From Trueperaceae bacterium (GTDB taxonomy: Bacteria > Deinococcota > Deinococci > Deinococcales > Trueperaceae): 64,000 nt of DNA. Each line of letters begins with the position of its first letter. Position 1 is the stretch's first letter. The notes under the pieces are model-generated. The model saw only the letters and a program-made list of their open reading frames with translations, did not search any database and was not told the origin of the DNA. Position numbers and translations under genes: made by a program. Location: assembly GCA_965215565.1 (NCBI GenBank), contig CBDCDZ010000004.1, positions 3,552,001 through 3,616,000 of the forward strand, in the 5' to 3' direction. Positions 1 to 64,000 of the stretch are shown here, one piece after another.

Positions 1-590
1 TTTTGCGAGAAGATGCCGTCCCAGTAGTAGTCGCCCTCAATCTCCACAGCTTGGAAGAGGCTGGGGATCGCAGCGGAGGCTAGGAGGGCTCGAGCGCTCA
101 CCTCTAAATCTTTGAACACCTTGAACTCACCGCTCAAAACGTTGACGGCGCTCACAAAGAGGTGCGGGCTTGTTTCGCTGAATGCCTGAGCAATCCTCTC
201 CGGCTCGAAGAGGTCGCTCACCTCCCGCTTCAACTCCCTATGCGCCCAATCGACGGGCGAGTCGTTCGGGTTGAGGCTCGGCAAGCCGCCCCGCTCGCCT
301 GCTCTGAGCGCATGAATGACGACGTTGTTGAGCCAGACCTCTTGCAGCGAGTCGGCTAGATTGCGCGACCAGAACCGCTCCAGTGCCGCCGTGCCGCCGC
401 CCAACAAAAGACCCTGCCACGCCAGCGCCGCGCAGATCGCCCCGCCCGAGGTGCCGCTCAAGCCGACGACTTCGAAGGGTCTCTTTTCTTCCAAGAGGTG
501 TTTGAGGACGCCGGCGGTAAACGCCGTGTGGCTGCCGCCACCCTGACAGGCGATGGCGACTCGGGGGACCGAGCGAGAAGGAGAGGTCAT
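1..590 (-). CDS. Patatin-like phospholipase family protein (3' end outside window)
   Basis: Manual minus-strand translation from ATG 590: MTSPSRSVPRVAIACQGGGSHTAFTAG...GTSGG...SAAIP...YWDG. Contains the glycine-rich loop, GxSxG nucleophile and DG catalytic motif. Not in the ORF track because it is truncated. Confidence 0.85.
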   Translation of the reverse strand, partial: MTSPSRSVPRVAIACQGGGSHTAFTAGVLKHLLEEKRPFEVVGLSGTSGGAICAALAWQGLLLGGGTAALERFWSRNLADSLQEVWLNNVVIHALRAGERGGLPSLNPNDSPVDWAHRELKREVSDLFEPERIAQAFSETSPHLFVSAVNVLSGEFKVFKDLEVSARALLASAAIPSLFQAVEIEGDYYWDGIFSQ

Positions 591-655
591 CAACGTGCAT
601 TATCACGTGTCAGGTGAGGAAGCGCAAGCTTTTGAGTGCGTCAGCATTTCAGCAT

Positions 656-733
656 AGGTTAGAGCAAAGCTCAAAGGCTCTTAGCCTTCACCTCAGGTTA
701 GAGCAAAGCTCACTAGGCTCTTAGCCTTCACCT
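656..733. repeat. Two-copy tandem repeat (38-39 bp) made of mini-hairpins
   Basis: aggttagagcaaagctca(aa/cta)ggctcttagccttcacct at 656-693 and 695-733. Each copy has GAGC-AAA-GCTC and AGGCT-CTT-AGCCT stems. Confidence 0.85.
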
Positions 734-850
734 GTGTCAGCTTGTTAGGAAAACCTAAAACCTGAAGTGCTGACTCGCTGACGTGCTGACCTGCTTTCTA
801 TGTCCACAACCCTTTGCCTGGGCGCTCACCTTTTGTTACACTAAGCGCTT

Positions 851-2260
851 ATGACGTTAGCTGCGCCTAAGCCCTTCCTAACGAACGCACCCTACACCGC
901 TAAGATTGCGCAAGTCAGCCCTGGCTCGCCAGCGGCGGAGGTGGGCGTGCAAGCGGGCTGGGAGTTGGTGCAGGTCAACGGCGTCTTTATTCCCGACATC
1001 TTGGCGTACCGCCGCGAGTTGGAGCGCGGCGTAGCAACCTTAAAGGTGCGTGACCCGCTCTTGGGGGACGAGTTGGATTTCACCGTGGAGTGGGAAGACC
1101 CTGGGCTCGAGTTTGGCGAGGTCATCTTCGACGGGCTCAAGCTCTGCGCGAACAAGTGCGAGTTCTGCTACGTCCACCAAATGCCCAAGGGCTTCCGCAA
1201 GTCGCTCTACGTTATGGACGACGACTTCCGTACCTCTTTCTTGTACGGCTCCTTCGTCACGCTGACCAACCTCACCGACGCGGATATAGGGCGCATCGTG
1301 AACGAGCACCTGAGCCCGATGTACGTCTCGGTGCACACCACGAACGAAGATTTGCGCAAGGATATGATGAAGTGGTGGCGCTTAAAGGTTAAAGACGAGC
1401 GTGCAACGAAGATTCGCGACATGCTCAAGAGGTTGGAAAGCATCGACCTCTACACGCAGATGGTCTTGCTGCCGGGGCGCAATGACGGCGAGCATCTGGA
1501 TGAGACCTTGGCGTTCTTAGCCTCGCAGGACAACGTGCTGGCGGCGGCGTGCGTGCCCGTCGGCTTGACAGACCACCGCACGAACCTGCCCGATCTGCGC
1601 ACCTTTACCGAGGAAGAGGCGCGGGACGTGCTACGCCGCGTTCACGCCTTCCAGAAGCGGATGTTAGCTGAGCGCGGTACCCGCTTCATCTTTCCGAGCG
1701 ACGAATTCTACCTCTTGGCGGGCGAGCCCTTGCCGAACGAAGAGGCGTACGAAGGTTTTCCAATGTTGGAGAACGGCGTCGGCATGGTGCAGGACTTCTT
1801 GAGCGAGCCGCTCTCCACCTCTCCCGTGCGCCTGCCGCGGCCTAAAAAGGTCATTTTGGCGACGGGGAAGCTCTTCGCACCCGTGCTGGAGCGTGCTGTC
1901 GAACCGCTTAAAGAGGTAGAGGGGTTAGACCTCGAGGTCCGCGCCCTCAAAAACCGCACCTTCGGCGAGGTGACGACTGTCGCCGGACTTTTGGCCGGGC
2001 GCGACTTCCTCACGCAGATTGCGCCCGGCGAGGCTGACCTCTTGCTCGTCTCGCCAAATGTGTTCAAATACGGCACCGAGACGATGCTGGACGAGCGCAC
2101 CTTGGATGATTTACGCGGTGAGTTAAAGATGGCGGTCGAAGTCGGCGGTACGAACCTGCGTGAACTCACCGAGGTGATTTTTAGCGGGGTAGGGGAGAGG
2201 CACATGCCGCAGTTCGGCTTTTCGACGCACGCGGTGAAAGAGGCGGCGAAGCAGCACTGA
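851..2260 (+). CDS. PDZ + radical-SAM-like DUF512 Fe-S protein
   Basis: N-terminal PDZ-like GSPAAEVGV, CANKCEFC (CxxxCxxC), DDDFRTSFLYGSFVTLTN, and LENGVG motifs. Confidence 0.85.
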   Translation: MTLAAPKPFLTNAPYTAKIAQVSPGSPAAEVGVQAGWELVQVNGVFIPDILAYRRELERGVATLKVRDPLLGDELDFTVEWEDPGLEFGEVIFDGLKLCANKCEFCYVHQMPKGFRKSLYVMDDDFRTSFLYGSFVTLTNLTDADIGRIVNEHLSPMYVSVHTTNEDLRKDMMKWWRLKVKDERATKIRDMLKRLESIDLYTQMVLLPGRNDGEHLDETLAFLASQDNVLAAACVPVGLTDHRTNLPDLRTFTEEEARDVLRRVHAFQKRMLAERGTRFIFPSDEFYLLAGEPLPNEEAYEGFPMLENGVGMVQDFLSEPLSTSPVRLPRPKKVILATGKLFAPVLERAVEPLKEVEGLDLEVRALKNRTFGEVTTVAGLLAGRDFLTQIAPGEADLLLVSPNVFKYGTETMLDERTLDDLRGELKMAVEVGGTNLRELTEVIFSGVGERHMPQFGFSTHAVKEAAKQH

Positions 2261-2336
2261 CTCGAGACTTCCTTTACATTCTCCTTCCCGTTCGCGTGTA
2301 AAAATCGGGAATGCAGACGTTCAAAGGGCTTCAGCG

Positions 2337-2657
2337 GTGACGGTCTCCCTTCTCATCCTCTTCTGCACGGCGGTGTGCGCGTTCGTAACCTTGCAGATGC
2401 AAGACGAGCCGGATGTAGATGCGCCCAGGGACGTGCCTAAAGTTTCAACCCGTTTTCTCCTCGTGCTCGGCGGACTTGTGGTCTTGGCGACGTTTATCGT
2501 TTTCCCTTCGAACCCAGTAGAGTGGTCACTCGGTAACGTCGTGCTTTTTTTAGCGGAGCACACGCTCAATCCGCTGCGGATTTTAGGTATTTTGGTGCTT
2601 GGCGGTGGGATTTTCTATTCAGCAGTGTGGGCATTATACCTTCAGCGGCGACGTTAG
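2337..2657 (+). CDS. Small hypothetical membrane protein
   Basis: 106-aa ORF with about three hydrophobic segments, between two plus-strand genes. Confidence 0.55.
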   Translation: MTVSLLILFCTAVCAFVTLQMQDEPDVDAPRDVPKVSTRFLLVLGGLVVLATFIVFPSNPVEWSLGNVVLFLAEHTLNPLRILGILVLGGGIFYSAVWALYLQRRR

Positions 2658-2745
2658 TAAAATTTCCAACACTGTGTTACCTCCTGTGCTAAAAACGTTT
2701 TAAGCTTAATTCGAGTGAGAGAACGCCGTGCTACACTCTGCAGAG

Positions 2746-3522
2746 ATGAGTAAGCATTCAGAGGAGAAGAGGTTGCTGAGAGTCGTTGGCTTAGTCACCT
2801 CTCTAGGTCTTGCTATTATTTTGCTCGGGTTTACTTGGCGCGACGCACCCGGTTCTGGGTTTGTACAAGAGACGCTTCAGTCCGCGTGGCAAGGTGCCAT
2901 CAACGCGGCGCGCGGACCCGTGCGCATCGGCATTCAGGTTGGTCATGAGAACGTGGCGGCGCATCCCGAGGAACTCGCCCGGTTGAGATACAACACGGGC
3001 GGACATGCGAACGGTCTCGATGAGGTGGACCTCAACCGCGCGGTGGCAGAAGCGTTGCGAGGCCGGTTAGAGGCTCATGGCGTTACGGTGGAGTTGCTGA
3101 GCGCCACACCGCCCCCGGGCTACTACGCCGACCTCTTTCTCTCACTCCACGCCGACAGCGTCACCGACCCTACCCGGCGCGGCTACAAATCCGCTTACTT
3201 CGAGCCCGAGCGCAACCCGTTGGAGCCGCGCCTCAAGGCTTACATCGACCACGCTTACCTGAGCGCGTCGGGCTTCCCCGATGACCATCACAACACCACA
3301 CGGAACATGCACCGCTACTACGCTTTTAACGCCTGGCGCTACCGCCACAGCGTCCATCCGGGGACGCCCGCGCTCCTCGTGGAGATGGGCTACTTGAGTA
3401 GCGCAGCAGACATGGCGTTTTTGAACTACCCGGAGCAGCCGGCGGCGGCGCTGAGCCGGGGCATCGTAGAGTTCCTCCAGGCGCAAGGACGCTTGCCGGG
3501 CGAACTTACCGAACTCGAATAA
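2746..3522 (+). CDS. N-acetylmuramoyl-L-alanine amidase (Amidase_3), membrane anchored
   Basis: IGIQVGH, E..LN, FLSLHAD and PALLVEMGYLS zinc-amidase motifs after an N-terminal TM helix. ATG 2746 preferred over GTG 2728. Confidence 0.8.
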   Translation: MSKHSEEKRLLRVVGLVTSLGLAIILLGFTWRDAPGSGFVQETLQSAWQGAINAARGPVRIGIQVGHENVAAHPEELARLRYNTGGHANGLDEVDLNRAVAEALRGRLEAHGVTVELLSATPPPGYYADLFLSLHADSVTDPTRRGYKSAYFEPERNPLEPRLKAYIDHAYLSASGFPDDHHNTTRNMHRYYAFNAWRYRHSVHPGTPALLVEMGYLSSAADMAFLNYPEQPAAALSRGIVEFLQAQGRLPGELTELE

Positions 3523-3528
3523 GCTTAG

Positions 3529-3822
3529 CTACCGCCCGAGCAGACGCACCTCTTGCGCCGTGACGTTTCTACCCTCGAGCGAGCCGCGAACGTAGACAGC
3601 GCTCCCCGAAGAGAGGTCCGTCAAGGTCAGAGTTTCGCCACCTTGTGACACCACGCGCGTCCCCTCCGGCACCGCAACGCGGAGCGTTACGCCGCGTTCA
3701 GAACGCACCTCGAGGGGGTGTGCCGAGACGACCACCGCGGTAAACGCAGTGTCGGGTATGCAGTCGGCGGCGGGCGCGCACGCGGCGAGTAGGGAGAAAA
3801 GAGCAGCATATATGAATCTCAT
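3529..3822 (-). CDS. Small putative lipoprotein (DUF5666-like beta domain)
   Basis: MRFIYAALFSLLAAC lipobox and LTDLSSGSAVYVRG motif. The longer ORF call runs into a repeat. TATAGT lies 7 nt upstream of ATG 3822. Confidence 0.6.
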   Translation of the reverse strand: MRFIYAALFSLLAACAPAADCIPDTAFTAVVVSAHPLEVRSERGVTLRVAVPEGTRVVSQGGETLTLTDLSSGSAVYVRGSLEGRNVTAQEVRLLGR

Positions 3823-3831
3823 TACGTCCAC

Positions 3832-4259
3832 TATAGCGGTTATCAGAAGTAAAGCAGTGCACAGAAGTACTGAATTGGAATAGCGCAAGTCTCAGCCTGC
3901 TAAGGCTAGCGGGATTTCATTCTCAAATGTGCGTGCTGCTTTCTGAAAGCCCGTAGGGACGAAGTTTTCGCAAAGCGAATGACGTAGTTTGCCGTTAGGC
4001 AACGGTGTTCTACATCGTGAGAGCGTTGCTCCGCTTACGAAGTTTCCCTTTCGCAGATGCGAAAACGGTGTAACCGGGAAAAACTTATGTACACTCAAAC
4101 CAAATGATACTTGCTATATTGGACCGAAATAGCGCAGATTTCACAGCTTTGCTGTAACGGAACTTCATCCGACAATGTGCGTGCTAGTTGTCGTTCTATC
4201 ATGTGAGACTGGCTCAAACCAGATGAAGTCGCGTGGGCGCTCCCGCTGGACCTGCTATA
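3832..4259 (+). mobile_element. MITE-like element, outer copy, containing a nested second copy
   Basis: Left end TATAGCGGTTATCAGAAG and right end ACCTGCTATA match the 115-bp copy at 43045-43159. It is interrupted at its internal TA by the inner copy. Confidence 0.85.
3850..4118 (+). mobile_element. MITE-like element, inner nested copy with several micro-insertions
   Basis: TAAAGCAGTGCACAGAAGTA...AATGTGCGTGCTG...CTCAAACCAAATGATACTTGCTATA, bounded by a duplicated TA of the outer copy. Confidence 0.8.
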
Positions 4260-4446
4260 TAGCGTAGCCGCTAATGACTTGATGAGGGAGAGGTGTGTGC
4301 GAGGAAACCTTGTGACAACGCGGCTGACTTTAGCGCTACGCTACACCTCTGTAAATAACCGCGTGACATGCTGACATGTTGCAAAGGACGCGCGCCGCTG
4401 GGGGCTTTTGGGGAGGTGGCGAAACGGAACGCTCGAGGAGAGACAC

Positions 4447-5421
4447 ATGGCAGTGAAAGACTCCAAGCCCGAAGAGAACGAAACTGAAGACGTCGAAGCT
4501 ACCGATTATCAGGAGGCGGCTCCCTCGGTCAAAGATGCGCCCGCATCGGGACAAGCGGTACGCGACCGGTTCGGTTTCGATGAGATTTTCAAGCGCGTGT
4601 TGGCAACCGCCGACCATGAGCTGTCACGCCCTTTGGCGTTACTTTTCTGGAGCGGGTTTGCGGGCGGCGGGACGCTGGGTTTCAGTTTGCTCGCCAAAGC
4701 GGCTATGGACGCGAGTACGGGCAGCGAGATGCTCGGCAACCTCGTCTATCCCATCGGCTTTATCTTTTTGATTATCGGGCGCTATCAACTTTTCACTGAG
4801 AACACGCTGACACCCGTCGCTTTAGTTTTTACCCGCCTAGCGAGTTTAAGAGATTTAGGGCGGATTTGGGGCATCGTCTTTCTCGCTAACATCCTGGGTG
4901 CGGTGGCAATCGCGCTGCTCTTCGCTACCACGCCTCTCCTCACCGTCGAAGCGGCGGAGGCCGCGCGGGGCTACGCTGAGCACCTCATGGAAGTGTCTTG
5001 GTCGGCAGCCTTTTTCAAGGCGGTCGTGGCGGGTTGGATTCTAGCTGGGCTCGTCTGGCTCGTTCACGCCGTGCCAGACAGCATCTCGCGCGTCCTGCTC
5101 ATCTGGTTCCTCATGTTCGTCCAGGTGTTCGCCGCCCCCTTCCACTGCATCGTTGGCTCGGTCGAGGTGCTCTACCTAGTTTTTTCGGGCGGCGCACATA
5201 TCAGCGAATATCTAGGCCAGTTTCTGTTGCCCGTGACACTCGGTAACACGGTAGGCGGGGTCGTTGCCGTCGCCTTACTCAACTACGCGCAGTTCGGCGC
5301 GGATAAAGAGGGCAGCTCCTTCGCGGAGCGCGGCGAACGCCTCTCCTGGGACGAGTGGTTCTTCGCCAAAACGCACCGCGCGCCGTCGAAGCCCTTCGGC
5401 GGTCTGAGCGAGCATGACTAG
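4447..5421 (+). CDS. Formate/nitrite transporter family protein
   Basis: QLFTENT, ANILG, HCIVGS and TLGNTVGG FNT motifs. GAGGAG SD before ATG 4447. Confidence 0.9.
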   Translation: MAVKDSKPEENETEDVEATDYQEAAPSVKDAPASGQAVRDRFGFDEIFKRVLATADHELSRPLALLFWSGFAGGGTLGFSLLAKAAMDASTGSEMLGNLVYPIGFIFLIIGRYQLFTENTLTPVALVFTRLASLRDLGRIWGIVFLANILGAVAIALLFATTPLLTVEAAEAARGYAEHLMEVSWSAAFFKAVVAGWILAGLVWLVHAVPDSISRVLLIWFLMFVQVFAAPFHCIVGSVEVLYLVFSGGAHISEYLGQFLLPVTLGNTVGGVVAVALLNYAQFGADKEGSSFAERGERLSWDEWFFAKTHRAPSKPFGGLSEHD

Positions 5422-5600
5422 GCGCACCTCAGTCGTGAGCGAGATCGGTGAAGCGCCAGCGAACGGTTAGATACGCGCTAACCTCGCTCAGCCTTGAGGT
5501 GATTTTTGGGTAGGTCTGCTCATGAGCATGAGGTTTGCCCTTAATACTGGATGGGAACGAAGCGGTACGTTTTTACTGGATTATGAAGGATGCTATATCG

Positions 5601-5638
5601 AAAGGGCGAGCCACCCGCAAGTGGCCCGCCCTTTTCTT
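5601..5638. terminator. Hairpin, probable bidirectional intrinsic terminator
   Basis: aagggcg-agccac-ccgcaa-gtggc-ccgcccttttc between the convergent FNT gene and rplT. Confidence 0.55.
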
Positions 5639-5718
5639 CCGACGATCTAATGTGTTTGGCTAGTCTGTTATGTTCTCCACCGAGACCATGACCATAGTAG
5701 GCTGAACAATCTTTCTCC

Positions 5719-6075
5719 TTACGCGCTGGCGCTCTTCGACTTCTCCACGAGCTGCTTAAACGCTTCGGGCTGCTGCACGGCTAAGTCGGCGAGCATTTTA
5801 CGGTTGATTTCCACGCCCGACTTGCGCAACCCGCTCATGAAAACAGAGTAGCTCAGACCCTCTTGGCGGGTGGCGGCGTTGATGCGCGAAATCCAGAGGC
5901 GGCGAAAGTCGTTCTTCTTGTCGCGGCGGTCTCTGTATTCGTAGTCAGCGGCGTTAAGGAGGGTCTGCTGCGCGATACGGAAGCTGCGCGAGCGCAGTCC
6001 CCAAAAGCCTTTGGCGCGTTTTAAGACCTTCTTGTGCTTGTTGCGGCGGACGGTGCTGGTTTTTGCTCTTGGCAT
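5719..6075 (-). CDS. rplT: 50S ribosomal protein L20
   Basis: MPRAK...AKGFWG...RDRR...[12 protein letters not shown]...NRKMLADLA. Confidence 0.98.
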
Positions 6076-6086
6076 CGTCTAATCCC

Positions 6087-6284
6087 TTAGTCGTACGGCA
6101 GGAGCTTCTTGATGCGCTCCGCCTCGGGCTTGGCGATGATAAGGTCCGTGCGTCCTTGACGGATGCGCTTGCCACTCTTTTTGTAGTTGAGGTGGCGCTT
6201 GCCGCTCTTCATAGCCGTGACCTTACCTCGCCCAGTGACTTTGACACGGGCTTTGGTGCCCTTATGGGTCTTTAATTTCGGCAT
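6087..6284 (-). CDS. rpmI: 50S ribosomal protein L35
   Basis: MPKLKTHKG...GKRH...LLPY, between infC and rplT. Confidence 0.97.
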   Translation of the reverse strand: MPKLKTHKGTKARVKVTGRGKVTAMKSGKRHLNYKKSGKRIRQGRTDLIIAKPEAERIKKLLPYD

Positions 6285-6435
6285 TTCTTTCTCCTTGTCC
6301 TTGCATGTTAGGCAGGACCTCTTCGACGTTTCATAACTTTTGAGTTCTCGGATTGAGCAGATTGTCCAGGAGAGATTTTAAGGCTCGAGCCTCAGTGAAC
6401 CCCACTATCTGACCAGATGAAACCCGCTACGCAGA

Positions 6436-6957
6436 TTAGGCGGACGCCTCTTTCGACGGACCTAACACCATATTCATATCCATGCCTGCGATGCTCGGCG
6501 CGGATTCAACGGTTGCCATCTCCGAGACGTCGCTGGCGACGCGGTTCAAAATCTCTTGACCCAACTCGGGGTGAGTGCGTTCGCGCCCGCGAAACATGAT
6601 GGTGACTTTGACCTTATGACCGCCCTTGAGAAAGCGCTTCACGTGATTGACCTTCGTGTTGTAGTCGTGGTCGTCGATCTTCACGCGAAACTTGATGGCT
6701 TTCATCTCCTGCTGACGAGACCGCTTGCGGGCTTCTTTCTCCTGCTGCTGCATCTCGTAGCGGTACTTGCCGTAGTCCAATAGTTTGGCGACGGGGGGCT
6801 GGGCTTGTTCACCTACTAGGACAAGGTCGAGTTCGGCGTCACGCGCCATGCGGAGCGCGTCTCTCGTGTCGACGATGCCTTGCTGCTGACCGTCCTCCAT
6901 GATGAGACGTACCTGCCGCGCCCGAATCTGCTCGTTAATCTTCAGCTCTTTAGCTAT
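6436..6957 (-). CDS. infC: Translation initiation factor IF-3 (non-canonical ATA start)
   Basis: INEQIRARQVRLI...DYGKYRYE...KVKVTIMFRGRE. GGAGGT SD lies 7 nt before an in-frame ATA at 6957. Confidence 0.95.
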   Translation of the reverse strand: MAKELKINEQIRARQVRLIMEDGQQQGIVDTRDALRMARDAELDLVLVGEQAQPPVAKLLDYGKYRYEMQQQEKEARKRSRQQEMKAIKFRVKIDDHDYNTKVNHVKRFLKGGHKVKVTIMFRGRERTHPELGQEILNRVASDVSEMATVESAPSIAGMDMNMVLGPSKEASA

Positions 6958-7095
6958 GGACAACACCTCCAGAAGTCTGCTGCTCGGCGGCGTCCTATTT
7001 TGCCTGTAGCGAGCCGGGCATCCTCCTGGTGGAGTCGGTGCGGCTCTGCACACAAAACGTGGTACACCGTCGCTGCTTCTTGTACAGCGCTCGAG
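6958..7095 (-). promoter_or_regulatory. infC-rpmI-rplT 5' leader, candidate L20-responsive RNA leader
   Basis: TACACT -10-like box at about 7094-7099 (minus strand), followed by a ~135-nt GC-rich leader. AGAAG near the 5' end can pair with CTTCT next to the SD. Confidence 0.35.
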
Positions 7096-7293
7096 TGTAG
7101 CAAATAAACGCCACCTAATCAATGCGAGAGGCGACTTTACCGTTACAACGTACGTGCGCGGTCCAATGTAGGACGCGATAGGGAAAGCGGAGCAGAAGTT
7201 CGGTGGAGAGGAAAGCAAAGAATGAGGAGAGAAAGCCCTGCTTCTCTCCCTATTCGCTCAACAACAAACTTGTGAGATTGGACTCCCGGCTCG

Positions 7294-8502
7294 CTACGCC
7301 GTCTCCAACTCCACCTTAATCCAACCGGGCTGCCGCTTGTCGAACACTTCGTAGGCGTCGAGCGCGTTTTGCGTCGGCTCCATCTGACTCAAGACCGTCA
7401 CGGGGTCCACCGCGCCCGAGGCGGTAAGACCTAAAAGCATGGGGATGTACTTGCGGTGGTTGCAGTTGCCCATCTTCATGGTGATGTTTTTCTGCATCGC
7501 TTGACCGATGGGGAAACTCTGCATGTTGGGCGGGTAGACGCCGATGATGGACAAGGTGCCCGCTTTAGCGAGCGCCTGAACGCACCACTCGAGCGCCTGC
7601 GAAGGCGCGCTCCCCGGTACCCACAGCTCCCCATCAGGGTTTTGCTCCGGCGCAACTTGCGAAACCTCTTGTCCGAACCCCTCGTCTTCGCTATCACTCG
7701 GCGTCGCCGGACCCTGCTCGGCGTGCTCGGAGTCCACGCCAACCGCGTCGATGATGCGGTCAGGACCGCTGCCACCCGTTAAGCGGCGTAGGGTCTCCAC
7801 AGGGTCTTCTTGCTCGAAGTTGATCGCTTCCGCGCCTAAGTTTTGCGCCATCTCGAGCCTGTCTTCTAACCTGTCCACCGCGAAGACGCGCCCCGCGCCC
7901 AACATCTTGGCGCTCAGAATCGCAAAAAGCCCCACCGCGCCGCAGCCAAAGACCGCCACCGTATCGCCCGCTTCGATGTCCGCCATGTCCGCGCCCTGAT
8001 AGCCTGTCGGAAAGACGTCGGAAATAAGGATCGCTTGCTCGTCCGCGACGTTGTCGGGAACTTTGACGAGCCCGACGTTCGCGAAGGGCACACGCACCTT
8101 TTCCGCTTGCAGCCCGTCGAAGGGTCCGGTGCTCTCCGGTCCGCCGAAGAAAGCGGTACCCGCGAGCTTGCCGTTCGGGTTGGCGTTGTCGCACTGGGCG
8201 TAGTACCCGTCGCGGCAGTAGACGCAATAGCCGCAGCCGATGGTCGAGGGGATCACCACGCGGTCGCCGGGGCGGAAGTTGCGCACGTCCGCACCGACCT
8301 CTTCGACCACGCCGACGCCCTCATGCCCGAGAATCGTACCCGGCTTCATGCCCGCCATCGTGCCACGGATCATGTGCAAGTCGGTGCCGCAGATCGCACT
8401 CGCAGTGAGGCGCACTACCGCGTCGTTGGGGTCTTGAATTTGTGGGTCGGGTACGTCGTCTAAACGGATGTCGCCGACGCCGTGGAATACAACTGCTTTC
8501 AT
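7294..8502 (-). CDS. Zinc-dependent alcohol/formaldehyde dehydrogenase (MDR, FDH-like)
   Basis: AICGTDLH, LGHEGVG, CGYCVYC...C structural zinc site, and VFGCGAVG Rossmann motif. Confidence 0.92.
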   Translation of the reverse strand: MKAVVFHGVGDIRLDDVPDPQIQDPNDAVVRLTASAICGTDLHMIRGTMAGMKPGTILGHEGVGVVEEVGADVRNFRPGDRVVIPSTIGCGYCVYCRDGYYAQCDNANPNGKLAGTAFFGGPESTGPFDGLQAEKVRVPFANVGLVKVPDNVADEQAILISDVFPTGYQGADMADIEAGDTVAVFGCGAVGLFAILSAKMLGAGRVFAVDRLEDRLEMAQNLGAEAINFEQEDPVETLRRLTGGSGPDRIIDAVGVDSEHAEQGPATPSDSEDEGFGQEVSQVAPEQNPDGELWVPGSAPSQALEWCVQALAKAGTLSIIGVYPPNMQSFPIGQAMQKNITMKMGNCNHRKYIPMLLGLTASGAVDPVTVLSQMEPTQNALDAYEVFDKRQPGWIKVELETA

Positions 8503-8574
8503 ATGTTCTCCCTATTGATGAGGTTACAGCTCGAGAGGCGGGTACGAGCCCAACCTCTCGAAGAGTCGAAAGGT

Positions 8575-9492
8575 TTACTGGAGCCCCTGCGCCCAGTCCA
8601 GGATGATTTGGTTCGCCTGATCCGCCGCTTCGATGATAGAGGCGTGTGACGCACCGGAGATAATCTCTAAAGTCGAGTCGGGAATCGCTTCAGCCATACT
8701 CTGCGCTAGGGCGATAGGCGTCAGGGTGTCCTCTAAGCCGAAGAGAATAAGCGTCGGCACTTCAATGGTGCTGTAGACGTCGGTATTGTCGCCTCGCAGC
8801 GCGAGGGCGACGCCGCCGCCTGACGCGCCGTTCACCGACGCCTCCTCGATGAGCGTACCGAGGTAGTCCACCAATTCTGGGTTGTTCTGGCGGGTGTCAC
8901 CCGTGAGCATGTCTTTCATCAGAAAGGGAACTAAAGAGGCGACGCCCACTTGCCGCGCCTGCTCGCCTGTGCCGAACCAGAGGTTTGCGCCCGCGACCGA
9001 AGCGGGTACAGCGGCGGTGTCGTTGAAGATGAGCCCGGTGAAGCGTTCTGGTGCTTGCTGGTACATTTCAAAGAGCGTCCAGCCGCCCATCGACATGCCT
9101 AAGACGGTAGCTTGATCTAGACCGAGTTCGTCCATCACCGCGAACATGTCTCCCGCATACGTCTCGATAGAGGCAACGCCGTTAGGCGCTTCGCTCTGAC
9201 CGAAACCGCGCAGGTCGGGCGTGACCACCTGGTAGCCCGCCTCGACCAGAGCGGGCACGTTGTCCCGAAAGAGCCCCGAGTTAAGTGGGTAGCCGTGGAT
9301 GAGCATCATCGGCTCGCCCTCGCCTTGCACCTGATAGTAGATGCGGGCTCCGTCGGGGCGCTCTACGAAGCCTTCTTGAGTGGACATCACACCGCCTGTC
9401 GCCGCGCCACCCGTACCGCCGCCCGTCTGTGCGGCTGCGAGGGCGAAGGTCAAGAAAAGAGCGAGAGATAGAGCAAGTTTTTGCATGAACAA
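8575..9492 (-). CDS. Secreted alpha/beta hydrolase
   Basis: Signal peptide (ALAAA), HGYP, PDLRGFG, GMSMGG nucleophile elbow, and late Asp/His residues. Confidence 0.85.
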   Translation of the reverse strand: MFMQKLALSLALFLTFALAAAQTGGGTGGAATGGVMSTQEGFVERPDGARIYYQVQGEGEPMMLIHGYPLNSGLFRDNVPALVEAGYQVVTPDLRGFGQSEAPNGVASIETYAGDMFAVMDELGLDQATVLGMSMGGWTLFEMYQQAPERFTGLIFNDTAAVPASVAGANLWFGTGEQARQVGVASLVPFLMKDMLTGDTRQNNPELVDYLGTLIEEASVNGASGGGVALALRGDNTDVYSTIEVPTLILFGLEDTLTPIALAQSMAEAIPDSTLEIISGASHASIIEAADQANQIILDWAQGLQ

Positions 9493-9608
9493 CTCCTAGA
9501 TGTAGTGGTGTGACGTTGATTTCTCAGCGGGTACGCCCGCCTTACCCCAGTAAGGCGGGTCCGTAAAAAGAGGTTTCTACTCCGCGTTCGGAGGTCAAGC
9601 GGCGCGTC

Positions 9609-10469
9609 TCAGTCGTCCCCCGGTACGCCCTGGGTTGCGTTTGCCGTGCCCGTATTATGTAGCCGCTCATCACCGACGGGCAGCGGCTCCGCCTGCTCGC
9701 CTAGCGGCTGGGGGCTCTCCAAGTACTCGAAGCTGCCTTTGCCGTCCGGTGCAGTTCCTTGCGCCCACGCGCCCTGCTGCGAGTCGTTGCCTTCTGAAAG
9801 GTTCCAGTACTGGTAGCTCACGTCCTGGTTCTCACGGCTCTGGTCGAAGTTCGAGGGCGCGATGACCTCTTCCAAACCGTCTTTTTGTAACTCTTCGATG
9901 GCGGCGAGCCACTGGTTTTGGTGCATGGTATCTCTCGCGATCATGAACTCCAAGAGCTTCTTGACGCCCGCGTCGTCGGTGGACTCGTAGATACGAATGG
10001 CTTGCAAGCGCCCTTGCGACTCGGCGGCGACGTTGGCTCTAAAATCTGCCAAGAGGTTGCCGCTGGCGATGATGTAGTTGCCGTTCCAGGGGTAGCCGAC
10101 GCTGTCAGCGGGCAGTGCGCCCGTACCGCTGGCGATGACGTGCTTAGGGTTCATCGCGGCGGCTTGCGCGGGCGACACGCCCGGCATGACCGAGTTCGCC
10201 TCGTCCGGGTTGAGAGGCGCACCGTCTAAAAGCTTTGAGACCATGACCGAGAGCATCTCGACGTGCGACATCTCCTCCGCGCCGATGTCCATGATCATGT
10301 CCTGGTACTTCTTGCTGGCGCGGCAGTTCCAGCCCTGGAACAGGTACTGCATCGCCACGCTCATTTCGCCGTAGGGTCCGCCGATGAGTTCTTGCATCTT
10401 CTTGGCTAAAAGCGGGTCGGGACGGCTCGGTTCTGCGCCAAACTGCAACTTTTTAACATGAAAAAACAT
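9609..10469 (-). CDS. Manganese catalase family protein
   Basis: GGPYGEMS..MQY, EEMSHVEM, AAESQGR and ARDTMHQNQW motifs. AAGGGGAG SD before ATG 10469. Confidence 0.93.
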   Translation of the reverse strand: MFFHVKKLQFGAEPSRPDPLLAKKMQELIGGPYGEMSVAMQYLFQGWNCRASKKYQDMIMDIGAEEMSHVEMLSVMVSKLLDGAPLNPDEANSVMPGVSPAQAAAMNPKHVIASGTGALPADSVGYPWNGNYIIASGNLLADFRANVAAESQGRLQAIRIYESTDDAGVKKLLEFMIARDTMHQNQWLAAIEELQKDGLEEVIAPSNFDQSRENQDVSYQYWNLSEGNDSQQGAWAQGTAPDGKGSFEYLESPQPLGEQAEPLPVGDERLHNTGTANATQGVPGDD

Positions 10470-10707
10470 ACTACTCCCCCTTAAAGATGTAGATATAGAC
10501 ACGTTTTTGTGTTCTTGTGCCCTAACTAGCAGCATAGGTGAGTGAAGGATATGCGTGTGTAGATTGTCACACCATGTTTAGTGCAACTAGACCGGCTCTG
10601 CTATGAACCGTGTGATGGTCGGTGGCTCGGGTCCGTCCCAACGCAAAAACCCTCAAAGGGGTTTTGTAAGATAGGTCAGGAGGCGTCTTCACCGCGTAGA
10701 CTAGAGC

Positions 10708-11130
10708 ATGGCGATACTCACCGATATAGACAAGGTTGTGCGCGTGCTCCGCGAGAGCGAGACGGTAGCGGTTTTAGGCGCAAACGTGCGCGAGAGCAAA
10801 GCGGCGCACTACGTCCCTAAGTACCTCTACGGCGAAGGCTACACGATTTACCCGGTCAACCCCGTACACGAGGGAAAGACGCTCTTCGGCGAGCCCTTTT
10901 GCGGCAGCTTGCGCGATCTGCAAAAACCGATTGACGTGGTGGACGTCTTTCGCCGCAGCGATAACCTACCCGAGCATGTCGAAGATATCTTGGCGATGGA
11001 GCCGCGCCCGAAAGTCGTCTGGTTTCAGTCGGGTATCCGTCACGATGAGGTTGCAGAGCAGCTTTCAGACGCTGGGATTGACGTGATTCAGAGCCGCTGT
11101 ATGTTGGCGGATCACCAAAGGTTGCTGTAG
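10708..11130 (+). CDS. CoA-binding protein (YccU-like)
   Basis: VAVLGA, IYPVNP, DVVDVFR and VWFQSG motifs. Confidence 0.9.
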   Translation: MAILTDIDKVVRVLRESETVAVLGANVRESKAAHYVPKYLYGEGYTIYPVNPVHEGKTLFGEPFCGSLRDLQKPIDVVDVFRRSDNLPEHVEDILAMEPRPKVVWFQSGIRHDEVAEQLSDAGIDVIQSRCMLADHQRLL

Positions 11131-11136
11131 ATTACC

Positions 11137-11985
11137 GTGACGGCACCTTTGACTTTAGGATATTCACCTTGCCCGAACGACTGCTTTATCTTCTACGGAC
11201 TAGCGCACGGCAAGGTCGCTCCTGACGTTGACTGGCAGGTGAGGCTAAGGGACGTCGAAGCGCTCAATCAGTTGGCGCGAAAGGGCGCGTTAGACGTCAC
11301 CAAAATCAGCTACCACGCCTACGGGCACCTCACGGACGATTATGTGATGCTGCGTAGCGGCGGCGCGCTCGGCAAGGGCGTCGGACCGCTCCTCGTGACG
11401 AAAGAGGTCTTGGATGACCTCTCAGGTAAGCGCGTCGCCATCCCCGGCGGGCTCACCACCGCGAACCTCTTGCTCAAGCTCTCGCAACCTGACAATATTG
11501 AAACTGTAGACCTTCGCTACGACAAGATCATGCCCGCAGTCGCGGCGGGCGAGGTGGACGCGGGGCTCATCATCCACGAGTCGCGCTTTACGTATGTGAA
11601 CTACGGCTTGCAGAAGCATCTCGACTTGGGCGAATGGTGGGAACAGGAGACGGGTTTGCCTTTACCGCTTGGCGGCATCATGGCGCGGCGCTCTTTGGGC
11701 GAGAAGAGGTTGGCGCATATCCAAGAGGTCATTCGGGACAGTTTGCGCTACAGCTACCGTCACCGCGAAGAGGCGCAGCCCTACATCGCGGCGCACGCGC
11801 AGGAGATGTCGGAAGAGGTCATGCAGCGGCACATTGACCTCTATGTAAACGATTATTCATTAGATGTTGGCGAAACGGGTGAGCAGGCGGTGCGGACCTT
11901 GCTGGAACGCGCGAAAGGAAGAGGTCTCGTACCGGAGCCCAAAGAACCTCTTTTCCTCACCCTAGAGACAGCTCCCGCTTCATGA
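11137..11985 (+). CDS. mqnD: 1,4-dihydroxy-6-naphthoate synthase (futalosine pathway)
   Basis: GYSPCPNDCFIF, DVEALN, GALGKGVGP, IIHESRFTY and PLPLGG motifs. Confidence 0.92.
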   Translation: MTAPLTLGYSPCPNDCFIFYGLAHGKVAPDVDWQVRLRDVEALNQLARKGALDVTKISYHAYGHLTDDYVMLRSGGALGKGVGPLLVTKEVLDDLSGKRVAIPGGLTTANLLLKLSQPDNIETVDLRYDKIMPAVAAGEVDAGLIIHESRFTYVNYGLQKHLDLGEWWEQETGLPLPLGGIMARRSLGEKRLAHIQEVIRDSLRYSYRHREEAQPYIAAHAQEMSEEVMQRHIDLYVNDYSLDVGETGEQAVRTLLERAKGRGLVPEPKEPLFLTLETAPAS

Positions 11986-12524
11986 TTCAGGAGATGTGGG
12001 CGGCGGCGTCGGCTCCGCGCCGGTTTTTTACGTGGTTAGAGCCTCGAGACGCTCGTATTTTGAGAGCCTTTACCGTAGCGCTTTTCTCCTACCTCGTCTA
12101 CGCGCTGGCGCTAGCGCTGGCGTTTGTCCGCTCGAGCGACTCGAACGCCTACTTGCCCATCTTCGCGCTCGCTTTAGGCGTCGGCGCGCTGCAGTTCCTC
12201 TTCTTCTGGGGCTTGGGCGGCGTCTCACTGCAACGCCCTGGCTCGCTCGACGTGCGGGCGTGGGAAGTGGCGGGCTGGAGTTGGACGCCCGCGTTCTTCG
12301 TCGGCGTCTCGATGTTGCCCGCGCTCTTAGTCGTTCCCACAGTGGGCCTTGTGCTGAGCGTCGGCTTTCTGCTCGTGTGGCACCTTGCGGTGCTCCGCTA
12401 CGGTCTGCAAGTTTTTTTAGAGCGGGCAGTCTGGCGCATCGTGACGGTCTACGCGCTGCTCGTCATCGTTTTGCCGCTCGGTATCTTTGTGGGGATTCAG
12501 GTTGTCTTCTCGAGGCTGACCTGA
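11982..12524 (+). CDS. Hypothetical multi-pass membrane protein (Yip1-like)
   Basis: About five TM segments; ATGA overlap with the mqnD stop. Confidence 0.7.
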   Translation: MIQEMWAAASAPRRFFTWLEPRDARILRAFTVALFSYLVYALALALAFVRSSDSNAYLPIFALALGVGALQFLFFWGLGGVSLQRPGSLDVRAWEVAGWSWTPAFFVGVSMLPALLVVPTVGLVLSVGFLLVWHLAVLRYGLQVFLERAVWRIVTVYALLVIVLPLGIFVGIQVVFSRLT

Positions 12525-12534
12525 GCCCCGTTCC

Positions 12535-12723
12535 CTAACCTTTGCCTTTCGCCTCATCCTCTTCTTGCGTCTCCCGCATATCTTCGCGGATATCCTCTTC
12601 GCTCACGCCCGCGACGTCCTCTAGAGTTTCGTCATTCTCCAACACCTTATCCTGCGCCCCGTAGCCGCTCTCGAAAGTGAGTTCGTGGTCGTCATCTTGA
12701 TTGTTCTGCCTATCGTCGTTCAT
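12535..12723 (-). CDS. Small acidic hydrophilic protein
   Basis: 62 aa, strongly D/E-rich; AGAGGT SD upstream. Confidence 0.6.
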   Translation of the reverse strand: MNDDRQNNQDDDHELTFESGYGAQDKVLENDETLEDVAGVSEEDIREDMRETQEEDEAKGKG

Positions 12724-12819
12724 CTTGCACCTCTTTAGGGTCTTCTCAGTTTCGTTCAGTCTGCTCTAAATTTCGGCGGCTCACCGTGACGCTAGCATAA
12801 AAGGGGAGAGGTTGAGCGC

Positions 12820-14085
12820 TCATCCGGCCGGTTCAGAGCGCTTTGGCGGCGTCGCCAACATGAAAAAGACCGAGCCAAGTGCGGCGAGCGAGGCGAGCAC
12901 CGTGAAACCGACGTGGTAGCTGCCGAAGAGGTCGGCGAAACTGCCCGCGATTACCGGACCGCCCACCATCCCCACCGTGATGATCGGCGAGGAGAGCCCC
13001 ATAATCTGCCCGAAGTGGGTGCGCCCAAAGTAGTCCGCGCGTAAAGACTGCATGACCGGGCCGCGCAGCCCCCAAGCGAGCCCGTGCGTGACCGCGAAGG
13101 CGATGACCCAGGGAAGCCCTGTGCCGTAGGTTAGCATGAGCAGTCCGCCCGCATGACCGAACATCGCGGCGGTAGCGATGAAGCGTTTGTCGAACTTGTC
13201 ACCTAAAACGCCGCCGATAAGCTGCCCGGCGACGCTCATCGAGGTCATGACCGTAACCATCGTCGCCGCGAGCGTGAGCGAAAAGCCGTAGTCGTTCGTG
13301 AGGAACACGACGAGGTGCGCGAGCACGGCGAAGACAACGCCGAGCGCCAAGGAGTGACCGAACGAGATGAACCAGAAGGCGCGGGTGCGCACGGCTTCAC
13401 GCGCGGTGAAGTCGCGCTCTTGAGGGTCAGCGTCCGGGTTCTGCGGCGGCAAGCCGCCGTCGGGCTCTAAGTCCATCTCTTCTGGGGTGTTGCGCAAAAT
13501 GTAGGTCAGCGGAATGCCAATGATGAGGACCAACGCACTCGAGCCCAGCGCCGAAGCCCGCCAGCCGTAGGTCTCTAGCGCCCACGCGACGATAGGGACG
13601 ACCAAACCGCCCAGTGCAATGCCGGTCTGCACGAACGCCAACGCCAGTGAGCGCCAGCGCCGAAACCACTGCACGACAACGGTGTTGAGCGGCAAAAAAC
13701 CCGACAAACTCGCGCCCAAAGCGATGACGCAGACTGCGCCGTAAAAGTGCGCGAGCGTCTGAATTTGACTGAGCAAGGCGACGCCGACGGCGAAGATGAT
13801 GAGCCCGACGCGGATGACCCCCCTCGAGCCGAAGCGCCCCAAAAGCCAGCCGATGACCGGACCCAGCAAGCCGCCGCCTGCCTGCTGAATGCCGAACGCC
13901 ACCGAAAACGCCGTTTTGCTCCAGCCGAACTCGGGAGCCATCACCGCGAAGTACGCGCCAAAAGACTGCAAGGTAAAACTTGCGGTTAAGAATTGGGTGG
14001 CGACGCTTCCAGCTAAAACCCACCAGCCGTAAAAGACGCCCTGCGCCCACGTTTTGGTTTTTCCTAAGGTTCGTAGCCCTAACAC
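12820..14085 (-). CDS. MFS transporter (OFA/MCT-like)
   Basis: FYGWWV, GWLLGRFGSR, GDKFDKR and ADYFGRTHFG motifs; about 12 TM segments. Confidence 0.9.
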   Translation of the reverse strand: MLGLRTLGKTKTWAQGVFYGWWVLAGSVATQFLTASFTLQSFGAYFAVMAPEFGWSKTAFSVAFGIQQAGGGLLGPVIGWLLGRFGSRGVIRVGLIIFAVGVALLSQIQTLAHFYGAVCVIALGASLSGFLPLNTVVVQWFRRWRSLALAFVQTGIALGGLVVPIVAWALETYGWRASALGSSALVLIIGIPLTYILRNTPEEMDLEPDGGLPPQNPDADPQERDFTAREAVRTRAFWFISFGHSLALGVVFAVLAHLVVFLTNDYGFSLTLAATMVTVMTSMSVAGQLIGGVLGDKFDKRFIATAAMFGHAGGLLMLTYGTGLPWVIAFAVTHGLAWGLRGPVMQSLRADYFGRTHFGQIMGLSSPIITVGMVGGPVIAGSFADLFGSYHVGFTVLASLAALGSVFFMLATPPKRSEPAG

Positions 14086-14180
14086 GCGCGTTCCGCCGAC
14101 ATCGACATGAGAACTAGCCTACCTCACGTTCGTCAGAGGCAATGATGGACTGCGTACAAGAGGTCGAGGTAGCACATTTT

Positions 14181-14270
14181 TAGAGGCGGGTCTGGGACCC
14201 GCCTCTACTCAGGGTTACGTTTTATGCTCGTTCGAACATGGCGCTTAGAGGTGATTCATGAATCACCCCT
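14181..14270. repeat. Pair of REP-like palindromes
   Basis: TAGAGGCGGGTC-TGG-GACCCGCCTCTAC (14181-14208, GTAG end on minus strand) and AGAGGTGATTCATGAATCACCCCT (14247-14270). Confidence 0.6.
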
Positions 14271-14279
14271 TCTGTGACC

Positions 14280-16880
14280 TCAATGGTCGTGGTCGTGAAT
14301 CTCCGGCTTCACGACGAAAAAGCCTCTATCGATGTCGCTCAAGATGACGATATCGTCGAAGTAGGGGTAGTTGCTCCAGACGCCGCTGAAGGCTGCCTCT
14401 GCGATGCAGGCCTGCTCTAACGGATTGGCTTCGGGGTGATGAAGCGTTTCCAAGCTCTGCGTCTCAGCGCCACCTGCGGCGCACGACTGTGTGCTCAACT
14501 CGGCGTCGTGATCGTGGTCCCCGTGGTCGTGATCGGGGTTGTCGCCGTCATCCTCGGGGTAGGTGTCGAAGTAGGCGATTTCCTCAATAGCCTCTATGTT
14601 GGTGAGGTCCACGATGCGCAAGCCGCTCGTGTAGTTCGCCTGGTATGCGTAGTCGCCTAGCGTATAGGTGTTGTGCCCGATGGCGTCACGCGGGTTCTTA
14701 AAGGTGCCTAAGAGCGTGGGGTTATCCAGGTCGCGCACGTCCCAGATGTAGGTCGAGGTGTCGATGCCGTTGTCCAACTCGTCAAGCTCGTCGTTAAAGA
14801 GGAAGTAGGCGTGGTCTTCGGTCAGCCAGCCTTGGTGCGCGTAACCCGCGCTCTCGTATTCGGTCCGCGCGACCTGCACGACGTTGTCCTTGTCGGTGAC
14901 GTCGGCGACGCCCAAGTAGTCGGCGCTGCCCTCGTTGATCTGTCCGTCCGAGGTGAGGCAGATTTCTCTATTCTGATAATCCTCGTCCGGTCCTTCGTAG
15001 ATGACGCACTGCGCGTCGTGGACGTAGACGTCGGTGGGATACGCTTCGCCTGCGCTCTCGCCCTCGGGCACGCCGCCCGCGAAGCAGCCCGCGAATTCGG
15101 GAGAGGTCGGCGTTGAGATGTCCAGCATCAGCAGACCGCCGAAGCAAACCTGCTCGTACTGCTCTTCAGTTGCGCCAACCGCGTATGCATACCCTGTTTC
15201 TTCGTCTATGACGATGTTGTGCGCGTTGCCGAAACCGTCGTAATGTGCAGTTTCCTCGAACGTTTGCGGGCTCGAGACAGAACGAAGCTGCGTGAGATCG
15301 AAAATCTGCATCCCGTGACCGTCGGCTTCGCTCACCACAAAGGCGTGATTTTTGTAGACCTTGATGTCGCGCCAAACGTTGCCCGAGCCCTCGGGGTTAT
15401 AGCTCGGCAAAAGCCCCAAATACTCCGGCTCGCTCGGGTTGCTCACGTCTACAAAGGCGACGCCCGTGGTCGTACCCATCATGGCGATGTCAATTCCTGT
15501 CTCCGGGTCGGTCCAGCCCCAGGCGTCGTTGCCCGAGCCGTCCGGCGTGCCGATAGTGGCGAGGGGCAAGTAGGCTAGGAGTTCCACGTCGTGCTGGTCG
15601 AAAGGAGCGAGCATGAGGTCGAGTGTGACCTCCCTCGCCGCGTCGCCGCCGCTCGCGGTGACGGTGAGCGTCCGCTCCCCTAAGTCGGCTCCCTCGGAGA
15701 CTTCGACAGGCAACACGCCCAGCTCGGCGTCCGCATCTATTGTGACAGTTTCTGCCGAAAGTCCGTCCGCGCCCTCGGCGCTAAGCTCGATCTCGCCCTG
15801 GAAGTCGGCGAGCCGCTTGACGTTGAAAACGAGCGCCTCCGTCGTCCCCGGTACGAGCGTGCTGACGTTGCTGCCGCCCGGTGTGAGGTAGAGCGCGGGG
15901 TCGGGCTTCTCGTCCACCGCGTCAAAGGTGAGCGCCCAAGCGTTAAGCGTACCCGTGTCGGGCGTATCCACGTCGTCGCGTACCGAGAGCGTCCAGGTGC
16001 CCGCGAGCGCCTCGCCGTAGAAGAACTCCAGGGGCTCGAGCGGTCTATATTCAGCTTCGGGGAACGCTTCGATATCCGCTTCCGGGTCATAGGCGACGTC
16101 GTCTTGGCTCAGCTCGGCGCTGTCGGTCAGCGTCGTCTTGATGTCCCGGTCGTCGGAGAACGGTTTTTCGACGAGGGTGATGACGGTGCCGGTCTCTTCA
16201 TGCTCTAGAGTAATAACCAGGTCGAAAACGAAGGGGTGCGCGATATCGAGCGTCACGCTGAGGTCGGTCAAGTAGCGCGGATCGTCGATCTGGATGGAGT
16301 CGCTGACCGTGTCGTCTTGGACAGTCGCGAGACCGGGCGCACTTTCGAACGTGACCTCTTGACCCTCACCTTCCCCGTCACCGTTATCACCGTCGTCACC
16401 CTCACCGGGGGGGATAAGTACCGCGTCGATCACGTGAATAATGCCGTCTAACGCAAGGATGTTCGCTTGAACGACCTCGACTTCGCCGTTTAAGATGACC
16501 GCGCCGTCCTCCACCGAGATATCTATCTCGCTACCTTCTAGCGTCTCGATGCTCTCCCCGTCTAACGCAATGAGGTCTTCGGCGGTGTATCCCTCGGGCG
16601 CGAGGTGGTAGCGCAGAATCTGGCGGAGCCTTTCGGGTTCGACGTTGCCGACCTCCTCAAAGAGCGCCTCAAACGCCGCGTCGGTCGGCGCAAAGATGGT
16701 GAACGTGCCGCTCTGTAAAGACTGCAGTTCGCCCTCTTCTAAAAGCGAACTCAGGGTGCCGAAACGCCCGTCGTTTTGCAGCGTCTCCGTGACGGAAGCC
16801 GCGTCATCCTGCTGGCAGCCAACGAACAGTAGCGTGATAAGAGTAAAGCCGCTCAGCAGCCTACTTACAAAATATTTCAT
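14280..16880 (-). CDS. Lipoprotein: fasciclin + proprotein-convertase P domain + choice-of-anchor B/LVIVD beta-propeller
   Basis: LFVGC lipobox; FTIFAPTDAAF and GIIHVIDAVL (FAS1); HPFVFDLVITL...GTWTLSVRD...GTLNAWAL (P domain); NDAWGW, WRDIK, AHN, YVHDAQC, YAHQGW, ANYTSGLR and WSNYPYF (choice-of-anchor B). Confidence 0.85.
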   Translation of the reverse strand: MKYFVSRLLSGFTLITLLFVGCQQDDAASVTETLQNDGRFGTLSSLLEEGELQSLQSGTFTIFAPTDAAFEALFEEVGNVEPERLRQILRYHLAPEGYTAEDLIALDGESIETLEGSEIDISVEDGAVILNGEVEVVQANILALDGIIHVIDAVLIPPGEGDDGDNGDGEGEGQEVTFESAPGLATVQDDTVSDSIQIDDPRYLTDLSVTLDIAHPFVFDLVITLEHEETGTVITLVEKPFSDDRDIKTTLTDSAELSQDDVAYDPEADIEAFPEAEYRPLEPLEFFYGEALAGTWTLSVRDDVDTPDTGTLNAWALTFDAVDEKPDPALYLTPGGSNVSTLVPGTTEALVFNVKRLADFQGEIELSAEGADGLSAETVTIDADAELGVLPVEVSEGADLGERTLTVTASGGDAAREVTLDLMLAPFDQHDVELLAYLPLATIGTPDGSGNDAWGWTDPETGIDIAMMGTTTGVAFVDVSNPSEPEYLGLLPSYNPEGSGNVWRDIKVYKNHAFVVSEADGHGMQIFDLTQLRSVSSPQTFEETAHYDGFGNAHNIVIDEETGYAYAVGATEEQYEQVCFGGLLMLDISTPTSPEFAGCFAGGVPEGESAGEAYPTDVYVHDAQCVIYEGPDEDYQNREICLTSDGQINEGSADYLGVADVTDKDNVVQVARTEYESAGYAHQGWLTEDHAYFLFNDELDELDNGIDTSTYIWDVRDLDNPTLLGTFKNPRDAIGHNTYTLGDYAYQANYTSGLRIVDLTNIEAIEEIAYFDTYPEDDGDNPDHDHGDHDHDAELSTQSCAAGGAETQSLETLHHPEANPLEQACIAEAAFSGVWSNYPYFDDIVILSDIDRGFFVVKPEIHDHDH

Positions 16881-17146
16881 CTTAATTCCTTCTCTGAATG
16901 GAACGAAAACGTAAGCCGAGGCGAACGGTTGCCCTCAGCTCGAGCGTGCGAGTCTTCCCCTCTTCAAGGCGCAATACATAGAGAGATGAGATGTGGTCCT
17001 ATTGTAATGAACACTTAATGATAGAAGGTGAGAAGGCGCGTATGCGCCCAAGAATTTCACAGGTTCTATAGACCCTATAGGCGTGCTGGCTTCAGAGGAG
17101 ACAGCTTAGGAACGCCCTGGCGCTACACGGTTCACTGCGCCCGAAC

Positions 17147-17737
17147 CTATCTCGAGCGCGGCAGGTACTTCTCCCAAATCGGATCGATGCTCGGCAAGAT
17201 GCCGTACGCCGAGGAGAACATAAAGCGCGGCGCGTAGGGTTTGCGCTTGAGGGCCATCTTCGCCTCTTCGGGCGTGCGGTCGCGTTTTTTCGCGTTGCAG
17301 CGGTGGCAGCACGCCACCACGTTCTCCCAACTCGTGCCGCCGCCCCGACTGCGCGGCAGCACGTGGTCGAGCGTGAGGTCGCTGCTCTTCTCGAAGCAAT
17401 ACTGGCAGGTGTGATCGTCGCGGCGAAAGACGTTTTTGCGGTTAAACGCGACGCGGTGACGCGGCGGACGCTTCACGTACTTCTTGAGGCGAATCACGCT
17501 CGGCACCACGAAAATTTGGCTGGGCGAGCGCAGCACGCGCGCGCTGTCCTCGACGCGCTCCGCCACCTCGTGCATGAGGAGCGCCACCGCCCTTTTGACC
17601 GAGCACACGTGCAGCGGCTCGTACGACGCATTGAGAATCAGCACCCGCGTCGCGTTGACGTTCGCGATGGGGCTGAGGGCGTCCAAGTCCTCGTCGTAGG
17701 CGAAGGGGTCGAGCGCGTGGATGTGCTCCAAATCCAT
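17147..17737 (-). CDS. HNH endonuclease (McrA-like)
   Basis: VLILNASYEPL, PSVIRL, RDDHTCQYC, TLDHVLPRSRGG and WENVVACCHRCNAKK. Confidence 0.9.
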   Translation of the reverse strand: MDLEHIHALDPFAYDEDLDALSPIANVNATRVLILNASYEPLHVCSVKRAVALLMHEVAERVEDSARVLRSPSQIFVVPSVIRLKKYVKRPPRHRVAFNRKNVFRRDDHTCQYCFEKSSDLTLDHVLPRSRGGGTSWENVVACCHRCNAKKRDRTPEEAKMALKRKPYAPRFMFSSAYGILPSIDPIWEKYLPRSR

Positions 17738-17971
17738 GTTGTCCAGATCGTTCGCGGCGGCGGTGCCTCCTAAGTTGGATATAAGCCCAGTATAACCTAA
17801 AAATCTTCAGGTGAATATCAGGGGGAGGTGAGGAATACATGAAGAGGTCGTCAGGGTGACGGTCTTCGGTACAGGTTTGAACAGGAGCTTCCACGCTTGC
17901 ACATTAAGCTCGAGGCTTGATTTCAGTAACTGAGCGCAGTCTCGAGCACTTGAAACGTGAGACCGCTAAGA

Positions 17972-18173
17972 TATAGCAGGTATCATCTGGTCAGCTTGGG
18001 CGAAGCCATTCCCGGAGGGAAACTTCGTAAGCGAAGCAACGCTCTCACTAAAAAGAACATCGCCTAGCACGCACGTTCGGGGATGAAATCCCGCTATTGC
18101 TGCGCAATGAGATTTGCGGAGAAGCGTTGCTCCGCATAACTACGTTCAAGCAATGATAAGTGGAACTGCTAAT
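17972..18173 (-). mobile_element. MITE-like element with four micro-insertions (202 bp)
   Basis: TATAGCAGGTATCATCTGG...CTCTCAC...TAGCACGCAC...GGAACTGCTAAT. 115-bp core plus inserts of about 21, 21, 24 and 21 nt. Confidence 0.8.
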
Positions 18174-18223
18174 AGTCGTGCCGGTCAAAGCGTTACCTCT
18201 AGCTCGCGGCACCCTCCAATAGA

Positions 18224-18338
18224 TGTAGCACTTCCAAGATATACTGAGACGGAGTGACGCAGATATCATCTCCTAATGTGCGTGATAGACGGCGCTTTTC
18301 AAAGTGAGAGTGTCTCTGACCAGATGATACCTGCTAAT
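18224..18338 (+). mobile_element. MITE-like element, insertion-free 115-bp copy
   Basis: TGTAGCACTTCCAAGA...GCAGATATCATC...AATGTGCGTG...GTGAGAG...CCAGATGATACCTGCTAAT. Confidence 0.8.
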
Positions 18339-18445
18339 GGATACCACCGCGACTTAGCTGCGTCGCCCAACAGTAAAGACGGCTGCTTACGTGGCAGCCG
18401 TCTCGAGTGACTCCTTCTGAATTGCTTCTAAGGGTAAATAGCGCG

Positions 18446-19336
18446 TTACCAACCCCTCGCCGCCAAAAGCTCCTCTTCTTTCAGGTCAGGAATATTAATC
18501 CCCACCATCGCCTCGCCCAAGTCGCGCGAGACTTCCGCCAAGATGTCGGGGTTGTCGTAGTGCGTCACCGCCTTGACGATGGCTTGTCCGCGCTTGACCG
18601 GATCGCCCGACTTGAAAATACCCGAGCCAACGAACACGCCGTCCACGCCGAGTTGCATCATCAAAGCGGCGTCGGCGGGCGTGGCGACGCCCCCAGCGGC
18701 GAAGTTCACAACAGGCAAGCTGCCGTTTTCGTGGATGTACACGACGAGTTCATAAGGTGCTTTGAGGTCTCTGGCGGTGGTCATCAACTCTTCGCGGGGC
18801 AGGTTCTGAATGCGGCGAATCTCGCCCATGATGGTGCGGGCGTGGCGCACCGCCTCGACGACGTTGCCCGTGCCCGCTTCACCCTTCGTGCGAATCATCG
18901 ACGCGCCCTCCCCGATGCGGCGAAGCGCTTCGCCCAAGTCTTTCGCACCGCACACAAAGGGCACGGTGAAAGCGTGCTTGTCGATGTGGAAGCTCTCGTC
19001 GGCGGGCGTCAACACTTCGGACTCGTCGATGAAGTCCGCGCCAAGCGCCTGCAAAATCTGCGCCTCGACGAAGTGCCCGATGCGCGCTTTCGCCATGACT
19101 GGAATCGAGACCGCCCCCAAAATTCCCTCGATCATGCTCGGGTCAGACATCCGCGCGACGCCGCCCTGGGCGCGGATGTCGGCAGGCACGCGCTCTAACG
19201 CCATCACCGCCGTCGCGCCCGCATCTTCGGCGATGCGCGCTTGCTCCGGGTCAATCACGTCCATGATGACGCCGCCCTTAAACATCTCGGCGAAGCCGGT
19301 TTTGATTCTCAGTGAGCCGATCATGGTTTCTGGCAT
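18446..19336 (-). CDS. pdxS: Pyridoxal 5'-phosphate synthase lyase subunit
   Basis: [29 protein letters not shown] and [19 protein letters not shown]. Confidence 0.97.
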
Positions 19337-19650
19337 GGTGTTCCTCCGCAGGGTTCTCTGGTTCTATAGTCTACATCGCTATGGAAAGCGTGTTCGGCTC
19401 TAAAAGGTTAGCCGTTGAGTAAAGACGTTTCATTATACTCCGCGAGGTTCCGCTTTGCAGGTATTCGAGGTCTCTTTTAGATTAGATTGGCGCTCTTTAG
19501 AGGTCTTTCGGGACTAGGTTGAACACATGCACGCACTTGAGCACCCTTTTCATCTCGAAATATAGTGTTACGCGCGTGCGCTACGTTTCCCTCGAGGTTC
19601 GCTGTGACGTTTTCGGCGTCCGAGCGGCGCGGCTCGTCTATGCTGTTCTC

Positions 19651-38553: not shown

Positions 38554-41068
38554 CAATGACGAGACCTCGAGCCCTCTCCTGCAACTTGTGAAGCAAAGTC
38601 AAAGCGTCTAAGGGCGATAAGCGGCTTAAATCCTGCTCTAAAAGTTCCTCGACAACCTCTTGAGAGGTGTTGCCTCGGCTGGACTCGAGCCCCGCCAACA
38701 CCGCGTGCGCCCGCTCCAAGACCTTGGCAGGAACCCCGGCGAGCTTCGCGACTTCCAAGCCGTACGCCTTACTCGCTGGACCCGGTAAAACTTGGTGATA
38801 AAAGGTGAGCGCCCCCGCCTCTTCTTTGGCGGCGACGTGCTGATTGCGTGCGGCGGGCAGTTTATTCGCGAGCCCGGTGAGTTCAAAATAGTGCGTTGCA
38901 AAAAGGATGTACGACTCGGTGCGCTCATGCAGATATTCCGACGCCGCCCACGCGAGCGCAAGACCATCGAAGGTGCTCGTCCCGCGTCCGATTTCGTCTA
39001 ACAGAATGAGACTTTTGGGCGTCGCATTCTGCAAAATACACGCGAGTTCGTCCATCTCCACCATGAAGGTGCTGCGCCCGCCCGCGATGTCATCGGACGC
39101 GCCGATGCGCGTGTAGATGCGCTCGAAGAGGGGGAGCACGGCGCGTTCCGCCGGGACGAAAGAGCCGATTTGAGCGAGTAGGACGATGAGGGCGTTCTGG
39201 CGAAGATAGGTGGATTTGCCGCTCATGTTGGGACCCGTCAAGATGACGAGGCGGGCTTGCGGTGAGAGGTCTAAGTCGTTGGCGATGAAGGGGTGAAACT
39301 GCTCGACGACGGGATGCCGCCCGCCTTCGATGTGAAAGCTCGAGTCCGAAAATTCAGGGCGGCAAAACTGACCCTGCGCCGCCGCCTCTGCGAGCGAGCT
39401 ATACACGTCGAGTTCGGCCAGCACTGCACCCAACTCTCGCACCGCTTCACTGTGTGGGAGGAGGCTGCTGCGCAGTTCGTCAAAAACCAAGTATTCGCGC
39501 CTTTTAGCGCTGTCCTCGGCGCGGAGAATCTCACGCTCTTTCTCGCGCAAGTCGCTCCGGGTGTAGCGCTGGCGGTCTTTTAAGGTTTGCACGGCGCGGT
39601 AGCTCTCGGGGACTTGCTCGACGTAGGGGCGCGTGACCTCGAGATAATATCCAAACACCCCGTTGAAGCCCACCTTGAGCGTCGGTATCTTCGTCCGCGC
39701 ACGCTCCTGCGCCTCTAACTCGGCAATCCACGCCCGCCCCGCTTCCGCTTGACCTCTCAGCGCGTCGAGTTCGCTGTCGAAACCACTTTGGATGAGTCCG
39801 CCTTCGGTGATTTTGAGGGGTGGATCGTCTACCAATGCCGCGTCAATTTGCGCTTGAACGTCGTTCAGTTCGCCCATGCGTTCTTTTAAGGCTTGTAGTG
39901 CCTCTTCAGAACGCCCCGAGAGGTGCTTGTGAAGTTCGGGAACGAGACTGAGACTTCTCGCCAAGGCGCAGAGGTCTCTGGCACTGGCGCGACTTGCGGC
40001 GAGCCTCGAGGCCAACCGCTCCAAATCGTGCATCTTGTAGAGGCTTTTGCGAATCTCACGGCGCAGCACAGCATCTTTGACCAGGGCTCCAACGGCGTCT
40101 AGGCGGTGCTCGAGCAATTCCTTATCCAAGAGCGGATGCCGTAACCATGCCCGCAAGAGCCGCCGCCCCGGAGCGGTGCGCGTCTTGTCCAAAATACTGA
40201 GTAGGGTGCGCTCCTCTTGCGCTTCGCTGAAGGTTCCAAAGACCTCCAACGTCGCGAGCGCCACCTCGCCGATCTGCATGTACGCGCTCGGGTCATAGCG
40301 CACAAACCGCGCGACTTGCGGTAAGCAGCCCTGCTGCGTCGTGAGCGCGTAGGAAAGTACCGCGCCCGCCGCCCGGATGAGGGCGTCGCTGTCCGTTCCT
40401 GTCGGCAGAGCGCTGAACTGCTCCTCTAACGACCGCTCCGCCTCCTCTAAGTCGAAACGCCCCCTCGTCACCATCACCGAGAAGCGTTCGCTAAAGGTCT
40501 CACGAAAGTCAACTTGCGCGTAGAGTTCAGGCGCGAGCAAAACCTCGGCGGGGCGGTAGCGCCTGAGTTCATCGAAAAGGCTGCTCTTCGCGTAGACCTG
40601 CGTACCGCGAAACTCGCCCGTCGTGATATCTAAAAGTGCCAAACCGTAGCCTTCGCCTGTGGCAACAGCGGCGAGATAATTCGCATCAGGACGCAGCAGC
40701 TTTTCGTCCGTCACCGTGCCCGGCGTGATGAGTTGCGTGATGTCGCGCTTGACGAGCCCGTCGGCGGTAGCAGGGTTCTCGACTTGGTCGGCGACGGCGA
40801 CGCAGATGCGCTGATTCAAGAGCCGCTCGATGTACGTGTCCGCGCTTCGCAGCGGGATTCCTGCCATCGGCGTGGTGAAATCTTTGCTCGTTTTATGCGT
40901 CAGGGTGATGCCGATGGCGCGGGCTAAGCGCTCCGCGTCTTCGCCGAACGTCTCGTAAAAGTCGCCGACTTGAAAGAGGACGAGATAATCCGGGTAGCGT
41001 TCGCGCAGTTCGACGTATTGCGTTAGGAGCGGGGGGAGCGGACCTTTGCCCTCACCTTTTAGGGTCAT
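38546..41068 (-). CDS. mutS: DNA mismatch repair protein MutS
   Basis: GDFYETF, PMAGIP, TGPNMSGKSTYLRQ, STFMVEM, DEIGRGT and FATHY. TATCAT lies 6 nt upstream of ATG 41068. Confidence 0.97.
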   Translation of the reverse strand: MTLKGEGKGPLPPLLTQYVELRERYPDYLVLFQVGDFYETFGEDAERLARAIGITLTHKTSKDFTTPMAGIPLRSADTYIERLLNQRICVAVADQVENPATADGLVKRDITQLITPGTVTDEKLLRPDANYLAAVATGEGYGLALLDITTGEFRGTQVYAKSSLFDELRRYRPAEVLLAPELYAQVDFRETFSERFSVMVTRGRFDLEEAERSLEEQFSALPTGTDSDALIRAAGAVLSYALTTQQGCLPQVARFVRYDPSAYMQIGEVALATLEVFGTFSEAQEERTLLSILDKTRTAPGRRLLRAWLRHPLLDKELLEHRLDAVGALVKDAVLRREIRKSLYKMHDLERLASRLAASRASARDLCALARSLSLVPELHKHLSGRSEEALQALKERMGELNDVQAQIDAALVDDPPLKITEGGLIQSGFDSELDALRGQAEAGRAWIAELEAQERARTKIPTLKVGFNGVFGYYLEVTRPYVEQVPESYRAVQTLKDRQRYTRSDLREKEREILRAEDSAKRREYLVFDELRSSLLPHSEAVRELGAVLAELDVYSSLAEAAAQGQFCRPEFSDSSFHIEGGRHPVVEQFHPFIANDLDLSPQARLVILTGPNMSGKSTYLRQNALIVLLAQIGSFVPAERAVLPLFERIYTRIGASDDIAGGRSTFMVEMDELACILQNATPKSLILLDEIGRGTSTFDGLALAWAASEYLHERTESYILFATHYFELTGLANKLPAARNQHVAAKEEAGALTFYHQVLPGPASKAYGLEVAKLAGVPAKVLERAHAVLAGLESSRGNTSQEVVEELLEQDLSRLSPLDALTLLHKLQERARGLVIDE

Positions 41069-41090
41069 AAAGTTATGATACCGCCTTTGG

Positions 41091-41265
41091 CTGAGAGGTT
41101 GGCGGGGCAAAGGGGCGCGTCCAGTCCAAGTGGGGCGCACTCACGGGCGACGAGGTTGAGCGCATGGAGGGGGACCGCGAGGAACTCACCGGCAAGGTGC
41201 AGGAGAAATACGGCTACTCCCGCGAGAAAGCAGAGCAAGAGGTAGACTTCGGGCGCGGCCTCTAG
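41091..41265 (+). pseudogene. CsbD/YjbJ-family stress protein remnant
   Basis: 41107-41265 reads AKGRVQSKWGALTGDEVERMEGDREELTGKVQEKYGYSREKAEQEVD. In-frame TGA at 41092 and no start codon for the N-terminal part. Hairpin terminator at 41288-41314. Confidence 0.7.
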
Positions 41266-41368
41266 AAGTTCAACCTCATGTGTAAATAGCTGCCCTTGTG
41301 GGGCAGCCTTTTTCGTGTCGAGTACGAATTTTTATCACATGAGTTTGACTCGGACTTTTGGCGGTTCT

Positions 41369-41598
41369 TATAGCAGGTTACTTCGTATAGCTTCGCTCAA
41401 TCATCTGGTCAGAGTGTACGAAGTTTTGCGAAGCAACACTCGCACTTTGTAAAACGATGTTTCCTGCGGAAAACTGCGTAACTAGCACGCACTTCAAGGG
41501 ATGAAATCCCGCAACGGCAGGGCGGCCTGCCCGTAACGCTAGTCCTTGCGGACAGAGATCTGCGCTCAACTGTCTCAATATGTTGTGGAACTGCTATT
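41369..41598 (-). mobile_element. MITE-like element with multiple micro-insertions (230 bp)
   Basis: TATAGCAGGT...ATCATCTGG...TAGCACGCAC...GGAACTGCTATT; shares inserts with 53531-53762. Confidence 0.8.
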
Positions 41599-41724
41599 AG
41601 GTAGCTCGAGCAAAGCAGCACGTCAGCCTTTCAGCGAGTCAGGAAAAAGGCTGACGTGCTGCTTTGCTCAGCGTATTTGCAACAGATTCAGAACGCAGCA
41701 ATCAGGGTATAATGAGCCTCAGAC

Positions 41725-42687
41725 ATGTTTAGGGCAACCTTCAAGCTCTTTAGCCAAGCGGTGCAGGTGTGGCAGGCGCACAACGCGCCGCGCTTAGGTG
41801 CGGCGCTAGCGTTTTACACGGTTCTTTCGCTCGCGCCGCTCCTCATCGTTGCGGTCAGCGTCGCGGGCGTGTTCTTCAGTCAGATGGACGTGCAAGAGCG
41901 CATTATCGACCAGGTGCAGCTTTTGGTGGGTGAAAGCAACGTTCAGGTCGCGTCGCTTTTGCGCACGCTTTTTAGAAACGCCTTTGACGCTTATAGCGCC
42001 AGCGACGCCATCCTCCCCTCGCTCATCGGACTTGGGGCGCTCCTCTTCGGCGCGTCCATCGTCTTTAACGAGCTTCGCGCCGCCATGAACACCATCTGGG
42101 AAGTCAAAGGGCCCGACGCCTTTCGGGAGGGGGTGGTGCACCTGGTTAAAAACCGCCTCATCGCGCTGGCGATGGTGGCGGGCATCGGCTTCTTGCTACT
42201 CGTGTCGCTTGTCCTCAGCACGGGCGCAACCGCGTTCAGCAGTTTTTTAAGCGATCAGCTCGGCATCGCCGCGCCCTTCGTGAGCGCCTTTGACATCTTC
42301 GTAAGCATCACCATCGTGTCGCTGCTCTTTTCGCTCCTGTATAAGTACCTCCCTTCGGCGCGGGTGTCCTGGTGGGACACGTGGCTGGGCGCGGTGATCA
42401 CAGCGATTCTTTTCTCGGCGGGCAAGTGGCTCATCGGCATCTACCTGAGCCGGAGCGTGGTGGCGTCCGCATATGGGGCGGCGGGCTCTCTAGTAATCTT
42501 TCTCTTGTGGGTCTACTTTTCGGCGCAAATCTTCTTTTTCGGGGCGGCGTTTTGCCGAGCGTATGCGGAGCGTTACGGCTCGAGGTCCTTCAAATACATG
42601 GACACGAAAGCCAGAGCGAGAGCGAGGGCGAAGCAGAAAGCCAGAGAGAAGAGGGCTAAAGAGATTGAGCCTCAGGCTAAAGCGTGA
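41725..42687 (+). CDS. YihY/virulence factor BrkB family membrane protein
   Basis: GAALAFYTVLSLAP, AMNTIW and YGAAGSLVIFLLWVYFSA. Confidence 0.92.
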   Translation: MFRATFKLFSQAVQVWQAHNAPRLGAALAFYTVLSLAPLLIVAVSVAGVFFSQMDVQERIIDQVQLLVGESNVQVASLLRTLFRNAFDAYSASDAILPSLIGLGALLFGASIVFNELRAAMNTIWEVKGPDAFREGVVHLVKNRLIALAMVAGIGFLLLVSLVLSTGATAFSSFLSDQLGIAAPFVSAFDIFVSITIVSLLFSLLYKYLPSARVSWWDTWLGAVITAILFSAGKWLIGIYLSRSVVASAYGAAGSLVIFLLWVYFSAQIFFFGAAFCRAYAERYGSRSFKYMDTKARARARAKQKAREKRAKEIEPQAKA

Positions 42688-42690
42688 GGT

Positions 42691-43002
42691 CTAAAGCGCG
42701 GTGTGCGCATTGAGCTTCGTCCAGCCCACTACGTCGTCAATCAGTTGATGGCTCGCTAGGTTGAGGGTGATAGTGGGCGGCTCGCGTTTCTCCTCCTCCA
42801 AATAGACCTCTGTAAGGTGCGCCTTGACGACGCGGCGGTAGGGCTCGAGCCCCAAGACCTCTTGTTCATTGACCTCTTGAGACGCCCACCGCGCCTCGAA
42901 ACCGCCGCGCTCACCGAGACCCATACCCTGCCTATCCAGGGTCACGACGACGATGCCGAGAGGTGCTTTGACGAGATGGACGAGGGGAGCGGTGCCAGCC
43001 AT
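42691..43002 (-). CDS. Hypothetical protein
   Basis: 103-aa ORF with native codon usage and a -10-like box just upstream. Confidence 0.55.
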   Translation of the reverse strand: MAGTAPLVHLVKAPLGIVVVTLDRQGMGLGERGGFEARWASQEVNEQEVLGLEPYRRVVKAHLTEVYLEEEKREPPTITLNLASHQLIDDVVGWTKLNAHTAL

Positions 43003-43044
43003 AGCGTTATTATCACCTATTCCTAGCAGTTGGTGGTTAGCTTC

Positions 43045-43159
43045 TATAGCGGTTATCAGAAGTATTGGGCTGAAATAGCGCAGGTATCATCCGACAATGT
43101 GCGTGCTAGTCGTTGTTCTATCACGTGAGGCTGGCTCAAACCAGATGATACCTGCTATA
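43045..43159 (+). mobile_element. MITE-like element, insertion-free 115-bp reference copy
   Basis: TATAGCGGTTATCA...TGATACCTGCTATA; 12/14 terminal inverted repeat including the flanking TA. Confidence 0.85.
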
Positions 43160-43290
43160 AAGGCTAACCGTTAAGGACTTTTATGGGGCGAACTTGCACC
43201 AGAGCGTCTGTGACCAGATGCTACTTGCAAGGTGCGCTACACTGAACGTTAGGACCGAGCGAAACCATCATCAAACCAATGGAGCGTGTT

Positions 43291-44298
43291 ATGGCAATTC
43301 AGGAACCCACACAAGAAACGCCGCAAGAGGGTCAGCAAATAAGCCAAAACCAAGAGAGAAATCTAGGGACAGGATTGCAACTCGGTTGGCTCAGAAACGT
43401 GCAGGTGAATAGAAGTGCGGTAGAGCGTCGCGCGTTTACTTTAGCAGGACGACGGAGTATCAAAAAGGAGTGGCAAGCCGCCTGGCTCCTCAAGGCGATA
43501 AGCTGCATTGACCTTACGACTTTAGCGGGCGATGACACGCCGGGCAAGGTCAAGCGGCTCTGCGCTAAGGCGCGGCAACCTGTGCGGCAAGACCTTTTGA
43601 ACGAACTCGGCGTCGCCGATTTGGGACTCACCACGGGCGCGGTCTGCGTCTATCACGCGGTGGTGCCGACGGCTGTAGAGGCGCTAAAGGGCTCCAACGT
43701 ACCTGTCGCCGCCGTCTCAACGGGTTTCCCGGCGGGGCTATCTCCTTTCGAGCAGCGCGCCTCTGAGATTCACGCCTCGGTGGAGGCAGGTGCGAGCGAA
43801 ATCGACATCGTCATCACCCGTGCGCACGTTTTAACTGGAGACTGGGAAGCTCTGTTCGAAGAGGTCTCCACCTTCCGCGAAGCCTGCGGCGACGCGCACA
43901 TGAAAGCGATTCTGGCAACCGGCGAACTCGGTACACTCAGAAACGTCTACAAAGCCTCGATGGTGGCAATGATGGCAGGCGCGGACTTCGTCAAGACCTC
44001 GACGGGCAAGGAGAGCGAGAACGCCACCTTGCCTGTGAGCCTCGTCATGGTGCGTTCTATCCGTGACTACTTGGAGCGCACAGGCTATAAAATTGGCTTC
44101 AAACCCGCAGGCGGCATCCGCACGGCGAAAGAGGCGCTCTTGTGGCTCACGCTGATGAAAGAGGAGTTGGGGCGCGACTGGCTGGAGCCCGAGCTATTTC
44201 GCTTTGGAGCCTCGAGCCTCTTAGGAGACATCGAGCGGCAGTTGGAGCACTTCGTGACTGGGCGCTACTCGGCGTCGTTTCGGCATCCTTTGTCATAG
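43291..44298 (+). CDS. deoC: Deoxyribose-phosphate aldolase (long form)
   Basis: IDLTTLAGDDT, GFPAG, EIDIVI, DFVKTSTGK, GFKPAGGIR and FRFGASSLL. Confidence 0.94.
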   Translation: MAIQEPTQETPQEGQQISQNQERNLGTGLQLGWLRNVQVNRSAVERRAFTLAGRRSIKKEWQAAWLLKAISCIDLTTLAGDDTPGKVKRLCAKARQPVRQDLLNELGVADLGLTTGAVCVYHAVVPTAVEALKGSNVPVAAVSTGFPAGLSPFEQRASEIHASVEAGASEIDIVITRAHVLTGDWEALFEEVSTFREACGDAHMKAILATGELGTLRNVYKASMVAMMAGADFVKTSTGKESENATLPVSLVMVRSIRDYLERTGYKIGFKPAGGIRTAKEALLWLTLMKEELGRDWLEPELFRFGASSLLGDIERQLEHFVTGRYSASFRHPLS

Positions 44299-44397
44299 TA
44301 GAAATGAGACGTGCGGCGAGCATCAAGCGTTGAGAGCCGCGTCCAGCCGTGACCCGAAATGTCCGTTCACGCTTAGCGCCAATGAGAGAGGTACAAA

Positions 44398-45711
44398 GTG
44401 GTTTATCCCCCCGGACCTAGAGGGCAGCCGCTCCTAGGGAGCGCCCCCGCTTTTATAGCAGATACGCTCGGTTTTCTGGAGAGCTTGCGCGAACACGGCG
44501 ACGTCGCCTTTTTCCGCTTCGCGTGGCACCGCGACTACCTGGTCAACGCCCCGTCGCTCATCCGCGAGGTGTTGATCAGTAAAGCCAATCACTTCAGCAA
44601 AACAGCGCTTTTCAAGCGCGCGTCGTCACAGCCGACGCTCTTTACCAGCGACGGTGAGTTCTGGCGCAGCCAGCGCAAACTGCTGCAGCCCGCCTTTCAC
44701 ACGGGGCGCATCGGCGCGTACGCCGATGTGATGCAAGGCTACACCCGCGACTATATCCAAACTTGGCAGCCGGGCGAGACACGCCGCGTCAACGACGACA
44801 TGAGCGAGTTGACGCTCCGCATCTTTTCAAAAGCCCTTTTCGACGCCGACATGGAGGGCGAGTCTTACGGCGCGGCGCGCGCGCTCAACACGCTCGCGGG
44901 TCAGTTCAATGCGTTTTTGGCGGGCGGCTTCCTCCCGAGGTGGGTACCCACGCCGAACAACCGCAGGGTGAAAGAGGCTGAGGCAACCTTACAGCGCATC
45001 CTCACCGCGATGGTCCAGGAGCGCCGCGCTTCGGGTGAGGACCGGGGCGACCTGCTCTCCATGATGATGTTCGCCACCTACGAAGACGGCACGAAGATGA
45101 GCGACGAAGGGCTCTACGCCGAGGTCAGTGCGCTGTTTTTTGCAGGGCAAGAGGCGAACGCGGGCATGATTGCCTGGGCACTGGTCCTGCTGTCTCGGTA
45201 CCCCGAGCTGGCGCAGAGACTCTACGACGAGGTGGACGAAGTGTTGGCGGGACGTCCGGTGTGCCTGGCTGACCTCGCTCAGCTCACCTACACGGACATG
45301 TGGATCAAGGAGACGCTGCGGCTCTATCCGCTCGCGTACGCTTTCTCGAGAGACGTCGTCAAAGAGGTTGAGCTGGGCGGCTACACGCTCCCCGTCGGCG
45401 CGTCCGTCCACATCTCCCCGTGGGCGCTCCACCGCAACCCGAATATTTGGTCTGATCCCGAAACCTTTGACCCGGAGCGCTTCACTCCCGAACGCGGAAC
45501 AGTGCACGGCAAATACGACTACCTTCCCTTCGGCGGCGGTCCGCGGGTCTGCATCGGCAACCACTTCGCGCTGATGGAGGCTAAGGTGGTTTTGGTGACG
45601 CTCGCGCAGCACGTCCGCTTAGACCTCGCCCCCGGTTACACCGTCACGCCCGAGCGCCAATTCACGGTCTACCCGAGCCACGGGCTGCCGATGGTGGTGA
45701 GGGCGCGGTGA
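44398..45711 (+). CDS. Cytochrome P450
   Basis: ETLR (ExxR), FDPERF and PFGGGPRVCIG heme motif. I-helix reads AGQEAN. Confidence 0.95.
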   Translation: MVYPPGPRGQPLLGSAPAFIADTLGFLESLREHGDVAFFRFAWHRDYLVNAPSLIREVLISKANHFSKTALFKRASSQPTLFTSDGEFWRSQRKLLQPAFHTGRIGAYADVMQGYTRDYIQTWQPGETRRVNDDMSELTLRIFSKALFDADMEGESYGAARALNTLAGQFNAFLAGGFLPRWVPTPNNRRVKEAEATLQRILTAMVQERRASGEDRGDLLSMMMFATYEDGTKMSDEGLYAEVSALFFAGQEANAGMIAWALVLLSRYPELAQRLYDEVDEVLAGRPVCLADLAQLTYTDMWIKETLRLYPLAYAFSRDVVKEVELGGYTLPVGASVHISPWALHRNPNIWSDPETFDPERFTPERGTVHGKYDYLPFGGGPRVCIGNHFALMEAKVVLVTLAQHVRLDLAPGYTVTPERQFTVYPSHGLPMVVRAR

Positions 45712-45742
45712 AGAAACTCGGGCTCGAGAATTGGGAAACGCC

Positions 45743-46183
45743 ATGACCGAACGCAACCTCGACATCACAGAGCTTTCCGAAGCCGACTTCGCCACCTCCT
45801 ATGAGGTCATGCGGGAGCTTAGACCTCACCTGACAAAAGAGGTTTACGCCGCGCGCGTCGGAGAGATGAAGGCTCGAGGCTACCGACTTCTCGCCCTAAA
45901 AGTTGACGGAGACATCGCCGCGCTCGCAGGCGTCACCTTCGACCTCAACCTCTACTGGGGGCGTCACCTCTTCGTCTACGATTTGATCACGGCGGAGGCG
46001 TACCGCTCACAAGGATACGGCAAGAGGATGTTGGGGTACATTCACACCTTGGCCCGGTCAGAAGATTGCGAAGCCGTCGCGCTTAGTTCTAGCTTTCCCC
46101 GCGAAGGGGCACACCGCTTCTATGAACGCGAGGGGTACAACCGGACGGGCTACGTGTTTTTGAAGAGGTTGGAAGATGTTTAG
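45743..46183 (+). CDS. GNAT acetyltransferase
   Basis: LRPHL, YDLIT...RSQGYG and AHRFYEREG. Confidence 0.88.
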   Translation: MTERNLDITELSEADFATSYEVMRELRPHLTKEVYAARVGEMKARGYRLLALKVDGDIAALAGVTFDLNLYWGRHLFVYDLITAEAYRSQGYGKRMLGYIHTLARSEDCEAVALSSSFPREGAHRFYEREGYNRTGYVFLKRLEDV

Positions 46184-46724
46184 CGCTCAAGTTGAGGAAG
46201 GGTTGGAGCTTCGTCTCTTGGAGCCCCGCCACACCGAGGCCTTATTCAATCTCGTTGACAGAAACCGTGACCATCTTGGCTACTGGTTTCCTTGGGTAGA
46301 GGACGCTACAATAGAAAATCCGCGTAAGTTTATCGCTTCTGGGATGGAGCAACTCGCGAAGGGCAACGGCTTTCAAACGGGTATTTGGACTGATAGTGAA
46401 CTCGCCGGTGTCATAGGACTCCATTACATCTCGTCACAATTCCGCAGTACTGAGATTGGCTACTGGTTAGGCGCTGAGCACGAGGGGCGTGGCCTTGTGA
46501 CCAAGGTATGCCGCTATCTCTGCACCTACCTCTTTGAAGAACTAGGGCTCAACCGTATCGAAATACGCTGCTCGGAGAAGAACTCGAGAAGCCGCGCCAT
46601 CCCCAAACGTTTGGGGTTTACTTTGGAGGGTACGCTGCGGCAGATGGGCTACACCAAAGATGGAATGACGGACTACCTCGTTTACGGTCTACTCAAGGAC
46701 GAATGGCAGAAAGGTCAACCATGA
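46176..46724 (+). CDS. RimJ/RimL (YdaF-like) N-acetyltransferase
   Basis: EIGYWLG, GRGLVT, NRIEIRC and RLGFTLEG. Confidence 0.9.
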   Translation: MFSAQVEEGLELRLLEPRHTEALFNLVDRNRDHLGYWFPWVEDATIENPRKFIASGMEQLAKGNGFQTGIWTDSELAGVIGLHYISSQFRSTEIGYWLGAEHEGRGLVTKVCRYLCTYLFEELGLNRIEIRCSEKNSRSRAIPKRLGFTLEGTLRQMGYTKDGMTDYLVYGLLKDEWQKGQP

Positions 46725-49135
46725 CAACAAACGCGACAGTAAAGGAAATCTTCGACACGATGGACTACGGACCCGCACCCGAAAGCAGCGAGACAGCGAA
46801 CGCTTGGCTAGAACGTCGTAAGCGCACCTTCGACCTCTTCGTGGGCGGCAAATTCGTCAAGCCGCGCTCGGGCGGGCGTTTCGACACGGTGAATCCGGCG
46901 AACGCGGAAGTCATCGCGAGCGTCGCGCAGGCAGGCGAAAAGGACGTGGACGCGGCGGTCAAGGCGGCGCGCAAGGCGCAGGGCGAGTGGGCGAAGCTCC
47001 CCGGTCACGCGCGGGCACGCTACCTCTACGCCATCGCGCGGCAGGTGCAGAAGCACTCGAGGCTCTTCTCCGTTTTAGAAACTTTGGACAACGGTAAGCC
47101 GCTTCGGGAGACGAGGGATATCGACATCCCTCTTGTTGCGCGGCACTTCTACCATCACGCGGGCTGGGCGCAGCTTATGGACGCTGAATTGCCAGGGTAT
47201 GAGCCTGTAGGCGTCTGCGGACAGATTATCCCCTGGAACTTTCCGCTTTTGATGCTTTCCTGGAAGGTCGCACCCGCACTGGCGATGGGTAACACGGTTG
47301 TGCTCAAACCCGCCGAATTCACGCCGCTGACAGCACTTCTCTTTGCTGAGGTGTGTCAAGAGGTCGGCTTGCCGCCGGGTGTAGTCAACATCATCACGGG
47401 CGACGGGGCGACGGGCGAGCTTATCGTAGGGCACGCGGATGTGGATAAAATCGCCTTTACGGGTTCAACCGAAGTCGGGCGCATCATCCGTGAGAAGACG
47501 GCGGGGAGCGGGAAGAAGTTATCTTTAGAATTAGGCGGCAAATCGCCTTTCGTGATTTTCGATGACGCCGATTTAGACAGCGCCGTTGAAGGCGTTGTGG
47601 ACGCGATTTGGTTCAACCAAGGACAAGTATGTTGTGCGGGCTCTCGCTTGTTGGTGCAAGAGAGCGTCGCGGACAAGCTCACGGAGAAGTTGAAGGCGCG
47701 GCTCGAGACCCTGCGCGTCGGCGACCCGCTGGATAAAGCCGTAGACATGGGCGCGATTATTGCGCCGGTGCAGTTACAGAAGATTGAGCAACTTGTCGAG
47801 CAAGGTAAGGCGGAAGGGACAACCTGTCATCAGCCCTCCTGGGCGGTGCCGCAAGAGGGATATTTCTATCCGCCGACGCTCTTCACCGATGTCGAGCCCG
47901 CTTCAGCGCTCGCTCAAGTCGAAATCTTCGGTCCCGTCATCGCTCAAATGTCTTTTCGCACGCCTGCCGAAGCAGTCGAACTCGCCAACAACACGCGCTA
48001 CGGTTTAGCCGCGTCCGTCTGGACGGAGAACATCAACCTCGCACTGGACGTTGCGCCAAAGATCAAAGCGGGCGTGGTGTGGATTAACTGCACAAACCAG
48101 TTCGATGCGGCGGCGGGCTTCGGCGGCTACCGCGAGAGCGGCTTCGGACGCGAGGGAGGCAAAGAGGGCTTGTTCGAGTATGTGGTGGCGAGTTGGGAGA
48201 AGGCGTTACCGCTCTATAAGGAGTCAGAATTCAGCGCTCAGAATTCAGTAGAGAGACCTCTAAACGGTTCCTCGAATTTTGACGTACCTGCGGTTGACCG
48301 CACCGCGAAGATGTACATCGGCGGCAAGCAGTCGCGTCCTGATTCGGGGTACAGCACCCCGGTTTTAGGCGCGGACGGCTCACTCCTGACGGAAGTCGGG
48401 CAGGGCAACCGCAAGGATATTCGTAATGCGGTGGAGGCGGCGCGCAAAGCGTCGGGGTGGAGCAAAGCCACGGCGCACAACCGGGCGCAGGTGTTGTACT
48501 ACTTGGCGGAGAACTTGGCGGCAAGGGCCCCAGAGTTCGAAGCGCGACTCACAGCGATGACGGGCGAGCGGCGCAAGAACGTAGCGCAAGAGGTCGAGAC
48601 CTCTATCGAACGCATCTTCACCTACGCAGCTTGGGCGGATAAATACGACGGCGCGGTTCACGGTGTGCCTGCGCGCAACGTCACGCTGGCGATGAACGAG
48701 CCTCTAGGTATTATGGGCGTTCTCTGCCCTGACGAAGCACCCCTTTTAGCGTTTATCTCTTTAGTCATCCCAGCCGTCGCGATGGGCAACCGCGTCGTCG
48801 TCGTTCCTTCACCGCGCTATCCGCTCGCCGCCACGGACCTCTACCAAGTACTGGATACCTCGGACGTGCCCGGCGGTGTTGTCAACATGGTGACAGGTGA
48901 GCGGGACGTGCTCGCAAAGACGTTAGCGGAGCATGACGAGGTGGCGGGGCTCTGGTACGTGGGCTCGGCAGCGGGGGGCGAAGAGGTCGAAAGAGCCTCA
49001 GCGGGCAATCTCAAACAGACGTGGAGCAATAACGGTAAAAAGCGGAACTGGTCGGACGCGACTCAGGGCGAAGGTTCCGAATTCTTGCGCCGGGCGGTGC
49101 AAGTCAAGAATATTTGGGTGCCGTACGGCGAATAG
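46721..49135 (+). CDS. Two-domain aldehyde dehydrogenase (ALDH16-like)
   Basis: PWNFP, FTGSTEVG, LELGGKS, GQVCCAG and EIFGP, followed by a second degenerate ALDH domain ending KNIWVPYGE. ATG 46721 overlaps the upstream stop. Confidence 0.92.
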   Translation: MTTNATVKEIFDTMDYGPAPESSETANAWLERRKRTFDLFVGGKFVKPRSGGRFDTVNPANAEVIASVAQAGEKDVDAAVKAARKAQGEWAKLPGHARARYLYAIARQVQKHSRLFSVLETLDNGKPLRETRDIDIPLVARHFYHHAGWAQLMDAELPGYEPVGVCGQIIPWNFPLLMLSWKVAPALAMGNTVVLKPAEFTPLTALLFAEVCQEVGLPPGVVNIITGDGATGELIVGHADVDKIAFTGSTEVGRIIREKTAGSGKKLSLELGGKSPFVIFDDADLDSAVEGVVDAIWFNQGQVCCAGSRLLVQESVADKLTEKLKARLETLRVGDPLDKAVDMGAIIAPVQLQKIEQLVEQGKAEGTTCHQPSWAVPQEGYFYPPTLFTDVEPASALAQVEIFGPVIAQMSFRTPAEAVELANNTRYGLAASVWTENINLALDVAPKIKAGVVWINCTNQFDAAAGFGGYRESGFGREGGKEGLFEYVVASWEKALPLYKESEFSAQNSVERPLNGSSNFDVPAVDRTAKMYIGGKQSRPDSGYSTPVLGADGSLLTEVGQGNRKDIRNAVEAARKASGWSKATAHNRAQVLYYLAENLAARAPEFEARLTAMTGERRKNVAQEVETSIERIFTYAAWADKYDGAVHGVPARNVTLAMNEPLGIMGVLCPDEAPLLAFISLVIPAVAMGNRVVVVPSPRYPLAATDLYQVLDTSDVPGGVVNMVTGERDVLAKTLAEHDEVAGLWYVGSAAGGEEVERASAGNLKQTWSNNGKKRNWSDATQGEGSEFLRRAVQVKNIWVPYGE

Positions 49136-49140
49136 TATGC

Positions 49141-49283
49141 AATAGCAGGCATCGTCTGATTTGAAGCACTCTCACGGCATGAAACATTGTTTAGCACGCA
49201 TGTTCGGGGATGAGGTTCCGTTCTCAAGCTCTGCGAGCTGAAATCTGCGCTCATCTATCTCAGTATCTCGCGGAACCACTTTA
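49141..49283 (-). mobile_element. MITE-like element, diverged, with one 28-nt insertion
   Basis: AATAGCAGGCATCGTCTG...CTCTCAC...TAGCACGCA...ATCTGCGCTCATC...GGAACCACTTTA. Confidence 0.7.
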
Positions 49284-49460
49284 AGTACGTGTGTACTGAG
49301 TACAGATTTGTTTAGCTGACGGTATTTTTGCCCCTATAGACTCTCATCTTCGCGCTTTTATGAAGTGAAAATGAATACTGTTGTACTACTTTTTGCGCGC
49401 TACATCACATGTGTATGATAGGCTTCCGTATACACTGACATCACGATTGGAGCTTACTTC

Positions 49461-50099
49461 ATGTTGAAAACAGACAAGAGCAACTTTTTCGGTGTGATGG
49501 CAGAGGCGCAGCGGCAGTGGTGGGAAAACTGGTTCGCCTTCGCGCAGGGCGCGAGCGCGAGCAACATGCGCTTCATCCAGCAGTCTACGCAGTCCGCGTT
49601 GGACGCGCAGCGTGCGTTCTACCCCTCGATGCCCAAAGCGCCGGAGCACCCCGACACGTTCGGCTCGCAGATGCTCGTGGACCCGGTCAAGCTCGAGCTA
49701 GGCGCGTCTGCCTCCCTGACTAAAACTGTCACCGACGACGACGTGGTGGCGTTCGCGGAAGTTTCCGGCGACAGAAACCCCGTCCACCTAGACGACGCCT
49801 ACGCCGCGCAGACCCGCTTCGGCGAGCGCATCGCCCACGGAATGCTCTCGGCGGGCTTTATTTCGGCGGTTTTAGGGACGAAGCTTCCCGGACCGGGCGC
49901 GGTCTACCTCTCGCAAACGTTAAAGTTCCGCGCGCCTGTCACCATCGGTGACGAGATCACCGCGACAGCGACGGTCGTGAGCGTCAAAGAAGGTAAGCCG
50001 ATTTTCACTTTAGAGACCATCTGCACGAACCAGAACGGTGAAAAGGTCTTAGAAGGCGAAGCGGTCATCCTTTTTGACCCAGTGATTCCGCAAGCGTAA
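49461..50099 (+). CDS. MaoC/PhaJ-like (R)-enoyl-CoA hydratase with N-terminal extension
   Basis: SGDRNPVHLD, IAHGML, LPGPG and KFRAPVTIGD. Confidence 0.88.
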   Translation: MLKTDKSNFFGVMAEAQRQWWENWFAFAQGASASNMRFIQQSTQSALDAQRAFYPSMPKAPEHPDTFGSQMLVDPVKLELGASASLTKTVTDDDVVAFAEVSGDRNPVHLDDAYAAQTRFGERIAHGMLSAGFISAVLGTKLPGPGAVYLSQTLKFRAPVTIGDEITATATVVSVKEGKPIFTLETICTNQNGEKVLEGEAVILFDPVIPQA

Positions 50100-50215
50100 G
50101 TCTAAAGTTCGCGCAAAAAATTAAAACCTCTTCAGTACTTCGCTGAAGAGGTTTTTCTAAGGATGATTCTTGCGTTGACCTTTTCTCGTGAAGCTGAAAA
50201 AAGGTCAAAAAGTTT

Positions 50216-53209
50216 TTAGTCTGCCGCCTCTTGCAGCGCGGGCTCCTCCTGCGGCTGCTCCTCTAACGCCTCCGCCATCAACTCCGCGATGTGCTTGGAC
50301 CTCTTGCCCGTGCCGTCTTTGATCTGATGCCGACAGCTAAACCCGCACGCCGCCACCTCGCCTTCGTGCCCTCTTACTGCTGGAAAGAGCCGCTGCTCGC
50401 CAATTTGCATGGATACGTCAAAGTGGTTGTAGCCGAACGAGCCCGCCATGCCGCAGCAGCCCGAATCCACCTCGTGAACGTTCTCGGACAGCCATTCCAA
50501 AACAGACTTGCTGGCGCTCGAGCCGATGACCGCCTTTTGCTGGCAGTGGGCGTGCAGCATGATGGGCGTACCGTTTTTATGGAACGCTTTTTGGGGCTCG
50601 AGCTTTCCTTCGGTCCACTCCTTCGCTAAAAATTGGTCCAACATCTTGACGTTGTCGCCGACTTTATCCGTATCTTCACTCGGAACGAGATCGCGGTAGT
50701 CGTCGCTAAACGCCGTGACGCACGAGGGCTCCAAGCCGACGACGGGCACGCCTCTGTCCACGTAAGGTTTAAGCGCCGTCACATTTTTCTTAGCCAGCTT
50801 CTTCGCGTCGCGCAAGAGCCCTTTCGAGAGCTGTGGGCGTCCGCAGCAGCCGTAACTCACGTGCTCGACGTTGTAGCCTAACGCCTCCAACACCTTCGTC
50901 GCGGCGACGCCGACTTCGGGCTCGTTGTACATCGTCCAAGTGTCGGCGAAGAGCGCGACGGTAGGTTTCTCTTCGTCCGCTGATGCTTCCGACGCGCCAT
51001 TCCGGTTCCGCTTCACCCACTGGTGAAAGGATTCGTGTGCGTACTCGGGCATCACGCGGCGCTTGTCCACGCCCGCAGTTTTCTCCGCTAACCAACGCAC
51101 CGGCTTGAGGGGCAGCATCGCGTTGGCGATGGGCGCGAGAGCGCGTCCGATCGGCGCAACCGTCGCCGCGTTGCCCAGTGCCCGCGCTGCGACAGGTGTG
51201 CCGTGCTCGTCGTAGTAGTGCTGCAAGAACTCGTATTTGATCTTCGCCATGTCCACCTGGCTGGGGCACTCCGACTTGCAGGCTTTACAGCTCAAGCAGA
51301 GGTCCAGGGCGTCGTAGACCTCTTGACTTGCCAGACCGCCCGAGAGCCGCCCGTTCATCGCGTCGCGCAAGAGGTTGGCGCGTCCGCGCGTGGAGTGGTC
51401 CTCGTCGCGCGTGACCATAAACGAGGGGCACATCGTCCCCGTGGTGGTCTTGCGGCAGTGCCCGACGCCCGTACACGCTTCGATAGCGCCCATGAAGCCG
51501 CCGTCCGAGGAGAAGTCGAAGTGCGTGTCCACGTGTTGCACGTTATAGGGTGTGCCGTAGCGCAGGTTCTCGGTCATCGGCGGCGCGTCTACGATTTTAC
51601 CGGGGTTCATGAGACCCTTTGGGTCGAAAGCGCGTTTGATGTTGCGGAAGTCTTCGTACAGGGTCTCGCCGAAAAGGTTCTTGTTCTGATACGAACGGAT
51701 GAGCCCGTCGCCGTGCTCACCGGACCAGGAGCCGCCGTACTTCTTGACTAACTCGAAGGTCTCTTCGCTGATTTTCTGGAACGTCTCGATGCCCTCGTCC
51801 GTCTTGAGGTCTAAATGCGGTCTTATGTGGATGACGCCCACCGAAGCGTGCGCGTAGATGACCGCCTTCACGTCGTACTTCTCGCAGACCGCCAGGACTT
51901 CGGGGATGTAGTCAGCGAGGTGCTCGACGGGGATGGACGAATCCTCAATGAAGGGCGTCGGCTTGTGGCGTCCCTTGACGGTTGCGTAAATCCCTAAACC
52001 GCCCTTGCGAAACTCCCAGGCGTTCTTCTGCTCCTCGTGACCGTAAGCAACGTACGTGTGGTAGACGAGGTCTTTGACATTGGGGTCGTCCTCTAAGCCC
52101 TCGACGCCTTTCAGCATCTCCTCCTCGGTCTGACCGTCGAACTCCACCATTAAAACGGCAGCGGGCTCGCCCTCGAGCCATCCCAAAAGCGGTCTCAACG
52201 CCGGGTTCTGTTTGCCCAACTCGAAGAGGTGGTCATCTAAAATTTCCACCGCTGCCGGGTTGTGCTTGTTGATATGTTGCACCGCGCTGAGCGCGTTGAC
52301 GAGCGAGTCGAAGTGGAGGAGTGCTAAACACTTGTGTTTGGGGTTGGGCTCGAGCTGAATCGTCACGTCTAAGATGATGGCGAGCGTGCCTTCGGAGCCT
52401 GCCACGAGCTTGGCGAGGTTGAAGGGCTGACCTTCGGTGAACTCGTCTAGGTTATAGCCGCCCACGCGCCTCATCACCTTGGGGAAGCGCTCTTTGATGA
52501 GGTCTTTGTGCTCGGTGACGACGTGGTGAACAGTGCGGTAGATGTCGCCTTCGATGCCGTCTAAAGATTTTTTGGTCTCGAGTTCCTCCGCCGAGACCGC
52601 TTTAATCTCCGTAATCGTTCCGTCTGCCAGCATCACCGTCATCGCAATCGTCGCGTCCACCGACTTGCCGTACTTGATGCTCCTCGTCCCCGCCGAGTTG
52701 TTCGCCACCATCCCGCCGATGTTCGAGCGCGAGGTTGTGGACACGTCGGGCGTGAACTGCAAGTTATCCGAGGCTATCGCCGTGTTGAGGTTATCGCGAA
52801 TGACGCCCGGTTGCACCTTGACCCAGCGCTCCTCGGGGTTGTACTCCAAGACCTTGTCCATGTACTTGGAAAAGTCGATGACGATGGCTTCGCCGACAGT
52901 CTGCCCCGCCAAGCTCGTACCGCCGCCGCGCGGCAAGACGGGTAAGCCGTACTGGTTTGCCACTTCGACGACGTGCTTGACATCCTCAACCGTTTTCGGC
53001 AGCACCACGCCGTGCGGTTTGATTTCGTAGGGGCTAGCGTCCGTCGCCCAGAGGATGCGCGCGGCTTCATCGAAGCGCACCTCGCCCTCAACTTTCCACT
53101 TGAGTTCGTTCTCAACTTTGCGTAAGAGGTCAGCGTCAGCGGGGGGCGGCGTACCGGAGGCGCTGCCTACATTGTAGGGCGGTTCAGACTTTATTGCAGT
53201 GTCGCTCAT
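50216..53209 (-). CDS. FAD-binding / Fe-S oxidoreductase (YdiJ / GlcD-GlcF fusion type)
   Basis: RGGGTSLAGQ, GSEGTL, SGEHGDG, CTGVGHC, CLSCKACKSECP and CCG motifs. Confidence 0.92.
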   Translation of the reverse strand: MSDTAIKSEPPYNVGSASGTPPPADADLLRKVENELKWKVEGEVRFDEAARILWATDASPYEIKPHGVVLPKTVEDVKHVVEVANQYGLPVLPRGGGTSLAGQTVGEAIVIDFSKYMDKVLEYNPEERWVKVQPGVIRDNLNTAIASDNLQFTPDVSTTSRSNIGGMVANNSAGTRSIKYGKSVDATIAMTVMLADGTITEIKAVSAEELETKKSLDGIEGDIYRTVHHVVTEHKDLIKERFPKVMRRVGGYNLDEFTEGQPFNLAKLVAGSEGTLAIILDVTIQLEPNPKHKCLALLHFDSLVNALSAVQHINKHNPAAVEILDDHLFELGKQNPALRPLLGWLEGEPAAVLMVEFDGQTEEEMLKGVEGLEDDPNVKDLVYHTYVAYGHEEQKNAWEFRKGGLGIYATVKGRHKPTPFIEDSSIPVEHLADYIPEVLAVCEKYDVKAVIYAHASVGVIHIRPHLDLKTDEGIETFQKISEETFELVKKYGGSWSGEHGDGLIRSYQNKNLFGETLYEDFRNIKRAFDPKGLMNPGKIVDAPPMTENLRYGTPYNVQHVDTHFDFSSDGGFMGAIEACTGVGHCRKTTTGTMCPSFMVTRDEDHSTRGRANLLRDAMNGRLSGGLASQEVYDALDLCLSCKACKSECPSQVDMAKIKYEFLQHYYDEHGTPVAARALGNAATVAPIGRALAPIANAMLPLKPVRWLAEKTAGVDKRRVMPEYAHESFHQWVKRNRNGASEASADEEKPTVALFADTWTMYNEPEVGVAATKVLEALGYNVEHVSYGCCGRPQLSKGLLRDAKKLAKKNVTALKPYVDRGVPVVGLEPSCVTAFSDDYRDLVPSEDTDKVGDNVKMLDQFLAKEWTEGKLEPQKAFHKNGTPIMLHAHCQQKAVIGSSASKSVLEWLSENVHEVDSGCCGMAGSFGYNHFDVSMQIGEQRLFPAVRGHEGEVAACGFSCRHQIKDGTGKRSKHIAELMAEALEEQPQEEPALQEAAD

Positions 53210-53530
53210 ACTTTATTATGCCACAGCTCAGGGATAGAAAAGAGCAATTGGAGGGCACGAAGCGGAGGTTTTAGCAGCGTATTCGCGACATTCGTAATTT
53301 TTTGTGCTTATACTAAAGTGAAGTTTAGATATCGTACTTTTGACATCTAAACCGCGCGGAAAAGAGCCTTTAGCTGGGCGTATTATGCCGTTATCGACGC
53401 GCGTTGATTCAAAGATGCAGTCGCGTGGTCCCGCTCCCGCTAGACCTCTGGCTAAGGGCTTCTCAGCGCGTACCCTCAGACGCTCTCAATTTACGACATC
53501 CTTGAATCAGGTTAGTATTACATTTATCTT

Positions 53531-53762
53531 ACTAGCAGTTCCAAGACATACTGAGACGGATGAGCGCAGATCTCTGTCCGTAAGGACTAGCGTTACGGGC
53601 AGGCCGCCCTGCCGTTGCGGGATTTCATCTCCGAATGTGCGTGCTAGTTACGCAGTTTTCCGCAGGAAACACCGCTTTGCATAGTGAGAGTGTTGCTTCG
53701 CATCGCTTCGCGCACTCAAACCAGCTCCGAGCTTTGCGAGACAGACTTTGATACCTGCTACA
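53531..53762 (+). mobile_element. MITE-like element with multiple micro-insertions (232 bp)
   Basis: ACTAGCAGTTCCAAGA...AATGTGCGTGCTAG...CTCAAACCAG...TGATACCTGCTACA. Confidence 0.8.
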
Positions 53763-54020
53763 CGTTGCAATAGTCCGACTTCGCGCTTATGACCTCATTC
53801 TGTTGGGTAGGCTCGAGCCACCGGGCGTGCGACAAGACCCACTGCAAGGCTCGACTCGCTGGCACCTCCACATCCGGCAGCACGCCGTGCCCGTCGCCAA
53901 AGCCGCTCGGACGGACGAAGTACTTGTAGGAGGCGCGCAGCTCGAGCCCCGTTTTAGGTAGTCCAAATCCAAAGGTAATGAAGTCACCTAAGTTCGTGGG
54001 TAAGCCACCCACCTCTTCCC
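53758..54020 (-). pseudogene. C-terminal remnant of an S41-family peptidase
   Basis: EEVGGLPT...LPKTGLELRAS...GHGVLPDVEV begins immediately after the recJ stop, with no N-terminal part. Confidence 0.55.
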
Positions 54021-56228
54021 CTACTCAGCCCCGAAGAGCGTCACCACTGTCCGCGCAAACGAGGCTTCATCCAACGCGCGGTACGCATTGATAAAGGTCT
54101 GCAACTTGTAGTGCTCCGTCAACCCTCTGAGCAGCGTGTCCGAGCTGTACGGGTCGCGCTTTTGTCCTACCAACACGCGCCCCTTGTCGTCTAAAAGTTC
54201 TAACTCCATCAAGCAGGTGCGGCATAACTCACCCTTTTTACCGCCGAAGGGGACGCAGTTCTGCCGCTGCAAGCCGACAAAGGCGCGACGCAAATCGAGC
54301 ACAGAAGGAAAGAGGGGAAGGAAGTTCTCGAGCCTCACCAGTTCCACCTCTGAAAGAACAAAGTAGAGGTGCGCGTCTGACTGAACGAGCGTTTCCACCG
54401 GGCGCAAGAGGTCGAGCGGTCGGTCTTGCTCCAGAGGCAGCGCGCGGATGAAGAGGTGCGCGGGTATCTCCTGTCCGGGCTGCCACTCACCCCTATTTCT
54501 GTCCACCTCGCGGCTCGGATTTCCTCTATGAACGCGCCTAGCTTCCGCACTCTTCTCACCAAAACTGAGCGGCGCAGCCACGCGGACCTCTTCGGCGACG
54601 AACTCCACAGACTTGCGCCCTTGCCACTCGTTCTCGCGCAGGCTCGCCACTGCATTGACCGTCGGCTTACCTGCTAACTCTTGAGCCTCTTCCCCTTTGT
54701 TCCAAGAGATGCCCTTAACGCCGCCCACGCGCAGTTGCAGGTGCTTACCAGACTGCCCGACACCCCTCACCATATCGAGTGAGCCCGTCAGCGCGAAGAG
54801 AGGGGACTCGTGCCCCTGACCGTAGGGTTCCAGAGCGTTGATCGCGGCTAAAAGGTCGGCGTCTACTTGCGCGGGGTCCAAGAGCGCGTCGGCGACGACT
54901 TCGGGCTGAGAGGGTGGATGCTTAGCGACGTACTCCAAGACCTTTTCCTTGAACGCTCCAATATTCCCATCGCGGATCGCAAAGCCCGCCGCCTGCGAGT
55001 GACCGCCGAAACGTTCCAACGTCTCTGCGGCATATTCCAGACCCTCCACCGCCGAAATATCCCGCGTCGAACGCACCGAGCCTTTGCCCTTAGCGATAAT
55101 GAAGACGGGTTTATAAAAGCGCTCTAAGAGCTTGCTCGCCACGATGCCCATCACGCCAGGATGCCAGCCGAGGTCATCCAGGATGAGCGCAGGGGCGCTG
55201 GGGTCGGCTTTCTCCAACGCTTCCGCTAACATCGCGTCTTGCACCTTGCGGCGGTCGTTGTTGCGAGCGTCTAGGTACGCGGCTAACTCCTTCGCGCGGC
55301 GCTCCGAAGGGGTGATGAGCAGCTCGAGCCCCAAATCCGCCTCGCCTAACCGTCCGGCGGCGTTGAGGCGCGGGGCGATGCCAAAGGCGACATCCCTTGC
55401 GGTCGGATTGCCCGAGTTGAGCGCCCGCGCCAGCACCGCTCTGAGCCCGTGCCACCTCGAGTCACGTAGCTTCGCCAGTCCTTCATTGACTAGCGCCCGG
55501 TTCTCCCCCAACAAGGGCGCAACGTCGGCGATGGTGCCGATGGCGGCTAAGTCGCTGTAGTCGGTAGGCGCTTCCAAACCTAGGCGCTCGTGCAGCGCCC
55601 ATAAGAGGTGATACGCAACGCCCGCCCCGGTGAGTTCGGGCAAGCCCTTTTTCGCGGAGGGCGAGAGCGACGGATGGACAACGAGACATTCCGGCGTCTC
55701 CTGCCCCGGATGGTGGTGGTCGGTGACGATGACCTCGACGCCTCTTGCTTGCAGGTCTGCAACCTCTTGCAGATTGCTGATGCCGCAGTCCACCGTTACG
55801 AAGAGGTCCGCGCGTCCGGCGTGCTCCTCGACGCGCTGCGGCGCTATGCCGTAGCCGTCCGTGAGGCGGTTGGGGATGAAGGGCGTGACGTTGCCGCCTA
55901 GCGCCCGCAGCCCGAGCGTCAAAACAGACGTGCCGCTGATGCCGTCGGCGTCGTAGTCGCCGTGAATAAGGATGCGGCGTTTGTTTTTAAGGGCGTGCTC
56001 TAACCGCTCTGCCGCCTCGTTCAACTCTGGAATCGGCGTAAGTGCCAAAGGCGGTTGGAGCCAAGAGGTCGAGGCGTCCCGGAAGCCTCTCGCGTAGAGG
56101 ATGCTGGCGAGAAGCGGAGGGATACGGAGGTCTTTGGAAAGTTGCGCAACCTCTTGCGGCGGCGCAGCCGGGCGCACCATCCAGCGTGTTGCCAGAGGTG
56201 TGATGTCCTGGGTTAGCGTAGCGTCCAT
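54021..56228 (-). CDS. recJ: Single-stranded-DNA exonuclease RecJ
   Basis: HGDYDADG, TVDCG, TDHH, GTIADV, PRLNAAGR and GGHSQAAG, with a Deinococcota-type C-terminal extension. Confidence 0.96.
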   Translation of the reverse strand: MDATLTQDITPLATRWMVRPAAPPQEVAQLSKDLRIPPLLASILYARGFRDASTSWLQPPLALTPIPELNEAAERLEHALKNKRRILIHGDYDADGISGTSVLTLGLRALGGNVTPFIPNRLTDGYGIAPQRVEEHAGRADLFVTVDCGISNLQEVADLQARGVEVIVTDHHHPGQETPECLVVHPSLSPSAKKGLPELTGAGVAYHLLWALHERLGLEAPTDYSDLAAIGTIADVAPLLGENRALVNEGLAKLRDSRWHGLRAVLARALNSGNPTARDVAFGIAPRLNAAGRLGEADLGLELLITPSERRAKELAAYLDARNNDRRKVQDAMLAEALEKADPSAPALILDDLGWHPGVMGIVASKLLERFYKPVFIIAKGKGSVRSTRDISAVEGLEYAAETLERFGGHSQAAGFAIRDGNIGAFKEKVLEYVAKHPPSQPEVVADALLDPAQVDADLLAAINALEPYGQGHESPLFALTGSLDMVRGVGQSGKHLQLRVGGVKGISWNKGEEAQELAGKPTVNAVASLRENEWQGRKSVEFVAEEVRVAAPLSFGEKSAEARRVHRGNPSREVDRNRGEWQPGQEIPAHLFIRALPLEQDRPLDLLRPVETLVQSDAHLYFVLSEVELVRLENFLPLFPSVLDLRRAFVGLQRQNCVPFGGKKGELCRTCLMELELLDDKGRVLVGQKRDPYSSDTLLRGLTEHYKLQTFINAYRALDEASFARTVVTLFGAE

Positions 56229-56594
56229 CTAGGCGCGGCGTCTGGGGTCAGGTAAGCGCTTCTTCTTGTCTCTTCTATTATCATCTCTATTGCTGTCGTC
56301 ATCCTTTGCGTCGTCCGTGCGGTCAGGAATGACGGGCGTTTCGGGCTCCTCGCCCAACTCAATCAGACGACGCTCCAGCTTCCGATTCTCGCGGCTGAGC
56401 GTCCAAATCCGCCCGAACGACGCGCCCCACCCTGCCAAAAAGCTGAGGATAATCGTGACGGCAAGGACGAGCGCCGTCGGTAATGGCAGCAAGAAGGGCA
56501 GTATGATCGTCTGCGGGTTGATGTTGTGTAGAATCAGCAGATAAGCGATCAGCGCGAGCACCAAGATAAGCTGAACGATTCGAATGACTTTCAA
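56229..56594 (-). CDS. LapA-like small membrane protein
   Basis: Two TM helices followed by a coiled, charged tail; abuts recJ. Confidence 0.65.
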   Translation of the reverse strand: MKVIRIVQLILVLALIAYLLILHNINPQTIILPFLLPLPTALVLAVTIILSFLAGWGASFGRIWTLSRENRKLERRLIELGEEPETPVIPDRTDDAKDDDSNRDDNRRDKKKRLPDPRRRA

Positions 56595-56731
56595 GACGAA
56601 CCTCCGTTACGCTAGTTTAGCGCACCTTAGCGCTTAGCGGGAGGGAATCAGTACGAAGAGAGAGGAAAGAGAAAAGAACTGAGGTTAAAGATTTTCTCTT
56701 TTCTCTCAGCCCTTTTCTCTTTGACCTGCTT

Positions 56732-58294
56732 CTACCGTCTCGCTTCCGCCCGCCCTCTTGACCTCCGTCTATTCGGTTTGCCCTGCGGTTTACTTCTCGG
56801 TTTCGTGAGGGGCGCTCTAGCTTTGCTGACCTCTAAGGTGTCAACATCGAGGTCCGCTTTGTCGGGGCGAACGTCTGCGTATGCGCCTTTGACAGTCAGC
56901 TCGATGCGTCCAAGCTCGCCCGCGTCGGCGTCTTTGAGTTGGCGCACGACGTGACCCACCGTGCCGATGTTGCCTTCTAAACCGAGTGTCACCCAGCCCT
57001 CTTCGCCTGTGAGGAGGCTCTTGGGTGCGGGTGCGCCGCCTAAGAGAAGGGCGAAAAGTCCGGCTAACGTCTCGCTGTCGCCGCTCTCGAGTAGTTCCTC
57101 CGCCGTCTCGCGCCAGAAGGTTTTGTCCTCTTCGGATTGTGACTGGGCGTTGCTGAGAAGACGCTCGAGTTTAAGGTCTTGCACCCGCTCGGGCGTCGGC
57201 GCAGCGGTTTTAGTGAACTTGCGGGCGACGGCACGCTCGAGGAGCGCCAAGTCGCGCTTCTCGCGGGTTCCGTAGAGAAGGACGACGGTGCCCTCACGCC
57301 CCGCCCGCCCGGTGCGCCCGGAGCGGTGCTGATAGGCGTCCGTGTCGCTCGGGATGCGGTAGTGGACGACTAAATCCACCTCGGGAATGTCCAAGCCTCG
57401 CGCCGCAACGTTCGTGCCGATGAGCGCGTTGACTTGTCCCGAACGAAACCGCGCCAGGACGCGCTCGCGCTGGGTCTGGTTGAGGTCGCCGTGGATGGCT
57501 TCCGCGCCGTGCCCGTTCGCGTTCAGCTCTTTGGCGAGTTTGTCAACCTCGGCTTTAGTGTGCGTGAAGATAATCGTCTTCTCGCCGTGGTGCGCGTGCA
57601 AGAGGTCGGACAAGATGCCGAGGCGCTGGTTGACGTTCGCCTCGATCGCCAACTCCTCATAGCTGACCTCTTCTTCGCGCATGAGGTCGGCGTGCTCGGG
57701 GTCTACAAGGTGCTTTTTTGCCAAGTTCTTCGCCCAACGCGGTAGCGTCGCGGAGAAGAACATGGTTTGGCGCTCGCTCGGCGTGGCGGCAAGAAGCGTT
57801 TCCACGTCCTCTTCGAAGCCCATCGAGAGCATTTCATCCGCTTCATCTAGGACGACGAATTGGACGCCCCCGAGGTCCAGCACGCCCCGCTGCATGTAGT
57901 CGATCGCCCGCCCCGGCGTCGCTACGACGATGTCACAGCCGCGCTTGAGGTCTGAGGCTTGCTTGCCGTAACCCGTGCCGCCGTAGACCGTCACGACGCT
58001 GAGATGCGGGGCAACCCACTCGAGTTCGCCCGCGACTTGCAGCGCTAACTCGCGCGTCGGCGTGAGAATAAAGGCTCTGGGCGCACGCCCTTTAGTTCTG
58101 TCGGTCTCTAAGCCGCTCGCCATCGGGAGACCGAACGCCAAGGTTTTGCCCGTCCCTGTGCGGGCTTGCCCTAAGATGTCGCGCCCGGCTAAGGAGTGAG
58201 GCAGCGTCGCCGCTTGAATCGGCGTGGGCGTGGTGAAGCCTTTGTTTTGAAGGGTTTTGAGGACGTTTTCGGATAGGGTGTAGTCAGTAAACAT
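56732..58294 (-). CDS. DEAD-box RNA helicase (Hera-like)
   Basis: PTPIQ, TGTGKT, PTRELA, DEAD, SAT, ARGLD and HRSGRTGRAG. Confidence 0.96.
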   Translation of the reverse strand: MFTDYTLSENVLKTLQNKGFTTPTPIQAATLPHSLAGRDILGQARTGTGKTLAFGLPMASGLETDRTKGRAPRAFILTPTRELALQVAGELEWVAPHLSVVTVYGGTGYGKQASDLKRGCDIVVATPGRAIDYMQRGVLDLGGVQFVVLDEADEMLSMGFEEDVETLLAATPSERQTMFFSATLPRWAKNLAKKHLVDPEHADLMREEEVSYEELAIEANVNQRLGILSDLLHAHHGEKTIIFTHTKAEVDKLAKELNANGHGAEAIHGDLNQTQRERVLARFRSGQVNALIGTNVAARGLDIPEVDLVVHYRIPSDTDAYQHRSGRTGRAGREGTVVLLYGTREKRDLALLERAVARKFTKTAAPTPERVQDLKLERLLSNAQSQSEEDKTFWRETAEELLESGDSETLAGLFALLLGGAPAPKSLLTGEEGWVTLGLEGNIGTVGHVVRQLKDADAGELGRIELTVKGAYADVRPDKADLDVDTLEVSKARAPLTKPRSKPQGKPNRRRSRGRAEARR

Positions 58295-58927
58295 AGATGA
58301 CCTTTCATGTCATGCCCCGACGTGTTAGTCGGAAATCCTAGTCGAGCACAACCGTAGAGGGCGTCGCGCTATAACCGTGAAGGTACGGTTTACGCACAAC
58401 GTAAAGCTAAGTTGCAAAGACTAAATTGATATCGGTTAAGTAAGGGAAAAAAGAGTGAAGGGCGGAAGAGTTGAGTTGAACCGGGGGCAGAGAATACGTG
58501 TGCGCTCCCTCGTCCCGTAACTACAGGTCTTACGCGCCTTGCATCCTCGAGATACCGTTTGGAAAAATAAAAACCAGCATCTAAAATTGCCACTGAAAAT
58601 GTGCTTCTCGGTCAACCATTCGCGCTGACCTCTTAGAAGCGTAACACAGAAATAGGAGGGTCATGTGTTCTTGCTTATCCCGCGTTCTTATACCGAGATT
58701 TGATGTTGGATTTTAATGTCGGAATTTGATACCAGGGCCGGTCACAGCACCTTAACTCAACTTGGCAAAAGCCAACGTGCTACGTTTACGACTGCGAAGC
58801 GTTGCGCCCCAACTCTGTGAGTATGCCTTTCGCTCAAAGATGAAGAATACGTTTGGACTTGAACACACGCGACGCCTATCGCTTAGATGAGACCCTGCAA
58901 AGCGCTCGAGTCCTCCCAGGAGCTTTT

Positions 58928-59857
58928 ATGATGGTACAGCGCCGCCCCCTCACCCTAGACCTCGACGTGATCAATATCGCCCTTATCGCCCTAGCCGCCG
59001 CGCTAGCGTACTGGGCTCCGTTCGCAACCTTTTTACTCGCTTACGCAGTTCTCGGTCCACTTCATTACCTTACAGAAATCTCTTGGTTACACGAACGGCG
59101 CTACTTCTCGAGTCGCCTCGGCGTACTGCTACCCTTGGGTCTAGCCCTATGTACCTTCTTTGTAGGTGGAGAGTTGCGCACCTTCTTCATGGTTTGCGCG
59201 TTCGGTTGTGCGTACGCGATCACGTGCAAGTCGCTCTCTTCGCGCCTCGCAGCTTTTTCTATCGTTCCCGTCGCCGCGTTTTTACTCATGCACATCAGTT
59301 TGGCGCAAACCCTTTTTCTGGTACTTCTGCCGACGCTTATTCACGTGAGCGTTTTCACCCTCGTGTTTATGCTCGTGGGAGCAAAGCGCTCAAAGAAAGT
59401 GAGCGCCGCCGCCGCGCCCCTTTGCTACGGCGTCGCGGCGGTGGCGCTCGGACTTATCACGGTGGGCGGCAACTATACGGTGAGCAGCTTCGTCAGCGAG
59501 GCTTACGTTGCGTTCGAAGGTCTCAACCTCGAGGTGATGAACTTAGTAGGTATCCGCAACCCAGACCGTCACGCGGCTATCTACGCCTCGAGCGCCGGGC
59601 TCGCCGTCATGCGCATCATCGCTTTTGCCTACACCTATCACTACTTCAACTGGTTCTCAAAAACCCGCGTCATCGGCTGGCATGAGGTGTCCGGGCGGCG
59701 CATCTTCGCTATTCTGGTCCTCTGGCTGGGATCAGTTGCCTTTTATCTGTACGATTACGTGACCGGAACCTATATGCTCCTCCTACTCTCTTTCGGACAC
59801 GTTATTCTGGAATTTCCCCTCAACCACCTTACGTTCAAGTCGCTGCTGAGCCGTTAG
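58928..59857 (+). CDS. Uncharacterised His-containing polytopic membrane protein
   Basis: GPLHYLTEISWL, LIHV, YTYHYFNWFSKT and HVILEFPLNH. AGGAG SD before ATG 58928. Confidence 0.7.
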   Translation: MMVQRRPLTLDLDVINIALIALAAALAYWAPFATFLLAYAVLGPLHYLTEISWLHERRYFSSRLGVLLPLGLALCTFFVGGELRTFFMVCAFGCAYAITCKSLSSRLAAFSIVPVAAFLLMHISLAQTLFLVLLPTLIHVSVFTLVFMLVGAKRSKKVSAAAAPLCYGVAAVALGLITVGGNYTVSSFVSEAYVAFEGLNLEVMNLVGIRNPDRHAAIYASSAGLAVMRIIAFAYTYHYFNWFSKTRVIGWHEVSGRRIFAILVLWLGSVAFYLYDYVTGTYMLLLLSFGHVILEFPLNHLTFKSLLSR

Positions 59858-59878
59858 GGAGGCTAGGGGCGTCGAGAC

Positions 59879-59993
59879 TAAAGCGGTTATCATAAACATT
59901 GAGTTGAAATGGCGCAGATATCATCCCCTAAAGTGCGTGCTAAACAATGTTCTCTTTAGTGAGATTGGCTCAAACCAGATGCTACCTGCTACA
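59879..59993 (+). mobile_element. MITE-like element, insertion-free 115-bp copy
   Basis: TAAAGCGGTTATCA...GCGCAGATATCATCC...GTGCGTGCTA...CTCAAACCAGATGCTACCTGCTACA. Confidence 0.8.
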
Positions 59994-60168
59994 TAAGAAA
60001 CCATGTTCCAGTATTACACAAGTCAAGCGTCCTGCTCTATTGTCAGCGCAATGACCGGGAGCCTGGTACTTTTTGGTAAGTACATTTATGTCTCATGTAG
60101 GACTACCGGTCAGCCAGTACATTTGCGTCTCGCGAGAGTTCTATGAAGATGGTTAAGATAAAAGGGTC

Positions 60169-60315
60169 ATGGATTCCTTTGCTGCTGCTACAACAGGTTT
60201 AATTTTAGGTTTATTTATCGGTATCTCTATCGGCTTCTTCGAGATTGCACCTTTCTTCGCTCTGGGCGGTGGGGTAGCAGGATTCACCTTCGTAAACAGA
60301 TTGAAGACACGTTGA
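60169..60315 (+). CDS. Putative 48-aa membrane microprotein
   Basis: MDSFAAATTGLILGLFIGISIGFFEIAPFFALGGGVAGFTFVNRLKTR; below the ORF-track length cut-off. Confidence 0.4.
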   Translation: MDSFAAATTGLILGLFIGISIGFFEIAPFFALGGGVAGFTFVNRLKTR

Positions 60316-60682
60316 GAAGTTGGCGTTAGTCCGTTTGCCCTAGCCGCTTTTAGCGCCTATATCATCGCAAAAATTACGAGAGGTCAGCGGCCTCTCGTTT
60401 CATTTATAGTAGACCTCTTACAAAAGTACCGCTTTATCCACTGAGCGCGTCCCTTCGCCTAGCGGGAGCGTATGCGACAGCGAGACCGCGCGACTTCACT
60501 TTGTGCACTACTCATGCCCGCAGGACTTACGCCAGACCGCGTGAACTGCTCGGCAAAAGCAAGAGCCGGGAAGAACACCCGCCGCCCACTTTCGCAAGTC
60601 TAGTTATGCAGCTAGAAACGTTATCTTTAGATAGTTGTTAAACTGATTGATTGTGAGTACGGTTTATCCCAACCTAGAAGCG

Positions 60683-61771
60683 ATGAATCAACTTAGCGCA
60701 GACGCTCCCAAAGTCCTCTGCGCGATGTCGGGCGGTGTGGACTCGTCTGTCGCGACCTCTCTACTCCAAGAGAGAGGCTTCGAGGTGGTGGGCTCCATGC
60801 TGCGCTTCTGGCCCGATGACCGTCCGCGCGGGTCCTTCGACCTCTGCTGCAGCCCCGGCGCAGCTTATGACGCGCGACGCATCGCGGATAAGATCGATGT
60901 GCCCTTTTACCTTTTGGACTACCGCGACAAGTTCGACGAAATCGTTATCGACCCCTTTATCCCGACCTATCAGAAAGGGGAGACGCCCAACCCCTGTGTC
61001 TGGTGCAACCGCGACATCAAGTTCGGCTCGTTCGTGAAGCGGGCGCAGATGCTCGGCTGCGAGTTCATGGCAACGGGTCACTACGTGCGCCGCGTGGACG
61101 GACCGAATGGCGTTGAACTCCACCGTGGGCGCGATGACTCCAAGGACCAAACCTACTTTTTGTGGGCGTTGCCCCGCGAGATTTTGCCGTACCTCTTGTT
61201 TCCATTAGGTGAACTCACTAAAGATGAGGTGCGCGAGATGGCTTCTGAACGCGACTTCATGGTGGCGGAGAAGAAGTCCTCGAGCGGCCTATGCTTCATC
61301 ACCTCTTCGGTCAAGAACTACCTCGCAGAGTTCAGCGAGCCCAACCCTGGTCCGATTCTTGATGCTTTAGATGGTTATAAAGAGATCGGTCAGCATAACG
61401 GCGTCCAGTTCTACACCATCGGGCAACGCAAAGGCCTAGGGCTTTATCACTCGCACTTGGAGCGCTTCGTCGTGGATATTCGCGGTGAAGATAATACCAT
61501 CGTCGTCGGTAGTAGAGAGATGTGCTACGCCGACAAACTCCGCGCTCACAAGGCGAGCTTTTTGACCGATGTCGATAAGCTGCCAACTCGAGTGATGGCG
61601 CAAACACGCTATAGACAAAAACCTGTGGGGGCGCGGCTCGAGCTGTTAGGCGACACCTCTTTTGAGCTTCACTTTGACGAGCCCACCTTTGCGATTACCA
61701 AAGGGCAGTCGGCGGTGGTGTATGACGGGGAGAGGTTGTTGGGTGGTGGGGTGATTCAGGAGCGGTTGTAG
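60683..61771 (+). CDS. mnmA: tRNA 2-thiouridine(34) synthase MnmA
   Basis: AMSGGVDSS, TPNPCVWCN, ATGHY, KDQTYFL, YTIGQRKGL and GQSAVVY. Confidence 0.96.
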   Translation: MNQLSADAPKVLCAMSGGVDSSVATSLLQERGFEVVGSMLRFWPDDRPRGSFDLCCSPGAAYDARRIADKIDVPFYLLDYRDKFDEIVIDPFIPTYQKGETPNPCVWCNRDIKFGSFVKRAQMLGCEFMATGHYVRRVDGPNGVELHRGRDDSKDQTYFLWALPREILPYLLFPLGELTKDEVREMASERDFMVAEKKSSSGLCFITSSVKNYLAEFSEPNPGPILDALDGYKEIGQHNGVQFYTIGQRKGLGLYHSHLERFVVDIRGEDNTIVVGSREMCYADKLRAHKASFLTDVDKLPTRVMAQTRYRQKPVGARLELLGDTSFELHFDEPTFAITKGQSAVVYDGERLLGGGVIQERL

Positions 61772-61855
61772 ATTCAGAAGCTGACAAAAGCGCATCCGAG
61801 AAGAGGTGCGCTTTTTTTGCACAACCTCTCATCTCTTTTTGAGATACAATGTGAT

Positions 61856-62143
61856 GTGCATGTCCTCAGCAAAAGAGCGCTTGTCGCTTTTTGGAAGAAA
61901 CATCCTAAGAGCGAAGCTCCGCTCGAGCGGTGGTACAAAGTTGTTAGCAAAACTGACTTCAAGACGTTCAGCGAGTTGCGCAAAGCATTTCCTAGCGTAG
62001 ATAAAGTAGGGGATTTGTTCGTCTTCAACATCGGCGGCAACAACTATCGGCTCATCGCGGCGATACATTTTGACCGAGGCAAACTTTTCATTCGTCACGT
62101 TTTGACGCACAGAGAGTACGATGAAGAAAGGTGGAAGACATGA
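61856..62143 (+). CDS. higB: Type II toxin HigB family
   Basis: (M)HVLSKR, FPSVDKVG, VFNIGGNNYRLI and LTHREYD. TACAAT lies 5 nt upstream of GTG 61856. Confidence 0.9.
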   Translation: MHVLSKRALVAFWKKHPKSEAPLERWYKVVSKTDFKTFSELRKAFPSVDKVGDLFVFNIGGNNYRLIAAIHFDRGKLFIRHVLTHREYDEERWKT

Positions 62144-62532
62144 GTATTGCAGAGCTAGAAACGCACTGGTCAGCCGTTCGACCTCTTCTCTCGGTTCACA
62201 CCGAAGAAGACTACGATAGAGCAGTTGTCTATCTCAATGAGCTTATTGATGAAGTCGGCATGGATGAGACTCACCCTCTTTACGACCTTTTAGACACACT
62301 TGGCACGGTTTTACACAGCTACGAAGAGGTGCACTACAAAATCCCTGATGTTTCTGGACGAGAGATGCTCCGGTATTTTATGGAAGAGCACGACCTTACT
62401 CAGTCCGATTTGCCTGAAGTCGGTTCTCAAGGCGTGGTATCTGAGCTATTAAGCGGCAAACGTGAACTCAATGCGCGGCACATGCGGGTGTTGGCTGAGC
62501 GGTTTGGTGTGTCGCCAGCGGTGTTTCTCTAA
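62140..62532 (+). CDS. higA: HigA antitoxin (HTH)
   Basis: LTQSDLPEVGSQGVVSELLSGKRELN...RFGVSP; ATGA overlap with higB. Confidence 0.9.
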   Translation: MSIAELETHWSAVRPLLSVHTEEDYDRAVVYLNELIDEVGMDETHPLYDLLDTLGTVLHSYEEVHYKIPDVSGREMLRYFMEEHDLTQSDLPEVGSQGVVSELLSGKRELNARHMRVLAERFGVSPAVFL

Positions 62533-62672
62533 AAAGTGAATTACTTCGGTGAGCAAATTGATAGCCGCTCAACTGACTCATCGCTTATACTGTAGGCAAC
62601 GGTTAAGAATCTAGTTACTGATTCACCTACTTGACAGACCTTGTAGAATAACGTTACTGAAAGGAGGTTAGA

Positions 62673-63089
62673 GTGAGCACACCGTCACTCCTCCAACCAC
62701 GACAGGTTAAACAACTCGCTTCGCCTCATTCTGCTAAGCCTCCGCACCTGTATCACTTAGCACAGAGAGCCGAGAGGTTAGCCGTGCTCGTTGAAGAGGA
62801 TTGGGATTCGCTTTCGGATGAGATGAAGCATCTGCTGACATGTCTTGCTTATGATTCGCTCGAGCAGCCTCGCTTCTCGCTCAAGCACCTCTTCTTACGT
62901 CTGCGCTGGTCTTGGATGGTTGCGTTCGATGATGAAGAAGCATTGTTACAATACCGCGCGTCCTTCATGAGGTTGAGGAATGCCGTACTGGACACCATTG
63001 AAAGCGAGAATGAGGACTACCAGGCTGACTTAGCGGAAGCGTTGTCGTCTTTGAGCTTTGATCCTAACGCTGGTAGAAGAGTTAGATAG
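62673..63089 (+). CDS. Hypothetical helical protein (possible antitoxin)
   Basis: AAGGAGGT SD before GTG; acidic C-terminus; convergent on a RelE-like ORF. Confidence 0.6.
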   Translation: MSTPSLLQPRQVKQLASPHSAKPPHLYHLAQRAERLAVLVEEDWDSLSDEMKHLLTCLAYDSLEQPRFSLKHLFLRLRWSWMVAFDDEEALLQYRASFMRLRNAVLDTIESENEDYQADLAEALSSLSFDPNAGRRVR

Positions 63090-63092
63090 TCG

Positions 63093-63524
63093 TTAGGTGA
63101 TAGAGCGTATTATCCGAGCAATTTCTGCGTCACTAGGTCTTTTTGGATACTCTGCATGAGTGTAAATCCAAAACGGCTGAACGACTTTGTGAGTTTCGCT
63201 GATAAGATACATAATTCTGCCAAGTCGAGCTGGTTTCTCTAATTCAGGAACCTGAAAGTAGAATTTCCAAAATTCCCAGTCAGTCTGCTGGATATTTGCG
63301 GGTAAAGGTTCGGGTTCTAACCTTTGGATGTCTCTGATGACTTCGCGTGCTCGAGGTGGATTTTCTTTGGGAGCATAGGCTAGGACGGTGTAAATGTTTT
63401 CCAACAGCTCATCAAATTTCTCTTTACCTTTAGCATTTTTTCTATAGTGAGTTTTGACGAGCCTCTCATACGTTCTGTCAAAGTGTGGTTGTATGTTGAC
63501 GCGGTAAGGAGGGTCACTGCTCAC
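63093..63524 (-). CDS. Hypothetical protein, RelE/HigB-like pattern
   Basis: YRV...FDRTYERL, FWK, GRIMYLI and IYTH..Y.KRP layout resembles RelE-superfamily RNases. GAGGT SD upstream. Confidence 0.5.
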   Translation of the reverse strand: MSSDPPYRVNIQPHFDRTYERLVKTHYRKNAKGKEKFDELLENIYTVLAYAPKENPPRAREVIRDIQRLEPEPLPANIQQTDWEFWKFYFQVPELEKPARLGRIMYLISETHKVVQPFWIYTHAEYPKRPSDAEIARIIRSIT

Positions 63525-63567
63525 AACTATTTACCTCAAGGGAAAGAAAGGCGCTAAAATACCCGCC

Positions 63568-64000
63568 TTAGCAAAATTTACACTTGCCTAATTGGAGGTC
63601 ATCCGCAAGCCAACTATGAGTGGCAGTAGCTACCTCATTTGGGTTGGCTATATCAACTTCTTTGTATAGCCGCCCAACGAAATCAGTTGGGAGTTGCTCA
63701 ATCGTCTTGTCTTTCAAAAGAGCGCACCTACGACCCGTCATAAGCATTGCCCCAACTTCTATGATGAGGTTGTGATTGAGTCCTCTTTCTACGGTATCTT
63801 CGAAAATACCGATTCCATACTGGCAAGCCCATATGTGAGCAGCAACGTTGCCGTGTAAGTCGTCGTCAATCTGGCGGTCTGACGCCATGTGAAATACAAG
63901 ACCGTGTTGATCTACAACCTCTCGTATGGTGTCAACCGCGCCACGAACGGGGTCATTTGTTTTTGAAGGATATCGCGTCATACAAAAGACGTTATGCTCA
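63568..64000 (-). CDS. TIR-like / nucleoside-deoxyribosyltransferase-like domain protein (5' end outside window)
   Basis: Frame is open to the window edge (EHNVFCMT...). NHNLIIEVG and LPTDFVG motifs. AT-rich relative to the backbone. Confidence 0.6.
   Translation of the reverse strand, partial: EHNVFCMTRYPSKTNDPVRGAVDTIREVVDQHGLVFHMASDRQIDDDLHGNVAAHIWACQYGIGIFEDTVERGLNHNLIIEVGAMLMTGRRCALLKDKTIEQLPTDFVGRLYKEVDIANPNEVATATHSWLADDLQLGKCKFC

Follow-up and report, generated by a model that had tools for sequence, protein, structure and literature searches.

Hairpin units of about 20 nucleotides occupy fixed sites in a transposon-like repeat of a Trueperaceae bacterium

Introduction

How DNA elements of only about 20 bases move is a question that has stood since 2008. 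Small dispersed repeats (SDRs) are 21–27 nt long, dispersed and multicopy, and their secondary structure is kept despite sequence change. A repeat copy in the genome of a Trueperaceae bacterium (Deinococcota) raises the same question in a phylum beyond the cyanobacteria. The copy lies in a 64,000-nt stretch of DNA that was analyzed as a whole (hereafter, the window; G000:C4:3552001-3616000) and is lengthened by several tiny hairpins. The original prediction, made from the window alone, held that hairpin micro-inserts enter fixed sites of such repeats, that they form a system analogous to cyanobacterial SDRs, and that a RAYT transposase encoded in the window might mobilize them. What are these inserts, how do they enter and spread, and what moves them? 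We address these questions in the 4.49-Mb source genome (G000) and in 60 relatives, among them those labeled G001, G002, G005, G020, G030, G034, and G035. A literature search, with most subscription papers outside its reach, found no such units described for Trueperaceae or Deinococcota.

Results

The host repeat

A profile search of G000 recovered 503 loci of a 111-bp host repeat, every one chromosomal and 381 of them full length; three small contigs of the assembly gave zero counts for all three motifs tested. Target duplications and short terminal inverted repeats, the latter of only about 6 bp, are MITE features of the host. Copies of the main subfamily carry a 3-bp target duplication of varied sequence in 177/264 cases, and TA duplication is restricted to two minor subfamilies (54/61 and 30/35), a difference within one repeat family that hints at two transposases. 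Neither the end pairs facing inward nor those multicopy transposases that were checked in G000 yielded an autonomous partner with host ends. Covariation analysis of the host brings out only its long internal hairpin and the subfamily markers.

The same repeat, with inserts, occurs in public Trueperaceae records, three of which supply 19 of 36 loci. Host length is fixed at 111 bp across distant lineages although internal sequence varies; one lineage shows tandem gains of about 11 bp, and a metagenomic lineage separate from G000 carries its own hairpin inserts of +8 and +26. Contigs of four sequencing runs match the flanks, and the joints that they contain within the repeat stem from other copies, so that locus-level polymorphism is unreadable from these runs.

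Discrete inserts at fixed sites

Insertion statistics were drawn from the 361 full-length copies that scored at least 60 with no more than six gap columns (20 were dropped). These comprise 146 empty and 215 filled copies and hold 449 insertions: 33 of 1–4 nt, 16 of 5–16 nt, 8 of 17–19 nt, 266 of 20–25 nt, 3 of 26–37 nt, 72 of 38–53 nt, and 51 of at least 54 nt, with peaks at 20–25 nt and multiples thereof. Four zones of the core hold 389 of the 400 insertions that reach 17 nt. Both the discrete lengths and the fixed sites that had been predicted are thus borne out across the 361 copies, and a continuous length distribution, named beforehand as the contrary outcome, was looked for and is absent. 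Across all 503 loci, deletions longer than 5 nt make up only 7 of 106.

We recognize at least five families, whose single units measure 17–27 nt and contain mini-hairpins with GNA loops. Families B, C, and E are built as double mini-hairpins. Family C (21 nt) consists of a 3-nt leader, a 2-bp GNA hairpin, a 2-nt linker, and a 3-bp GNA hairpin (3+7+2+9); family B (19–27 nt) begins with TT, followed by a 2-bp stem with a GNA loop and a longer hairpin; and family E (17–19 nt) lies nested in the head of B. Families A (net 20–25 nt) and D (net 23–24 nt) are built as a hairpin with a 3′ tail, and G, H, and F are rarer insert types. Family A occupies core column 40 (118 copies) and, inverted, a mirror motif near column 100 (17); B occupies columns 63 (97 copies) and 35 (33), C columns 88 (81), 103 (12), and 32 (8), and D column 98 (22). 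The three main sites harbor 51, 51, and 38 distinct inserts. Long inserts are nests, in which B sits in C, B in B (often in the GNA loop), E in B, A in inverted A, or F in A. The inserts themselves are not MITEs, having neither terminal inverted repeats nor target duplications.

The copy that raised the question (17974–18171, minus strand) is bounded by a 3-bp target duplication (17971–17973 and 18172–18174). It had been given as 202 bp; the composition of core plus 87 bp of inserts holds, and the repeat itself measures 198 bp, the larger figure counting 2 bp extra on each side. Its proposed make-up of 21+21+24+21 proved correct. A 21-nt double mini-hairpin of family C is joined 5′ of a target A (18128–18148, minus), and a 25-nt family A unit, a hairpin with its 3′ tail, replaces the target A at core column 40 for a net gain of 24 (18087–18111, minus). 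A second 21-nt C unit in opposite orientation (17997–18038, plus) is split by a 21-nt B unit nested within it (18010–18030, minus). The window also contains an empty 111-bp copy with a 3-bp duplication (18226–18336, plus) and two empty copies of a TA-flanked subfamily (43047–43157 and 59881–59991, both plus).

Other window copies contain the interrupted inserts that had been noted at the outset, and the nests at 23629–23693 and 53572–53624 are real. In the first, three A units are nested in each other (innermost 23650–23672; host copy 23558–23731, minus); this copy had been listed as 178 bp with inserts of 3×21, and the inserts are actually 22+21+21, with a 1-nt deletion elsewhere. The second is an A+F composite (F at 53593–53619) in a host copy at 53533–53760 (plus) that also holds B (53648–53668), C (53694–53714, minus), and D (53725–53748). 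A similar set occupies the copy at 41371–41596 (minus), with an A+F composite (41505–41557), B (41461–41481), and two C units (41415–41435, plus; 41379–41399). The host copy at 3852–4116 (plus) contains A (3891–3916), E within B plus a further B, and a C holding a B that holds another B; a partial host copy with its own A unit (4140–4164) follows directly. The 28-nt insert reported for a 143-bp copy is present (host 49143–49281, minus; insert 49214–49242), and it looks like a 24-nt A unit with a 4-nt remnant of a nested copy that was probably lost.

Among its other features, the window carries a 16S rRNA gene (31126–32634, minus), with no other Rfam match in the window, including 23S or 5S. 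HigB-HigA and ParE-type toxin-antitoxin genes lie at 61817–62532 and 26841–27152, and RelE-like and hypothetical genes at 62673–63981.

Junctions and the target adenine

Comparison of filled copies with their nearest empty twins reveals clean junctions and no target duplication. A target adenine either lies immediately 3′ of the joined unit or is replaced by it; family F is an exception, being followed by G and having a 3-nt repeat at both ends. Family A replaces the column-40 adenine in 29/29 twin comparisons and family D the column-99 adenine in 8/8, and empty copies keep the adenine at both places (177/191 and 302/303, respectively). B at column 63 and C at column 88 show a single unambiguous split without microhomology in 25/45 and 41/49 cases; for family A there are 5–7 equivalent junction positions, that is, microhomology.

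Families B and C need a target A. At the B site, A is found in only 167/256 empty hosts; filled hosts are invariant there, and no host without this A is filled. The base that follows B on the GNA strand is A in 150/162 junctions and G in the other 12, and B at column 35 is associated with an A-to-G change in 4/8. The target reads G at G000:C4:124318, 104863, 2649316, and 4084645, which are independent contexts whose empty alleles have A.

Fold of the units

Double mini-hairpins number 127 in 452 inserts, compared with 0–2 in five shuffles. When the outer pairs were left unconstrained, the outer pair of the mini-stem in 87 C-like matches was G-C in 43, A-T in 43, and G-T in 1, and the main middle pair was paired in 84. 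B-like heads with an unconstrained stem fall most commonly into the classes AC..GT (101), AG..CT (12), and AT..AT (10) among the 145 shown. In a selection of 19 C-type and Nostoc sequences, pairing extends to 96.8% of cells, a value that relatedness inflates and that 0/500 shuffles match. Secondary structure is thus kept through sequence change, including compensatory base pairs, which is also a feature of SDRs. Unconstrained main triloops are GNA in 48/72 cases for A and 41/91 for B; some A loops are GNRA (23/145 detector hits), with triloops and GNYA loops predominating. One loop census of C and of the B mini-loop demanded GNA by construction, and we left it out of the evidence.

The folded species is probably DNA. 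According to a review, GNA alone among all triloops gives very stable, exonuclease-resistant DNA mini-hairpins, the RNA versions are much weaker, and standard nearest-neighbor parameters fail to predict mini-hairpins (PMC13037366). By nearest-neighbor folding, six single units were no better than shuffles. With DNA parameters, the GNA strand is preferred by B (42/48), C (20/23), and E (10/13), and there is no such energy preference in A (25/56) or D (7/23).

Spread among host copies

Twenty-five hosts share the 52-nt A+F insert almost unchanged (median 0, maximum 2 differences), and the hosts themselves differ at a median of 20 of 111 positions. Insert presence is scattered almost randomly over the host tree (94, 74, and 67 parsimony changes at the three main sites vs 100, 87, and 74 after shuffling), a poorly resolved tree built from 85 columns, and every pair of the three sites shows all four combinations of filled and empty. 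Spread is lateral, and the inserts are younger than the divergence of their hosts. The phylogeny set beforehand against the prediction, in which short copies arise by deletion from one long ancestor, was not found. None of 80 metagenomic outgroup host ends has an insert of family A, B, or C, and many of these ends measure 111 bp.

Units are transferred with little or no flanking sequence. Positions −2 and +6 are diverse among host copies (0.51 and 0.64, respectively), yet at each of them A-filled copies mismatch their own empty twin in only 2/48 cases. A minority differ from the twin right beside the site (B, 11/40 at offset −2 and 7/40 at −1; A, 7/48 at −3). Because A-filled copies keep their own polymorphic flanks, long gene-conversion tracts are unlikely, and because empty copies retain the adenine, plain deletion cannot produce the empty state. 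Column 40 reads C in 8/191 empty copies, a change that the mirror site shows in 1/303, and these eight look like rare losses.

No strand bias was detected relative to GC skew, dnaA-based replichores, local skew, or transcription of neighboring genes, in a test that is blunt because the skew of G000:C4 is weak and mismatches dnaA (minimum at 3.15 Mb, distant from dnaA at 2.67 Mb). Family E is split 13 vs 33 between strands (p=0.005, uncorrected and for non-independent copies).

Insertions outside the host repeat

The prediction had also been set against the outcome that inserts never occur in other contexts, and here too the units turned up elsewhere. Family B is found in other micro-elements, in an IS1-like remnant, in TGTC-type palindromes, and in tandem arrays of heptamers, and several of these contexts, including the arrays and the palindromes, have empty alleles elsewhere in G000. 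Moreover, B interrupts two single-copy genes. A 24-nt in-frame B gives a hicA-like gene eight extra codons, where the G002 orthologue (94% identical) is empty, and a 23-nt B frameshifts an HbpS-like gene, again with an empty counterpart in G002. Family F was found upstream of an IS256-like gene. With its many TGTC-type palindromes and tandem heptamer arrays, the contig G000:C4 resembles filamentous cyanobacteria in its repeat content.

Range among relatives

The host repeat is present in G001, G002, G005, and G020 among the 60 relatives examined. B heads number 104 in G000, 51 in G001, and 69 in G002 (controls 0–1) and no more than 11 in other genomes; A tails number 25 in G001 and 26 in G002 and are absent from G005, G020, and G035. 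Across the 61 genomes, the families are confined to one genus. A broad double-hairpin pattern exceeds its control in G030 (10 vs 2), G034 (7 vs 0), and G035 (26 vs 0); the G030 and G034 matches that were read lie in TGTC-type palindromes and are not counted as units. C-like double hairpins also occur inside CGTC/TGTC-type palindromes of Vulcanimicrobiota and Acidobacteriaceae records.

Candidate mobilizers and alternative explanations

No mobilizer was found among the candidate families searched, and no intermediate was seen. The window's RAYT (TnpA-REP; 38032–38556, minus), which lies between mutS and mutL and overlaps both, had been put forward as one candidate. It contains a GTAG palindrome of its own within the reading frame (38246–38273), a property described for RAYT subclass 2.4 (PMC6006769), and the corresponding double-foot palindrome has 13 perfect sites genome-wide. 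No unit was detected at the RAYT, the in-gene palindrome being of a different family. G000 and G001 have the gene, whereas the search of the sister genome G002, where B heads and A tails abound, turned up no homologue. Unit junctions lie 5′ of A, not after CT, and the candidacy is not supported. A second Y1 (RAYT-like) domain, likewise with palindromes in frame, is part of a 1319-aa restriction-modification protein (G000:C4:3784707-3788666, minus), whose palindrome family has 132 two-strand matches in G000. Among other families considered, GIY-YIG occurs in 60/61 genomes and the small one in G000 has no adjoining unit, GxxExxY and DUF559 have no match in G000, and a four-helix-bundle gene exists in one copy with no unit seen.

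A Y1 HUH enzyme of some kind, be it the RAYT, the restriction-modification domain, or an IS200-type TnpA since lost, could nonetheless peel and paste the hairpins, and the chemistry would fit, in that HUH enzymes use folded single strands and leave no duplication (PMC8266576). The main hairpin of family B is directly preceded on its 5′ side by a GNAG tetramer, which is part of a covarying mini-hairpin and which A and D lack, and the RAYT is shared by two unit-bearing genomes. We nevertheless consider this improbable: both Y1 proteins come with their own palindromes, and REP sequences are known to be cleaved at CT or CA. Neither protein nor family searches recovered a Y1 homologue from G002, the family search being of limited sensitivity in that it misses the window RAYT too. 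G005 and G020 possess both the host and an IS200-type TnpA, yet their A tails and B heads are not above control. To our knowledge, HUH joining does not drop a target base. Two further enzymes seem very improbable. Movement through RNA, with a group II intron lending its reverse transcriptase, could appeal to four such loci in G001 and to the GNRA loops of some A units, but RVT_1 has no match in G000 (99.99% complete) or G002, other loop types predominate, and there is no bias toward the transcribed strand. An IS110 element, above the NCBIfam cut-off, lies at G000:C4:3105978-3107103 and eight other sites (seven full copies), and its bridge recombinase might also place family A: the left ends lie in the host terminal motif, which A also uses, in 9/9 cases, with the same 2-nt core, the left end has guide-like matches to the host target and to its own end, on the bridge RNA model of PMC11208160, and the element is present in G000–G002 and absent from G005. 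Against this, IS110 uses the terminal motif only, whereas the internal motif is the preferred site of A (118 vs 17); the donor guide matches the IS end and not A, B and C have no 2-nt core, and the element is common in genomes without units. IS110 itself forms a third layer of parasitism on the host repeat.

Explanations without a dedicated mobilizer must also be weighed. A replication or repair polymerase that stalls or meets a gap at an adenine might switch briefly to a folded donor strand, copy the unit, and return with one base lost or miscopied. That no candidate transposase tracks the units, that one target base is lost in A and D or changed from A to G in the 12 B junctions whose empty alleles bear A, and that family A shows microhomology all speak for this account; we still regard it as unlikely, since the B and C junctions are mostly single splits without microhomology, B ends are exact in unrelated single-copy genes, and such polymerases are general while the families are restricted to one genus. 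Deinococcota recombine readily, and ectopic gene conversion could have spread a few founder insertions over the host copies, about 500 in number, with mobility proper being rare. A single repeat family does hold most copies, at the same sites; up to 5 nt from the site, two hosts that share an insert resemble each other somewhat more closely; and the minority of twin differences right beside it are what short co-conversion predicts. Hypervariable columns 6–9 nt away differ as in controls, however, and filled copies match their own twin, which limits tracts to a few bases; the diversity of inserts at the main sites and the many unrelated B contexts add to the difficulty. The single-copy gene insertions refute conversion as the sole cause, and it is also improbable as the main one, while it may still add to the spread. 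To the idea that short copies are deletions from one long ancestor we give almost no weight: the apparent losses at column 40 indicate that excision occurs rarely, but the adenine cannot be restored by it, alternative inserts share one site, and the inserts are younger than hosts whose outgroup copies measure 111 bp.

Discussion

We favor the reading, at a probability of roughly 50%, that the units are non-coding DNAs, likely copied as folded single strands and joined at a nick 5′ of an adenine or in its place by an enzyme that is probably not the window RAYT. A folded single-stranded unit would be copied and joined beside the target adenine, and the donor copy would stay in place, such that unit numbers rise. 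One mechanism may serve all the families and the 21-nt Nostoc elements as well, and filled hosts would have multiplied further through the host's own transposition.

The units work like SDRs, in a new phylum, as had been proposed; discrete lengths, scattered lateral presence, and other contexts support such a layer in this genome. The SDRs of Nostocaceae, as papers citing Elhai et al. (2008) describe them, are alike in size, precise insertion, nesting, and having no known enzyme. Here, single units span 17–27 nt with a peak at 20–25 nt, and precise insertion is proven by empty and filled sites. Provisionally, given the partial sources, the Trueperaceae units differ from those of Nostoc in phylum, in stems, in having a transposon-like repeat as their main reservoir, in the replacement of the target base by families A and D, and in the requirement of B for almost nothing beyond a purine. 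They are not members of SDR5, which inserts in HIP1 between bases 3 and 4 (PMC4390886); that site places SDR5 5′ of an A, a position that the units share, whereas their targets are not HIP1. A 2018 paper reports no SDR in HIP1-rich cyanobacteria outside Nostocaceae (PMC5861425).

The closest likeness was found on the N. punctiforme plasmid NC_010631, where 21-nt elements that split HIP1, and that are probably SDR5, share the family C layout of T-start, 3-nt leader, 2-bp GNA hairpin, 2-nt linker, and 3-bp GNA hairpin. Among 34 listed HIP1 matches split by 20–22 nt, this layout occurs at six places and is degenerate at two of these. A search with the family C pattern returns five elements on the plasmid and none in the control; the first 50 kb of the plasmid contain none. 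Spacing and loops are identical and stems differ, and 21 nt cannot separate descent from convergence. A nested stretch of units had no blastn match in the plasmid collection. We tentatively raise the possibility, which we hold to be doubtful, that the 21-nt double GNA mini-hairpin is a minimal mobile DNA common to both phyla, handled by one conserved single-strand joining activity in Nostoc and Trueperaceae. If this is true, nuclease-resistant oligonucleotides would be pasted at adenines by a chemistry outside the DDE, HUH, serine, tyrosine, and bridge recombinases.

Other known systems resemble the units in part. REP/REPIN sequences with their RAYTs are likewise short intergenic hairpins that leave no duplication, nest, and occasionally enter genes in frame; the units differ in having no fixed GTAG foot, in not clustering around tnpA, and in joining 5′ of A, and the true REP families of G000 are separate. 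CGTC/TGTC-tagged palindromes, as Di Nocera (2013) describes them, share paired GNA motifs, and B inserts into them in G000, but they are tagged long stem-loops in which that source does not demonstrate the paired motif as a separate insert. Repeat-targeting IS110 elements (IS621; Durrant 2024) also enter repeats site-specifically without true duplication, and differ in being 1.1-kb elements with a recombinase, a bridge RNA, and a 2-nt core. Fungal mitochondria, too, have tiny hairpin units, namely double-hairpin elements and GC clusters, that are thought to be mobile without an enzyme of their own. These fungal elements are organellar, longer, and GC-rich.

For the standing question of how such small elements move, G000 supplies hundreds of empty and filled pairs in a phylum beyond the cyanobacteria, together with rules that can be tested: the GNA mini-hairpin strand and its fold, a site 5′ of or in place of A, the absence of duplication, and transfer of the unit only. 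Nostoc punctiforme, which can be cultured and has elements of matching layout, could serve as a bench system, and an enzyme that moves the units would give a new means of making small scarless insertions. In the Trueperaceae bacterium itself, the units alter genes, adding eight residues to a HicA-like protein and shifting the frame of an HbpS-like one, and are thus a mutagen of their own.
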